Origin: Promethearchaeota archaeon
GTDB lineage: Archaea > Asgardarchaeota > Lokiarchaeia > Sigyniarchaeales > SOKP01
Length of the DNA stretch: 50,121 bases
Direction of reading: 5' to 3'
Assembly (NCBI GenBank): GCA_016839765.1
Contig: JAEOTP010000048.1
Location: 1 to 50,121, forward strand
Each line of letters begins with the position of its first letter. The first letter of the stretch is position 1. Under the pieces are notes generated by a model. That model did not search any database. It saw nothing but the letters and a program-made list of their open reading frames with translations, and had not been told where the DNA came from. Of the stretch, positions 1 to 50,121 are shown in pieces. A program made the position numbers and the translations under genes.

Positions 1-405
1 AAAAAATTCAGACTCCTTTTACCTTCATATGTATCGGGGGCTTCAGGAGCTTTAGTCTTATATGATATAACAAGCAGAGAATCTTTAGAAGATTTACATG
101 ATTGGATAAAAGTGATTAATTCTGTTCCAAATTCTCCCAAAACTAAAATATTAGTAGAAGCCAAGATAGATTTAGAAGACCAAAGAGAAGTGAATATTGA
201 TGAGGCTGAAAAGATACATTATAAATATAATTTTAAGGGTGAAATTATCGGTACATCCTCGAAATCTGGAGAAAATGTTGAAAAAGTATTTGAAACACTT
301 GGAAGGGAAATACTAGAATATTCATTAAAAAAATGTCCTAATTGTGGTAGATTTTATCCCTTAGAATTAAAATTTTGTCAGTATTGTGGAAATCGTACCC
401 AATAA
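1..405 (+). CDS. Rab/Ras-like small GTPase with C-terminal Zn ribbon (5' partial)
   Basis: Frame 1 is open from base 1: KKFRLLLPSYVSGASGALVLYDITSRESLEDLHDWI (post-G3 Rab-like segment). G4-like EAKIDLEDQREV, G5 TSSKSGENVEKVF, then CPNC..CQYC. Confidence 0.9.
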   Translation, partial: KKFRLLLPSYVSGASGALVLYDITSRESLEDLHDWIKVINSVPNSPKTKILVEAKIDLEDQREVNIDEAEKIHYKYNFKGEIIGTSSKSGENVEKVFETLGREILEYSLKKCPNCGRFYPLELKFCQYCGNRTQ

Positions 406-549
406 GAAATTAATTTTTACCTATTAAATCAATTCTATTGTTTTCTAATTTCCTTAAAAATAATTTCAGAAAACGAAAAACTTAAAGAAATTATTAATTT
501 TTAAATTTAAAAGTAGAAGACATTCAGATAAAATTTGTGGTAGTAAAAG

Positions 550-1611
550 TTGAATTACGATATTAATAAAGACATTCATGAAATTATAAACCGTCTTAGT
601 CAAAATAATATAAGTTTCAAAGATAAAGTTATCTTAGTAACTGGAGGGACTGGATTTTTAGGTTCTTGGGTTTGTGATGTACTTGTTAAACAGGAAGCTT
701 TTTGTATTTGTGTTGATAACCTATCTTCCGGACGATTTGATAATATATCCCATTTAATGGATAAGGAAAATTTTAGATTTATAAATCATGATATATCGGA
801 ACCAATATATTTTGGCTTGACTCATCATCCTAAGGGCATATGTGTGGGGGATATTAAGAAAATAGATATTGTAATGCATATGGCAAGTAGGGCTTCTCCT
901 TTTGAATTCAAGAAATATCCTATTCCGATATTAAAAAGTAATACTCTTGGTACTATGAATGCATTGGGTATCGCTAAAGCTCATAATGCCTTGTTCTTTT
1001 ATACGAGCACATCTGAAGTATATGGAAATCCTCCTAAAGATGCCGTCCCTACCTCAGAAGAATATTTTGGGCATGTGAATCCAGTAGGGCCTAGATCGTG
1101 CTATGATGAATCAAAAAGAGCTGGAGAAGCCTTTGTTAAAGCTTATGAACTTCAACATAAAATTAAAACAAAGATTGTGAGAATTTTTAATACTTCTGGT
1201 CCTAGAATAAGACATGGACCTGAATTTGGACGAGTTATTCCTAATTTTATACATCAAGCGTTAAATGACGACGATATCACTGTTTTTGGTGATGGCTCTC
1301 AAACAAGGTCATTTACCTATGTTGTAGATGAAATTGAAGGTATTTTAAAAATGGTTCATAATGATCAAGCAATTGGAGATGTAATCAATTTAGGTAATAA
1401 TAAAGAATATACAATATTAGAATTAGCCAAAATTATTAAAGAATTGGCTCACTCTAATTCTAAGATAATTTTTAAGTCTTTACCTATTGATGATCCTGTA
1501 AGAAGATGTCCTGATATAACAAAGGCAAAAAAATTATTAAATTGGGAACCAAAAACTCCCTTAAGAGAAGGCTTAGAAAAAACGATTGCATGGTTTAAGG
1601 ATAATGTATAG
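550..1611 (+). CDS. UDP-glucuronate decarboxylase-like NAD-dependent epimerase/dehydratase (extended SDR)
   Basis: VTGGTGFLGS, TSTSEVYG, GPRSCYDESKR, RIFNT, GDGSQTRSF and DDPVRRCPDI are UXS1-type motifs. Confidence 0.9.
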   Translation: MNYDINKDIHEIINRLSQNNISFKDKVILVTGGTGFLGSWVCDVLVKQEAFCICVDNLSSGRFDNISHLMDKENFRFINHDISEPIYFGLTHHPKGICVGDIKKIDIVMHMASRASPFEFKKYPIPILKSNTLGTMNALGIAKAHNALFFYTSTSEVYGNPPKDAVPTSEEYFGHVNPVGPRSCYDESKRAGEAFVKAYELQHKIKTKIVRIFNTSGPRIRHGPEFGRVIPNFIHQALNDDDITVFGDGSQTRSFTYVVDEIEGILKMVHNDQAIGDVINLGNNKEYTILELAKIIKELAHSNSKIIFKSLPIDDPVRRCPDITKAKKLLNWEPKTPLREGLEKTIAWFKDNV

Positions 1612-2122
1612 AATAGAGAAGAATCCTGAACATAGTTTAACCAATCGAAAGCAATTTGAAAAAATTGTAATAACTAGTTTAATTATAGGAATTATAATTG
1701 TAACCGGCTTTATAATTTATTATCTATTAACTCCGGAACCTGGTTTTGTCGTTTTTGGATTATTAAATTCAGAAGGAAAGGCAGAAAATTATCCAACAGA
1801 AGCAAATGTTGCAGAAAATATCTCTTTTTATGTATCTGTTGAAAATTATTTAAATAGAGATTTTACCTTTAAAGTAGAAATTTTAAAGGGGGATAATAAT
1901 ACTATTTTGAGTTCGAGTGGGTATGAAAGTGCTGCGTCTTACTTCAATACAACTCAAACTACAAAACAACACGGTGAAATTTGGATCTCTGAAAAGTTAA
2001 ATGTTTCTTTTTTGAATCCTGGCTCAAATCAAATAATTATCGCTGTATTATGGGGAATAATCGATAATTCTACTGAGAATTTCTATAATATCTTATGGTT
2101 AAGATTGAATATTATACCTTAA
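1604..2122 (+). CDS. DUF1616-like membrane-anchored protein
   Basis: N-terminal TM helix followed by FGLLNSEGKAENYP and a C-terminal LWLRLNI. The ATG at 1604 overlaps the end of the upstream gene. Confidence 0.7.
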   Translation: MYRIEKNPEHSLTNRKQFEKIVITSLIIGIIIVTGFIIYYLLTPEPGFVVFGLLNSEGKAENYPTEANVAENISFYVSVENYLNRDFTFKVEILKGDNNTILSSSGYESAASYFNTTQTTKQHGEIWISEKLNVSFLNPGSNQIIIAVLWGIIDNSTENFYNILWLRLNIIP

Positions 2123-3489
2123 GAAGCACTACCGATAATTTGTACATCTGCTATTTTAACAAATGGAGCTTGAAAAGGTCCATAAACTTTTGTTTCCTTA
2201 GATATTTCCTCAATATTTCTAAATAAGTCTAATAAATTAATCCCAAACATAGTTTCATTTAATGCATCTAAAATTTCTCCATTTCGTATCAGATTTCCTT
2301 GAAGTATTAACCCTGAGAAATCACCTGTAGAAATATTTGGTCTATCCCCTGTGTAATCTAAAAGGATGCCTTCTTTGACATTCTGTATAATCTCATCTTT
2401 AGATGACTTCCCAGATTGAAGAATCAAGTTTTTAATGCCAATACCTGGAAGAGAACTATATGAATCACGTGCTGCATTTCCAGAACTCTCAACACCCTCT
2501 TTTCCTGCGGTGTAGCTATTGTGTAATAAGCCAGACTTTAAAAACTTACCCTTATCGATAACTCTTTTATTTTTGCATGGGACACCTTCTCCATCAAACG
2601 TAGCAGATCCTACAGCACCTTCAATTAAAGCATTATCCTCAATATTTAAAAATTCTGGTCCAAGATATTCCCCTCTCCTATCAACTAGGAAGCTTCTTTT
2701 GTACTGGAAGGTTTCTGCATTGATAGCTGAAGCTAATGGTCTTAAAATGAAACTAATAACCCCTTTTGGGGTAAGAATTAATGGTGCTTTTATGCTATTT
2801 ATTTTCTTTCTATTTAAATTCCTTTTCGCATTTTTCAATGCGGTTTTAACAACATTTTTACTATTAATACCATTTAAATTCCTTTCAATCTGACTTTCAA
2901 AACCAAAAGAAGTATCATTTGTTATTTCATCCTTAACAATAACATGTGAAGAAATAGAGCTAATTGTAGTTTTTGAGTCTATACTTAGACCATTAGAATT
3001 GAAGATAAATGTTTTATTATAACTAGATGAGAAATTCCCCGACTGGGAAATTGCCATATCGTCTTTATCACATATATTGATTAAATCTTCTGCGTATAGT
3101 ATTGAATCCTCAATTGATAAATATTTTATATCTTTATCATATAAACCATTAACGGTTTTATAAACCTCATACTTAGGGGGTAAATCTTTAAAATCAGGAT
3201 CTTCAGTTCCGGTTTTCATCAGACTGATGGCAGTTTTAACCATTTTCTCAATATATTTTCTTTCTAGTCTATTTGTATATGCAAACCCTAATGAGCCCTT
3301 TTGATTGATAACACGAATTCCAACGCCTAGATCGCTCCCAATTTCATTATTTTTTATTGAGTTTTCTTCTATATCTATATTTAAATAATCACTTAGATAA
3401 AAATAAATTTCAGCGAATTTTGCTGTTAACTTTTCTGCAATATTAAGTGCGAATAATGCTAGATTAGAAACATCAGATTTATTTTGCAT
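2119..3489 (-). CDS. pmbA: PmbA/TldE family protein
   Basis: GVGIRVI, FDGEGVP, SSGNA and TGDFS motifs; no HExxxH; immediately downstream of tldD. Confidence 0.88.
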   Translation of the reverse strand: MQNKSDVSNLALFALNIAEKLTAKFAEIYFYLSDYLNIDIEENSIKNNEIGSDLGVGIRVINQKGSLGFAYTNRLERKYIEKMVKTAISLMKTGTEDPDFKDLPPKYEVYKTVNGLYDKDIKYLSIEDSILYAEDLINICDKDDMAISQSGNFSSSYNKTFIFNSNGLSIDSKTTISSISSHVIVKDEITNDTSFGFESQIERNLNGINSKNVVKTALKNAKRNLNRKKINSIKAPLILTPKGVISFILRPLASAINAETFQYKRSFLVDRRGEYLGPEFLNIEDNALIEGAVGSATFDGEGVPCKNKRVIDKGKFLKSGLLHNSYTAGKEGVESSGNAARDSYSSLPGIGIKNLILQSGKSSKDEIIQNVKEGILLDYTGDRPNISTGDFSGLILQGNLIRNGEILDALNETMFGINLLDLFRNIEEISKETKVYGPFQAPFVKIADVQIIGSAS

Positions 3490-4941
3490 TTAATTAAGTC
3501 CTCCCACAGTAATATCCTCAATTCTAATAAACGGTCCACCATCACAAACTCGCACACCTTGACCACCTTTCCCACATATGCCATCAGAATAATTAAAAGT
3601 ACTTTTATCCCCAATAGCTGTAATTCTTTTTAACACCTCTAATGTCATTCCAGAAAGAGACACATCTCTCATTAATTCTTTTTTCTCTCCATTCTCAATT
3701 CTATAAGAAAATTTACATTTAAATTGAAAATTTCCAGTGGTGGTATCTGTATATCCATATTGAAAATCCTCACAAAGTACTCCAGACTTAGTGTCTTCAA
3801 TCATTTCCTCCAACTTCCAATCTTTTGGCTCCAAATAGGTGAATCCCATTCTAACTTGAGGGATTGCAACACTTGAGTTTGCCCTCCCATGACCATTAGG
3901 CTCTATTGACATTCTGGATGCTGTTTCTATATTGTGTAAAAAGTTTCGAAGAATACCATCTTCAATTATTACGGTTTTTTGTGAAGGAATCCCCTCATCA
4001 TCCACATTATAACTCCCATATAATTCATATGGTAAATTAAATTTTTTACCTTGACCTATAGTTGGATCATCGATAACATTTACTTCTTCAATTGCAACAG
4101 TTTTTCCGATTTTATCCTCTAATATGCTTTCTTTATTTAAAACAATATCAGCTTCGCATGCATGACCAAAAGCTTCATGAATGAATGTTCCTGTTAATTT
4201 AGGATCCATTATAACGTTAAATTTACCACCAACAGGAGATTTAGCATCTAAAAGCATTATTGCTTGTTTTGCTGATTTTAAACTTATATTTTGAGCAGCC
4301 TCTGTTTCCATGATTTCAAAACCCCCAACCCCTCCTACTGAATTCATTGCGTTTTGGATTAATCCTTTCCTTTGAGCATAAACGGCTGAAAAAAGACGTA
4401 AAACTTCTAGATCCTGGTAAACTTGACTTCCGAATGAATTTAAAAATAAATTTTTAAAATATCCATCTAAATATACTGTACGGGTATTCTTTATTTCTTT
4501 AGAATATTTTGAAGAAATATCCTCATGGTTTTTTACAATTTCAATTTTATCTTTAATATCAATGCTTTCTAAATTCCTTACGCTTTTAATTTTAAATTTT
4601 TTATTAAGAGGATCACTTTCATTTATATTAAATTGAAACTTACATAGAGATTGTGATTTCCTTGCTAATTTTATCGCTTTTAAAAAACCATCTATTATAT
4701 TATTTTTATCTATTTTTTTTAAGACACAAAAACCCCATCCACCATTGATAAATGCTCTTATTCCACATTCTAAAGTCTCATATGAGCTAATTTCTTTACT
4801 TCGTTGATTTGTGAAGCTTAAAACTGTTCCATTGTTTAAGGTCGTTCTAATATCCCAATATTCAATATTATCTCTAGCTAAATTTGAAAGTTCTTTAACC
4901 AAATTATCATCATATATTTTTAATTCATCAGCAATTTCCAT
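3490..4941 (-). CDS. tldD: TldD metalloprotease
   Basis: HEAFGHACEAD, DDEG, GHGRA, and C-terminal CGKGGQGVRVCDGGP. Confidence 0.92.
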   Translation of the reverse strand: MEIADELKIYDDNLVKELSNLARDNIEYWDIRTTLNNGTVLSFTNQRSKEISSYETLECGIRAFINGGWGFCVLKKIDKNNIIDGFLKAIKLARKSQSLCKFQFNINESDPLNKKFKIKSVRNLESIDIKDKIEIVKNHEDISSKYSKEIKNTRTVYLDGYFKNLFLNSFGSQVYQDLEVLRLFSAVYAQRKGLIQNAMNSVGGVGGFEIMETEAAQNISLKSAKQAIMLLDAKSPVGGKFNVIMDPKLTGTFIHEAFGHACEADIVLNKESILEDKIGKTVAIEEVNVIDDPTIGQGKKFNLPYELYGSYNVDDEGIPSQKTVIIEDGILRNFLHNIETASRMSIEPNGHGRANSSVAIPQVRMGFTYLEPKDWKLEEMIEDTKSGVLCEDFQYGYTDTTTGNFQFKCKFSYRIENGEKKELMRDVSLSGMTLEVLKRITAIGDKSTFNYSDGICGKGGQGVRVCDGGPFIRIEDITVGGLN

Positions 4942-5013
4942 TGTACACAGCTATTAATAGTTTTTGCATTGAGACTGTAAAAAAAAACAAATCTAATAAA
5001 AAGATTGAATAAT

Positions 5014-5046
5014 ACTAAATTAAAGAATTTTATTCTTTAAATTAGT
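5014..5046. repeat. Intergenic inverted repeat (15-bp arms, one mismatch, 3-nt loop)
   Basis: actaaattaaagaat-ttt-attctttaaattagt lies just after the stop of 5052..5300 and upstream of tldD. Confidence 0.55.
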
Positions 5047-5051
5047 TCAAT

Positions 5052-5300
5052 TCAAATAATTTCTTTTGGAATTCTTTTTTGATATTTTGTTAAGTTTTCG
5101 TTTTCTGCTTTCTCTTTTAGATGCTTTATAATTTTAGTTGCTTGAGAAAGTGTACACTTTTTTGAGAACTTTGCTGAATTTTTAAACTGGAATGAACGAT
5201 TACACTTCCAACATTTCTTTGTTTTTATTATGTTATTCACATAGTACCATTCTCCGCAATGATAACATCTATAGAAATAATATTTCTGAATATTCTGCAT
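5052..5300 (-). CDS. Small Zn-ribbon protein (DUF1922-like)
   Basis: YRCYHCG...KTKKCWKCNR; basic 82-aa ORF. Confidence 0.65.
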   Translation of the reverse strand: MQNIQKYYFYRCYHCGEWYYVNNIIKTKKCWKCNRSFQFKNSAKFSKKCTLSQATKIIKHLKEKAENENLTKYQKRIPKEII

Positions 5301-5512
5301 TCCAAATTACAGAAAGCGAGAAAGATTTAAAATTCAATTAAGATAAAAAATTTAGTGATTTGCTATATAGAATAGATAGGAATTCATTATTAAGGATTGA
5401 ATATTCTACTAATTAAAGCATAAATTGGTAATCCTAATCAAATAAGATATCAGCTTTTTAATAAAAAAGATAATATTAAAATTTTACTTAATTTAAATTA
5501 GAAAGAGTAAAG

Positions 5513-6880
5513 TTGAGTGATATGAGCCATAAATTTGTTCATCCGATTGAAACCCGTTATCGCACTGAGATGGCTGAGTTATTCACAGAAGAGAAAAAGT
5601 TGGAAAGTTGGCTAAAAGTTGAGGGCGTTTTAGCAAAAGTTCATGCAAAGTTTGGCAATTTACCTCAAGAAGAAGCAGAAGAAATTAATAAAAAAGCAAA
5701 TTTGAAATATGTGAAATTAGAGCGTGTGAAAGAAATCGATAGGGAAATCCATCACGATTTAATGGCTATGATAAAAGCATTAACAGAACAATGTGAAGGT
5801 GATGCTGGTAAATATATTCACTTAGGGGCAACAAGTTATGATATCGAAGATACTGCATTAGCCTTACAAATAAAGGAGGCGCTTAAAAACATCAAAGAAT
5901 CTCTTTTAATTTTATTGAAGGAATTAATTTCCTTAATGGATGAAAATAAGGATACTGTATGCATTGGAAGAACACATGGACAACATGCTCTGCCTACGAC
6001 ATATGGTATGAGGTTTGGTGTATGGGCTTATGAAATAAATAGACATCTTGATCGATTAAATGAGGTAATTGAGCGTATTTCTTATGGAAAAATGTCAGGA
6101 GCTATTGGAACTATGGCGAGTTTTGGAGATTATGGCATTGAATTACAAAAAGAAGTAATGAAAGAACTTGATTTAAATCCTGTCCTAATTGCAAATCAGA
6201 TAGTTCAAAGAGATAGGCATGCGGAGGTAATACTTTTAACCTCTTTAATTGGTCAAACCTTAGCAAAAATAGCTACGGAATTTCGAATTTTACAACGAAC
6301 TGAAATATCCGAAATGTTTGAACCATTCAAAAAAGCTCAAGTAGGTAGTTCAACAATGCCACAAAAACGTAATCCGCACAAATCTGAAAGAATTTGTAGT
6401 TTAGCAAGGATCTTAAAATCAAATGTGATTCCTGCCTTGGATAACATCATACTTGAAGATGAAAGAGATATAACAAATTCAGCAAATGAAAGAATCATCT
6501 TTGCTGAAAATTTTATATTTTTAGACTTTATGATAAAACAATTGACAAACAACTTAAAAGGTATCGAATTCGATATGAATAAAATCGAAGAGAACCTTAA
6601 CCTTACAAAAGGAGCTTGTTTATCTGAAAAAATAATGGTGAAGTTAGTTGCTAGAGGTATAGGAAGGCAAGAAGGGCATGAAATCTTACGACAATCTGCT
6701 ATTATATCTAAAAAAGAAGATCGCTTGATTAAAGATATTTTACTAGAAAATAATAAGATTAGAGATAAATTCACTAAGGAAGAATTGGATGAATTATTAG
6801 ATCCTCATAAATATATTGGCAAAGCCATTGTTCAAACTGAAGATTTAATAAAATTTCTTAAAAATAAATTTGATTTTTAA
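5513..6880 (+). CDS. purB: Adenylosuccinate lyase
   Basis: HLGATSYD, GRTHGQHA and the GSSTMPQKRNP signature. The start may be the ATG at 5522. Confidence 0.96.
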   Translation: MSDMSHKFVHPIETRYRTEMAELFTEEKKLESWLKVEGVLAKVHAKFGNLPQEEAEEINKKANLKYVKLERVKEIDREIHHDLMAMIKALTEQCEGDAGKYIHLGATSYDIEDTALALQIKEALKNIKESLLILLKELISLMDENKDTVCIGRTHGQHALPTTYGMRFGVWAYEINRHLDRLNEVIERISYGKMSGAIGTMASFGDYGIELQKEVMKELDLNPVLIANQIVQRDRHAEVILLTSLIGQTLAKIATEFRILQRTEISEMFEPFKKAQVGSSTMPQKRNPHKSERICSLARILKSNVIPALDNIILEDERDITNSANERIIFAENFIFLDFMIKQLTNNLKGIEFDMNKIEENLNLTKGACLSEKIMVKLVARGIGRQEGHEILRQSAIISKKEDRLIKDILLENNKIRDKFTKEELDELLDPHKYIGKAIVQTEDLIKFLKNKFDF

Positions 6881-6881
6881 A

Positions 6882-8063
6882 ATGACTAATAATAAGGATA
6901 TTTATTCTCAGTTAGGAGTTTCATCCAAAAAGGAGGAGGTCCATAAAGCAATTGAATCACTCGATAAGGGATTATTTCCCGGTGCTTTTTGTAAAATTGT
7001 TAGAGATTTCTATAACCGAGATGATTATTGCTCCATTTTTCATTCTGATGGAGCAGGTACAAAAGCTAATTTAGCTTATATGTATTATAAAGAAACAAAT
7101 GATATATCTGCTTTTAGGGGCATCGTGAGAGATGCTATTGTTATGAACATAGATGATATATTATGTGTTGGAGAAATGGAGGATATTTTATTATCGAATA
7201 ACATCAGCCGAAATAGTCATCTAATTTCTGGAGATATTATTGGTATTATTATTAATGAATATGAATCTTATAGCAAGAAACTCTCTGATTTTGGGTTAAA
7301 TATAATTACTTGTGGGGGTGAGACTGCTGACGTAGGAGATATAGTTAAAACACTACTGGTTGATGCGTCTGTATTCACATCAATTAAACGAGATAATGTG
7401 ATTGATGCTAGTAATATACAAAAGGACGATGTAATAATAGGTTTAGCCAGTTATGGAAAAGCTTCCTACGAGGAGGAATATAATAGTGGAATAGGAAGTA
7501 ATGGATTGACTTTAGCAAGGCATGGGGTACTTTCTCATGATTATTATAAAAAATATCCCGAATGTTTTAATTCGAATATTGATGAGAAAATGATTTTTTT
7601 TGGAAATTACCTATTAACAGATGAAATTAAAGACCTGAATATGACAATTGGCAGAGCTCTTCTTTCTCCAACAAGAACATACCTTCCAATTCTATTGGAT
7701 GTGCTAAAAAGGTTTAAGAAAGAAATACATGGAATAATCCACAATACTGGTGGTGGACAAACAAAGGTATTAAAATTCGGGAGTGGTTTAAAATATATTA
7801 AGAATAATCTGTTTAAAATCCCAAAAATATTTCAAATTATTCAAAAATCATCTGAAACCCCATGGAATGAAATGTACCAAGTTTTTAACATGGGACATAG
7901 AATGGAAATTTATTGTAATGATTCTCTATCTAAGGATATTATCGATATTGCCAAAAAATACAAAATTGATTCGAAAGTTATCGGTCAATGTGAAAAACCA
8001 TCCAAGCAAAATAAAAATAAAGTGGAAATAAAATCAGAATTTGGTTCCTTTAGTTATACTTAA
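6882..8063 (+). CDS. purM: Phosphoribosylformylglycinamidine cyclo-ligase (AIR synthase), long bacterial-type variant
   Basis: YSQLGVS, DGAGTK, GGETADVGD, SNGLTLARH, LLSPTRTY and EMYQVFNMGHRME; directly follows purB. Confidence 0.9.
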   Translation: MTNNKDIYSQLGVSSKKEEVHKAIESLDKGLFPGAFCKIVRDFYNRDDYCSIFHSDGAGTKANLAYMYYKETNDISAFRGIVRDAIVMNIDDILCVGEMEDILLSNNISRNSHLISGDIIGIIINEYESYSKKLSDFGLNIITCGGETADVGDIVKTLLVDASVFTSIKRDNVIDASNIQKDDVIIGLASYGKASYEEEYNSGIGSNGLTLARHGVLSHDYYKKYPECFNSNIDEKMIFFGNYLLTDEIKDLNMTIGRALLSPTRTYLPILLDVLKRFKKEIHGIIHNTGGGQTKVLKFGSGLKYIKNNLFKIPKIFQIIQKSSETPWNEMYQVFNMGHRMEIYCNDSLSKDIIDIAKKYKIDSKVIGQCEKPSKQNKNKVEIKSEFGSFSYT

Positions 8064-8193
8064 TAATTTCATCTTAAAAATTGAATTCAAATTAAAGATG
8101 ATTTTTCAAGTATTAGAAAAAATAAAATAATAAAATTTAAAATTTTTTAAATCAATACTATGTTATTCATATTAACTAATATGCGATTAATTT

Positions 8194-9264
8194 ATGGCAA
8201 AGACTAAGAGTTCAATAAAATTAATATTTAAGCACAGACTCTATTTCTTTTTAGAAGTTCTAACAATATATTTTGGTGTATTTATTTTTTTTTTAATACT
8301 CCTAGTTATACCAAATTTAATAGTAGATGTAAGTTCAAGAGCTTATGAACCTTTATATTTTTTAATTAGAGCTTTGCTTATTGTAGCTGCAATTCCAACT
8401 TTCCTTTTTGTTTCTAATTTTGCTTTAGAACCACAAAAGAAAGAATTAATAATAAAGGAGGATATCAGTTCTTCAAAAAAATTTTTAGCATTATTTAGCA
8501 TTTCAGAAAAAAATTATAAATATCAACTTTTATATGGTATTCTTCTTCTATTTTTAGTTTTTATCCCATTAGATTTTTTTACTTATTTGTTTTTACCTGA
8601 TTTGTTAGAATACTCTACAATTGCTTTAAATATTTATTCTCCAGGCTCTTTAAATTCTTATCTATTAGAAAATTATGGTATTTTCATCATTTCTGTAATA
8701 ATAGTCCAAGTTTGTGTTTCTATATATGAAGAATCAAGAGATAGAGGATTTTTGGCTAATAGAGGGAGTGATTATATTCATAGTATGTCTGCTGTAATAA
8801 TATCTTCCTTTTCTTTTGGTTTAGGTCATTTTAATTATATGTTTACGCCATACACAATAGACTTACCTATAATTTATCCATTGATTTGGTTTCTACAAAC
8901 ATTTTTTGTAGGAATAATTCTGGCAATGATAGTAATAAGAAAAAGGTGGCTCTTCCCTGCTATCTTCGCCCATGCTGTTAATAATATCATTACATTGCAG
9001 GCAGTATGGAATTATTTGCAAGGCAATGACTTTTTTCCTATAGCACTATTTTTATACTGCCCATTATTGATAATCAGCATAATATTATTAATATTGCAAT
9101 CTCCTCGGATTAAAGAAGGCTTATCAATTGGTTTTAAAGAATTTGGTTCATATTTTAAGAATGATATAAGGATAAAAGAAACTTCTATGCATAAAATTGT
9201 TAGAATTCTAGCAGACTTCCTTTTTGGGGCCATTATTTTTCTAGTTAGTATTTTGTTAATGTAA
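8194..9264 (+). CDS. CPBP (CAAX/Abi-type) intramembrane metalloprotease
   Basis: Multiple TM helices; EESRDRG, FGLGH and HAVNN motifs. Confidence 0.85.
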   Translation: MAKTKSSIKLIFKHRLYFFLEVLTIYFGVFIFFLILLVIPNLIVDVSSRAYEPLYFLIRALLIVAAIPTFLFVSNFALEPQKKELIIKEDISSSKKFLALFSISEKNYKYQLLYGILLLFLVFIPLDFFTYLFLPDLLEYSTIALNIYSPGSLNSYLLENYGIFIISVIIVQVCVSIYEESRDRGFLANRGSDYIHSMSAVIISSFSFGLGHFNYMFTPYTIDLPIIYPLIWFLQTFFVGIILAMIVIRKRWLFPAIFAHAVNNIITLQAVWNYLQGNDFFPIALFLYCPLLIISIILLILQSPRIKEGLSIGFKEFGSYFKNDIRIKETSMHKIVRILADFLFGAIIFLVSILLM

Positions 9265-9279
9265 GAAGTTAAGATTATT

Positions 9280-9801
9280 ATGGTTAAATTTGGAATAATT
9301 GCAGACACTCATTTTACTCCTAAAGATGAAATACTCAAGATTCGAAATTTAATAGACCAATTGAAAAAAGCATTCAAAGATGTAGATGAGATTATTCATG
9401 TTGGAGATGTATGTAATAGATCTTTTTTGCATGAACTAGAAAAAATAGCACCAACTAAATGTGTACGTGGAAATGAAGATAAATTCGAAAATTTACCAGA
9501 GTTTATTAAATTTTCGGTGAGTAAATACAATATAGGAGTAATTCATAAACCACCAAAGGATATAGAAGCATTTTTTAAAGAAAATAGTTTACATATATTA
9601 ATTACTGGTCATACCCATCAACCATTGATAAAGGGAACTCCTTATAATACATTAATTATTAATCCTGGAAGTCCTACTCAACCAAAAGCACCACCCCAGA
9701 AAAAAGGGTTTGATACTCCAAGAGCAAGGCCAAGTGTTATTACCTTAAATATAGCTAAGGATGAGATTTTAACAACTTTTTTAATTAATCTAAATATATA
9801 A
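9280..9801 (+). CDS. YfcE/Vps29-family metallophosphoesterase
   Basis: IADTH, HVGD, VRGNED, GHTH and INPGS motifs. Confidence 0.9.
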   Translation: MVKFGIIADTHFTPKDEILKIRNLIDQLKKAFKDVDEIIHVGDVCNRSFLHELEKIAPTKCVRGNEDKFENLPEFIKFSVSKYNIGVIHKPPKDIEAFFKENSLHILITGHTHQPLIKGTPYNTLIINPGSPTQPKAPPQKKGFDTPRARPSVITLNIAKDEILTTFLINLNI

Positions 9802-9919
9802 AGTTAAATATGTTAATTATAAAATTAATTAATATTAAATAATAGAAAGTTCATATTTATTATACAAGATATTTTACGCGAGAATATTATTCAATAAACA
9901 AAATTATGTGATTTTTCTT

Positions 9920-10318
9920 ATGGTTAGCAGATTAGAAATGGTCCTTAAAGAATTAAATGATAATGGTAATTTCCGAGCCTCTTTATTTTCTACCTCCACG
10001 GGATTGGTGCTGGCTTCTCAAAAAGCCGATGATGTTGATGAAAGAGTGATTGCTGCCATGGGTTCATTACTAAGTGATGCAGCTTACAAAGCATCTGAAG
10101 AATTAAGTTTATCTCAACTTACAAGCATGAAAATAAAATATTTAAATGACTATATCGTTTGCAGAAATATAACGATGACGGACCAGAAAACTCAGTTTCT
10201 TTTAGCAGTGCTTTCAAAAGTACCTGAATCTGAAGATATTGAAAAATATTACGATCAACTTTTAGATTGGGCTGAGGATAACAGTCGTGATGATCTTGAA
10301 AAGCTTTCTTCGATTTGA
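9920..10318 (+). CDS. Roadblock/LC7 domain protein
   Basis: RLEMVLKEL..ASLFSTSTGLVLAS..DERVIAAMGSLL..ASEEL matches the Roadblock pattern. ATG at 9920, alternative GTG at 9908. Confidence 0.8.
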   Translation: MVSRLEMVLKELNDNGNFRASLFSTSTGLVLASQKADDVDERVIAAMGSLLSDAAYKASEELSLSQLTSMKIKYLNDYIVCRNITMTDQKTQFLLAVLSKVPESEDIEKYYDQLLDWAEDNSRDDLEKLSSI

Positions 10319-10422
10319 TTTTTAATATTGTTTCTTTATGCTTGTTATTATAATTAATGAGATTGATTTTTTTATAATTTAAAAATGTGAAGTTTAATTG
10401 CTAGAATAGCAATTAAAAGAAT

Positions 10423-11460
10423 ATGAAGGCTGCTTTTATTAAAGAACATGGTAATATAGAGAAATTAATAGTAGGGGCGTTGAATGCTCCCAAAATAGCA
10501 GCTAATGAGGTACTAATTGAAACGAAATATGCTGCTTTAAATCATATTGATTTGTTCTTAATTAATGGCTGGCCAGGATTAAATCTTAAAATGCCTCACG
10601 TTCTTGGATCAGATGGAAGTGGGATAATTAAAGAAGTTGGGTCCGAGGTAACAAATTTTCAAGAGGGAGATAGAGTCTCTGTAAATCCAGGAACCAGTTG
10701 TGGAAAATGTCATATGTGTCTCTCTGGTAAACAGGTTTTCTGTAAAGATTTTTCTATAATGGGAGAATATGGATGGGGAACTTTTGCTCAATACTTTAAA
10801 GTCCCCGAAGTTAATGTTTTAAAACTACCAAGTAGTTTTACACTTGATAAAGCTGCAGCAGCACCTTTAACCTTTTTAACAGCTTACAGAATGCTAAAAA
10901 CACAGGCCAGAATGAGTCAAGGTGATATTGTTTTTATACATGGAGCTGGGGGTGGTGTTTCTTCAGCTGCAATTCAAATTGCTAAATATTTTAGCGGAAC
11001 CGTGATTGCAACAACCAGTAATCAAGAAAAAATGAGAAAAGCTAAAGATATCGGTGCTGATTTCGTAATAAATTATAAAGAAACACCTAATTATGATAAA
11101 TATGTTTACGAGAAACTAACAAATAAGCAAGGGGTAGATATTGTAATAGATAGTATAGGTAAAGCTACATTTCAAACTAGTTTACGTTTATTAAGATTAG
11201 GTGGTCGTTTAATTATTCCAGGAAGCACTACAGGGCCCTTAGCTGAAATAGACATTAGACATATCTTTTGGAAACATTTGGAAATAAAAGGCTCCTCTAT
11301 GGGAAACCAAAATGAATTCAGAGAAGTTATGGACTTAATTTTTAAAGGATATTTAGATCCTATAATTGATAAAACCTTCGATTTTGATGATATAGTTAAA
11401 GCTGAAAATTATTTAAATGAGGGAAAACAATTCGGAAAAGTTCTGGTTAAATTTCCGTAA
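10423..11460 (+). CDS. Zinc-binding MDR family oxidoreductase
   Basis: AALNHID, PHVLGSDGSG, structural Zn site CGKCHMC..C, GAGGGV and GKVLV. Confidence 0.9.
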   Translation: MKAAFIKEHGNIEKLIVGALNAPKIAANEVLIETKYAALNHIDLFLINGWPGLNLKMPHVLGSDGSGIIKEVGSEVTNFQEGDRVSVNPGTSCGKCHMCLSGKQVFCKDFSIMGEYGWGTFAQYFKVPEVNVLKLPSSFTLDKAAAAPLTFLTAYRMLKTQARMSQGDIVFIHGAGGGVSSAAIQIAKYFSGTVIATTSNQEKMRKAKDIGADFVINYKETPNYDKYVYEKLTNKQGVDIVIDSIGKATFQTSLRLLRLGGRLIIPGSTTGPLAEIDIRHIFWKHLEIKGSSMGNQNEFREVMDLIFKGYLDPIIDKTFDFDDIVKAENYLNEGKQFGKVLVKFP

Positions 11461-11470
11461 AAATCTTTTA

Positions 11471-12109
11471 CTAAGTTAAAGAGACATAGAATTCATATAC
11501 TTTATCAGCTACTTGAGATTCATATCCCCTATAAAAATGATCTGCTCCATTTATTATTTGAAAATATTTTGGATCTTGATAATCATTAAAATGAATCTCA
11601 AATCTCTCAAAATTAGCAATCTCATCTCTATTTCCTTGTAAAAAAAATTTTGGTTTATCTGATTGAGAGAGTTTTTTATATTTACTTCCCATAAAGTCCC
11701 AAGGAAAAGAAATAGCAGCATAGGCAATAATCTTTTCTGAATAATTAATCGTAGAGCAACCAATTGCAGCTCCATAAGAATATCCGCATAAGAATATGTT
11801 TTCGACTTTTCTTTCATTTAATAAAAAATCAATACAAGCTTTAACGTCACTTAATTTAGCTCTATCGCTCGTATAGTTTCCACTAGAATTACCTACTCCT
11901 CTGAAATTAAATCTTAAACTAGAGATATCCTCTTGAATGAATTTATTAAAAACTCCAGACACAATATTATTATACATATTTCCTCCAAATTCTGGATGTG
12001 GATGTGTAATTAGTATATTTGCTTTTTTTAATTTCCTATTTGACTGGAAATATTCTGCCTCAAGTTTGATTTCATTATTTTTTATAAATACTAATTCCGT
12101 TTTTAGCAT
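11471..12109 (-). CDS. Alpha/beta hydrolase
   Basis: HPHPEFGGNM, RFNFRGVG, nucleophile elbow GYSYG, GNRD and GADHF. Confidence 0.9.
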   Translation of the reverse strand: MLKTELVFIKNNEIKLEAEYFQSNRKLKKANILITHPHPEFGGNMYNNIVSGVFNKFIQEDISSLRFNFRGVGNSSGNYTSDRAKLSDVKACIDFLLNERKVENIFLCGYSYGAAIGCSTINYSEKIIAYAAISFPWDFMGSKYKKLSQSDKPKFFLQGNRDEIANFERFEIHFNDYQDPKYFQIINGADHFYRGYESQVADKVYEFYVSLT

Positions 12110-12167
12110 AATTTTATTTAAGGTTTAATCTATAATAATAATACCATATAGAATTTCCTTCAAAAAT

Positions 12168-13022
12168 ATGAGTTTTAATAGATTAATTATTGAAAGGAAG
12201 ATAAGAGAATTTATCGAGGAAGATTGCACTTTTATTGATGTTTCATCTAATTTTATACCTGATAACTCAACAGTTAGTGCTAAAATTATTGCCAAGACTG
12301 AGGGTTTTATTTCTGGTTTAGAAGAACTAGCAATACTCTTTGAAATTTTAAAGGTAGATATTAATTTCAAAAAAAAAGATGGGGAAAATATTGAGAAGGG
12401 AGATATTATCTTAGAGTTGAAAGGTAATGCCAAAAATATTTTAATTGGAGAAAGGGTAGGGTTAAATTTAGCTACTCATATGAGTGCTATTACTACAACT
12501 ACTCGAGAATATGTAAATCTAGTAAAAGCTTCTGGAAAGAATGTGAAGATTGCAGCTACACGTAAAACTATTCCAGGACTTCGAATATTTGAAAAGAAAG
12601 CTGTTCTAATGGGAGGAGGGGAAACACATCGCTTCTCTTTAGATGATATGATAGTATTAAAAGACACACATTTAAAATATTATAACGGAGATGTGAAGAA
12701 ATTACTAGAAGAAGTTAAAGAAAAAGCAAGTTTCTCGAAAAAAATTGAGATTGAAATTGAAAATGTTGATGATGTTTTGATTGCAGCAAAAAATGGGGCA
12801 GATATTATAATGCTTGATAATATGTCTCCTGATCAAGTAGAGGATGCGATTACCATATTAAGAAACCATAAATTACGTGATAATGTAATAATTGAAGTAT
12901 CTGGAGGTATTAATAAGGAAACTATAGTTGATTATATTATAGCAAACCCAGATATTATTAGTATAGGTAATCTAACACTATTTCCATCTAGACAAGTAGA
13001 TTTATCCCTTCGTTTTAATTAA
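12168..13022 (+). CDS. nadC: Quinolinate phosphoribosyltransferase (decarboxylating)
   Basis: ERVGLN, TRKTIPG, HRFSLDD, LKDTH, IMLDN and EVSGGI. Confidence 0.95.
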   Translation: MSFNRLIIERKIREFIEEDCTFIDVSSNFIPDNSTVSAKIIAKTEGFISGLEELAILFEILKVDINFKKKDGENIEKGDIILELKGNAKNILIGERVGLNLATHMSAITTTTREYVNLVKASGKNVKIAATRKTIPGLRIFEKKAVLMGGGETHRFSLDDMIVLKDTHLKYYNGDVKKLLEEVKEKASFSKKIEIEIENVDDVLIAAKNGADIIMLDNMSPDQVEDAITILRNHKLRDNVIIEVSGGINKETIVDYIIANPDIISIGNLTLFPSRQVDLSLRFN

Positions 13023-13024
13023 AT

Positions 13025-13417
13025 CTAATCAATGATAATTTCGTGAATAGAGCAGATTACATCCTTGATTTTTGCAATGCTATTATATAAATCTTTTATG
13101 CTAAGGAAATCTCCAACAACTAAAATTAGCTCAATTTTCTTTTCAGCGATTCTCCAATCTGTAATAGCCTTTATAATTAAATGAAATCTATTATAAATTT
13201 CGGAAACTTCATCCGCAATTACATCTTTAAACGGATAAACTAAATTGATTGTCATTATTTTATATCCTTCCTTATTTTCAAATTTTTCCTTTTTTTCAAT
13301 AAATTTTACAATAGCATCTCTAAGAGCTTCACTTTTAGAATTAAACCCACTTTGAAATCGAACACGCTCAAATCTTTCTAATAGATCATCATTAATTTGT
13401 AAGGAAATTATTTTCAT
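13025..13417 (-). CDS. Ribbon-helix-helix regulator, NikR-like architecture
   Basis: N-terminal RHH (IISLQINDDLLERF..SKSEALRDAI) plus an ACT-like C-terminal domain lacking the Ni ligands. Confidence 0.8.
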   Translation of the reverse strand: MKIISLQINDDLLERFERVRFQSGFNSKSEALRDAIVKFIEKKEKFENKEGYKIMTINLVYPFKDVIADEVSEIYNRFHLIIKAITDWRIAEKKIELILVVGDFLSIKDLYNSIAKIKDVICSIHEIIID

Positions 13418-13555
13418 CTCTAAATTCTCTTTTTATTTGGAAAGTAAATCAATTATTAATAATTCATTATTTTAGACCCTTTTTTAAATTATTTGCATTT
13501 AAAAAAATATTGATTGTGATCAATATTTTCCAATCTATAGTATTAATCGCATTAA

Positions 13556-14386
13556 TTATAGATAATTGTTTATAAAATTTATGCTCTTTTGTAGGTATTT
13601 AAATGATGAAATTTCAATTATTAAAGGTCCTTTATAAGTATAACTCTTAATTATTTCAAAAATCCTGTTAAAATTGATTTTTCCTGTACCTAATGGTGGA
13701 TGAGTATCAGAATCTTTAGTGAAGTTATCTACTAAATGAATATTTTTTATTTTTTTATGAAATTTTTTCCATAATAAATCTACATTGCCATTATTTGTAT
13801 AAAAATGACTTGTATCATACGTCATATAAAGATCATTACGATTAATAATTGAGAGAATTTCCTCAATATCTGCCGTATCTAACATGATATTTGCTTTCTT
13901 CGGCATGTTTTCTAAACAGATCATCAAGTTATAACCAGATGTAAAATTTAATAGTTGATTGATTGCTTTTTTCAGTTGAATTTTATTATATTCTCTCACT
14001 GAAGAAATCATAAAGTTAGCCAAACCAGGATGAATTGTCATCATTTTAGCATTAATTTCATTACAGATTTTAGCCATTTCGATATAAGATTTAATTGAAG
14101 CATTTAATATTATATCGTTATGAGAACAAAGATTTATATCAATAAAAGGTCCATGAATTTGTTTCTTAATTTTATAGGGCTTTAATAATTCAATAAATTC
14201 ATTCTTTCTTTCACCACTTAAAATTATTGGAGGATCAATTACTAATTCTACAACTTTTATATTACTAAGTTCAGCAGCATTAAGGCATGCCTCTGTAGAA
14301 TCAAATAGTAAATCTAAAACATTTTTATACTTATTAAACTGCCCCAACTCAATAATAAATCCTAAACTACTTATACCTAATTCCAT
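13556..14386 (-). CDS. Sugar phosphate isomerase/epimerase (AP endonuclease 2-type TIM barrel)
   Basis: HGPFIDINL, TIHPG, CLENM, YDTSH, IHLVDN and HPPLGTGKINF. Confidence 0.85.
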   Translation of the reverse strand: MELGISSLGFIIELGQFNKYKNVLDLLFDSTEACLNAAELSNIKVVELVIDPPIILSGERKNEFIELLKPYKIKKQIHGPFIDINLCSHNDIILNASIKSYIEMAKICNEINAKMMTIHPGLANFMISSVREYNKIQLKKAINQLLNFTSGYNLMICLENMPKKANIMLDTADIEEILSIINRNDLYMTYDTSHFYTNNGNVDLLWKKFHKKIKNIHLVDNFTKDSDTHPPLGTGKINFNRIFEIIKSYTYKGPLIIEISSFKYLQKSINFINNYL

Positions 14387-14407
14387 AATTATAAAGTTTA
14401 AAAATAT

Positions 14408-15082
14408 TTATTTTCGCATTGTCCGAGGGTAATTTGCAAACAGACTTTCAAATAGTCTATTGAATTTAACGCCTTGGTCTGCTGATATTACTTTAGGTTT
14501 CCCGACTTGTAAGGCACCCCAATATATTTTTGCAAGTTTTTCAACTAATTCAGCAAATTTTACAGCATGTTCTACTGATTTTCCACACACAATTACTCCA
14601 TGGTTAGCTAAAAGTGCTGCATTTTTAATTCCTAATGCTTTAAGAGCAGCTTCTCCTACTTCTTCTGTATGTGCTTCTCCAAATGAAGATATGTCGATTG
14701 AGCCTCCTAAAAATGCGATTTGTTCCTCCATTATAATAGGTATGCTCATTTGGTTAACTGAAAGCATAGTTGCATGAGGAGAATGAGTATGAATTACTGC
14801 ATGAACTTTTGAACGGGATTTATAAATGAGAGAGTGCATTTTTGCTTCTGTAGAAGGTAATTTCCCTTTACTTAAAGGAGTTCCATCAAAATTCATATGT
14901 ACAATTTGTTCTTCTGTTAAAGTTTCATAATTATTAAAAGAAGGAGTGATAAACAATTCCTCCTTTTTTCCGTATCTTACACTAACATTCCCTTCCCCAG
15001 TATCTACTAAACCCTTTTTAAATATTGTTTTTGCTCCCCAAACGACTTCAGTTCGAAATAAATCTTCTTTTTCTTTAGACAT
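14408..15082 (-). CDS. Class II aldolase/adducin family protein (FucA/MtnB-like)
   Basis: GNVSVR, ITPS, PSTEAKMH, VIHTHS and LLANHG. Confidence 0.9.
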   Translation of the reverse strand: MSKEKEDLFRTEVVWGAKTIFKKGLVDTGEGNVSVRYGKKEELFITPSFNNYETLTEEQIVHMNFDGTPLSKGKLPSTEAKMHSLIYKSRSKVHAVIHTHSPHATMLSVNQMSIPIIMEEQIAFLGGSIDISSFGEAHTEEVGEAALKALGIKNAALLANHGVIVCGKSVEHAVKFAELVEKLAKIYWGALQVGKPKVISADQGVKFNRLFESLFANYPRTMRK

Positions 15083-15238
15083 ATGATAATAAATAAAAAA
15101 TTAATTAAAAAGATGTTTACCATAATACCTAATAGAATATTTTAAAAATTCTTTGAAGTCTTTTTTTTTTTAATATTAAATTAATTTATAAAATCTGTTG
15201 ATATTTTGATTCTTTTTCCAAATTTATATACATAAAAA

Positions 15239-16327
15239 ATGAATCGGATAATATTACACTGTGATCTAGATTGTTTTTTTGCCGCAGTTGAAGAACGTGA
15301 TAATCCTGAATTAAAAGGAAAGCCTGTTATTATAGGAGCTGACCCCAAAGGTGGAAAGGGTAGGGGTGTAGTGAGTACTTGTAATTATGAAGCCAGAAAA
15401 TATGGCCTTCATTCTGCTATGCCAATTTCTAAAGCATATAAATTATGTCCTCATGGGGTTTACTTATATCCAAGTTCTAAAAAGTATTATGAAGCCTCAT
15501 ATCTTGTAATGGATATCATTAAAACCTATTCTCCAACTTTTGAGCAAGTTGGGATTGATGAAGCATATTTAGATGTATCTGATATTTGTAAAAATTATCT
15601 TGAAGCTAAAAAGTATGCGTTAGAGTTAAAAAAAGAAATACTCAATAAAGTTGGAATTACTCTATCGGTGGGCATTGGGCCGACAAAATCAATAGCAAAA
15701 ATTGCTTCAGATTATGAAAAACCAGAAGGTATAACAATTGTTGAACCATCTCATATTCAAAACTTTTTAAAAGATTTAGAAATTACTCGTATCCCAGGAA
15801 TTGGTAAAAAATCGAAAATCTATTATAATAAACATGGAATTTTTGTCATAGGAGATATTATTAAAACCCCACTTAATAAAATGATTAAAAAATTTGGAAC
15901 ATATGGAGAATGGATTTGGAAAATAGCCAATGGTCTTGATAATAGGGAAGTAAAAGAATTTCATGAAGATAGGAAATCAATAAGTAAAGAAAGAACGTTT
16001 TTTGAGGATACTGACGACTTTAAGTTAATATTATCTAAACTAGATGAAATTAACAATAAAATTCATAAAAAATTGGAGAATGAAAAAATATACTATAGAA
16101 CTATAACTTTAAAGATACGTTTAAAAGGATTTTTGACATATACACGTTCTAAATCTTTTTCTTACCCTATTCTAAATAAAAATAAAGTCTTGGAAACCGT
16201 GTTGGCGTTATTAAATGAATTTTTAAAACAGAATAAAAAAGTTAGATTAGTTGGAATCAAATTATCAAACTTAAAAAAGGATGTTAATATAAAACAAACT
16301 AATTTAATTAATTATGTGGAAATTTAA
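15239..16327 (+). CDS. dinB: Y-family DNA polymerase IV (DinB/Dpo4)
   Basis: HCDLDCFFAAVE, YEARKYG, GIDEAYLD and AKIASDYEKPEG; PIP-like C-terminus QTNLINYV. Confidence 0.95.
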   Translation: MNRIILHCDLDCFFAAVEERDNPELKGKPVIIGADPKGGKGRGVVSTCNYEARKYGLHSAMPISKAYKLCPHGVYLYPSSKKYYEASYLVMDIIKTYSPTFEQVGIDEAYLDVSDICKNYLEAKKYALELKKEILNKVGITLSVGIGPTKSIAKIASDYEKPEGITIVEPSHIQNFLKDLEITRIPGIGKKSKIYYNKHGIFVIGDIIKTPLNKMIKKFGTYGEWIWKIANGLDNREVKEFHEDRKSISKERTFFEDTDDFKLILSKLDEINNKIHKKLENEKIYYRTITLKIRLKGFLTYTRSKSFSYPILNKNKVLETVLALLNEFLKQNKKVRLVGIKLSNLKKDVNIKQTNLINYVEI

Positions 16328-16334
16328 ATACGAT

Positions 16335-17258
16335 TTAATAAAAATCAATATCTTTTAGATATTTTAATATCTCTTCATGCAAAAATCCATTGGATGCTAC
16401 AAGTCCAGGTGCTGTAATTATACATTTTTCATTATTAAACTTTATATTATTCCCTTTTAAATCCGACACAATCCCTCCTGCTTCATTAACTATTAATATC
16501 CCTGGTAAAAAATCCCATGAAAAAGATCTATTTTCATCCATAGGTTTAATATATAAATCAGCAGTACCATCAGCAACCATACAAAATTTTGCCATGCTAT
16601 CCATTTGAATATAGTTACTTACTTCAGCTATTTCGGCAAATTCCATAACCCATGGCTCATCATAGTGTAAAGAATGGCACATATTTGCTTTCTTAATATT
16701 TTTTTTATCGGTAACACTTATTGGAATAAAATCTTCCTCACCATAAGAAACTCTTGTACCTTGATTTTTTTCTGCGATAAATAATGCTCTTCCTTTTTCA
16801 TTGTAATTAGGTACCCCAATAGCAGCAGCAATCAATTCTGAATTTATCATAAAACCTATTCCTATAGCATAAGTTAGATTCTTTTGAAAACCCTTCGTCC
16901 CATCTATAGGATCTACAGTCCATTGACGTGGTGAATAAGGACCTCTATAATTTAGAATTCTTTCAAAATCTTCAATTAAATCTAATTCTAATGATCTATA
17001 ACATCTTTTTATAATTTTTTGAACATTAATATCAATATGCGAATTATAGCTTTCTTCAGCTATAATCTGATCATTTGGGAATTTTTCTCTTAATTTTTTA
17101 ACAATAAATAATTGAGAAGCATAATCTGCTAATGTAACAGGAGACTCATCTTCCTTTTGAAATGATTCAAAACCTTTTAATCTAAACCATTCTGTAATAT
17201 CTGTTGCAGTTTTTACCAGTTCAGCCGCAAGATTCAATTCTATTTTATTATGTGTCAT
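16335..17258 (-). CDS. Inositol monophosphatase family, 3'(2'),5'-bisphosphate nucleotidase-like
   Basis: KEDESPVTLADY, AEES, WTVDPIDGTKGF and WD..G..IVNEAGG. Confidence 0.88.
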   Translation of the reverse strand: MTHNKIELNLAAELVKTATDITEWFRLKGFESFQKEDESPVTLADYASQLFIVKKLREKFPNDQIIAEESYNSHIDINVQKIIKRCYRSLELDLIEDFERILNYRGPYSPRQWTVDPIDGTKGFQKNLTYAIGIGFMINSELIAAAIGVPNYNEKGRALFIAEKNQGTRVSYGEEDFIPISVTDKKNIKKANMCHSLHYDEPWVMEFAEIAEVSNYIQMDSMAKFCMVADGTADLYIKPMDENRSFSWDFLPGILIVNEAGGIVSDLKGNNIKFNNEKCIITAPGLVASNGFLHEEILKYLKDIDFY

Positions 17259-17525
17259 TTTCTTTTTGAGTATTAAGCTAGAATATATATAGTATAAAAT
17301 AAGGCATGAATTAAGAGTTTATTCTTTAAAATAAGTTACTAAGAGCCAAGAGGGTTTGAATAAAAGATTTCAAGATATTCAAATTTTATTTTAAAATTGG
17401 TTTTTAAAATTAAATTAATTTCAATTAATAAATAAATTAGATTTTTCTTTTTTTTTTATGAGATATAACCTAAAATAATAATAAAAGCTTTATATTACAA
17501 CAAAATAGCAAAATAAAATTTCAGT

Positions 17526-17888
17526 TTGATTAGTATGAAAGCGATAGGATTGGTTTTTTTATATGATAGAAAACTCGGAATTCCAGAAGAGATTTCAAAG
17601 CAATTCAGTCAATATTTTCCGGACATTTCTGAAAATCTAGTATTAGAAAAACTACTTGGATTATCAGAATTAAAAGATATTATGGATAAAAAAAGAATTT
17701 ACTGGGCAGGAATTAAAGAAAACTTTGATATAATTTTAGAGAATGATGATACTATAGGAAAAATTGCTTGGAAGGTCTTTAAAGATTTTTTTGGGGAGGC
17801 ACCTTCGGAAGAAGTCAAATCATTAGTTTATAATGAAGTCCAATCTCCCTGGAAATTTTCAGTAATGGTTTGTGTTATCTATGAGTAA
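17526..17888 (+). CDS. Hypothetical protein
   Basis: 120-aa ORF filling a gap between recognised genes; no motif recognised. Likely start is the ATG at 17535. Confidence 0.65.
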   Translation: MISMKAIGLVFLYDRKLGIPEEISKQFSQYFPDISENLVLEKLLGLSELKDIMDKKRIYWAGIKENFDIILENDDTIGKIAWKVFKDFFGEAPSEEVKSLVYNEVQSPWKFSVMVCVIYE

Positions 17889-17893
17889 GAGAA

Positions 17894-19945
17894 TTAATAA
17901 TAAACATTTAACTTATGTTTAATTTCAGCTAGTAAGAAATCTGCATTGCCTTGATTTTCCATTGCATTGTTATATCCTTTCATATAAGATAATAGAGAAT
18001 AAATATCAATCTTTTTATAAAAATTCTCATCAATATTATAATATTTTTGATAACCCTCATAGAATTTGAGTTTTATATCTTTATGATTAATAACTTTAAA
18101 TGTGATATTTTCCATTCTCACAAAATCTTGTGCTCTCACCCCTATCCTCCAGTTATCAAAGTCTATTATTCCTCTTATTTGAAATTTTATTGGATCATCT
18201 TTAATAATAATATTATTCCATTGAAAATCATTATGGATTAAAACGGGTTCAGTTTCATTTTCTAATAAGTAAATATGTTCCTTTATAAAATCCCTTATCT
18301 CATCCTCTTGATTAAATTTATATTTTTTTGCTTCTTGAATTTGATTTTCGAATTCCGAATTAATAATTTCTAACCAATTACTTTTTGCTTCTTTGCTGAG
18401 ACTATAAATGTCAGGTTGAAATGAATTAAATTTTATGTTATGTAGCTTTCCTAATATTTCTCCCATATCACTAAATAAATTAAGGAACTTTGATTTGTTA
18501 AAACTAAATATCTCACCCTTATATTTATCATACAAATTCTTTAAAGATTTTCCATGGATATACTCTTGTATTGAAAATAAATAAGGAATGAGCTGTTTGG
18601 TTTCATCATAATAAATTAAGTTACCCACTGGTATTATGGGAGGATTATCTTTATTAAAAATGTAATCCCCCTTTTTAACTGCAATTATTTCTTTAACTTT
18701 TTCTCTAAATTTTTCTAAATTTGGGTTTAAAGAGCCATCTAAAAGAGGAAATAACACCTTTTCTTTAATCAGATTTTCATATTTAAACGATTTTAAAGTT
18801 CGAAATCTAAAAATCAATTGACTATTTTCAAAATTAACACGGTATATTATATTTGTTTCTGCATCATAGGGTCCAATTATTTTTTTGAGTTTCCCCTGTT
18901 TAATTAAAACTTCAATATTGGAAAATGTGTTTATAATATCATCTAATTGATAGATTTCTTCTTTACCAAGAGAATATAGTTGATATATCGCTTTTTGATT
19001 CAGTAAATAATTCACTGTTGCTTGTATTCTTCCTTTAGAAATTTGATCTAATTCTCTCTTGAGTTCAGGAGTTATATTATAGTGATCTTCAATGGAAGTT
19101 TGAATGATATCCTTATATAAATAAAGAAAAGCATATTTTAAGCCCCTTTCTTCTTTTCCCTTGTCTATTTTAAAGTCATAAATATTATTTCTAACATCAT
19201 TTAATTGGTCTTGTATTTGGTGTAAATCTAAAATTTTATCTTCAATCGCACAAAAATATAATTTTGAAGCAATATTTACTAGATTACCAATTTTAGGTAT
19301 TATTCCACAATATTTTCGCAAGTTTAAAGGAATTAGTTGGAGAAATTTTTGAAAATTTTCCTCTTTTCCACATAGTAAAGAGAAATTTTGATTAATCATT
19401 TGAATATATGATCTGCTATTATTAATATTATCAAATGAATCAATGAATCCAGAAAAATTTGGAATATCCAATAGTTTTTTAATAAATTTAGGATTTATTT
19501 CATTTCCAGCAAAATCTTTAGGATTATTCGATATAAAGATAGGATTTTTAATACTAATTGAATCAAAAATTACTGTAAAATAAGATTCTAAATCTGATTT
19601 TGTTTCTATTAAAGGAGGGGCTATTACAAAATTAAGGTTATCGTATTTTTTCCCTAATTCATCGAGCTCGTCAATTATTTCTTCCGCTTCATTACCTAAT
19701 ACTCCTACTAATATTGGTATTTTTTCACCTGTCGATTCTAAGGTTAAGTTAATAAGTTTGATTTTTTCTATTCTATTATTTGAGAATAGCCTACCGTCTC
19801 CAGTAACTCCAAATAAATATATTGAATCTGCTCCATTAACAAGAAGATGGCGAATTAATAATGATTGTATCTCTTTATTTATTTCGTTTTTTTTATTATA
19901 GAATGTGAGTGATGGGACCACAACACCGCTTATTTGAGCCGTGAT
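17894..19945 (-). CDS. DapA/DHDPS-like barrel fused to an aminoglycoside phosphotransferase-like kinase
   Basis: N-terminal GVVVPSLTF, GVTGDG and PILVGV; C-terminal HNDFQWNNII and IIDFD. The frame stays open upstream of the GTG at 19921, so the start is uncertain (ATC at 19945 proposed). Confidence 0.8.
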   Translation of the reverse strand: MTAQISGVVVPSLTFYNKKNEINKEIQSLLIRHLLVNGADSIYLFGVTGDGRLFSNNRIEKIKLINLTLESTGEKIPILVGVLGNEAEEIIDELDELGKKYDNLNFVIAPPLIETKSDLESYFTVIFDSISIKNPIFISNNPKDFAGNEINPKFIKKLLDIPNFSGFIDSFDNINNSRSYIQMINQNFSLLCGKEENFQKFLQLIPLNLRKYCGIIPKIGNLVNIASKLYFCAIEDKILDLHQIQDQLNDVRNNIYDFKIDKGKEERGLKYAFLYLYKDIIQTSIEDHYNITPELKRELDQISKGRIQATVNYLLNQKAIYQLYSLGKEEIYQLDDIINTFSNIEVLIKQGKLKKIIGPYDAETNIIYRVNFENSQLIFRFRTLKSFKYENLIKEKVLFPLLDGSLNPNLEKFREKVKEIIAVKKGDYIFNKDNPPIIPVGNLIYYDETKQLIPYLFSIQEYIHGKSLKNLYDKYKGEIFSFNKSKFLNLFSDMGEILGKLHNIKFNSFQPDIYSLSKEAKSNWLEIINSEFENQIQEAKKYKFNQEDEIRDFIKEHIYLLENETEPVLIHNDFQWNNIIIKDDPIKFQIRGIIDFDNWRIGVRAQDFVRMENITFKVINHKDIKLKFYEGYQKYYNIDENFYKKIDIYSLLSYMKGYNNAMENQGNADFLLAEIKHKLNVYY

Positions 19946-20191
19946 TCTCGCCTTTTTGTAATTTTTTATAGTGATAATTTAAGTTTAATTTGATTTTATC
20001 AATTGTTAAATCTTGAATGATATCTTCGATTCCCTCTTAATTGAATAAGAACTGTCTATATACGTGATAAAAATTTCTTATATTAATTTCTATTTATACG
20101 ACAAAACTTAATAAATTTGATAACTATTTCTAAAGAAAGAAAAATTTAATTTAATCTTTAAGTAGATTAGAGGGGATTGAAGGTAAATAAG

Positions 20192-20397
20192 CTTAAATTT
20201 TTTTTGACTCTTTAAAAATTTCAAATATTTCCTTTTCATAATCAATTGTGTCTTCTGGTAACAAAGGTCTATTATCTTGCAAAGCTTATCAAGCTTTATT
20301 AGTAATCTCATCCGGTAAGAAAATTTAAAGTTTCAGACACCAGGGCAATTTTAACTGAATTTGAAGAGATATCAACTATTAAAATCAAATTTTCCAT
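20192..20397 (-). pseudogene. Probable gene remnant: FGGY-kinase-like N-terminus followed by another protein fragment
   Basis: ATG 20397 gives MENLILIVDISSNSVKIALVSETLNFLTG*. A second frame reads PDEITNKA**ALQDNRPLLPEDTIDYEKEIFEIFKESKKI*. Confidence 0.5.
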
Positions 20398-20429
20398 AAT
20401 TTTCCCTGATATTATACTTTCTAATTTAA

Positions 20430-21065
20430 TTAAGGTTTTAGATATTTTCTTTCTACTTCTCCTCTTGGCTCTTTTTCTTCAAATAATATTGCTTGAAAAG
20501 TATAAATTTTAGTATTTTTTTCTTTCCACGCATCATCAGGTAACCATGCTTTATTACATGTATGAGTTAAAAATGTTTCTACGTCCCAGTTTCTTCCATG
20601 ATCAACAGGTACTTGAGGTAAAAGTAAGCCACGTCTAATTCCTCTTTCTACAATTAGTCCATCTCTTCCAATAACTATTTTGTTGAAGAATTCTTTTTTA
20701 TCATCCACCTTAATCAATTCTGGAGGTGTTAATATAGAAAGTTCTATTATGATATTATCCATTTCTTCAAGCGTAACAGATGGAAAACGTGGATCTTCCA
20801 GAGCGGAACTAATTGAAACTTTATGTATTACATCGTATAAAGGATAAATTGGTTCAATATAGCCAATACAACCTCTTAATGGGTTACCCGAGACATTATA
20901 TCTATTCAAGGTTATAAAAGCTCCATATTTATCTGAATAATTATTTTTAATATCATCCGGTATGAGTATCCTTCTACTTTTTACTAAATAATACTCAATA
21001 TTATCTCTTGCGAACTTTATTAGCTGTTTACCATCATCTAAACTAAAAATCTCATCCTTTGACAT
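20430..21065 (-). CDS. AMMECR1 family protein
   Basis: GAFITL, LRGCIG, EDPRF, ELSILTPP, GRDGL and GLLLPQV. Confidence 0.93.
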   Translation of the reverse strand: MSKDEIFSLDDGKQLIKFARDNIEYYLVKSRRILIPDDIKNNYSDKYGAFITLNRYNVSGNPLRGCIGYIEPIYPLYDVIHKVSISSALEDPRFPSVTLEEMDNIIIELSILTPPELIKVDDKKEFFNKIVIGRDGLIVERGIRRGLLLPQVPVDHGRNWDVETFLTHTCNKAWLPDDAWKEKNTKIYTFQAILFEEKEPRGEVERKYLKP

Positions 21066-21121
21066 ATCTTATTTAAATTTTCAATTTTTATATTAATATT
21101 ATTTCTATATTCATTTATAGT

Positions 21122-22528
21122 TTACATTCTAATTATTCTACCAGTTGGATGGCTATTTTTAACATTGATCTCTTTACCTTTTAAAAATACTTTCCAAATC
21201 TTAGCTGAAGTTAATCGATTAGAGAAATCAGAGTTTTCAAATGGAGTATATTTTGCTTTACTTCGAAATTCCTGAGAATCAATAGGGTGATCTTTGGTCT
21301 TTTCAACAATAATTAAATCAGCAAAATAATTTTTTTTAATAAAACCTTTCCGTTTCAAATTAAATCTTTTAGCAGGATTTTCTATCGCTGCCCGAACGAA
21401 ATTTCTTAGTTGTAATCGATTCCGAAAAACTTTATCTAGCAATAAAAGTAGATAAGTTTCAAATCCAGGAAATCCAGAGGGAGCTTCAAAAAATGGGTAA
21501 GATTTTTCTTCAATTGTATGTGGTGCGTGATCAGTTCCAATAAATTTTATATCTCCTTTCTTTAATTGATTAAATAAAAATTTGGAATGTGATTTACGTC
21601 TTAAAGGAGGGAGAACCTTACCATACGCCGGATTTTCTAAATTAATATTATAATTTAATAACATATGATGGGGAGTAACTTCATAAGTGATAATAGAAGC
21701 ATAACTATTGTAATAAACGTAAAAATTATTCAATTCTTTAATGCTTTCCTTACAACTAATATGACAAAAATGAATAATTGGGTATTTTTCCGGTGGTAAC
21801 TTAAATTTTTTAACTACTTCATAGCAGTTATCTAAAATAAATCTAATAAACTTAGCTTCATGCTTATTTGGATGGAATTTATTATGAATTTTTAATAAAT
21901 TTCCTTTTTGTATATTAATATCACGTAATTTCTCTTTATATGTATTTGAAGAAGGCCAATCGGGATGAATAAAAATAGGAAATTGAAGTTTTGAAGAAAG
22001 TTTAATTAATTTTTGTATATTTGATTGATTAGTCCAATCATTATCAGTTAATGGTTTCAATGGATAGATTTTAAAGCCTATGACTCCTAATTCAATAATT
22101 CTTTTTATTTCTTCCTCGTTGATTCCTTCAGGTACGCCTGCAATAAATCCTATATCTATGTAAATATTATTCTTAGCTTTATTCATCCAAGCTTTTACCC
22201 GATCTGAGGTTGTGGCAGGAGGAATTGTATTGGGCATATTAAAAGCTGTTGTGATACCTGAAAAAGCTGCTGCTTTTGTTCCAGTTCTAAATGTTTCTTT
22301 TTCAATCTGTCCCATATCTCTTAAATGAGAATGGATATCAATGATACCAGGTAAAATCAGTCTTTGGCCACAATCAATTTCAATACCATCGTTGTTTTTA
22401 TCCCTAAATGTATTTAAAATATTACTAGATGGCTCAAAAAATATCGAATCAATAATTTCATTTTGAATTAATAAAATGGCTTTACGAAATTCTCCATTTG
22501 TATAAATTTTTACGTTTTTTAAAATCAT
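21122..22528 (-). CDS. pyrC: Dihydroorotase (amidohydrolase family)
   Basis: PGIIDIHSHLRD, MPNTIP, HFCHIS, EVTPHH, KVLPPLR and GTDHAPH. Confidence 0.85.
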   Translation of the reverse strand: MILKNVKIYTNGEFRKAILLIQNEIIDSIFFEPSSNILNTFRDKNNDGIEIDCGQRLILPGIIDIHSHLRDMGQIEKETFRTGTKAAAFSGITTAFNMPNTIPPATTSDRVKAWMNKAKNNIYIDIGFIAGVPEGINEEEIKRIIELGVIGFKIYPLKPLTDNDWTNQSNIQKLIKLSSKLQFPIFIHPDWPSSNTYKEKLRDINIQKGNLLKIHNKFHPNKHEAKFIRFILDNCYEVVKKFKLPPEKYPIIHFCHISCKESIKELNNFYVYYNSYASIITYEVTPHHMLLNYNINLENPAYGKVLPPLRRKSHSKFLFNQLKKGDIKFIGTDHAPHTIEEKSYPFFEAPSGFPGFETYLLLLLDKVFRNRLQLRNFVRAAIENPAKRFNLKRKGFIKKNYFADLIIVEKTKDHPIDSQEFRSKAKYTPFENSDFSNRLTSAKIWKVFLKGKEINVKNSHPTGRIIRM

Positions 22529-22541
22529 TTCTAAAATTATT

Positions 22542-23183
22542 TCAAGATAGAAGTTGTTGATCTATAATAAAATTAATAAATAAAATTATATCTTCAATAG
22601 TTTTTACTTTGGGAAGCATTAGAAATTTTAAATCAATCTTTTTTTTTATTAAGCTAATAAAATCAGAAGCTTTTGATTCATTGAGAAAAATTGGTAAAAT
22701 ATAAAGGTATTCATTTAGTGATTTTAAATTTAGAAATTCTTTATGATTTAATGAAATCTGGCTTTTATAGTTACCATTTACTATAATTATTTTATTTTCA
22801 CTTATCTCCTTTATAAATTGAAGACCTTTTTGAAAATCTCCTAATTTTTTTACAATAATTCCAGGAGTAGATTTAATCCATTTATGACGAATTTTAATTT
22901 CATTAAGTTTCATTATTGCTTTATTTAAGAGTAATGCTTGAGATCTTTCATCTGAGCCCAAGAATCTTAATTTATTTCCTTGAAATTTTATTAAACTTAA
23001 AGTTTTGTAAAAAAAAAAAATCAAATTATTTTGTTTTCTAATTGAAAAAGAAAGACAAAAAGCTTCTCTTATAGATGAACATAATCTATAAATCTCAAGA
23101 GGAGTAAATCCATAGTCGATATCTTTCTTAGAGTAATAAGGAATATCTTCAATTAATAATAAAAAATTAACCAAATTTATCAA
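22542..23183 (-). CDS. Divergent TrmY-like (tRNA pseudouridine-54 N1-methyltransferase, SPOUT) protein
   Basis: AFCLSFSIR, LRFLGSDERS and STPGIIV resemble TrmY; adjacent to srp54; C-terminal knot motifs not evident. Confidence 0.6.
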   Translation of the reverse strand: MINLVNFLLLIEDIPYYSKKDIDYGFTPLEIYRLCSSIREAFCLSFSIRKQNNLIFFFYKTLSLIKFQGNKLRFLGSDERSQALLLNKAIMKLNEIKIRHKWIKSTPGIIVKKLGDFQKGLQFIKEISENKIIIVNGNYKSQISLNHKEFLNLKSLNEYLYILPIFLNESKASDFISLIKKKIDLKFLMLPKVKTIEDIILFINFIIDQQLLS

Positions 23184-23198
23184 ATAGTATATTAATTT

Positions 23199-24566
23199 TT
23201 AGAACTTAAAATCTTTCCCTAATTTACTAAAGAAAGAAGGATCTATTTTACCCATTCCAGGAAAACCTTTTCCTTTCTTTTGTAACTGTAAAAATCGCTT
23301 CATAAATTTTTTCATTTGATTATATTGGTCTAGCATTCGATTAATTACAGAGTAATCTGTACCACTGCCTATTGCTATCCGACGTTTTCTTGTTTTCTTA
23401 ATTATCTTTGGATTTTCTTTTTCTTCCGCTGTCATTGAATTTAAAAGAACTTCCCATCTTTCTAAATTCCTCTCAGCGTCATCTTTTAAAGCATCGGGAA
23501 TATTACCCCCTCCGACCATTGCTAAAATTTGTTTCATCTTGCCAACTTTTTTTATTGATTTAAGTTGATAATATAAATCATCAAGAGTAAACTTTCCCCG
23601 CATCATCCTTTTAGCCATTTCTGGATCTATTTCAACCTCTGCTTCTTGAACCCTTTTTACTAAACTTTCTAAGTCAGGGATGCCTAATAAAGTTCCAACG
23701 AAAGATGTTGAATCAAATTCTTCGAAATCATCTATTTTTTCGCCTACACCTATAAATCTTATAGGCTGATTTGTTGCTGAACACGCAGACAGAGCACCAC
23801 CACCTTTAGCGGTTCCATCTAATTTAGTTACTATTATACTTCCTATTTTTGTGGTTTTAGCAAATTCTTCTGCTTGGGAATAAGCTTGTTGACCTAAAGT
23901 CCCATCAATTACTAAAATCACTTCATTTGGTTTTAATGATTGTTCAATTTGTGACATTTCTTTCATTAATTCTTTTTCTTCCTTATGACGTCCAGCGGTA
24001 TCAACAATAATAATGTCATGCCCTTCATTTATCGCTTTTTTTGTTTCTCTTACAGCAAGTTTAATAGCATTTTTCTCATTTGGATTGCCATAACATTTAA
24101 CTCCAATCTGATCTGTTAATTGAACAAGTTGTTCATATGCTCCAGGTCTATATGTGTCTGTTGTAACCGCTGCTACTTTATAACCCTTGTTTTTATAAAA
24201 CCTTGATAATTTTGCCACTGAAGTGGTTTTTCCAGATCCTTGTATTCCCACAAGTAGAATTACATTACTTTTTCCAGGTTTAATTCTAATTGGTGCAGGT
24301 TTCCCACCTAAAGTTTTTATTAATTCATTATGTACTAATGTAATAACAAATTCCTTCCGTTTTGCTTTTGTGAGATGAGTGTCCATAGCTTCTTTTTTAA
24401 TATTTTCAGTCATTTCGAATACTAATTCGACTTTTACATCTGCACTTAGCAAACTTCTCTGTAAATCTGTGATTAAATCATTAATTGCATTCTTATCAAC
24501 CAAAGGTAGTCTTCTTATCTTTCTTAATGCTTGATCTAAGGAGCGTCCTAATTTTTCAAGTACCAT
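23199..24566 (-). CDS. srp54: Signal recognition particle GTPase SRP54
   Basis: GIQGSGKTT, DTAGR and TKLDGTAKGGGALS, plus a Met-rich M domain. Confidence 0.97.
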   Translation of the reverse strand: MVLEKLGRSLDQALRKIRRLPLVDKNAINDLITDLQRSLLSADVKVELVFEMTENIKKEAMDTHLTKAKRKEFVITLVHNELIKTLGGKPAPIRIKPGKSNVILLVGIQGSGKTTSVAKLSRFYKNKGYKVAAVTTDTYRPGAYEQLVQLTDQIGVKCYGNPNEKNAIKLAVRETKKAINEGHDIIIVDTAGRHKEEKELMKEMSQIEQSLKPNEVILVIDGTLGQQAYSQAEEFAKTTKIGSIIVTKLDGTAKGGGALSACSATNQPIRFIGVGEKIDDFEEFDSTSFVGTLLGIPDLESLVKRVQEAEVEIDPEMAKRMMRGKFTLDDLYYQLKSIKKVGKMKQILAMVGGGNIPDALKDDAERNLERWEVLLNSMTAEEKENPKIIKKTRKRRIAIGSGTDYSVINRMLDQYNQMKKFMKRFLQLQKKGKGFPGMGKIDPSFFSKLGKDFKF

Positions 24567-24726
24567 TGTTTTATCGTTTGTAATTTTATATGCTAATAAT
24601 TAATATTTTTAAAAACTAATATTTTTTTTTGACTAAAAATAATAATATATAAAATAGAAATGTGAAAATTAAAAATATTCGTATAAGATTTTTATCAAAT
24701 TTATATATATGAGGAGTTAAGAAATA

Positions 24727-25155
24727 ATGAGTATAAGAAGGACTGAAATACAAAAGTTAAAAACTGGACAATACATCATGGTTGAGGAAGAACCATGTCA
24801 AATTAAGAGTACGGAAAGATCTAAAAGTGGAAAACACGGTCATGCTAAAGTTAGAGTTGTATGCATAGGAATTTTTGATAATAATAAGAGGTCTTTAACC
24901 ATCCCTTCAGGGCACATGGTTGAAGTTCCAGAGATAATTAAAGGTAATGCTCAAATTAACTTTATAGAAGATACTTTAATTAACATTATGGATCTTGAAT
25001 CTTATGAGTCTCTTGATGTTCTTTGGCCTTCAGATGAGGGATTAGTTTCTAAATTAAAAGATTTACAAAAAAATCCCGCCAAATTATCATCAGCTCAAGT
25101 TGAATACTGGCAGATTGCTGGGAAAACTTTAATGAACAGAGTTATTGTTAGTTAA
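24727..25155 (+). CDS. eif5a: Translation factor aIF5A
   Basis: Hypusine motif SKSGKHGHAK. Confidence 0.96.
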   Translation: MSIRRTEIQKLKTGQYIMVEEEPCQIKSTERSKSGKHGHAKVRVVCIGIFDNNKRSLTIPSGHMVEVPEIIKGNAQINFIEDTLINIMDLESYESLDVLWPSDEGLVSKLKDLQKNPAKLSSAQVEYWQIAGKTLMNRVIVS

Positions 25156-25269
25156 AGTCCTTATTTATTTTGTTTAAGAAAAAATCAAAAATTTTATTTT
25201 TCTTTAATTTATTATTTTTTTTAAAAATTACAGTTTCTTATAAAAATCATAATTAAAAACCTGAGTCTA

Positions 25270-26196
25270 ATGGAGAAAAAGGCAGTATCTTTAGCATGTA
25301 GAATGGATTCAGAAAGAGCCATTAAATTAACTAAGAGGATATTTGAATACCTTGTTAAAAAAGGGGAAGTTGTCCAATTAGAGACAAGAATTGCTCCTAA
25401 AATTTTTCCACATAGTGGAAAAGATTTAAGTGAAATGACTGAGGTAAATACAAAATTCATTGTATCTACTGGTGGAGATGGCACAATTCTAAGAGTAGCG
25501 AGTAGTTTACCACAGCGTAATGCTCCTCCAATATTAGGAGTAAATATAGGATCGATTGGTTTTTTAGATGAATCAAATGAGAGAACAGTCTTTAATGATC
25601 TTAATAGAACTTTAAATAATGAGTATATAATTGAAAAATGTACCAAAATAACCCCATACTTAGTAAAGAATTCTGAGGAAATCAAACTTAATAATGCTTT
25701 GAATGAAATATTAATTGTCTCATCAAAAAGCTCAAAAGTTCTACAAATATCTGTAAAAATCGATGGAGTGTTTTTAAACAGGAGCTATTTAGATGGAGTA
25801 ATAATATCTACATCAGTAGGATCCACTGCATATAATCTTAGTGCTGGGGGTGCAATAGTAAAATCTCCATTAGAAATTATGCAAATAACTCCACTAAATA
25901 GCTTCGCTAGATCTGGATTAAAACCTATAGTTTTACCAATTACTAGTGAGGTTGAGATACAGTTATTAAGACCTCGCTTAAATGCCAAAATTGTAATAGA
26001 TGGTCAACGTACTTTCAAAAAAATCCAGCCAAAAACAGTTATTAAAATTCGTAAGGCAAATTCTCATATAAAATTTATACGCCTTTCAAAAAATTTAAGT
26101 GAAAATTATTTTAAACGTTTGAGAAAAAAAATTATAGGTACTTTAAGGGTTCCCCTTGATGACAGTCCCGAAGAAGAATTCAATTCTAGTTATTGA
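25270..26196 (+). CDS. nadK: NAD+ kinase
   Basis: GGDGT, GSIGFL, ALNE and DGVIISTSVGSTAYNLSAGG. Confidence 0.95.
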   Translation: MEKKAVSLACRMDSERAIKLTKRIFEYLVKKGEVVQLETRIAPKIFPHSGKDLSEMTEVNTKFIVSTGGDGTILRVASSLPQRNAPPILGVNIGSIGFLDESNERTVFNDLNRTLNNEYIIEKCTKITPYLVKNSEEIKLNNALNEILIVSSKSSKVLQISVKIDGVFLNRSYLDGVIISTSVGSTAYNLSAGGAIVKSPLEIMQITPLNSFARSGLKPIVLPITSEVEIQLLRPRLNAKIVIDGQRTFKKIQPKTVIKIRKANSHIKFIRLSKNLSENYFKRLRKKIIGTLRVPLDDSPEEEFNSSY

Positions 26197-26713
26197 TTCT
26201 AATATTTTTTTTATAGGTATAGATCTTAATATTTTTAAAGAAATTATTTATACGACGCCTAAAATAATTGAGGAAATTGAGGTCGATAAATATCGTAACA
26301 ATAACAGGAATATTTTAAATAAAATTCAGGTTGCTATTGAAAGTAAGAAGTTGATTATAAAAGAACCGAGTATTAAATCACTTCAAATAGTCGAGGAAAA
26401 ATCCAAAGTGACAGGAGACTTTAAAGCATTATCTCTAGCTGATAAAGAATTAATAGCCTTAACTTTGGAACTTTCTATTTCTCAAAGCCAGGATGTGATT
26501 TTATACACTAATGATTATTCAATGGAAAACTTATGTTCCGAACTTAATTTAAAATTTTCCCCTTTATATAAAAAAGGAATTCAAAAGCAGATTATATTTG
26601 AAGTTTATTGTCCTCATTGTAAAAAGATTTATCAGACTGAAAATTTGTATAAGGAATGTGAAGTTTGTGGTACAAAATTAAAGCGGCGACCCAGAAAAAT
26701 TCTCAATATTTAG
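26156..26713 (+). CDS. nob1: Nob1 PIN-domain rRNA maturation endonuclease
   Basis: VIDSN, TGD..LSLAD, TNDYSMEN, and Zn ribbon CPHC..CEVCG. Confidence 0.9.
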   Translation: MMTVPKKNSILVIDSNIFFIGIDLNIFKEIIYTTPKIIEEIEVDKYRNNNRNILNKIQVAIESKKLIIKEPSIKSLQIVEEKSKVTGDFKALSLADKELIALTLELSISQSQDVILYTNDYSMENLCSELNLKFSPLYKKGIQKQIIFEVYCPHCKKIYQTENLYKECEVCGTKLKRRPRKILNI

Positions 26714-26774
26714 TGTAAAATATATATGAAAAATTAATAATATTACATGACAAATGTAATAAAAAAGATGAAAA

Positions 26775-27830
26775 ATGGGTATTAAAATAAACGAGTTAGT
26801 AAATGAAGTTAAGAGAACAATCAGATTTGAAAACCTTTTTAATAAACGTGTAGCTATCGACGCATTCAACACAATTTATCAATTTTTAGCAATAATTCGC
26901 CAAAGGGATGGTACTTTATTGATGGATGATGAGGGTAATGTAACTTCTCATCTTTCTGGATTGTTTTATAGAACTATTAATTTTTTGGAGCATAATATAA
27001 GACCCATTTTCGTGTTTGATGGCACTCCTTCAGAATTAAAACTAGATACAATAGAAGAGAGAAGAAAAATCAAAGAAGAATATAAGGAAAAAATGATTAA
27101 AGCTAAAGAAGCTGAGGATTTTAGAGAAGCAAAGAAGTATGCACAATTAACTTCGAAATTAGATAAAAATATGATTGAAGAAAGTAAAAAACTTGTAAAT
27201 TATTTTGGAATTCCTATTATAGATGCAAGTTCTGAGGGAGAAGCTCAATCAGCATATTTAGTGCAACTAGGAGATGCATGGGCATGTGCTTCACAGGATT
27301 ATGATACATTATTGTTTGGAGGAGAACGTTTAATAAGAAATTTTGCTGTGAGTAGAACTGTAAAGGTTAGAGACACTTCAAAAACCTTAGATATCGAATA
27401 TATTTCATTAGAAAAATTCTTAGAAAATTTAAAAATTACAAGAGAACAATTAGTAGAAATGGGTATATTAATAGGAACTGATTTTTTCCCTGGAGTTAAA
27501 GGAATCGGTCAACATACTGCATTGGATTTAATTAAAGAACATGGATCCTTAGAAAATATGTTAAATAGTAATATAAAGGTGAGGGGAAAAGAAATTAACA
27601 TAGATATGAAGGTAATTGATCAAATTAAACAGATATTTCTAAATCCAGACATAAAAAAAGAGTATCCGAAATTAGTATGGAAAAAAATAGACTATGAAAA
27701 GATTCAAGAATTATTAATTGAGCAACATAATTTCTCAACTCAAAGGGTAAATAATGCTCTTGAACGTTTGAAAAAACAAGAGCTTTCAAAAAGACAAGTT
27801 ACTTTAGATAGTTTTTTAAAAAAATCGTAA
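26775..27830 (+). CDS. fen: Flap endonuclease 1
   Basis: AIDAFNTIYQFL, TSHLSG, EGEAQ, SQDYD, GTDF and PIP box QVTLDSFL. Confidence 0.97.
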   Translation: MGIKINELVNEVKRTIRFENLFNKRVAIDAFNTIYQFLAIIRQRDGTLLMDDEGNVTSHLSGLFYRTINFLEHNIRPIFVFDGTPSELKLDTIEERRKIKEEYKEKMIKAKEAEDFREAKKYAQLTSKLDKNMIEESKKLVNYFGIPIIDASSEGEAQSAYLVQLGDAWACASQDYDTLLFGGERLIRNFAVSRTVKVRDTSKTLDIEYISLEKFLENLKITREQLVEMGILIGTDFFPGVKGIGQHTALDLIKEHGSLENMLNSNIKVRGKEINIDMKVIDQIKQIFLNPDIKKEYPKLVWKKIDYEKIQELLIEQHNFSTQRVNNALERLKKQELSKRQVTLDSFLKKS

Positions 27831-27917
27831 ATAACAAATTTTTACGAAACCAAAAAACTTTTACAAAATTAATATTTTATATATATGAATAAAATTAATT
27901 GTTAAGATCGATCGGAT

Positions 27918-30152
27918 ATGGATACAAAAGATAATTCTAATAGTCGAAAAGATTTAAATGAACAAAAAAGAATCACATTACGCGTTCAAAAAGCTAAAAA
28001 GAGAGATATTGGGCGTAGTATCGTTCGAATAGACCCTAAAACCATGGAACAGTTAAATATTCAAACAGGAGAGGATGTTGCGCTTTTTGGAAAAAGAGAA
28101 AGTGCTGGTACCGCATGGCCAAGTTATCCTCAAGATAATGGATTAGGAATAATTAGAATAGATTCTAGATTGAGAAAAAATACAGGCACCTCTATTGATG
28201 ATGATATAGAGATTCGTAAAGTAAAGGCTTTAGCGGCTCAAAGTATCGTTTTGGCACCATCAAGCGTAAAAATAAGAGCAAATCCTCGTTTTGAAACATT
28301 TGTTAAAAGAAAATTAAATAATTACCCTGTAACATTAGACGATTATATTAACATTTCTATAGGAATAAGCAGAGAGATTACATTTAAAGTAATAAGCTTG
28401 AAACCTAATGGAGTATGTAAAATTAAACCAGAAACACAGCTTCATATTAGTGAACACATAACTGAGGAGGAGGAAAGGGGTGCTGAATATGTCACTTATG
28501 AAGATGTAGGAGGTCTAGATAGAGAAATACAAAGAGTTAGGGAAATGGTTGAATTACCATTAAGACATCCTTCATTATTTAAACGTCTAGGAATAGACCC
28601 CCCAAAGGGCGTATTATTAAGAGGGCCTCCAGGATGCGGTAAAACTTTGTTAGCAAGAGCGGTTGCTAATGAAAGTGAAGCTCATTTTATATCTATAAAT
28701 GGCCCAGAAATAATGAGTAAATTCTATGGGGAATCTGAAAAAAAATTGAGAAAACTATTCGAAGAAGCTGAAGAAAAGAATCCTTCCATTATTTTTATTG
28801 ATGAAATTGATGCAATCGCCCCAAAGAGAGAAACTGTTACTGGAGAAGTAGAAAGAAGAGTTGTAGCTCAATTGCTCGCCCTGATGGATGGTCTACATAG
28901 CAGAGGAAAGGTTATTGTTATTGGAGCAACGAATAGGCCAAATAGTTTAGATGAAGCTTTAAGGCGCCCTGGGAGATTTGATCGTGAAATAGAAATAAAG
29001 GTACCTAATGAAAAAGGACGCCGAGAAGTTTTTCAGATTCACACGCGAAATATGCCATTAGATAAAAAAATTTCACTAAAGGAATATTCTAACATTACCC
29101 ATGGGTTTGTTGGTGCTGACATTTCCGCAGTATGTCGTGAAGCTGCTATGTCTGCTTTAAGGAGATATTTACCAGAAATAGATTTAGAATCAGAAATGAT
29201 AGATCCTGAGCTCTTAGAGAAGATTATTGTAAATAAAGATGATTTTGATGAGGCTCTCAAAGAAGTTATGCCTTCAGGAATACGAGAAGTCTTTGTTGAA
29301 GTACCTAATGTTTCTTGGGAACAAATAGGCGGACTTGATGAGTTAAAACAAAAATTAATTGAAGCTGTGGATTGGCCATTATCTCATCCTAAAATATTTT
29401 CACGGATGGGTATAAATCCTCCAAAAGGTATCCTACTATATGGCCCACCTGGATGTGGCAAAACTTTATTGGCGAGAGCAGTTGCTAATGAAAGTAAAGC
29501 AAATTTTATATCGATAAAAGGGCCAGAATTATTATCTAAGTATGTTGGAGAAAGTGAAAAGGCAATTCGAGAGATTTTTAGAAAAGCTCGAATGGCAGCA
29601 CCTTGTATAATATTCTTTGATGAATTCGATTCTATCGCACCTTCTAGAGGTAGATATACCTCTGATTCAGGAGTATCTGAAAAAGTTTTATCTCAATTTC
29701 TAACAGAATTAGATGGATTAGAAGTTAATAAAGATATAGTTGTGATCGCTGCTACAAATCGTCCCGATATTTTAGATCCAGCTTTAATTAGACCTGGAAG
29801 AATTGATCGCATTCTTCTGGTACCTGCTCCCGAAGAAGATGGAAGATTTGAAATACTAAAAATTTTCACAGAAGGTATGCCTATCACAAATGATTTTGAT
29901 TTAAAGGATATTAATAAACAGCTTAAAGGTTTTTCTGGAGCAGATATTGAGACATTATGCCGTGAGGCGGCCATGACTGCATTGAGAGAAAATATAAGAG
30001 CGAAAAAAGTAACATTTGAACATTTTGAAAAAGCGAGGGAATCAGTTTTTCCAAGTATAACCCCAGATATTATAACTTGGTATGAAAAATTTGGTGAACG
30101 ATTAAAGAATAGAATTATTGAACAATCAAAAGAAGATCGATTATTTGTATAG
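27918..30152 (+). CDS. cdc48: Cdc48/VCP-family AAA+ ATPase
   Basis: N-domain plus two AAA modules (GPPGCGKT twice, DEID/DEFD, RPGR). Confidence 0.97.
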
Positions 30153-30224
30153 TTTCATAAATTTAAATTATAAAATATTATTTATTGACTTAATTACTAA
30201 ATACTTAATTTTAAAGTAAGGTGA

Positions 30225-30503
30225 TTGATTATCGAATCCCATCGTTGGAACCAAAAACCTGTAGTAAATTCTATTTTGGATATTTTAATAAAAAACAAAG
30301 GAGAAATTTTAGATAAGAGAATGGAGGAGCTGTTAAAAAAAGAATTTCCTTTCATAAATATGTTATTGCTAGAAGAAATTCTAATGAAGTTGGAGAGTAT
30401 GGCTATTATAAATGTATTTCGCGTATCAAAAAGTAAAAAGATGATAGTTTTTAACAAACGTAATCATGAACTAAGAGATGAACTTATAGAAGATTTAACT
30501 TAA
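30225..30503 (+). CDS. Small archaeal protein, possible winged-helix fold
   Basis: 92 aa directly after cdc48. The ILMKLESMAIINV segment suggests wHTH; the fold is inferred. Confidence 0.6.
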   Translation: MIIESHRWNQKPVVNSILDILIKNKGEILDKRMEELLKKEFPFINMLLLEEILMKLESMAIINVFRVSKSKKMIVFNKRNHELRDELIEDLT

Positions 30504-32011
30504 TTTATTGCTTTCCAATTCAAACAAATCTGTGATAACCTACTTTCTTCTGAATTTGATTTAAATTTTCGTTCTCTAACATCAATAAAGATGGGATAAT
30601 TTACAGCATTTCCCATTAAAAGCATTTCTCCCACTCCTAAACTTGAAATCATATCTGCATATTCTTTTGTTATTACTTCTGAACTATCCATTAAATGTTT
30701 TAAATCATAGGGGTTCTTTATGCTTAGAATCATTTTTGAGTTTGTTTGAGAAAGAGCAGTTGTACTTAATCTTTTTGGCCTCTGACTAATTAAGCATAAA
30801 CAAGCCATGAATTTTCTACCTTCTCTAGCAATCGTTTCGATAATGTGTTTGGTTAAAGCTTTTGAAGTTGCTGCTTCAGGACAGAATTGATGTGCCTCCT
30901 CGATTATTACTAGAAAAGGAGGGATTTGTTCCATTCTTCGAAGGAAAAATAGTCGATTACAAATATAATCAACAATAATTTGTTTCTTTCTAATTGAGAT
31001 TTCTTTTTGTAGATTAAAGATAGTTAATTCTCCGGGGTTTATAATTAAATTGATATTAGGATTTTCTTGAGTTCCAAAAAGAGTCAAACGTTCTAATTCA
31101 CTTAACCAACCAATTAATGCTTGTTTAGTACTTTTATTACCATCTTGTTCTTTTTCAATTAATTCTATAATGTCATTTAGAGTATAATTCTTTTTATTCT
31201 TTTTTAATAGCCTTATATAATTGGAAAGTTCTCTTACTTGAACGTGTGAAATTTTTTCTTGATATTTCCAAAAAGTATATGCATTCAAGTTCGGGACTGA
31301 AATTTGAAAAAAGGAGGCATCGAATAATTTAACTTTATCTTTAAATTTTGATATTGATTTTAAAAAAGAATATTCACCATGAACATCAATTAAGATAATG
31401 GCAGGGGTTCCAAGATTTTTATCTCTATTTAATAACTCTTCGATTATAACTGACGTGAGATAACTTTTTCCTCCTCCAGATATTGAAAGAATAGCAAAGT
31501 GTTTATTAAACAAGCGATCCATACTAATTTTTGCGTTAATTTTCGAACCTTTTATTTTGCCTAAATTTAAACCTAATTTTGAGTCTAATCCAATAAAGTT
31601 TTTAAGGATTTCTTCTTCAACTAAATAAATTTCTCTGCCTGGACTAGCTGGATAAGTCATGCGTTTAATCTTTGCTATTTTATTCGTTTTTTCATCGTTA
31701 AATTCGATAATACCTAAATTTTTTACAATAGCAATCGCATACTCAAAATCTTCGCTTGGAAACAACCCTTTTAAAATGTTGGGATTGTTTTCACTATTAT
31801 ATGCTTTAATTGTAAGGGCATCTGAAAAATATTCATTTAATAATACAATTCTTTCCACGATTCCAATTAAAAACCCTTCAATTGACTCTGTATATACGAA
31901 AAGACCTTTCTTTACAAAAACTCCATCACTTCTCTTATTAATAACAAAAGGGTATTTCGAAACATCTGGTAATTGAAGAAAATTGAAAACAATACCAACT
32001 CTAACGGGCAT
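30500..32011 (-). CDS. HerA-like ATPase (HAS barrel + FtsK/HerA motor)
   Basis: KHFAILSISGGGKS, DVHGEY, IEEAHQF, IAREGRKF and ISQRP. Confidence 0.9.
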   Translation of the reverse strand: MPVRVGIVFNFLQLPDVSKYPFVINKRSDGVFVKKGLFVYTESIEGFLIGIVERIVLLNEYFSDALTIKAYNSENNPNILKGLFPSEDFEYAIAIVKNLGIIEFNDEKTNKIAKIKRMTYPASPGREIYLVEEEILKNFIGLDSKLGLNLGKIKGSKINAKISMDRLFNKHFAILSISGGGKSYLTSVIIEELLNRDKNLGTPAIILIDVHGEYSFLKSISKFKDKVKLFDASFFQISVPNLNAYTFWKYQEKISHVQVRELSNYIRLLKKNKKNYTLNDIIELIEKEQDGNKSTKQALIGWLSELERLTLFGTQENPNINLIINPGELTIFNLQKEISIRKKQIIVDYICNRLFFLRRMEQIPPFLVIIEEAHQFCPEAATSKALTKHIIETIAREGRKFMACLCLISQRPKRLSTTALSQTNSKMILSIKNPYDLKHLMDSSEVITKEYADMISSLGVGEMLLMGNAVNYPIFIDVRERKFKSNSEESRLSQICLNWKAIN

Positions 32012-32118
32012 TGATTATACATAAGAAATAAAATTAATTAAAATAAAACAAGAGCCTAAATTTTCTGATTTAAATTAAAGAAAAAAGAGTTGAGATTAAG
32101 AAATATTATACTTTTAAT

Positions 32119-32724
32119 CTAGTCCTCCTTCTCTAAGGATCCCATTATTTTTAGTATTAAACGATAACCATTTTTCCAGAAATAGATCATAAAAAGCGCG
32201 ATAAATGAAGTAATAAGTAGAGCAATTCCAGTAAATAAGACCCAATTACCTGATGAAAATTCACTCAATAGTCCAGCAAATCCACCCTCAGAACCAATTA
32301 AAACTTCCTGAATTAAAGCCCAAACAAATCCAACTATTATAGCAATAAGACTTATTAATAAACCACCAGCTGCTATTTTTACAGTTGTACGATTCCTAAA
32401 TTTTTCATCAAGTTCTCTGACTTTAAAAAAAACTTTTAAAATCCATTTACTTCCCTTTTTAAATAAGCCAAAGAAGAAAACCAGTAAAAAGAATAATCCT
32501 GCTGAAAAACCTGCAACAACAGCGATTTGATATCCTAAACTAAGTGCTAAAAAAGCATCTAACTTTCCATGAGGGTCAATAAAATCAGCAATCGTCCAAA
32601 CAATCCCACCTATGACTACTAAGCATGCAAATACGATTATAACATAAAATATTTTCCCAACAATCATTTCACTTTGACTATAATCTTGATTTTGACTAGA
32701 TTGAGGTTCTACCATTTTTTTCAC
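32119..32724 (-). CDS. Hypothetical membrane protein with internal duplication
   Basis: Four hydrophobic segments. The two halves end FKKGSKWILKV and WKNGYRLILKI. Confidence 0.7.
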   Translation of the reverse strand: MKKMVEPQSSQNQDYSQSEMIVGKIFYVIIVFACLVVIGGIVWTIADFIDPHGKLDAFLALSLGYQIAVVAGFSAGLFFLLVFFFGLFKKGSKWILKVFFKVRELDEKFRNRTTVKIAAGGLLISLIAIIVGFVWALIQEVLIGSEGGFAGLLSEFSSGNWVLFTGIALLITSFIALFMIYFWKNGYRLILKIMGSLEKED

Positions 32725-32819
32725 ATTTTTTATTTAATTAAGAGAAGAATAATAATTAAAATATATAAAATTGATTATTATGAGGATATTTAGAAAATAA
32801 AGATATAGAAATAGTAGAA

Positions 32820-34358
32820 TCACATATTATCTTTCTTTTGGAATATTTTATTTAACTTTTGATAAATATTTTCAGATTTTAAATGATCATAGAGATTGTA
32901 TGAAAAATTATAAATTTTATCATAGAATTCATGATGTTGAGCATCAGGAATCCATTTTTTATCTACTTTACAGATATTTTCAGCTGCTTTTGCAATATCT
33001 GGAAATAATCCTGCTCCTGATGCTGCTAAAATCGCTGCGCCTAATGAGGTAGCTTCTTCTATAACATTTCTTATACAAGTAATTCCTAAAACATCAGCGT
33101 ATATCTGATTCCAAAGATCAGAACGAGAACCTCCTCCTGTTAATCTTAACTCTTTTGTATCTATTTTCAATTGTTTAAAAACTTCAACATTCTTTTTTAC
33201 TTCATATGCTACGCCTTCAAGAATAGCTCGGGAAATATCTCTTTTTTTATGACCTAAAGCAATTCCAAAAATTATCCCTCTTGCAAAAGGATCCCAATGA
33301 GGAGCTCCTGCACCCACTAAATGAGGAATTGCTACTAAACCATTTGCACCGATGGGGGATTTTTCTGCCTCTTCAGTAATAATAGCATATGGATCTTGAT
33401 TTTGCTCTTCAGCAATCTTGCATTCTTCTTGAGCAATTTCATCTCTAAACCATCTAAGAAATGCTCCCGTTGTAAAGATGCTAGCTTCTTGAACCCACGT
33501 TTTAGGTATTGCATGACAACTACATAAAACCCTCTTTTTTGGATCATAATTTGGTTTCTCTAAATATGCAAGCATGAAACTTCCAGTGCCAGTTGTTAAT
33601 TTAATTCTGCCAGGTGATACTACACCTACTCCAAGTGCCGCAGATTGTTGATCTCCTGCTCCAGTTACAACTAAAGTTTTTTTATCAAATAGTGTCTCTT
33701 CAGTTGTGATTTCGCCTATATCAACTCCACTCTCAATGGCATCAGGCATTTTATCTAAGTCAATCTCTAATTCGGAAGCAATGTCTTCGGAGTATTTTAA
33801 CTTATTAATATCAAATAACATAGTTCGTGAAGCATTTGAGTGATCAGTACAAAATTTACCTGTTAATTTGTAAATGATAAAATCTGATACTAATAAGAAT
33901 CTATGGGTTTTTTGATATAGATCAGGTTTATTATCTTTGAACCACAGAATTTTTGTTGCGGAAAAATAAGGATCTATGGTTAATCCGGTCGTTTTATATA
34001 CTTTTTCAATTCCAACCTTCCTTTTAATAAACTCTACTTGATCTATCGTCCTTCTATCTTGCCAGACAAGAGCGTTATGAAGAGGTGTTCCATCTTTAGC
34101 AACAGGTACAATTGTTTCTCTCTGATTTGTTACTGAAAGACTTACAATCTCGCTTTTATCAATTCCACTTTTTTTAATGGCTAATTCAATTGTTTTTTTT
34201 AATGATTCCCACCATACATTAGCATCTTGCTCTACATATGAAGGAGATGGATAAAAACTCTCCCATTCTTGATAATCACTAGCTAAAATTGTACCAGCTA
34301 TGTCAAAAATAAAAGTTCGGCAACCTGTTGTGCCTAAATCTAAAGCTGCAACAAACAT
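32820..34358 (-). CDS. FGGY carbohydrate kinase (xylulokinase/glycerol kinase-like)
   Basis: LDLGTTG, TNQRET, WQDRR, SNASRT, GAGDQ and GGGSRSDLWNQIYADV. Confidence 0.92.
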   Translation of the reverse strand: MFVAALDLGTTGCRTFIFDIAGTILASDYQEWESFYPSPSYVEQDANVWWESLKKTIELAIKKSGIDKSEIVSLSVTNQRETIVPVAKDGTPLHNALVWQDRRTIDQVEFIKRKVGIEKVYKTTGLTIDPYFSATKILWFKDNKPDLYQKTHRFLLVSDFIIYKLTGKFCTDHSNASRTMLFDINKLKYSEDIASELEIDLDKMPDAIESGVDIGEITTEETLFDKKTLVVTGAGDQQSAALGVGVVSPGRIKLTTGTGSFMLAYLEKPNYDPKKRVLCSCHAIPKTWVQEASIFTTGAFLRWFRDEIAQEECKIAEEQNQDPYAIITEEAEKSPIGANGLVAIPHLVGAGAPHWDPFARGIIFGIALGHKKRDISRAILEGVAYEVKKNVEVFKQLKIDTKELRLTGGGSRSDLWNQIYADVLGITCIRNVIEEATSLGAAILAASGAGLFPDIAKAAENICKVDKKWIPDAQHHEFYDKIYNFSYNLYDHLKSENIYQKLNKIFQKKDNM

Positions 34359-34452
34359 ACTCTTTTTTATTCTAAGTTTTTTAAATGTTAATTATAAGTT
34401 ATATATATTATTTTATTGAATAAAAATTATTTTTAATTAAAAATAAAATAAT

Positions 34453-35136
34453 TCACTTGTTTTTCTCGTAACCGCAATGTGGACATACTAATTTACCAAA
34501 TCCTACTTTATAATCTTTAATTATGGTTAAAATCTCATTGCAAATTGGGCATCTAGGCTCAAAAGATGGAAACCATTGGCCTTTGATATTAGGCATTTGT
34601 TTTAACATATTTATGATTTTTAATTGGTCTAAATCTTGTTTATTAACTCTAATTAATTGATGTTCTTCTGCAATAGATTTTCCTTTTGGGGTTAATACTA
34701 GTAAAAATTTAGTTTTTTCAGGATTGTTAATCAATGAGAGGGTACGTAAAATCGCATCACGCTTATATTGAACAAATAATTTTCCTAATTCAGGAGGAGC
34801 TAGAGCAACTAAAATTCGCTGTGAATCTTTATCAGATGTGGTTTTTTGGAATAAGAATTGATACATTCTTCTTTCATTATCTATAGCCCATATGAAGTTC
34901 CAATCTTTAATATCATAATCTTCCTTATTGGGTCCAATAATTCTCTTAATACTTTCGTACCAAGAATAACGATCATATTTTGATAGATTAGAGCTAAGAT
35001 CATCAAAAAAACTTGGTTCAATTACAGGATAGGTTTTGAAAATGCTTTTTAAAGAAATTAATTTAACGGAGGTTAAATTATTATTTGGAAGTTTATCCCA
35101 AGGTGTATGAACATATATTGAGAAAAAATCATTCAT
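34453..35136 (-). CDS. Hypothetical protein with C-terminal Zn ribbon
   Basis: 227 aa ending CPIC..CPHCGY. Confidence 0.7.
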   Translation of the reverse strand: MNDFFSIYVHTPWDKLPNNNLTSVKLISLKSIFKTYPVIEPSFFDDLSSNLSKYDRYSWYESIKRIIGPNKEDYDIKDWNFIWAIDNERRMYQFLFQKTTSDKDSQRILVALAPPELGKLFVQYKRDAILRTLSLINNPEKTKFLLVLTPKGKSIAEEHQLIRVNKQDLDQLKIINMLKQMPNIKGQWFPSFEPRCPICNEILTIIKDYKVGFGKLVCPHCGYEKNK

Positions 35137-35210
35137 TATTATTATAGAAAAATAAATGTTTATAAATTCATAAGAGAACGTTTAAAAATAATTTTAACTA
35201 ATTTTTTAAC

Positions 35211-35507
35211 ATGGCAAAATTTAAAATTATTACAAAAAAGGATTGTTTTTTCTGCGAGAAACTAGAAAAATGGCTTGCAGGTAAAGATGTTGATTATAAG
35301 ATATTGGATTATCAAGATCCAAAGGACTTTGATGATCCTTTGATGAAAAATCCCACGTTTAATAGTTTATTCTGTGACATGAGTGCTTGTGTTGAAGGGA
35401 TTCCAATCATAGTCAAAAATGATAAAGACTTTTTCTATAGTGAAATTTGGGATCTTGTAAATAATGAGATAGTTGAAGAAAAAGCAAGAGAGATCTTTGA
35501 ACTTTAA
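35211..35507 (+). CDS. Glutaredoxin-like protein
   Basis: IITKKDCFFC redox motif and GIPIIV cis-Pro segment. Confidence 0.75.
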   Translation: MAKFKIITKKDCFFCEKLEKWLAGKDVDYKILDYQDPKDFDDPLMKNPTFNSLFCDMSACVEGIPIIVKNDKDFFYSEIWDLVNNEIVEEKAREIFEL

Positions 35508-35609
35508 TTTTTTACTTAAATCTTTTTATTTTAATATATCAAATATTTTGCATATATTTATTACTTAAATCATATAATTTAATTTCATAAAAATTAAGGT
35601 AATATTTTA

Positions 35610-36749
35610 TTGACCTTAATTGTGAGAATTTTGAGTTTTAAATATGCTGATTTTGCACGAATTGGTCCAAATTTCGGATGTTCTTATAGAGATTTGATGA
35701 AGTTGTTAGTATCTAATGATTCAATAGCTTTAAAGCATTACTTTCGTATTCTTTTTATGAATAGTGTTAGTTTAGTTGGAATCCCATTCCGTATTTTTGA
35801 ATACATGTGTTATAATAAAGCAATAAAAAAAACAAAATTAAACTTCCCTCCAATCTTTATAATTGGTCATTGGAGAAGTGGTACTACCCATCTCCATAAT
35901 TTATTTACCCAAGATCCTCAATTTGGATTTGTAACCATGCTTCAAGCCTCTTTTCCTAAATCTTTTATGAGCAATACTTTCTTTAGCTTTTGGATGAATC
36001 TGTTCTTACCTGAAACACGCCCCATGGATAATATGAAAATGGGAATTCATAAGCCTCAAGAAGATGAAATGGCTTTAGGAAATCTATTTCCTTATACTTT
36101 CTATAATGCTTTATACTTCCCTAAAAGAATGATGGAATATTATAATAAGTATGTGCGTTTTAAAAACGTTTCTTCTAAATTAGTTAAAAAGTGGAAATAT
36201 ACTTATGATTATCTACTTAAAACTGCTACTTTTAATATGAGAGGGAAGCGTCTTGTTTTAAAAAATCCAGTAAATACAGCTAGGATTAAGATACTATTAG
36301 AAATGTACCCAGAAGCAAAATTTATTCATATATACAGAAATCCCTACATAATATATTTGTCTACTCGCCATTTTTATAAGAAAGCAATTGAAATTTTCAT
36401 GTTTCAAAATGTATCTAATGAACTACTCGAAGAAAATATCATTAAAATCTATAAAGAAATGATGAAAAGTTATTTTAAAGAAAAGAAGTTAATACCAAGT
36501 GGCAATTTAATCGATGTAAAGTTTGAGAATTTAGAAGATGATACAATCGGTCAATTGGAAAGAATTTACACCAAATTAAATCTTCAAGGGTTTGATAAAA
36601 ACAAAAAGAGATTTGAAATTTATTTGGAACAGATAAAATCATATAAAAAAAATAAATTTCAAATGGATAATAGAATCTTAAATTTGATAGAAAAAAATTG
36701 GAGATTCACAATAGATAAATGGGATTATAAAATACCTGAACTAATATAA
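35610..36749 (+). CDS. PAPS-dependent sulfotransferase
   Basis: PIFIIGHWRSGTTHLH (5'-PSB loop), PQEDE, LKNP and FIHIYRNP. Confidence 0.9.
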   Translation: MTLIVRILSFKYADFARIGPNFGCSYRDLMKLLVSNDSIALKHYFRILFMNSVSLVGIPFRIFEYMCYNKAIKKTKLNFPPIFIIGHWRSGTTHLHNLFTQDPQFGFVTMLQASFPKSFMSNTFFSFWMNLFLPETRPMDNMKMGIHKPQEDEMALGNLFPYTFYNALYFPKRMMEYYNKYVRFKNVSSKLVKKWKYTYDYLLKTATFNMRGKRLVLKNPVNTARIKILLEMYPEAKFIHIYRNPYIIYLSTRHFYKKAIEIFMFQNVSNELLEENIIKIYKEMMKSYFKEKKLIPSGNLIDVKFENLEDDTIGQLERIYTKLNLQGFDKNKKRFEIYLEQIKSYKKNKFQMDNRILNLIEKNWRFTIDKWDYKIPELI

Positions 36750-36762
36750 GTTTCAAAATTTT

Positions 36763-36782
36763 CGTGAAACAGAACTTTCACG
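36763..36782. terminator. Short hairpin between convergent genes (possible terminator)
   Basis: cgtgaaa-cagaac-tttcacg, a perfect 7-bp stem just after the sulfotransferase stop. Confidence 0.4.
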
Positions 36783-36871
36783 CACTTTAATATTAACGTT
36801 CATATTACCTCGATATAGTTCTCTGTATTACCCTAACAACTTTTAAAAATGAGTTTAAATAAATCTTTCAG

Positions 36872-38113
36872 TCAAAGGTCTTCGACCGTAGTTTCAGTTT
36901 CTTTAGAAATGCGATCTTTTGCGACACCATGAAGTAGCCAAAATCCAATAATAGCTATCAGACACAGAATTCCTGCTAAATACCATACCCAATTTGGTCC
37001 AATATAATCGTAAATTAAACCTGCGACTAAAACTCCAAAAAGGTTCGGAAACGACCAATGGAATCCATATACAGCCATATAACGTCCTCGCTTATCTTCA
37101 GGAGCAAATAATGCAACTGTAGCTTGCGAAACTGGTATCACAATCATTTCTCCCACTGTTAGTATAGCCATAGCTATAAAAAACAGGTATATCTCTGAAA
37201 TAAAACCATACATCCCAAAACCAATCATATATAGTAGGGTTCCAAGAGCCATCATTTTCATGGGAGTATACTTGGAAATTCTTGAAGTTATCCAGAATTG
37301 AAATATTACTACCATCAACGCATTCATGCTTAACAAGAAACCGTAACCTGTCTTGGTGAACCCATACATTTGTTTTAAAAAATAAGGCAATGTAGTATTC
37401 ATTTGCATGTATACTATCACTGTTAATGCAGAGACACTAAGAAAAATTATATAAACTGAATCTTTCAAAACCTCTTTATATCCAATAAAGGTTTTCATTA
37501 CTGATTCTTCCAGTTTAGCTTCTTCTTTATCTGGCTTAGTCTCCGGGATGACAAGAAATACAATTAAAGCGGTAAGTAAACTGCTAACAGCATCAGCAAT
37601 AAACAGAAATAAATAGGATTGGGATGCTATAAATCCCCCTAAGATAGGACCAATTGTTGCTGAAAGATTTACAGCTACTCTTAGAAGTCCAAATCCTTGT
37701 GACCGTTTTTCGCTTGGCAGTAAATCCGCAACCATCGCTTGCCTTGCGGGACCTCCAATATTCCCTAAAATTCCTAAAAATCCTGCAAGCATGAAAAAAT
37801 GAATCAGATTATCCACTACACCCATCAACATACTTCCTATTCCGCTTGAGACTAACCCTAAAAGAACCATCGAACGACGGCCATATTTATCAGCTAATGC
37901 GCCTCCTATCATACTTCCAACAATGTTTCCTGCTGAAAACATTGTAATTAGGAAGCCAACTTCAGTACCCCCTACTCCAAAACGATCGATTATATAGAAC
38001 GAAAAAAACGGAAACAATAAAAAACCTCCAAACCTATCAATGAAAGTGGCGAGTACAAGCACTTTAAATGAGTTTGGGTATTCTTTAAATCTACTTTTAA
38101 TTTTTGTAAGCAT
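36872..38113 (-). CDS. MFS transporter (multidrug efflux-like)
   Basis: Motif A GGALADKYGRR, about 12 TM segments, and APEDKRGRY. Confidence 0.92.
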   Translation of the reverse strand: MLTKIKSRFKEYPNSFKVLVLATFIDRFGGFLLFPFFSFYIIDRFGVGGTEVGFLITMFSAGNIVGSMIGGALADKYGRRSMVLLGLVSSGIGSMLMGVVDNLIHFFMLAGFLGILGNIGGPARQAMVADLLPSEKRSQGFGLLRVAVNLSATIGPILGGFIASQSYLFLFIADAVSSLLTALIVFLVIPETKPDKEEAKLEESVMKTFIGYKEVLKDSVYIIFLSVSALTVIVYMQMNTTLPYFLKQMYGFTKTGYGFLLSMNALMVVIFQFWITSRISKYTPMKMMALGTLLYMIGFGMYGFISEIYLFFIAMAILTVGEMIVIPVSQATVALFAPEDKRGRYMAVYGFHWSFPNLFGVLVAGLIYDYIGPNWVWYLAGILCLIAIIGFWLLHGVAKDRISKETETTVEDL

Positions 38114-38148
38114 ATGTAAGCCATTTTGCAGTTGAATAAAATATTACC

Positions 38149-38184
38149 GAGTATGGATTTCTGGTTTTCAGAAATACCATATTC
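38149..38184. promoter_or_regulatory. Imperfect inverted repeat in the divergent MFS/acyl-CoA dehydrogenase intergenic region
   Basis: gagtatggatttctg-gtttt-cagaaataccatattc. Confidence 0.5.
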
Positions 38185-38283
38185 CCCTTATGTTAATGAT
38201 AAATTGAATTATTGTAAACTAATAAATTTTAAACTATCAAATATTTTTATTGAGCAGTATAATTTTTTTAGGGAGAATCAAAA

Positions 38284-39528
38284 ATGTTTGATTATTTAAT
38301 AAGTGAAGATGCTAAAAGTATAAAAGAAGAGGTACGTTCGTTTGTAAGAGATGATGTTCCTCATTCTTTAATTAAAAAAATGGATAAAGAAGAAATTAAT
38401 TATCCAATAGAGTTCTTACAAAAACTTGGTAAAAAAAATCTTATAGGGTTAAGATTTCCTAAGGAATTTGGTGGTCGAGGTTTAAATTGGGAATGTGAAG
38501 TTGTTGCACTTGAGGAAGTAGGTGTATTAGGAAGCTCTTTACCTTGTTTATATTCTCTTCCTATAATTACTGGAGAAGCAATGAATTTATTTGGCTCTGA
38601 TGAACAAAAATTAAGGTACCTGAAACCTATGTGTGAAGGTAAAAAGTATACCGCAGAAGCGTTAACAGAACCAAGAGGGGGTTCTGATTTTTTTGGTGCA
38701 ACGTGTACAGCCATTAAAGATGGCGATTATTATATATTGAATGGCGAAAAACGTTTTGTTGTAGGGGCTGAGGGAGCTGATTTCTTTCTTGTTTATGCTA
38801 AAACAAATCTTGATCCTAATGCTGATCCTCGGTCATCACTTAGTCTTTTTATTGTTGATCGTAGTAAGGGCGTCGACACGGAATACATATATGGTTTACT
38901 AGGAACTAGAGGGGGTGGTGCTGGAAGACTTAAATTTGAAGAAGTAAACATTCCTCAAGAAAATATTATTATGGGGGAAGGAGAGGGAGGTCGAATCTTT
39001 TATCAAATGATGGTCCCTGAACGCCTTACAACAGCGGCGGGTTCATTAGGATCTGCAAGAACTTGTCTCCATATTGCTACTAAATATTCAACTAAAAGAA
39101 AGGCTTTTGGACAGACAATTAATAACTTTCAAGCAGTAAATTTTAAAATTGCTGATAGTATCACTCTCTTAGATGCAGCGAGATCAATTGTATTAAATAC
39201 AGCAAGGACTATTGATGCTGGAGCACCACCAGCGTTACAAAGAAGGTTAGTATCTGAATCTAAGAAATTTTCCACTAAGGCTTGCTGGAAGATTATTAAT
39301 AATGCTATGCAAGTAATGGGAGGAATTGGTTATACAACCGTATATCCTATTGAAAGAATACTTCGTGATTCAAGACTTGCAGAAATTTGGACGGGAACCT
39401 CGGAAATAATGAGTTTAATCATCCAGCATGAGTATTACAAGGAACTATTAAGCGCCAAATTGCTTGATCGAGATGTAGAAAAAGATGCTATTGATGCTGA
39501 CCATGAGGACGAAAAAAATTATGGTTAG
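38284..39528 (+). CDS. Acyl-CoA dehydrogenase
   Basis: [31 protein letters not shown] and IWTGTSEI. Confidence 0.95.
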
Positions 39529-39564
39529 AGGATAATAATCAAAAATAAAAATTAGAATATTTTT

Positions 39565-40743
39565 TTACTTTTGTTTAGATAAGTATCTTATTTTAACTAA
39601 TAAATCACGTAATTCCATTTTGTCGTTTTCCGCGGTGATGTATTTCTTTTTTATTCCCTCAGAAAGAGGTACATCTTTAATTTGATTTCCTTGTAATGAG
39701 ACCATATTTCCAAATTTGCCTTCTAATACCATTTTCATAGCTGCTAATCCAAATCTTAGACCTAATATTCTATCAAATGAATTTGGAGTCCCAGCACGCA
39801 TAGTATGACCAAGAACTACACTTCTACATTCGAATTCAACTCCATTTTTTTTAAATTCTTTTTTTAAATTCTCTCGTAAATTTAATTCATTAACAATTAT
39901 TTGAGACATACCTAATTTAGCTAATAATGGATTACCAAATGTATCTTTGGGTAATTTTTCAATAGTTTCTTTAGAAATTGTTTTAAAATCTCTCTCTAGT
40001 GACTTTAGGTTAGGGTATGCTCCTTCTGATATTACAATAATATGATATTTATAGCCAGCATTGGCTCTTTTTTTAAGTACATCAATAATATCTTTCTCAA
40101 AATCAAATGGAGTCTCTGGGATTAAAATAATATCAGCGCCAGCCGAGATTCCACTATACATGGTAAGAAAGCCGGCATCCCTGCCCATTATTTCAACTAC
40201 AAATACCCTTTGATGAGAATGTGCAGTTGTTGTTAGATTATCTAGTGTATTAGAAGCTAATTGTACAGCACTCCAAAATCCAAATGTATAATGTGTTCCA
40301 AGAAGGTCATTGTCTATAGTTTTTGGAACGCCTACTACCTTTGCTTTAGCAAATATGTGCAAAGAATCCGCAACCCCTAATGTATCGTCTTCAGTTTAAA
40401 ATAGAAACTATTTTAAAACTCCACCGATAGCTATTAGGGCATCAATACCTAATTCATTAAACTTTCCTGCTAATTCTTTTGCTGTTTCTTCTTTTGAAGT
40501 GATTCCTTTAAAAGGATTTGTTCTACTTGTATAGAGAATTGTTCCTCCTACCGTATGTAAGTCATCATGTTCGGCGATATTAAGAGGGATTGTATCATTA
40601 TCTAAAAATCCTTTCCAGCCCTTAAGAATTCCTACACATTCTACTCCAGCATCATAAGCTTTTAACATAATTCCGTAAATAACAGAATTCAGGCCAGGGC
40701 AATCTCCTCCACCAGTTAAAATACCTATTTTTTTAATAACCAT
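39565..40743 (-). CDS. pfp: PfkA-family phosphofructokinase, probably PPi-dependent; two exons (40743-40419 and 40388-39565), 382 aa after removing a 30-nt insert
   Basis: Exon 1 has GGDCPGLN, GGTILYTSR and LIAIGG. Exon 2 has DDTLGVA, PKTIDND, EIMGR and LGHTMRAG. Both halves share one frame, and GGDD plus PKTIDND is the PPi-type signature. Confidence 0.85.
40389..40418 (-). other. Candidate 30-nt BHB-type mRNA intron in the phosphofructokinase gene
   Basis: Minus strand reads GGAG|TTTTAAAATAGTTTCTATTTTAAACTGAAG|ACGAT. It has in-frame TAG and TAA, a 10-bp internal stem, two 3-nt bulges and exon-exon pairing. Removal restores GGDDT. Confidence 0.75.
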
Positions 40744-40823
40744 TCTAATTCACATTATGATTAGTTGATTTTATTATATTGCCATTTTATATTAAAAACT
40801 TATCATTGAGTTTAAAGGAGATT

Positions 40824-41393
40824 TTAATCTAATTCCTTACTTTCAAGTTTTTCAAAACTATAGTTTGATTTATCAATTGGAATGATATAACTCCCTCCAC
40901 CATTATCAGTTAATATTAATGTGAATTTCAATTTTCCGTTAAGTGCTTTTTTAATATCCTCTAAAATTTGATTTACTTCCTCAAATTCAGGATCATCTTT
41001 CTCTAGATTATTTTTATATATTGAAACAGCACTTTCGAATCGATATAAAATTCCTTCAACATTAGTATAATAGAACTCAGCATTAGGTCCTGGTTGTACA
41101 GATAATTCTAACTCGGGTATCTCTAATTTTCCAGTGGGAGATCGATAAATTTTTGATTTAAGATCTTCTTCGTTTAAAATTTTTAAAGTTATAATTCCAG
41201 GATCAAAATTAGTAGTTAAAGGAATAATATCATTTTTAGAAAAATTACATTCATCGCAATCAAATTTGATAATAAGCATTTTATCCTTATCAGGTAAGTC
41301 GTAAACTGTTTTTTGTATATTAACATTTCCTTTAGAACATGCGGGACATTTAAACGAGAATAGTTCTTCTGAATCCTTGGCTTTTTGAGACAT
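40824..41393 (-). CDS. ZPR1-like zinc-finger protein
   Basis: CPAC..CDEC, IPELELSVQPG and TNVEG. Confidence 0.9.
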   Translation of the reverse strand: MSQKAKDSEELFSFKCPACSKGNVNIQKTVYDLPDKDKMLIIKFDCDECNFSKNDIIPLTTNFDPGIITLKILNEEDLKSKIYRSPTGKLEIPELELSVQPGPNAEFYYTNVEGILYRFESAVSIYKNNLEKDDPEFEEVNQILEDIKKALNGKLKFTLILTDNGGGSYIIPIDKSNYSFEKLESKELD

Positions 41394-41692
41394 TTTTTTG
41401 AGAAATTTTTAATATTTTTGATGGAATTAAAAAATTTTAATAATTAAATAATAATAGTTAGGGAAAGTTTTATTTTTCCTAGTAATACTTTAAAAAAGGG
41501 TTCATACCTTATTAAACAGCCTACTTATAAATTTATTCCAGAAATTTTTAATGTATTGCAGATTAATTTAGTCTTAACAGTACAAATTGAATTAATTTTA
41601 AAAGACAACTAATAAATATAACTTTATACGCTTTTATTGGTTGTATTCTTATTTGTTATTGTAAAAAATAATCAAGATTTAGCTGATATAAC

Positions 41693-42268
41693 TTGACTGA
41701 TGATAATATAATAGAAATTACGTTTCACGGGCGAGGAGGCCAAACGGCTATCACTGCCAGTCAATTATTGGCAGAATTAGCTTATGAAAAAGGCTTTAAA
41801 GATGCTATTGCTATTCCAATTATTGGAGCTGAAAGAAGAGGTGCTCCAATACAAGCTTTTACTAAATTATCTAAAGATAGACTTATAAAAACTTACGATA
41901 GCGTTGTTAATCCCCACTTCATACTTATTTTTGACACCTCACTATTAGATATACCAAGAGTTCAGGATACTATTAAAGATGGTGTTACACTTGTAGTAAA
42001 TAGTAAAGATCCATTTGATACAAGCAAATTTGGAAAAATTATTAAACTATATATTATAGATGCTACGGGAATTTGCATTAAGAGAGAATTTATGCACGCA
42101 AGTGGTCCGATATTAAATATTCCCATGTTAGGTGCATTTGGAAAAATAACTGGCTATTATGATCTTGAAATTATGGAAAAAGTTATAAAAAAACAATTTG
42201 GTGCAAAGAGATTAGAAAAAAATATGATGGTTGCGAAAGATGCGTATGAATCTGTAAAGGAGGGATAA
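41693..42268 (+). CDS. porG: Pyruvate/2-oxoacid:ferredoxin oxidoreductase gamma subunit
   Basis: [14 protein letters not shown] and NIPMLGA. Confidence 0.92.
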
Positions 42269-42270
42269 AT

Positions 42271-42624
42271 TTGGCAGAAATTAAATCAGAAAAATGGAAA
42301 AAAATTAATAAATCTAAAAAGGAACGACCAGAAATTCAAGAATATAAAGATTGGGAAGAATTATCTCCCATTCCAATATCATTACCAATTAAAGGGAGTA
42401 TGGGTGAAACTGGTGATTGGAGAACCTTTAGGCCAGTTATTAAGGAAGATTGTAATAAATGTGGAATTTGTTGGATGTATTGTCCTGAAGGAGTAATAAT
42501 AAGGAAAGAAGACGGTTCTTTTGAAATAGATTTAAAATATTGTAAAGGGTGCGGGATTTGTGCTAAAGAATGCCCCACGAATAATATAGAAATGTTAAGA
42601 GAAAGTGATATAAAAGATGGTTGA
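42271..42624 (+). CDS. porD: Pyruvate/2-oxoacid:ferredoxin oxidoreductase delta subunit (2x[4Fe-4S])
   Basis: [21 protein letters not shown] and [13 protein letters not shown]. Confidence 0.93.
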
Positions 42625-43873
42625 AACTCCAAAAGATTTTATTCAGAAGGAAGAAAATGTCATTATTAAAGGAAATGTTGCAGCTGCTTATGCTGCAAAA
42701 TCTGCAAGGGTTCAGGTTATTAGTGCGTATCCAATTACTCCTCAAACTACTGTAGTTGAAAAGTTATCTGAATTTGCTGATAATGGTGAGATGCCCGGAA
42801 CTCAATATATTAAAGTTGAATCTGAACACAGTGTTCTCGCATCCATCATAGGTGCAAGTAAAGCTGGAACTCGAACTTTTACAGCCACTTCTGGGCAAGG
42901 TTTGTTTTATATGCATGAAATGCTGCATTGGGCTGCAGGTGCTCGACTTCCGATTGTTATGGCAATAGCATCACGAGGTCCTGCTCCACCATGGAATATA
43001 TGGGCTGATTTTACTGATGTACTAAGTCAGCGCGACACAGGATGGATGAGCGCCTTTTGTTCTTCACATCAAGAAATCTATGATGAAATTCTAATGTCAT
43101 ACAAGGTATGTGAAGATCATAACATTTTGCTTCCGAAATTTGTAGCTTATGGTGGTTTTATTTTATCCCATACATCAAAACCCGTAATTATTGAAGACCA
43201 AGATAAAGTTGATAACTTTTTACCTCCATTGCTAGATGAAGAGGGTTGGCCTCATATTTGGATGGATCCAAAAAGACCAATGATGTTTGGAAACCTTATT
43301 ATGCCTTCGGGATTTTATCAAGAATTTCGATTAAAAATACACGATGCTCATATCAGAGCAAAAGAGAAAATAATAAAAGCTGCACAAGAATTTAAACAGT
43401 TATTTGGAAGGGGTTATGGTAATGGATTAATTCAGGAATATAAAATGGATGATGCTGAAGTTGGAATGATAATTTATGGAGATTTAGCACTTCAAATGGA
43501 AGATGCTGTTGATTATGTAAGAGAAGAAGGTTATAAAGTCGGTATGGTAAAGTTAAGACACTTCAGACCTTTTCCAACAGAAGATATAATTGGAGTTGCT
43601 AAAAAGGTTAAATTGCTTGGAGTGGTTGATAGAGCTACTGCTTTTGGATCACAAACAGGTGGTCCAGTTAGCTGTGAAGTAAAAGCAGCTTTACATGGAA
43701 CTAAAGATACAGCCAATATTTTACCCATTATTAATGGCTTAGGAGGTAGAGAAGTCACTTTAGAACAACAAAAAAATCAATTAAGAAAATTAGTTAAATT
43801 TAACGAAACTGGAGAGGTTCCGAAAGATACTATCCATGGAACTCTCTGGGATTGTTTATTGGAGGTTAAATAA
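42617..43873 (+). CDS. porA: Pyruvate/2-oxoacid:ferredoxin oxidoreductase alpha subunit
   Basis: [19 protein letters not shown] and FRPFP. Confidence 0.93.
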
Positions 43874-43877
43874 TAAT

Positions 43878-44819
43878 ATGGTTAAATTAAAAGAGGCTTT
43901 AGAAAGTTGTCAAGAAGAATATTTTCTTCCTGGAAATTCATGCTGTGCTGGTTGTGGTTTGGAAATCGCTCTTAGATGGGCAATGAAAGCTTTAGGTCCT
44001 AAAACTGCTCTAGTTACTCCTGCATCTTGTCTTAATGTTGTTGTTGGACTATGGCCTAAAACAGCCCCTAATTTTCCATTCACTAATATGGCTTTTGCTG
44101 CTGGAGCTGCTGCAGCTACGGGTATGTCTGCGGCTTTTAAAGCCAAAGCTTATAGATTCCCCGGAAGAGGATGGGATGAAATTACAGCAATTACTTTTGC
44201 GGGAGATGGTGGAACTGCTGATATTGGAATTCAAGGTTTAAGCGGAGCAGCAGAAAGAAATTCTGATCAAATTTATGTATGTTATGATAATGAAGCATAC
44301 ATGAATACAGGAATTCAAAGATCTTCGAGTACACCGCATGGTGCGTGGACAAGCACAACCACAAAAGGGAAAGACCGTTTTAAGAAGAATCTTCCCGCAA
44401 TTATGGCGGCTCATGATATACCTTATGTAGCGACTTGTTCTATCAGTGAACCCCTTGATCTATATGAAAAATTCAAGAAGGCTAAGTCTATTAAAGGCTG
44501 TAAATATATTCATATCCTAGCTCCCTGCGCACCTGGATGGGGATTTGGATCGGATGAAACAATAGAGATCGCAAGATTAGCTGTTAAAACAGGTTCATGG
44601 ATTCTATATGAGGTTGAAAGCGGTATTATGACTTTATCAAAAGCTAGTAGGACATTATTAGATCCTTCTAAGAGAATACCACTTATAGAATATCTTTCCA
44701 GACAAAAAAGATTCGCGAGCATTTCAGAAAAAGATTTAATCGAACTCCAAGAGTATTTAGATCATACTTGGAAACGCATTGAAGTTGATTTAAGTTGTCA
44801 AGATAATTATCCAAAATAG
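43878..44819 (+). CDS. porB: Pyruvate/2-oxoacid:ferredoxin oxidoreductase beta subunit
   Basis: CAGCG, TPP motif GDGGTADIG and YDNEAYMNTGIQRS. The ATG at 43878 is preceded by GGAGG. Confidence 0.93.
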   Translation: MVKLKEALESCQEEYFLPGNSCCAGCGLEIALRWAMKALGPKTALVTPASCLNVVVGLWPKTAPNFPFTNMAFAAGAAAATGMSAAFKAKAYRFPGRGWDEITAITFAGDGGTADIGIQGLSGAAERNSDQIYVCYDNEAYMNTGIQRSSSTPHGAWTSTTTKGKDRFKKNLPAIMAAHDIPYVATCSISEPLDLYEKFKKAKSIKGCKYIHILAPCAPGWGFGSDETIEIARLAVKTGSWILYEVESGIMTLSKASRTLLDPSKRIPLIEYLSRQKRFASISEKDLIELQEYLDHTWKRIEVDLSCQDNYPK

Positions 44820-44866
44820 TTATTATCTTCATTTTTATTCAATAAAAATATATTTTTTGAACTTAG

Positions 44867-45541
44867 ATGGGATTTTTAATTAAGCTTAAAGGGAAGAAGT
44901 TAGAGGAAATTAAACCTTATCTGGAAATAGCGGTTGATAATATTATTGAGGGTAAAATTATTGCTTTTCCAACCGATTCTGTTTATGGTATGGGAGGAGA
45001 CCCTCAAAATCTTAACCTAATTGACAGGATTTATAATATCAAATTTCGAGATCGCTCAAAAGGTTTATTATTACTTGTATCTGATATTGAAGAAGCTAAT
45101 AAAGTCGCTGAATTTAATGGACTAGCAAGGAGTTTAGCGAAAAAATTTTGGCCAGGTTTATTAACTTTAATTCTAAAAAGAAAAGAGCCAAATATTATCC
45201 CTCAAGAAGTTACCGCTTATAAAGATACTATAGGATTAAGAATTCCTAAAAATGAAATTATATTGAATATTTTAAAAATTTTAAAATCAAGAGGTTTTTT
45301 TGGAGGAATCATAGGCACGTCAGCAAATTATTCAGGAGAACCTCCTTCTATTAGTGGAGATGAAATAGCTAAAAAATTTTTAAGTCCAATCGACTTAATA
45401 ATTGATGGTGGTAGGTCAAAATCAAAATTACCTACAACAATAATCGATTGTACAACTAAAAAACCGGAATTTGTACGTATTGGAAATCTCAAAGAAGAGG
45501 ACTTACAAGATATCTTAATGATTGAAAATAAGGGGTCATAA
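44867..45541 (+). CDS. tsaC: Threonylcarbamoyl-AMP synthase (short TsaC/YrdC type)
   Basis: AFPTDSVYG, IKFR, FWPG and GTSANYSG; no C-terminal SUA5 domain. Confidence 0.9.
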   Translation: MGFLIKLKGKKLEEIKPYLEIAVDNIIEGKIIAFPTDSVYGMGGDPQNLNLIDRIYNIKFRDRSKGLLLLVSDIEEANKVAEFNGLARSLAKKFWPGLLTLILKRKEPNIIPQEVTAYKDTIGLRIPKNEIILNILKILKSRGFFGGIIGTSANYSGEPPSISGDEIAKKFLSPIDLIIDGGRSKSKLPTTIIDCTTKKPEFVRIGNLKEEDLQDILMIENKGS

Positions 45542-45542
45542 A

Positions 45543-46070
45543 TTGAATAATTTCAATTTATTAGTATCAACATCACGATTTAATGAAGATAATGCGAAAG
45601 CAGAAATATGGTTTACATTATTAACTTGTGGAGATCGATATTCAATAATTTCTAATTTAGATTTTTCAGGATTAATAGCGGTTGTAACTACATTAAACCA
45701 TAGAAATGTAATTTCAAAAATTAAAAGCATTTTAATCAAGGATCCAAATTTTTTTCAATATATCCTTAAAATTATTCCAATCGATTATGTATGTCAAACA
45801 AATATTAATACTATAAAAATTATAATTCAAAATCATTATCGAGATTACATTCATAGTGATGAATCTTTTATGATTGAATTAAATCGCCGCAAGAATGATC
45901 TGGTAGATAGAGATAGTTTTATTGAAAATATTGCTAAATTTATTGATAATAAGGTTAATTTAGAGCATCCAGATAAAATCATTAGAATAGAAATATTAAG
46001 AAATGTGACTGGAATTTCATTTTTACAGCAAGATGATGTTATAAAAACAAATGCAAGTATTCAGACTTAA
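45543..46070 (+). CDS. THUMP domain protein (Tan1-like)
   Basis: FNLLVST, ILKIIPID and KVNLEHPDKIIRIEI. TTG at 45543 preferred as start. Confidence 0.85.
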   Translation: MNNFNLLVSTSRFNEDNAKAEIWFTLLTCGDRYSIISNLDFSGLIAVVTTLNHRNVISKIKSILIKDPNFFQYILKIIPIDYVCQTNINTIKIIIQNHYRDYIHSDESFMIELNRRKNDLVDRDSFIENIAKFIDNKVNLEHPDKIIRIEILRNVTGISFLQQDDVIKTNASIQT

Positions 46071-46714
46071 TCAAGAATAACTCTCTCCAAACTTAATAGG
46101 GTCATTTTTTCACATATTAAATCATTTAAAGCTAGGTAAAGAACAGGGATATCTTTATCTCTTATTTTAGCATTTAGTTTAGAATTATAAGAGTTTAATA
46201 TAGAATGTATTTGATTATCAGAAATATTAAAGTATCTCTTAACCATTTCATACTTTTTGAGAGAATAGTTATCTATGGTTAATTTTAGCCTATTTGCTTT
46301 AAGTGATTTTTCAATCTCACAATTTATTAGATCTAAGTTATCTTTTGATGAAATCATACATGAATTGATCAAACCTGTATTAAATTGTTCTTCATTTATC
46401 CCAAAATCTTGTATCGCTATTTTGATCTGTCTATTAGTGGCTAAGTATAACAAGAATTCTATATTTTTTTTGTTTGAAATATTATTATTATTTAAAAAAG
46501 CTTTCTGTAAGAAATAGCATGCATTAAATACATGTTCACTATTTAGAACATGCTTATTATTAAAAATTTGTATTATAAAATCATTGTTTTTATTTTCTTC
46601 AATGATTCTAAAAAATCGAGTTAAGTTAAATAATTTAGGATCAATTTTCATTTGATTAATTCCTACATAAAAAGTTATATCTCTTTCTTTAATTTCAAAC
46701 TTTTTAATGATCAT
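46067..46714 (-). CDS. cgi121: KEOPS subunit Cgi121
   Basis: NNISNKKNIEFLLYLATNRQIKIAIQDFG is a Cgi121 signature. ATG at 46714 overlaps the ecfT stop. Confidence 0.85.
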   Translation of the reverse strand: MIIKKFEIKERDITFYVGINQMKIDPKLFNLTRFFRIIEENKNNDFIIQIFNNKHVLNSEHVFNACYFLQKAFLNNNNISNKKNIEFLLYLATNRQIKIAIQDFGINEEQFNTGLINSCMISSKDNLDLINCEIEKSLKANRLKLTIDNYSLKKYEMVKRYFNISDNQIHSILNSYNSKLNAKIRDKDIPVLYLALNDLICEKMTLLSLERVILD

Positions 46715-47487
46715 ATTGGAAAACTCCAAGCGAACCATTCCGGCATAAAATTGAATTGAATTCTAATATATATTAATAGAATTAGGAAAAATAGTAAAAA
46801 AATTGAAACAACCCAATCTTTTAATGAAAATTTAATGGTAAAATAAAAGCTTCGCTTTTTTTTACTTCCGAAAGCCCTGGATTCTAATGCTTCTGCAACG
46901 TTAAAAGCTCTTTTTATTGAACTTATAATTAAAGGAACTAAAAGTGGAAATAGATTCTTAATTTGGGAGAGTATGCCTTTTTTTTGCATTTCAAAACCTC
47001 TACTTTGTTGAGCATCAATGATATTTTGGGCTTCCATTGCTATTGTTGGCACAAATCTAAAAGCTAATGAAAAGGAAAAAGCAAATTCATAGGGTATTTT
47101 CATTGAAATAAAGGATAAAGCAAGTTCATTAGGATCCACTGTCAAAAAAAATATCGAGAAAGCAGAAATCATTATAGAAATCCTTATTACCATTGAAATT
47201 GCGAATGAAAAACCTTTTTCTTCAATAAATAATGTGTTTAAAATTATAATAATTAAATAGAGAAATGATAGTCCTCGAATACTCTTTATCCACTGTTTAA
47301 ACAACTTTCCTATTAGAATTAGAGGAATTAAAGTTAAAAAAACCAAAAATAATGGTATAATTTCTGTATATAATAAAGCGTTTATAGTATAAACTATAGC
47401 AAGTAATAACTTGGTCCGTGGATCTAATTTATGTACAAAACTTTGTTTTTTTAAAAATTTAAATGCGTTGAGAAATTCTAATGACAT
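46711..47487 (-). CDS. ecfT: ECF transporter T component
   Basis: LDPRTK, RFVP, AQQSRG and ALESRAF. Confidence 0.93.
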   Translation of the reverse strand: MSLEFLNAFKFLKKQSFVHKLDPRTKLLLAIVYTINALLYTEIIPLFLVFLTLIPLILIGKLFKQWIKSIRGLSFLYLIIIILNTLFIEEKGFSFAISMVIRISIMISAFSIFFLTVDPNELALSFISMKIPYEFAFSFSLAFRFVPTIAMEAQNIIDAQQSRGFEMQKKGILSQIKNLFPLLVPLIISSIKRAFNVAEALESRAFGSKKKRSFYFTIKFSLKDWVVSIFLLFFLILLIYIRIQFNFMPEWFAWSFPI

Positions 47488-48360
47488 TTAATTATTATCC
47501 TCATCTAGTTTTATTTGTTTTAAATAACTACTGAGAAAATTAATCATGTCAGACTCTCTATAAATTTCCTCTGGAATGTCAAAACCAATATTCTTTAATT
47601 CATTTTTTAATTGATATACTTGAGGCATTATCAATGACGATTCTTTGAGCAGTATTTCATTTGATAACACATCTTTCGTTGGACCATCGGCAATAATTTT
47701 CCCTTGGGCCATTAAGACAGTTCTAGGTACATATTCTATAGTGAATTCAACATTATGGGTGACTACTACTATTGTTTTATTTTTAGTTAATTCATGGTTA
47801 ATCAAATCAATAAAAAACTTGATCTCCTTAGCATCTTGTCCTAGGGTTGGTTCATCAAATACTAAAATTCTTGGATCTCTACATATTATTGAGGCAATTG
47901 CTAATTTCTTTGATTCACCTCCTGATAAATTTAAGGGTGAACGGTCTCGATATTTTGAAAGGTTAAACTTTTCAAGAAAGGTATTAATATTTACTGTTAT
48001 TTCTTCCTTATTTAATCCGAGATTTTTTAATGAAAATTTAAGTTCATCCTCAATAGTATTAGAAAATAATTGATGCATTGGGTTTTGAAATATAATTCCT
48101 ACTCTTTTAGAGAGGGTAGCAACAGTTTTAAGGGAAATATCTTCACCTTCAATATAAATTACTCCCTTTGATGGTCTTAATAAACCATTCAATGTTCTTA
48201 TAAGTGTTGTTTTTCCTGCTCCATTTTGTCCCATAATCGCTAGAAATTCTCCTTTATCTACATTTAAGGAAATATTTTTTAAAGCGTGAGTTCCATTCGG
48301 ATAAATGAAATTAACATTTTTCATTGTTATTATTGGGAAAGTAATTATGGTCACCACCAA
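47488..48360 (-). CDS. ecfA2: ECF transporter ATPase
   Basis: GQNGAGKT, FQNP, LSGGE and DEPTLGQD. Confidence 0.92.
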   Translation of the reverse strand: MVVTIITFPIITMKNVNFIYPNGTHALKNISLNVDKGEFLAIMGQNGAGKTTLIRTLNGLLRPSKGVIYIEGEDISLKTVATLSKRVGIIFQNPMHQLFSNTIEDELKFSLKNLGLNKEEITVNINTFLEKFNLSKYRDRSPLNLSGGESKKLAIASIICRDPRILVFDEPTLGQDAKEIKFFIDLINHELTKNKTIVVVTHNVEFTIEYVPRTVLMAQGKIIADGPTKDVLSNEILLKESSLIMPQVYQLKNELKNIGFDIPEEIYRESDMINFLSSYLKQIKLDEDNN

Positions 48361-48363
48361 TTA

Positions 48364-49203
48364 TTATTTTAAATTTTTTAAAATTTCAATCGCTTCAGTA
48401 ATAGAAACAGGAATATTATTTTGAATTAAGCTTTCACTCTTTAAAGATTTGAATATAGAATAGATACGGGGCTTATTTATTTTTAATTTTTCAAAATCTT
48501 TACCATTTATGATGTATTCTTTTTTATTATGTGCGATAATTTTCCCTTCTTTCATTAATATAATTTCATCAACTAGAGGGAGGACTAAATCCATCCTGTG
48601 CTCGCTTATTATAACGGTAAGTTCTTTTTCTTCTTGAATCTTTTTTAGGAGCATAATGATTTTTTGGGCAAATAATGGATCTAAATTAGCAGTAGGTTCA
48701 TCTAAAACAATAATCTTGGGATCTAATACCAAAATCGACGCAATCGCAACTCTTTGTTGTTCTCCTCCGCTAATCTCAAACGGTGCTTTTTCAGTAATTG
48801 TTTCAATTTCTGTTAATCGTATAACATAATCCAGTTTTTTTTTAATGGCATCTCTCTCCAAGCCCAGATTTTCCATACCAAAAGCTATTTCGTGCTCTAC
48901 ATTCATTGCAATTAATTGATTTTCAGGATTTTGAAAGACTATACCTACTTCAGTGGATAAGTCTGCTATAGGAGTTTTTGTAGTATCTTTCCCTGCTACT
49001 TCTACAAATCCTTTATAATATCCAGCATAAAATTGAGGTATTAATCCATTCATACATCTAATCAAAGTGGTTTTCCCCGAACCTGTTTCCCCAGCTAATA
49101 AAATAAATTTGTTTTGATCTATCTTTAAATTAATATTATTTAAAGCATATTCTTCATTTCCTTTATAGCGAAAATAGAAGTCTTCAAACTTAATTAAACA
49201 CAT
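48364..49203 (-). CDS. ecfA1: ECF transporter ATPase
   Basis: GETGSGKT, FQNPENQ, ISGGEQQR and DEPTANLD. Confidence 0.92.
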   Translation of the reverse strand: MCLIKFEDFYFRYKGNEEYALNNINLKIDQNKFILLAGETGSGKTTLIRCMNGLIPQFYAGYYKGFVEVAGKDTTKTPIADLSTEVGIVFQNPENQLIAMNVEHEIAFGMENLGLERDAIKKKLDYVIRLTEIETITEKAPFEISGGEQQRVAIASILVLDPKIIVLDEPTANLDPLFAQKIIMLLKKIQEEKELTVIISEHRMDLVLPLVDEIILMKEGKIIAHNKKEYIINGKDFEKLKINKPRIYSIFKSLKSESLIQNNIPVSITEAIEILKNLK

Positions 49204-49245
49204 AATAGGAATGTAATGAAACTTCTTTTTGATTTATTAAGAACA

Positions 49246-50121
49246 TTAGATAATTAAAACTTTTTTTATTTTATCAATTACTTTCTTCAGTACAACTTCT
49301 AAATCTAGATTGCAATTCAAAGAAGCAGCTCCATCATGTCCGCCAGCACTAATCTCCCCAATTTCACTTAAGATTTTTCCTAAATTTAATCCTGTTTTTA
49401 GACACACTTCTTTTTTAGCTCTTGTACTAATAATAGTTTCATTTTTTTTCTGTGAATAAACTATACCAATATCAAACCCTATACTAATTAGCATTGATGC
49501 TACTGAACCACTGAAACTACTTACATGTGTTATTCCAAGGAGCCATTCTTCGATTCTTAATAATTCCACCCTCTGTAAACCTTTTATTTTAGCAATTCTC
49601 TCAGAAATATCTAATTCTGAATTTAGTAAAGGTAATATATCTTGGAAAGAAATGTCATCTTTGATTAGATTAGATATATTATGGATAGTTTGATTATTTC
49701 CATATTTAAAAAATCCAGAATCAGTTAAAATTGCTGTCGCTAGTAATACTTTATAAGGAGTGGGAATTTTTATTTTAAATCTTCTAAAAAGCTCGATAAT
49801 AATTTCTGCTGTCGAGGAATAATTCTCAAAAATTATATTTAAAGATTTTAAATTACCTTTATATTCATTGTTTAAATTAAAATGATGATCAATAAAGATA
49901 AAAGGAATATTAGAGTCTAATCTTTTTAAATCTTCAATAAAATTAACTTGATCTAAATTATTTGTATCAACTATAATTATAATATCAAAATTTGAAACAT
50001 TGATATTATTAAGAGATTTAAAATTGAAATTAGAAAATTTTTTTTTAAATTTGTATAAGAAACTCTTTATAAAATTGGAGAATTCAGAAAAATAGAGAGA
50101 AATTTCTTGGTTTTTAAAAAG
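49246..50121 (-). CDS. DHH/DHHA1 phosphoesterase (NrnA-like), 5' partial
   Basis: The frame continues upstream of the listed ORF with IIIVDT, FIDHH and ILTDSGFF; C-terminal AGGHDGAA. Confidence 0.88.
   Translation of the reverse strand, partial: LFKNQEISLYFSEFSNFIKSFLYKFKKKFSNFNFKSLNNINVSNFDIIIIVDTNNLDQVNFIEDLKRLDSNIPFIFIDHHFNLNNEYKGNLKSLNIIFENYSSTAEIIIELFRRFKIKIPTPYKVLLATAILTDSGFFKYGNNQTIHNISNLIKDDISFQDILPLLNSELDISERIAKIKGLQRVELLRIEEWLLGITHVSSFSGSVASMLISIGFDIGIVYSQKKNETIISTRAKKEVCLKTGLNLGKILSEIGEISAGGHDGAASLNCNLDLEVVLKKVIDKIKKVLII

Follow-up and report, generated by a model that had tools for sequence, protein, structure and literature searches.

A candidate BHB intron in the active-site codon of a Lokiarchaeia phosphofructokinase gene

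How can an archaeon obtain a working phosphofructokinase from a gene whose reading frame is closed by stop codons in the middle of its active site? The window analysed in this work is the whole 50,121-nucleotide stretch at positions 1 to 50,121 of contig JAEOTP010000048.1 (assembly GCA_016839765.1), and on its minus strand, at 40743-39565, lies a PfkA-family gene (pfk) that reads as two open reading frames of 111 and 265 amino acids, as had been expected of gene callers when the locus was first described. The original prediction, made from the letters of the sequence, was that the break is an intron cut from the mRNA by the archaeal splicing endonuclease EndA at a BHB motif and sealed by the ligase RtcB. 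Here we examine the gene, its predicted RNA fold and its relatives in the light of that proposal and of its alternatives.

The interrupted gene and the distribution of the insert

A 30-nt insert at 40418-40389 (minus strand) splits the first Asp codon of the GGDDT motif and carries two in-frame stops, TAG at 40410-40408 and TAA at 40398-40396. Its excision leaves a single 1149-nt frame of 382 amino acids in which GGDDT is intact; the Pfam PF00365 match is continuous over positions 1-276, across the break, and alignment with a solved ortholog (PDB 9CIR/44XA) gives a clean 10-residue gap exactly at IGG/DDT (a slash marks an insertion point here and below). The flanks are intact and carry no further lesion, as originally predicted, and the coordinates and motifs on which that prediction was built (stems, central segment, bulges and 10-bp intron stem) are all present in the sequence. 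This is the sole PF00365 match in the 96%-complete genome. Among solved structures the host protein comes closest to 9CIR (E 1.5e-137), the PPi-dependent phosphofructokinase of Ca. Prometheoarchaeum syntrophicum; the insert splits an active-site codon, because in the paper on 9CIR the first Asp of GGDD binds Mg and the second is catalytic.

The organism, an uncultured archaeon first described as Asgard-like, belongs to Promethearchaeota/Lokiarchaeia, and its relatives carry Promethearchaeota names. Six GenBank entries (L085, L086, L126, L128, L134 and L145) hold pfk genes 80-93% identical to the studied Lokiarchaeia gene under titles of Hodarchaeota, Hermodarchaeota, Odinarchaeota, Thorarchaeota, Nanopelagicaceae or Woesearchaeota, and their labels or bins look wrong. 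Within the window, a pyruvate:ferredoxin oxidoreductase-type cluster at 41693-44819 stands divergent from the ZPR1-like gene and pfk, and is a conserved upstream neighbour in relatives. The coordinates of all features are collected in Table 1.

Table 1. Features of the pfk locus and of the predicted splicing motif, in window coordinates
Feature	Position	Strand	Remark
pfk exon 1	40419..40743	-	325 nt, ATG through base 1 of the split Asp codon
pfk intron, phase 1, 30 nt	40389..40418	-	sole register valid in 35/35 variants
pfk exon 2	39565..40388	-	824 nt, to stop; retains PKTIDND, MGR, LGHTMR
Exon-exon helix h, 5' arm	40425..40429	-	99.4% of cells paired; synonymous sites frozen
Exon-exon helix h, 3' arm	40383..40387	-	pairing and synonymous-site data
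Central helix H, exon strand	40421..40424	-	outermost position never paired (G.A or G.G throughout)
Central helix H, intron strand	40391..40394	-	G-C, G-U, U-G, then G.A
5' bulge	40418..40420	-	predicted cut after second base; third base U/A in relatives
3' bulge	40388..40390	-	predicted cut after second base; second base any of four letters
Intron hairpin h'	40395..40417	-	10 bp + 3-nt loop; 97.1% of cells paired
Empty site of second pfk intron (GGG/DCPG)	40703..40704	-	filled in many relatives, nearest included
ZPR1-like gene, upstream of pfk	40824..41393	-	conserved neighbour
Predicted joined exon junction of pfk			ATCGGTGGAG/ACGATACATT

A contig from the independent study P4 (run X7) covers 39862-40504 ungapped, with 4 differences; two further studies supply contigs of relatives that likewise cross the insert without gaps. 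Assembly error, which had been named as a way in which the proposal could fail, is excluded because this independent DNA contig spans the insert and 20 other species also have it; the insert is real DNA. Recurrence among orthologs, a check put forward with the proposal, was found in 21 of the 135 genomes of the family, across three genera, always 30 nt long and at the same site; other families of the class, represented by 26 genomes, gave no 30-nt match. Once metagenome contigs were added there were 35 distinct insert junctions, again all of 30 nt. One genome (G121) also holds an orphan 230-bp pfk fragment with the intron (L298:1323-1554, on its contig C5), apart from its intact pfk, and the intron in this fragment agrees with the variant seen in a different species (L035).

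Other classes of inserted element were also considered. Rfam searches of the insert returned chance matches alone, none near any gathering score, and a self-splicing group I or group II intron was rejected on this ground and on that of length, 30 nt against a core of hundreds of bases. A MITE or other repeated palindromic DNA element was rejected on single copy and the lack of a target duplication: no second copy or donor was found in the studied genome at up to 5 mismatches, and the 2-nt AG repeat is missing from 20 of the 35 variants.

Position of the cut, the proposed RNA motif and the splicing enzymes

Taken by itself, the studied genome allows the cut at any of three positions. Across the 35 variants, a cut after GGAG, which leaves the first base of the Asp codon in exon 1, is the sole register that rebuilds GGDDT in every one, and in 7 it is the sole possible cut. 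In 7 variants the border codons read Val...His, Tyr or Asn, and neither is Asp. The most variable letters of the junction are the free, unpaired positions of the bulges, that is the first and last bases of the intron. At BHB motifs EndA cuts after the second base of each 3-nt bulge, and this rule, with its 4-nt and 3-nt spacing, predicts the very cut that the protein defines, removing exactly 40418-40389 and restoring GGDDT as first calculated. We regard the coincidence of the protein-defined and BHB-predicted cuts as the strongest single piece of evidence.

The paired structure of the motif is conserved. Overall, 96.8% of cells are paired (values for the 5-bp exon helix and the 9-10-bp intron stem in Table 1), compared with 30-43% in slid-partner controls. 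The two exon-exon stems first proposed fare differently: the inner one, 40425-29 with 40383-87, is upheld, while the outer one, 40433-39 with 40375-81, is not conserved, being absent from the RNAalifold consensus and built on synonymous sites that vary freely. The compensatory changes that an RNA stem should accumulate are seen in part, in that a single pair has both partners altered, in eight related sequences, but most stem substitutions are one-sided (A-U to G-U); true covariation is therefore thin, and the double-changed pair possibly reflects one or two events. Third-position diversity at codons -4 to +1 is 0.00-0.20 among 18 intron-bearing genes versus 0.24-0.72 among 64 intronless genes, and is back at background by codons -5 and +2, so that the six frozen codons are those building the paired motif; loci found by the JGI pattern scan were excluded from these statistics, as that scan had required conserved exon letters. 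The freezing could in part reflect a short co-transferred DNA tract, relatives being non-independent samples, but its sharp edges would fit RNA structure better than such a tract.

The centre of the motif is weak, as the original prediction had cautioned. The studied genome has 3 of the 4 central pairs and so falls short of the four-pair canonical BHB. The outer central position is unpaired in 35/35 variants (G.A in 31, G.G in 4), and in 10 of the 35 the second pair is U.U, leaving two pairs only. The geometry of the relaxed class (two 3-nt bulges, a 4-nt segment and at least 3 pairs) is found in the studied genome and in 25 of the 35 variants, and cuts after the second bulge bases restore the conserved product. 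The inner two central pairs are kept in 35/35, yet their pair probability is about 0 in energy models; ViennaRNA and RNAalifold leave the central pairs unformed and form both outer helices, h and h', with predicted probability near 1. Geometry this good for 30 nt (at least 3 central pairs, an exon helix of at least 5 and an intron stem of at least 9) occurs at only 5 positions in the 6.6 million of the studied genome, which speaks against chance. Judged from these features, the motif is a predicted non-canonical BHB of the relaxed, cbf5 type.

Two EndA paralogues are encoded in the studied genome, at C72:10118-10723 and C82:30061-30678 (minus strand), and an intact RtcB is present on C25. The alpha subunit of EndA finds its best match in chain 3P1Z_B, from Aeropyrum pernix; it retains the Tyr142/His150/Lys181 triad, and its K59-P60-R61 aligns with K44-P45-R46 of that chain (the crenarchaeal loop). 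The K-P-R loop has been tied to the cleavage of relaxed motifs and is reported throughout Asgard archaea (PMC5829648; PMC12397907). Judged by sequence, the EndA of this genome would be of the broad-specificity (alpha-beta)2 type that carries the CSL/L1 lysine, and a ligase accompanies it; the relaxed-specificity endonuclease on which the original prediction depended is thereby accounted for at the sequence level.

The pfk insert is also not alone. In the studied genome, in which these further inserts were assessed, the BHB rule restores the interrupted motif, with 4/4 central pairs, for a 33-nt insert in EF-1alpha (C57:103567-103599), a 31-nt insert in mevalonate kinase (C96:37300-37330) and a 31-nt insert in eS31 (C51, about 14793-14823). 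Under strict filters an ab initio scan of the genome returned the pfk intron as its top match and missed the others; EF-1alpha and mevalonate kinase came back under a looser filter, amid noise and with no length peak. ARAGORN detects just 31 tRNAs in this genome, several of them miscalled (Stop, Pyl, extra SeC), and tRNA genes on C15, C40, C50, C56, C67 and C96 suggest AT-rich D-arm inserts of about 30 nt.

Taken together, it is highly probable on this comparative evidence that the insert is a relaxed BHB intron removed from pfk mRNA by EndA and RtcB, as in cbf5. The strong outer helices h and h' would pre-position the splice junction, the two-subunit EndA would grip the weak centre of two or three pairs through its K-P-R loop and cut both bulges, and RtcB would ligate the exons. 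Translation of spliced mRNA would give a 382-aa enzyme whose GGDD and KTID motifs form the PPi-type signature, and that of unspliced mRNA a 111-aa fragment without an active site.

The alternative that keeps closest to these data is that some other nuclease and ligase, reading the hairpin or an internal loop, cut the RNA at the same points. A centre of just two or three pairs that is not predicted to form, beside two outer helices that are the conserved parts of the motif, speaks for such an activity. Both cuts, however, fall exactly at EndA positions with the 4-nt and 3-nt spacing, and the inner central pairs are kept in every variant; the further interrupted genes of the genome obey the same rule with complete central helices, the genome's own EndA bears the relaxed-substrate loop, and most cbf5 introns are unconventional too, yet are EndA substrates (PMC2738675). 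We consider another nuclease unlikely.

Readings without RNA splicing, and the history of the insert

Translation could in principle deal with the insert if ribosomes skipped the hairpin, by a hop of the T4 gene 60 or byp-like kind, or read through its stops. A GGA codon precedes the stop within the hairpin, and 30 nt further along comes GAA, a similar codon; this layout resembles that of T4 gene 60. A hop nevertheless joins whole codons between matched take-off and landing sites, and neither feature is found here: the supposed landing codon varies by species (GAA, AAA, TAA or TGA), and in the 7 variants without a border Asp no hop yields GGDDT. Readthrough would have to suppress two unlike stops and would give an active site longer by 10 residues. 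The join is obligatorily within a codon, and with these 7 variants it follows that nucleic acid must be cut and joined; bypassing or readthrough is accordingly very improbable.

A second reading is that the gene is dead, or that its halves serve as two separate polypeptides, as the two called frames and the lack of the insert in most relatives might suggest. Relaxed selection (dN/dS near 1) had been named as the sign of a young pseudogene. Between intron-bearers the median dN/dS is 0.092 in the 5' half and 0.061 in the 3' half, and between intronless genes 0.063 and 0.060; the five catalytic motifs are unchanged in 29/29 intron-bearers, and the GGDD and KTID motifs typical of PPi-dependent PfkA-family enzymes are present after splicing in all 29. 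The pseudogene is rejected because both halves are under purifying selection and the motifs are invariant, and the absence of other lesions and of another PF00365 gene in a nearly complete genome adds to this. As two chains the gene fares no better, in that the first start of the second frame, TTG at 40362, lies past DDT and both Asp residues would be missing. We find either version scarcely tenable.

Excision of the insert from the DNA of part of the population, by phase variation or loss of a hairpin that could also form in single-stranded DNA, would suit its patchy presence among close relatives, but is barely credible given that contigs of four DNA runs hold no joint skipping the 30 nt (contigs showing presence, not absence), that the exact joined sequence occurs in 0 of 72 intronless junctions (protein search), that G-U-type stem substitutions suit RNA more than DNA, and that a second copy or target duplication of the mobile-element type is missing.

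The patchiness itself is considerable. On a gene tree of 93 sequences, presence of the GGDDT intron changes 16 times (shuffled mean 24.9, minimum 18), which is repeated gain or loss, the tree giving no direction. In five intronless genes (L012, L022, L029, L044 and L099) the frozen 5' exon context is largely preserved and the junction reads GAT, which hints at precise intron loss.

A second pfk intron, of 30-32 nt at GGG/DCPG, likewise splits an Asp codon after GGAG. It is found in L032, L033, L002 and 30 other pfk loci in at least three sequence types, and is missing from the studied genome while its nearest relatives carry one. The two introns co-occur above expectation (13 loci with both, 9 and 8 with a single one and 56 with neither), in a sample whose kin are non-independent. 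In the studied pfk, 15 differences from its nearest relative, L032, fall in the first 60 aligned coding bases (window 40734-40675), and about 10 in the next 1080 (99% identical); the intergenic region of L032 is about 77 nt longer than that of the studied genome. This 5' tract of L032 looks to have moved horizontally, because it is 93-96% identical to the tract of distant carriers.

Just upstream of pfk, a free-standing LAGLIDADG gene is present at L173:3-1274, L237:3620-4576 and about nine other loci, and is confined to loci with the GGG/DCPG intron; it was found at 0 of the 10 loci having the GGDDT intron alone, and no endonuclease gene lies between the ZPR1-like gene and pfk in the studied genome. 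A homing endonuclease tied to the GGDDT intron was rejected, as the LAGLIDADG gene tracks the other intron; for the GGDDT intron, co-conversion or ordinary recombination may be the means of spread. The gene downstream at three pfk loci has no Pfam match. LAGLIDADG homologs (42% identity) are present elsewhere in the studied genome, one at C57:102474-103037 (L289), directly upstream of the intron-bearing EF-1alpha and with no Pfam match by itself, and one at C73:13665-14381 (L288), decayed and among tRNA genes.

The pfk intron is most likely a tolerated passenger, gained and lost repeatedly, with a regulatory role being possible. A broader view can be put forward tentatively, at somewhat less than even confidence: that Lokiarchaeia routinely apply tRNA-type splicing to coding mRNAs, with introns of about 30 nt spreading between species within active-site codons, some of them helped by adjacent free-standing LAGLIDADG genes; that the pfk intron, its centre of two or three pairs supported by strong outer helices, represents the lower limit of EndA recognition; and that splicing efficiency could gate the sole phosphofructokinase. 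If pfk mRNA is indeed spliced as proposed above, splicing is needed by a gene of core metabolism in those prokaryotes that stand closest to eukaryotes, as well as by at least three further genes of the genome, and annotation pipelines would be miscalling such genes as split or dead, distorting Asgard metabolic reconstructions. A 47-nt RNA and a two-subunit enzyme offer a small, testable substrate for the limits of EndA relaxation, and the family as a whole a natural presence/absence series for the gain and loss of protein-spliced introns.

Comparison with known systems

A literature search, of incomplete coverage, turned up no report of BHB introns within coding sequences of Asgard archaea. 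The host protein shares GGDD and KTID with the PPi-dependent enzyme of 9CIR, a protein without an insert at GGDDT, and its own use of PPi is predicted from these motifs. In XBP1/HAC1 mRNA, protein-catalysed loss of a short intron also restores a frame, with RtcB-type ligation in animals, but the nuclease is IRE1, the motif consists of two stem-loops and the process is stress-regulated. The likeness, which implies no homology, is to the IRE1/RtcB splicing reviewed in PMC13149111.

Among archaeal mRNAs, the HVO_1309 5' UTR intron of Haloferax volcanii is a BHB intron, like that of pfk, and is processed by EndA in vitro (PMC7714728, 2020). It lies in an untranslated leader and is 46 nt long, and its removal is not required for a reading frame. 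Non-canonical tRNA introns of Asgard archaea, for which a relaxed class has been defined by three of four central pairs (bioRxiv 10.64898/2026.10.13.758758), share with the pfk intron the motif, the enzyme and repeated gains, and the studied genome has tRNA genes with extra introns. That work covers tRNA genes only, with no mention of mRNA or cbf5, and the pfk intron has no look-alike in the studied genome within the mismatch limit given above.

The closest parallel is the BHB intron of cbf5 pre-mRNA in Desulfurococcales and Sulfolobales (Watanabe 2002; Yokobori 2009, PMC2738675), in the literature covered the one archaeal coding gene for which splicing is confirmed, other putative introns having been predicted (PMC2738675). 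The cbf5 and pfk systems differ in phylum, the pfk host being an Asgard archaeon, and in function, RNA modification versus central metabolism; splicing has been shown for cbf5, and for pfk we infer it. The cbf5 intron reflects one gain and two losses, whereas that of pfk has undergone many changes within one family and shares its genome with others of the kind. What they share is nonetheless extensive: a short intron in coding sequence (16-44 nt in cbf5), interrupting an active-site Asp codon after its first base, with a mostly unconventional BHB, in a host with a two-subunit EndA, and gained and lost in the course of evolution.
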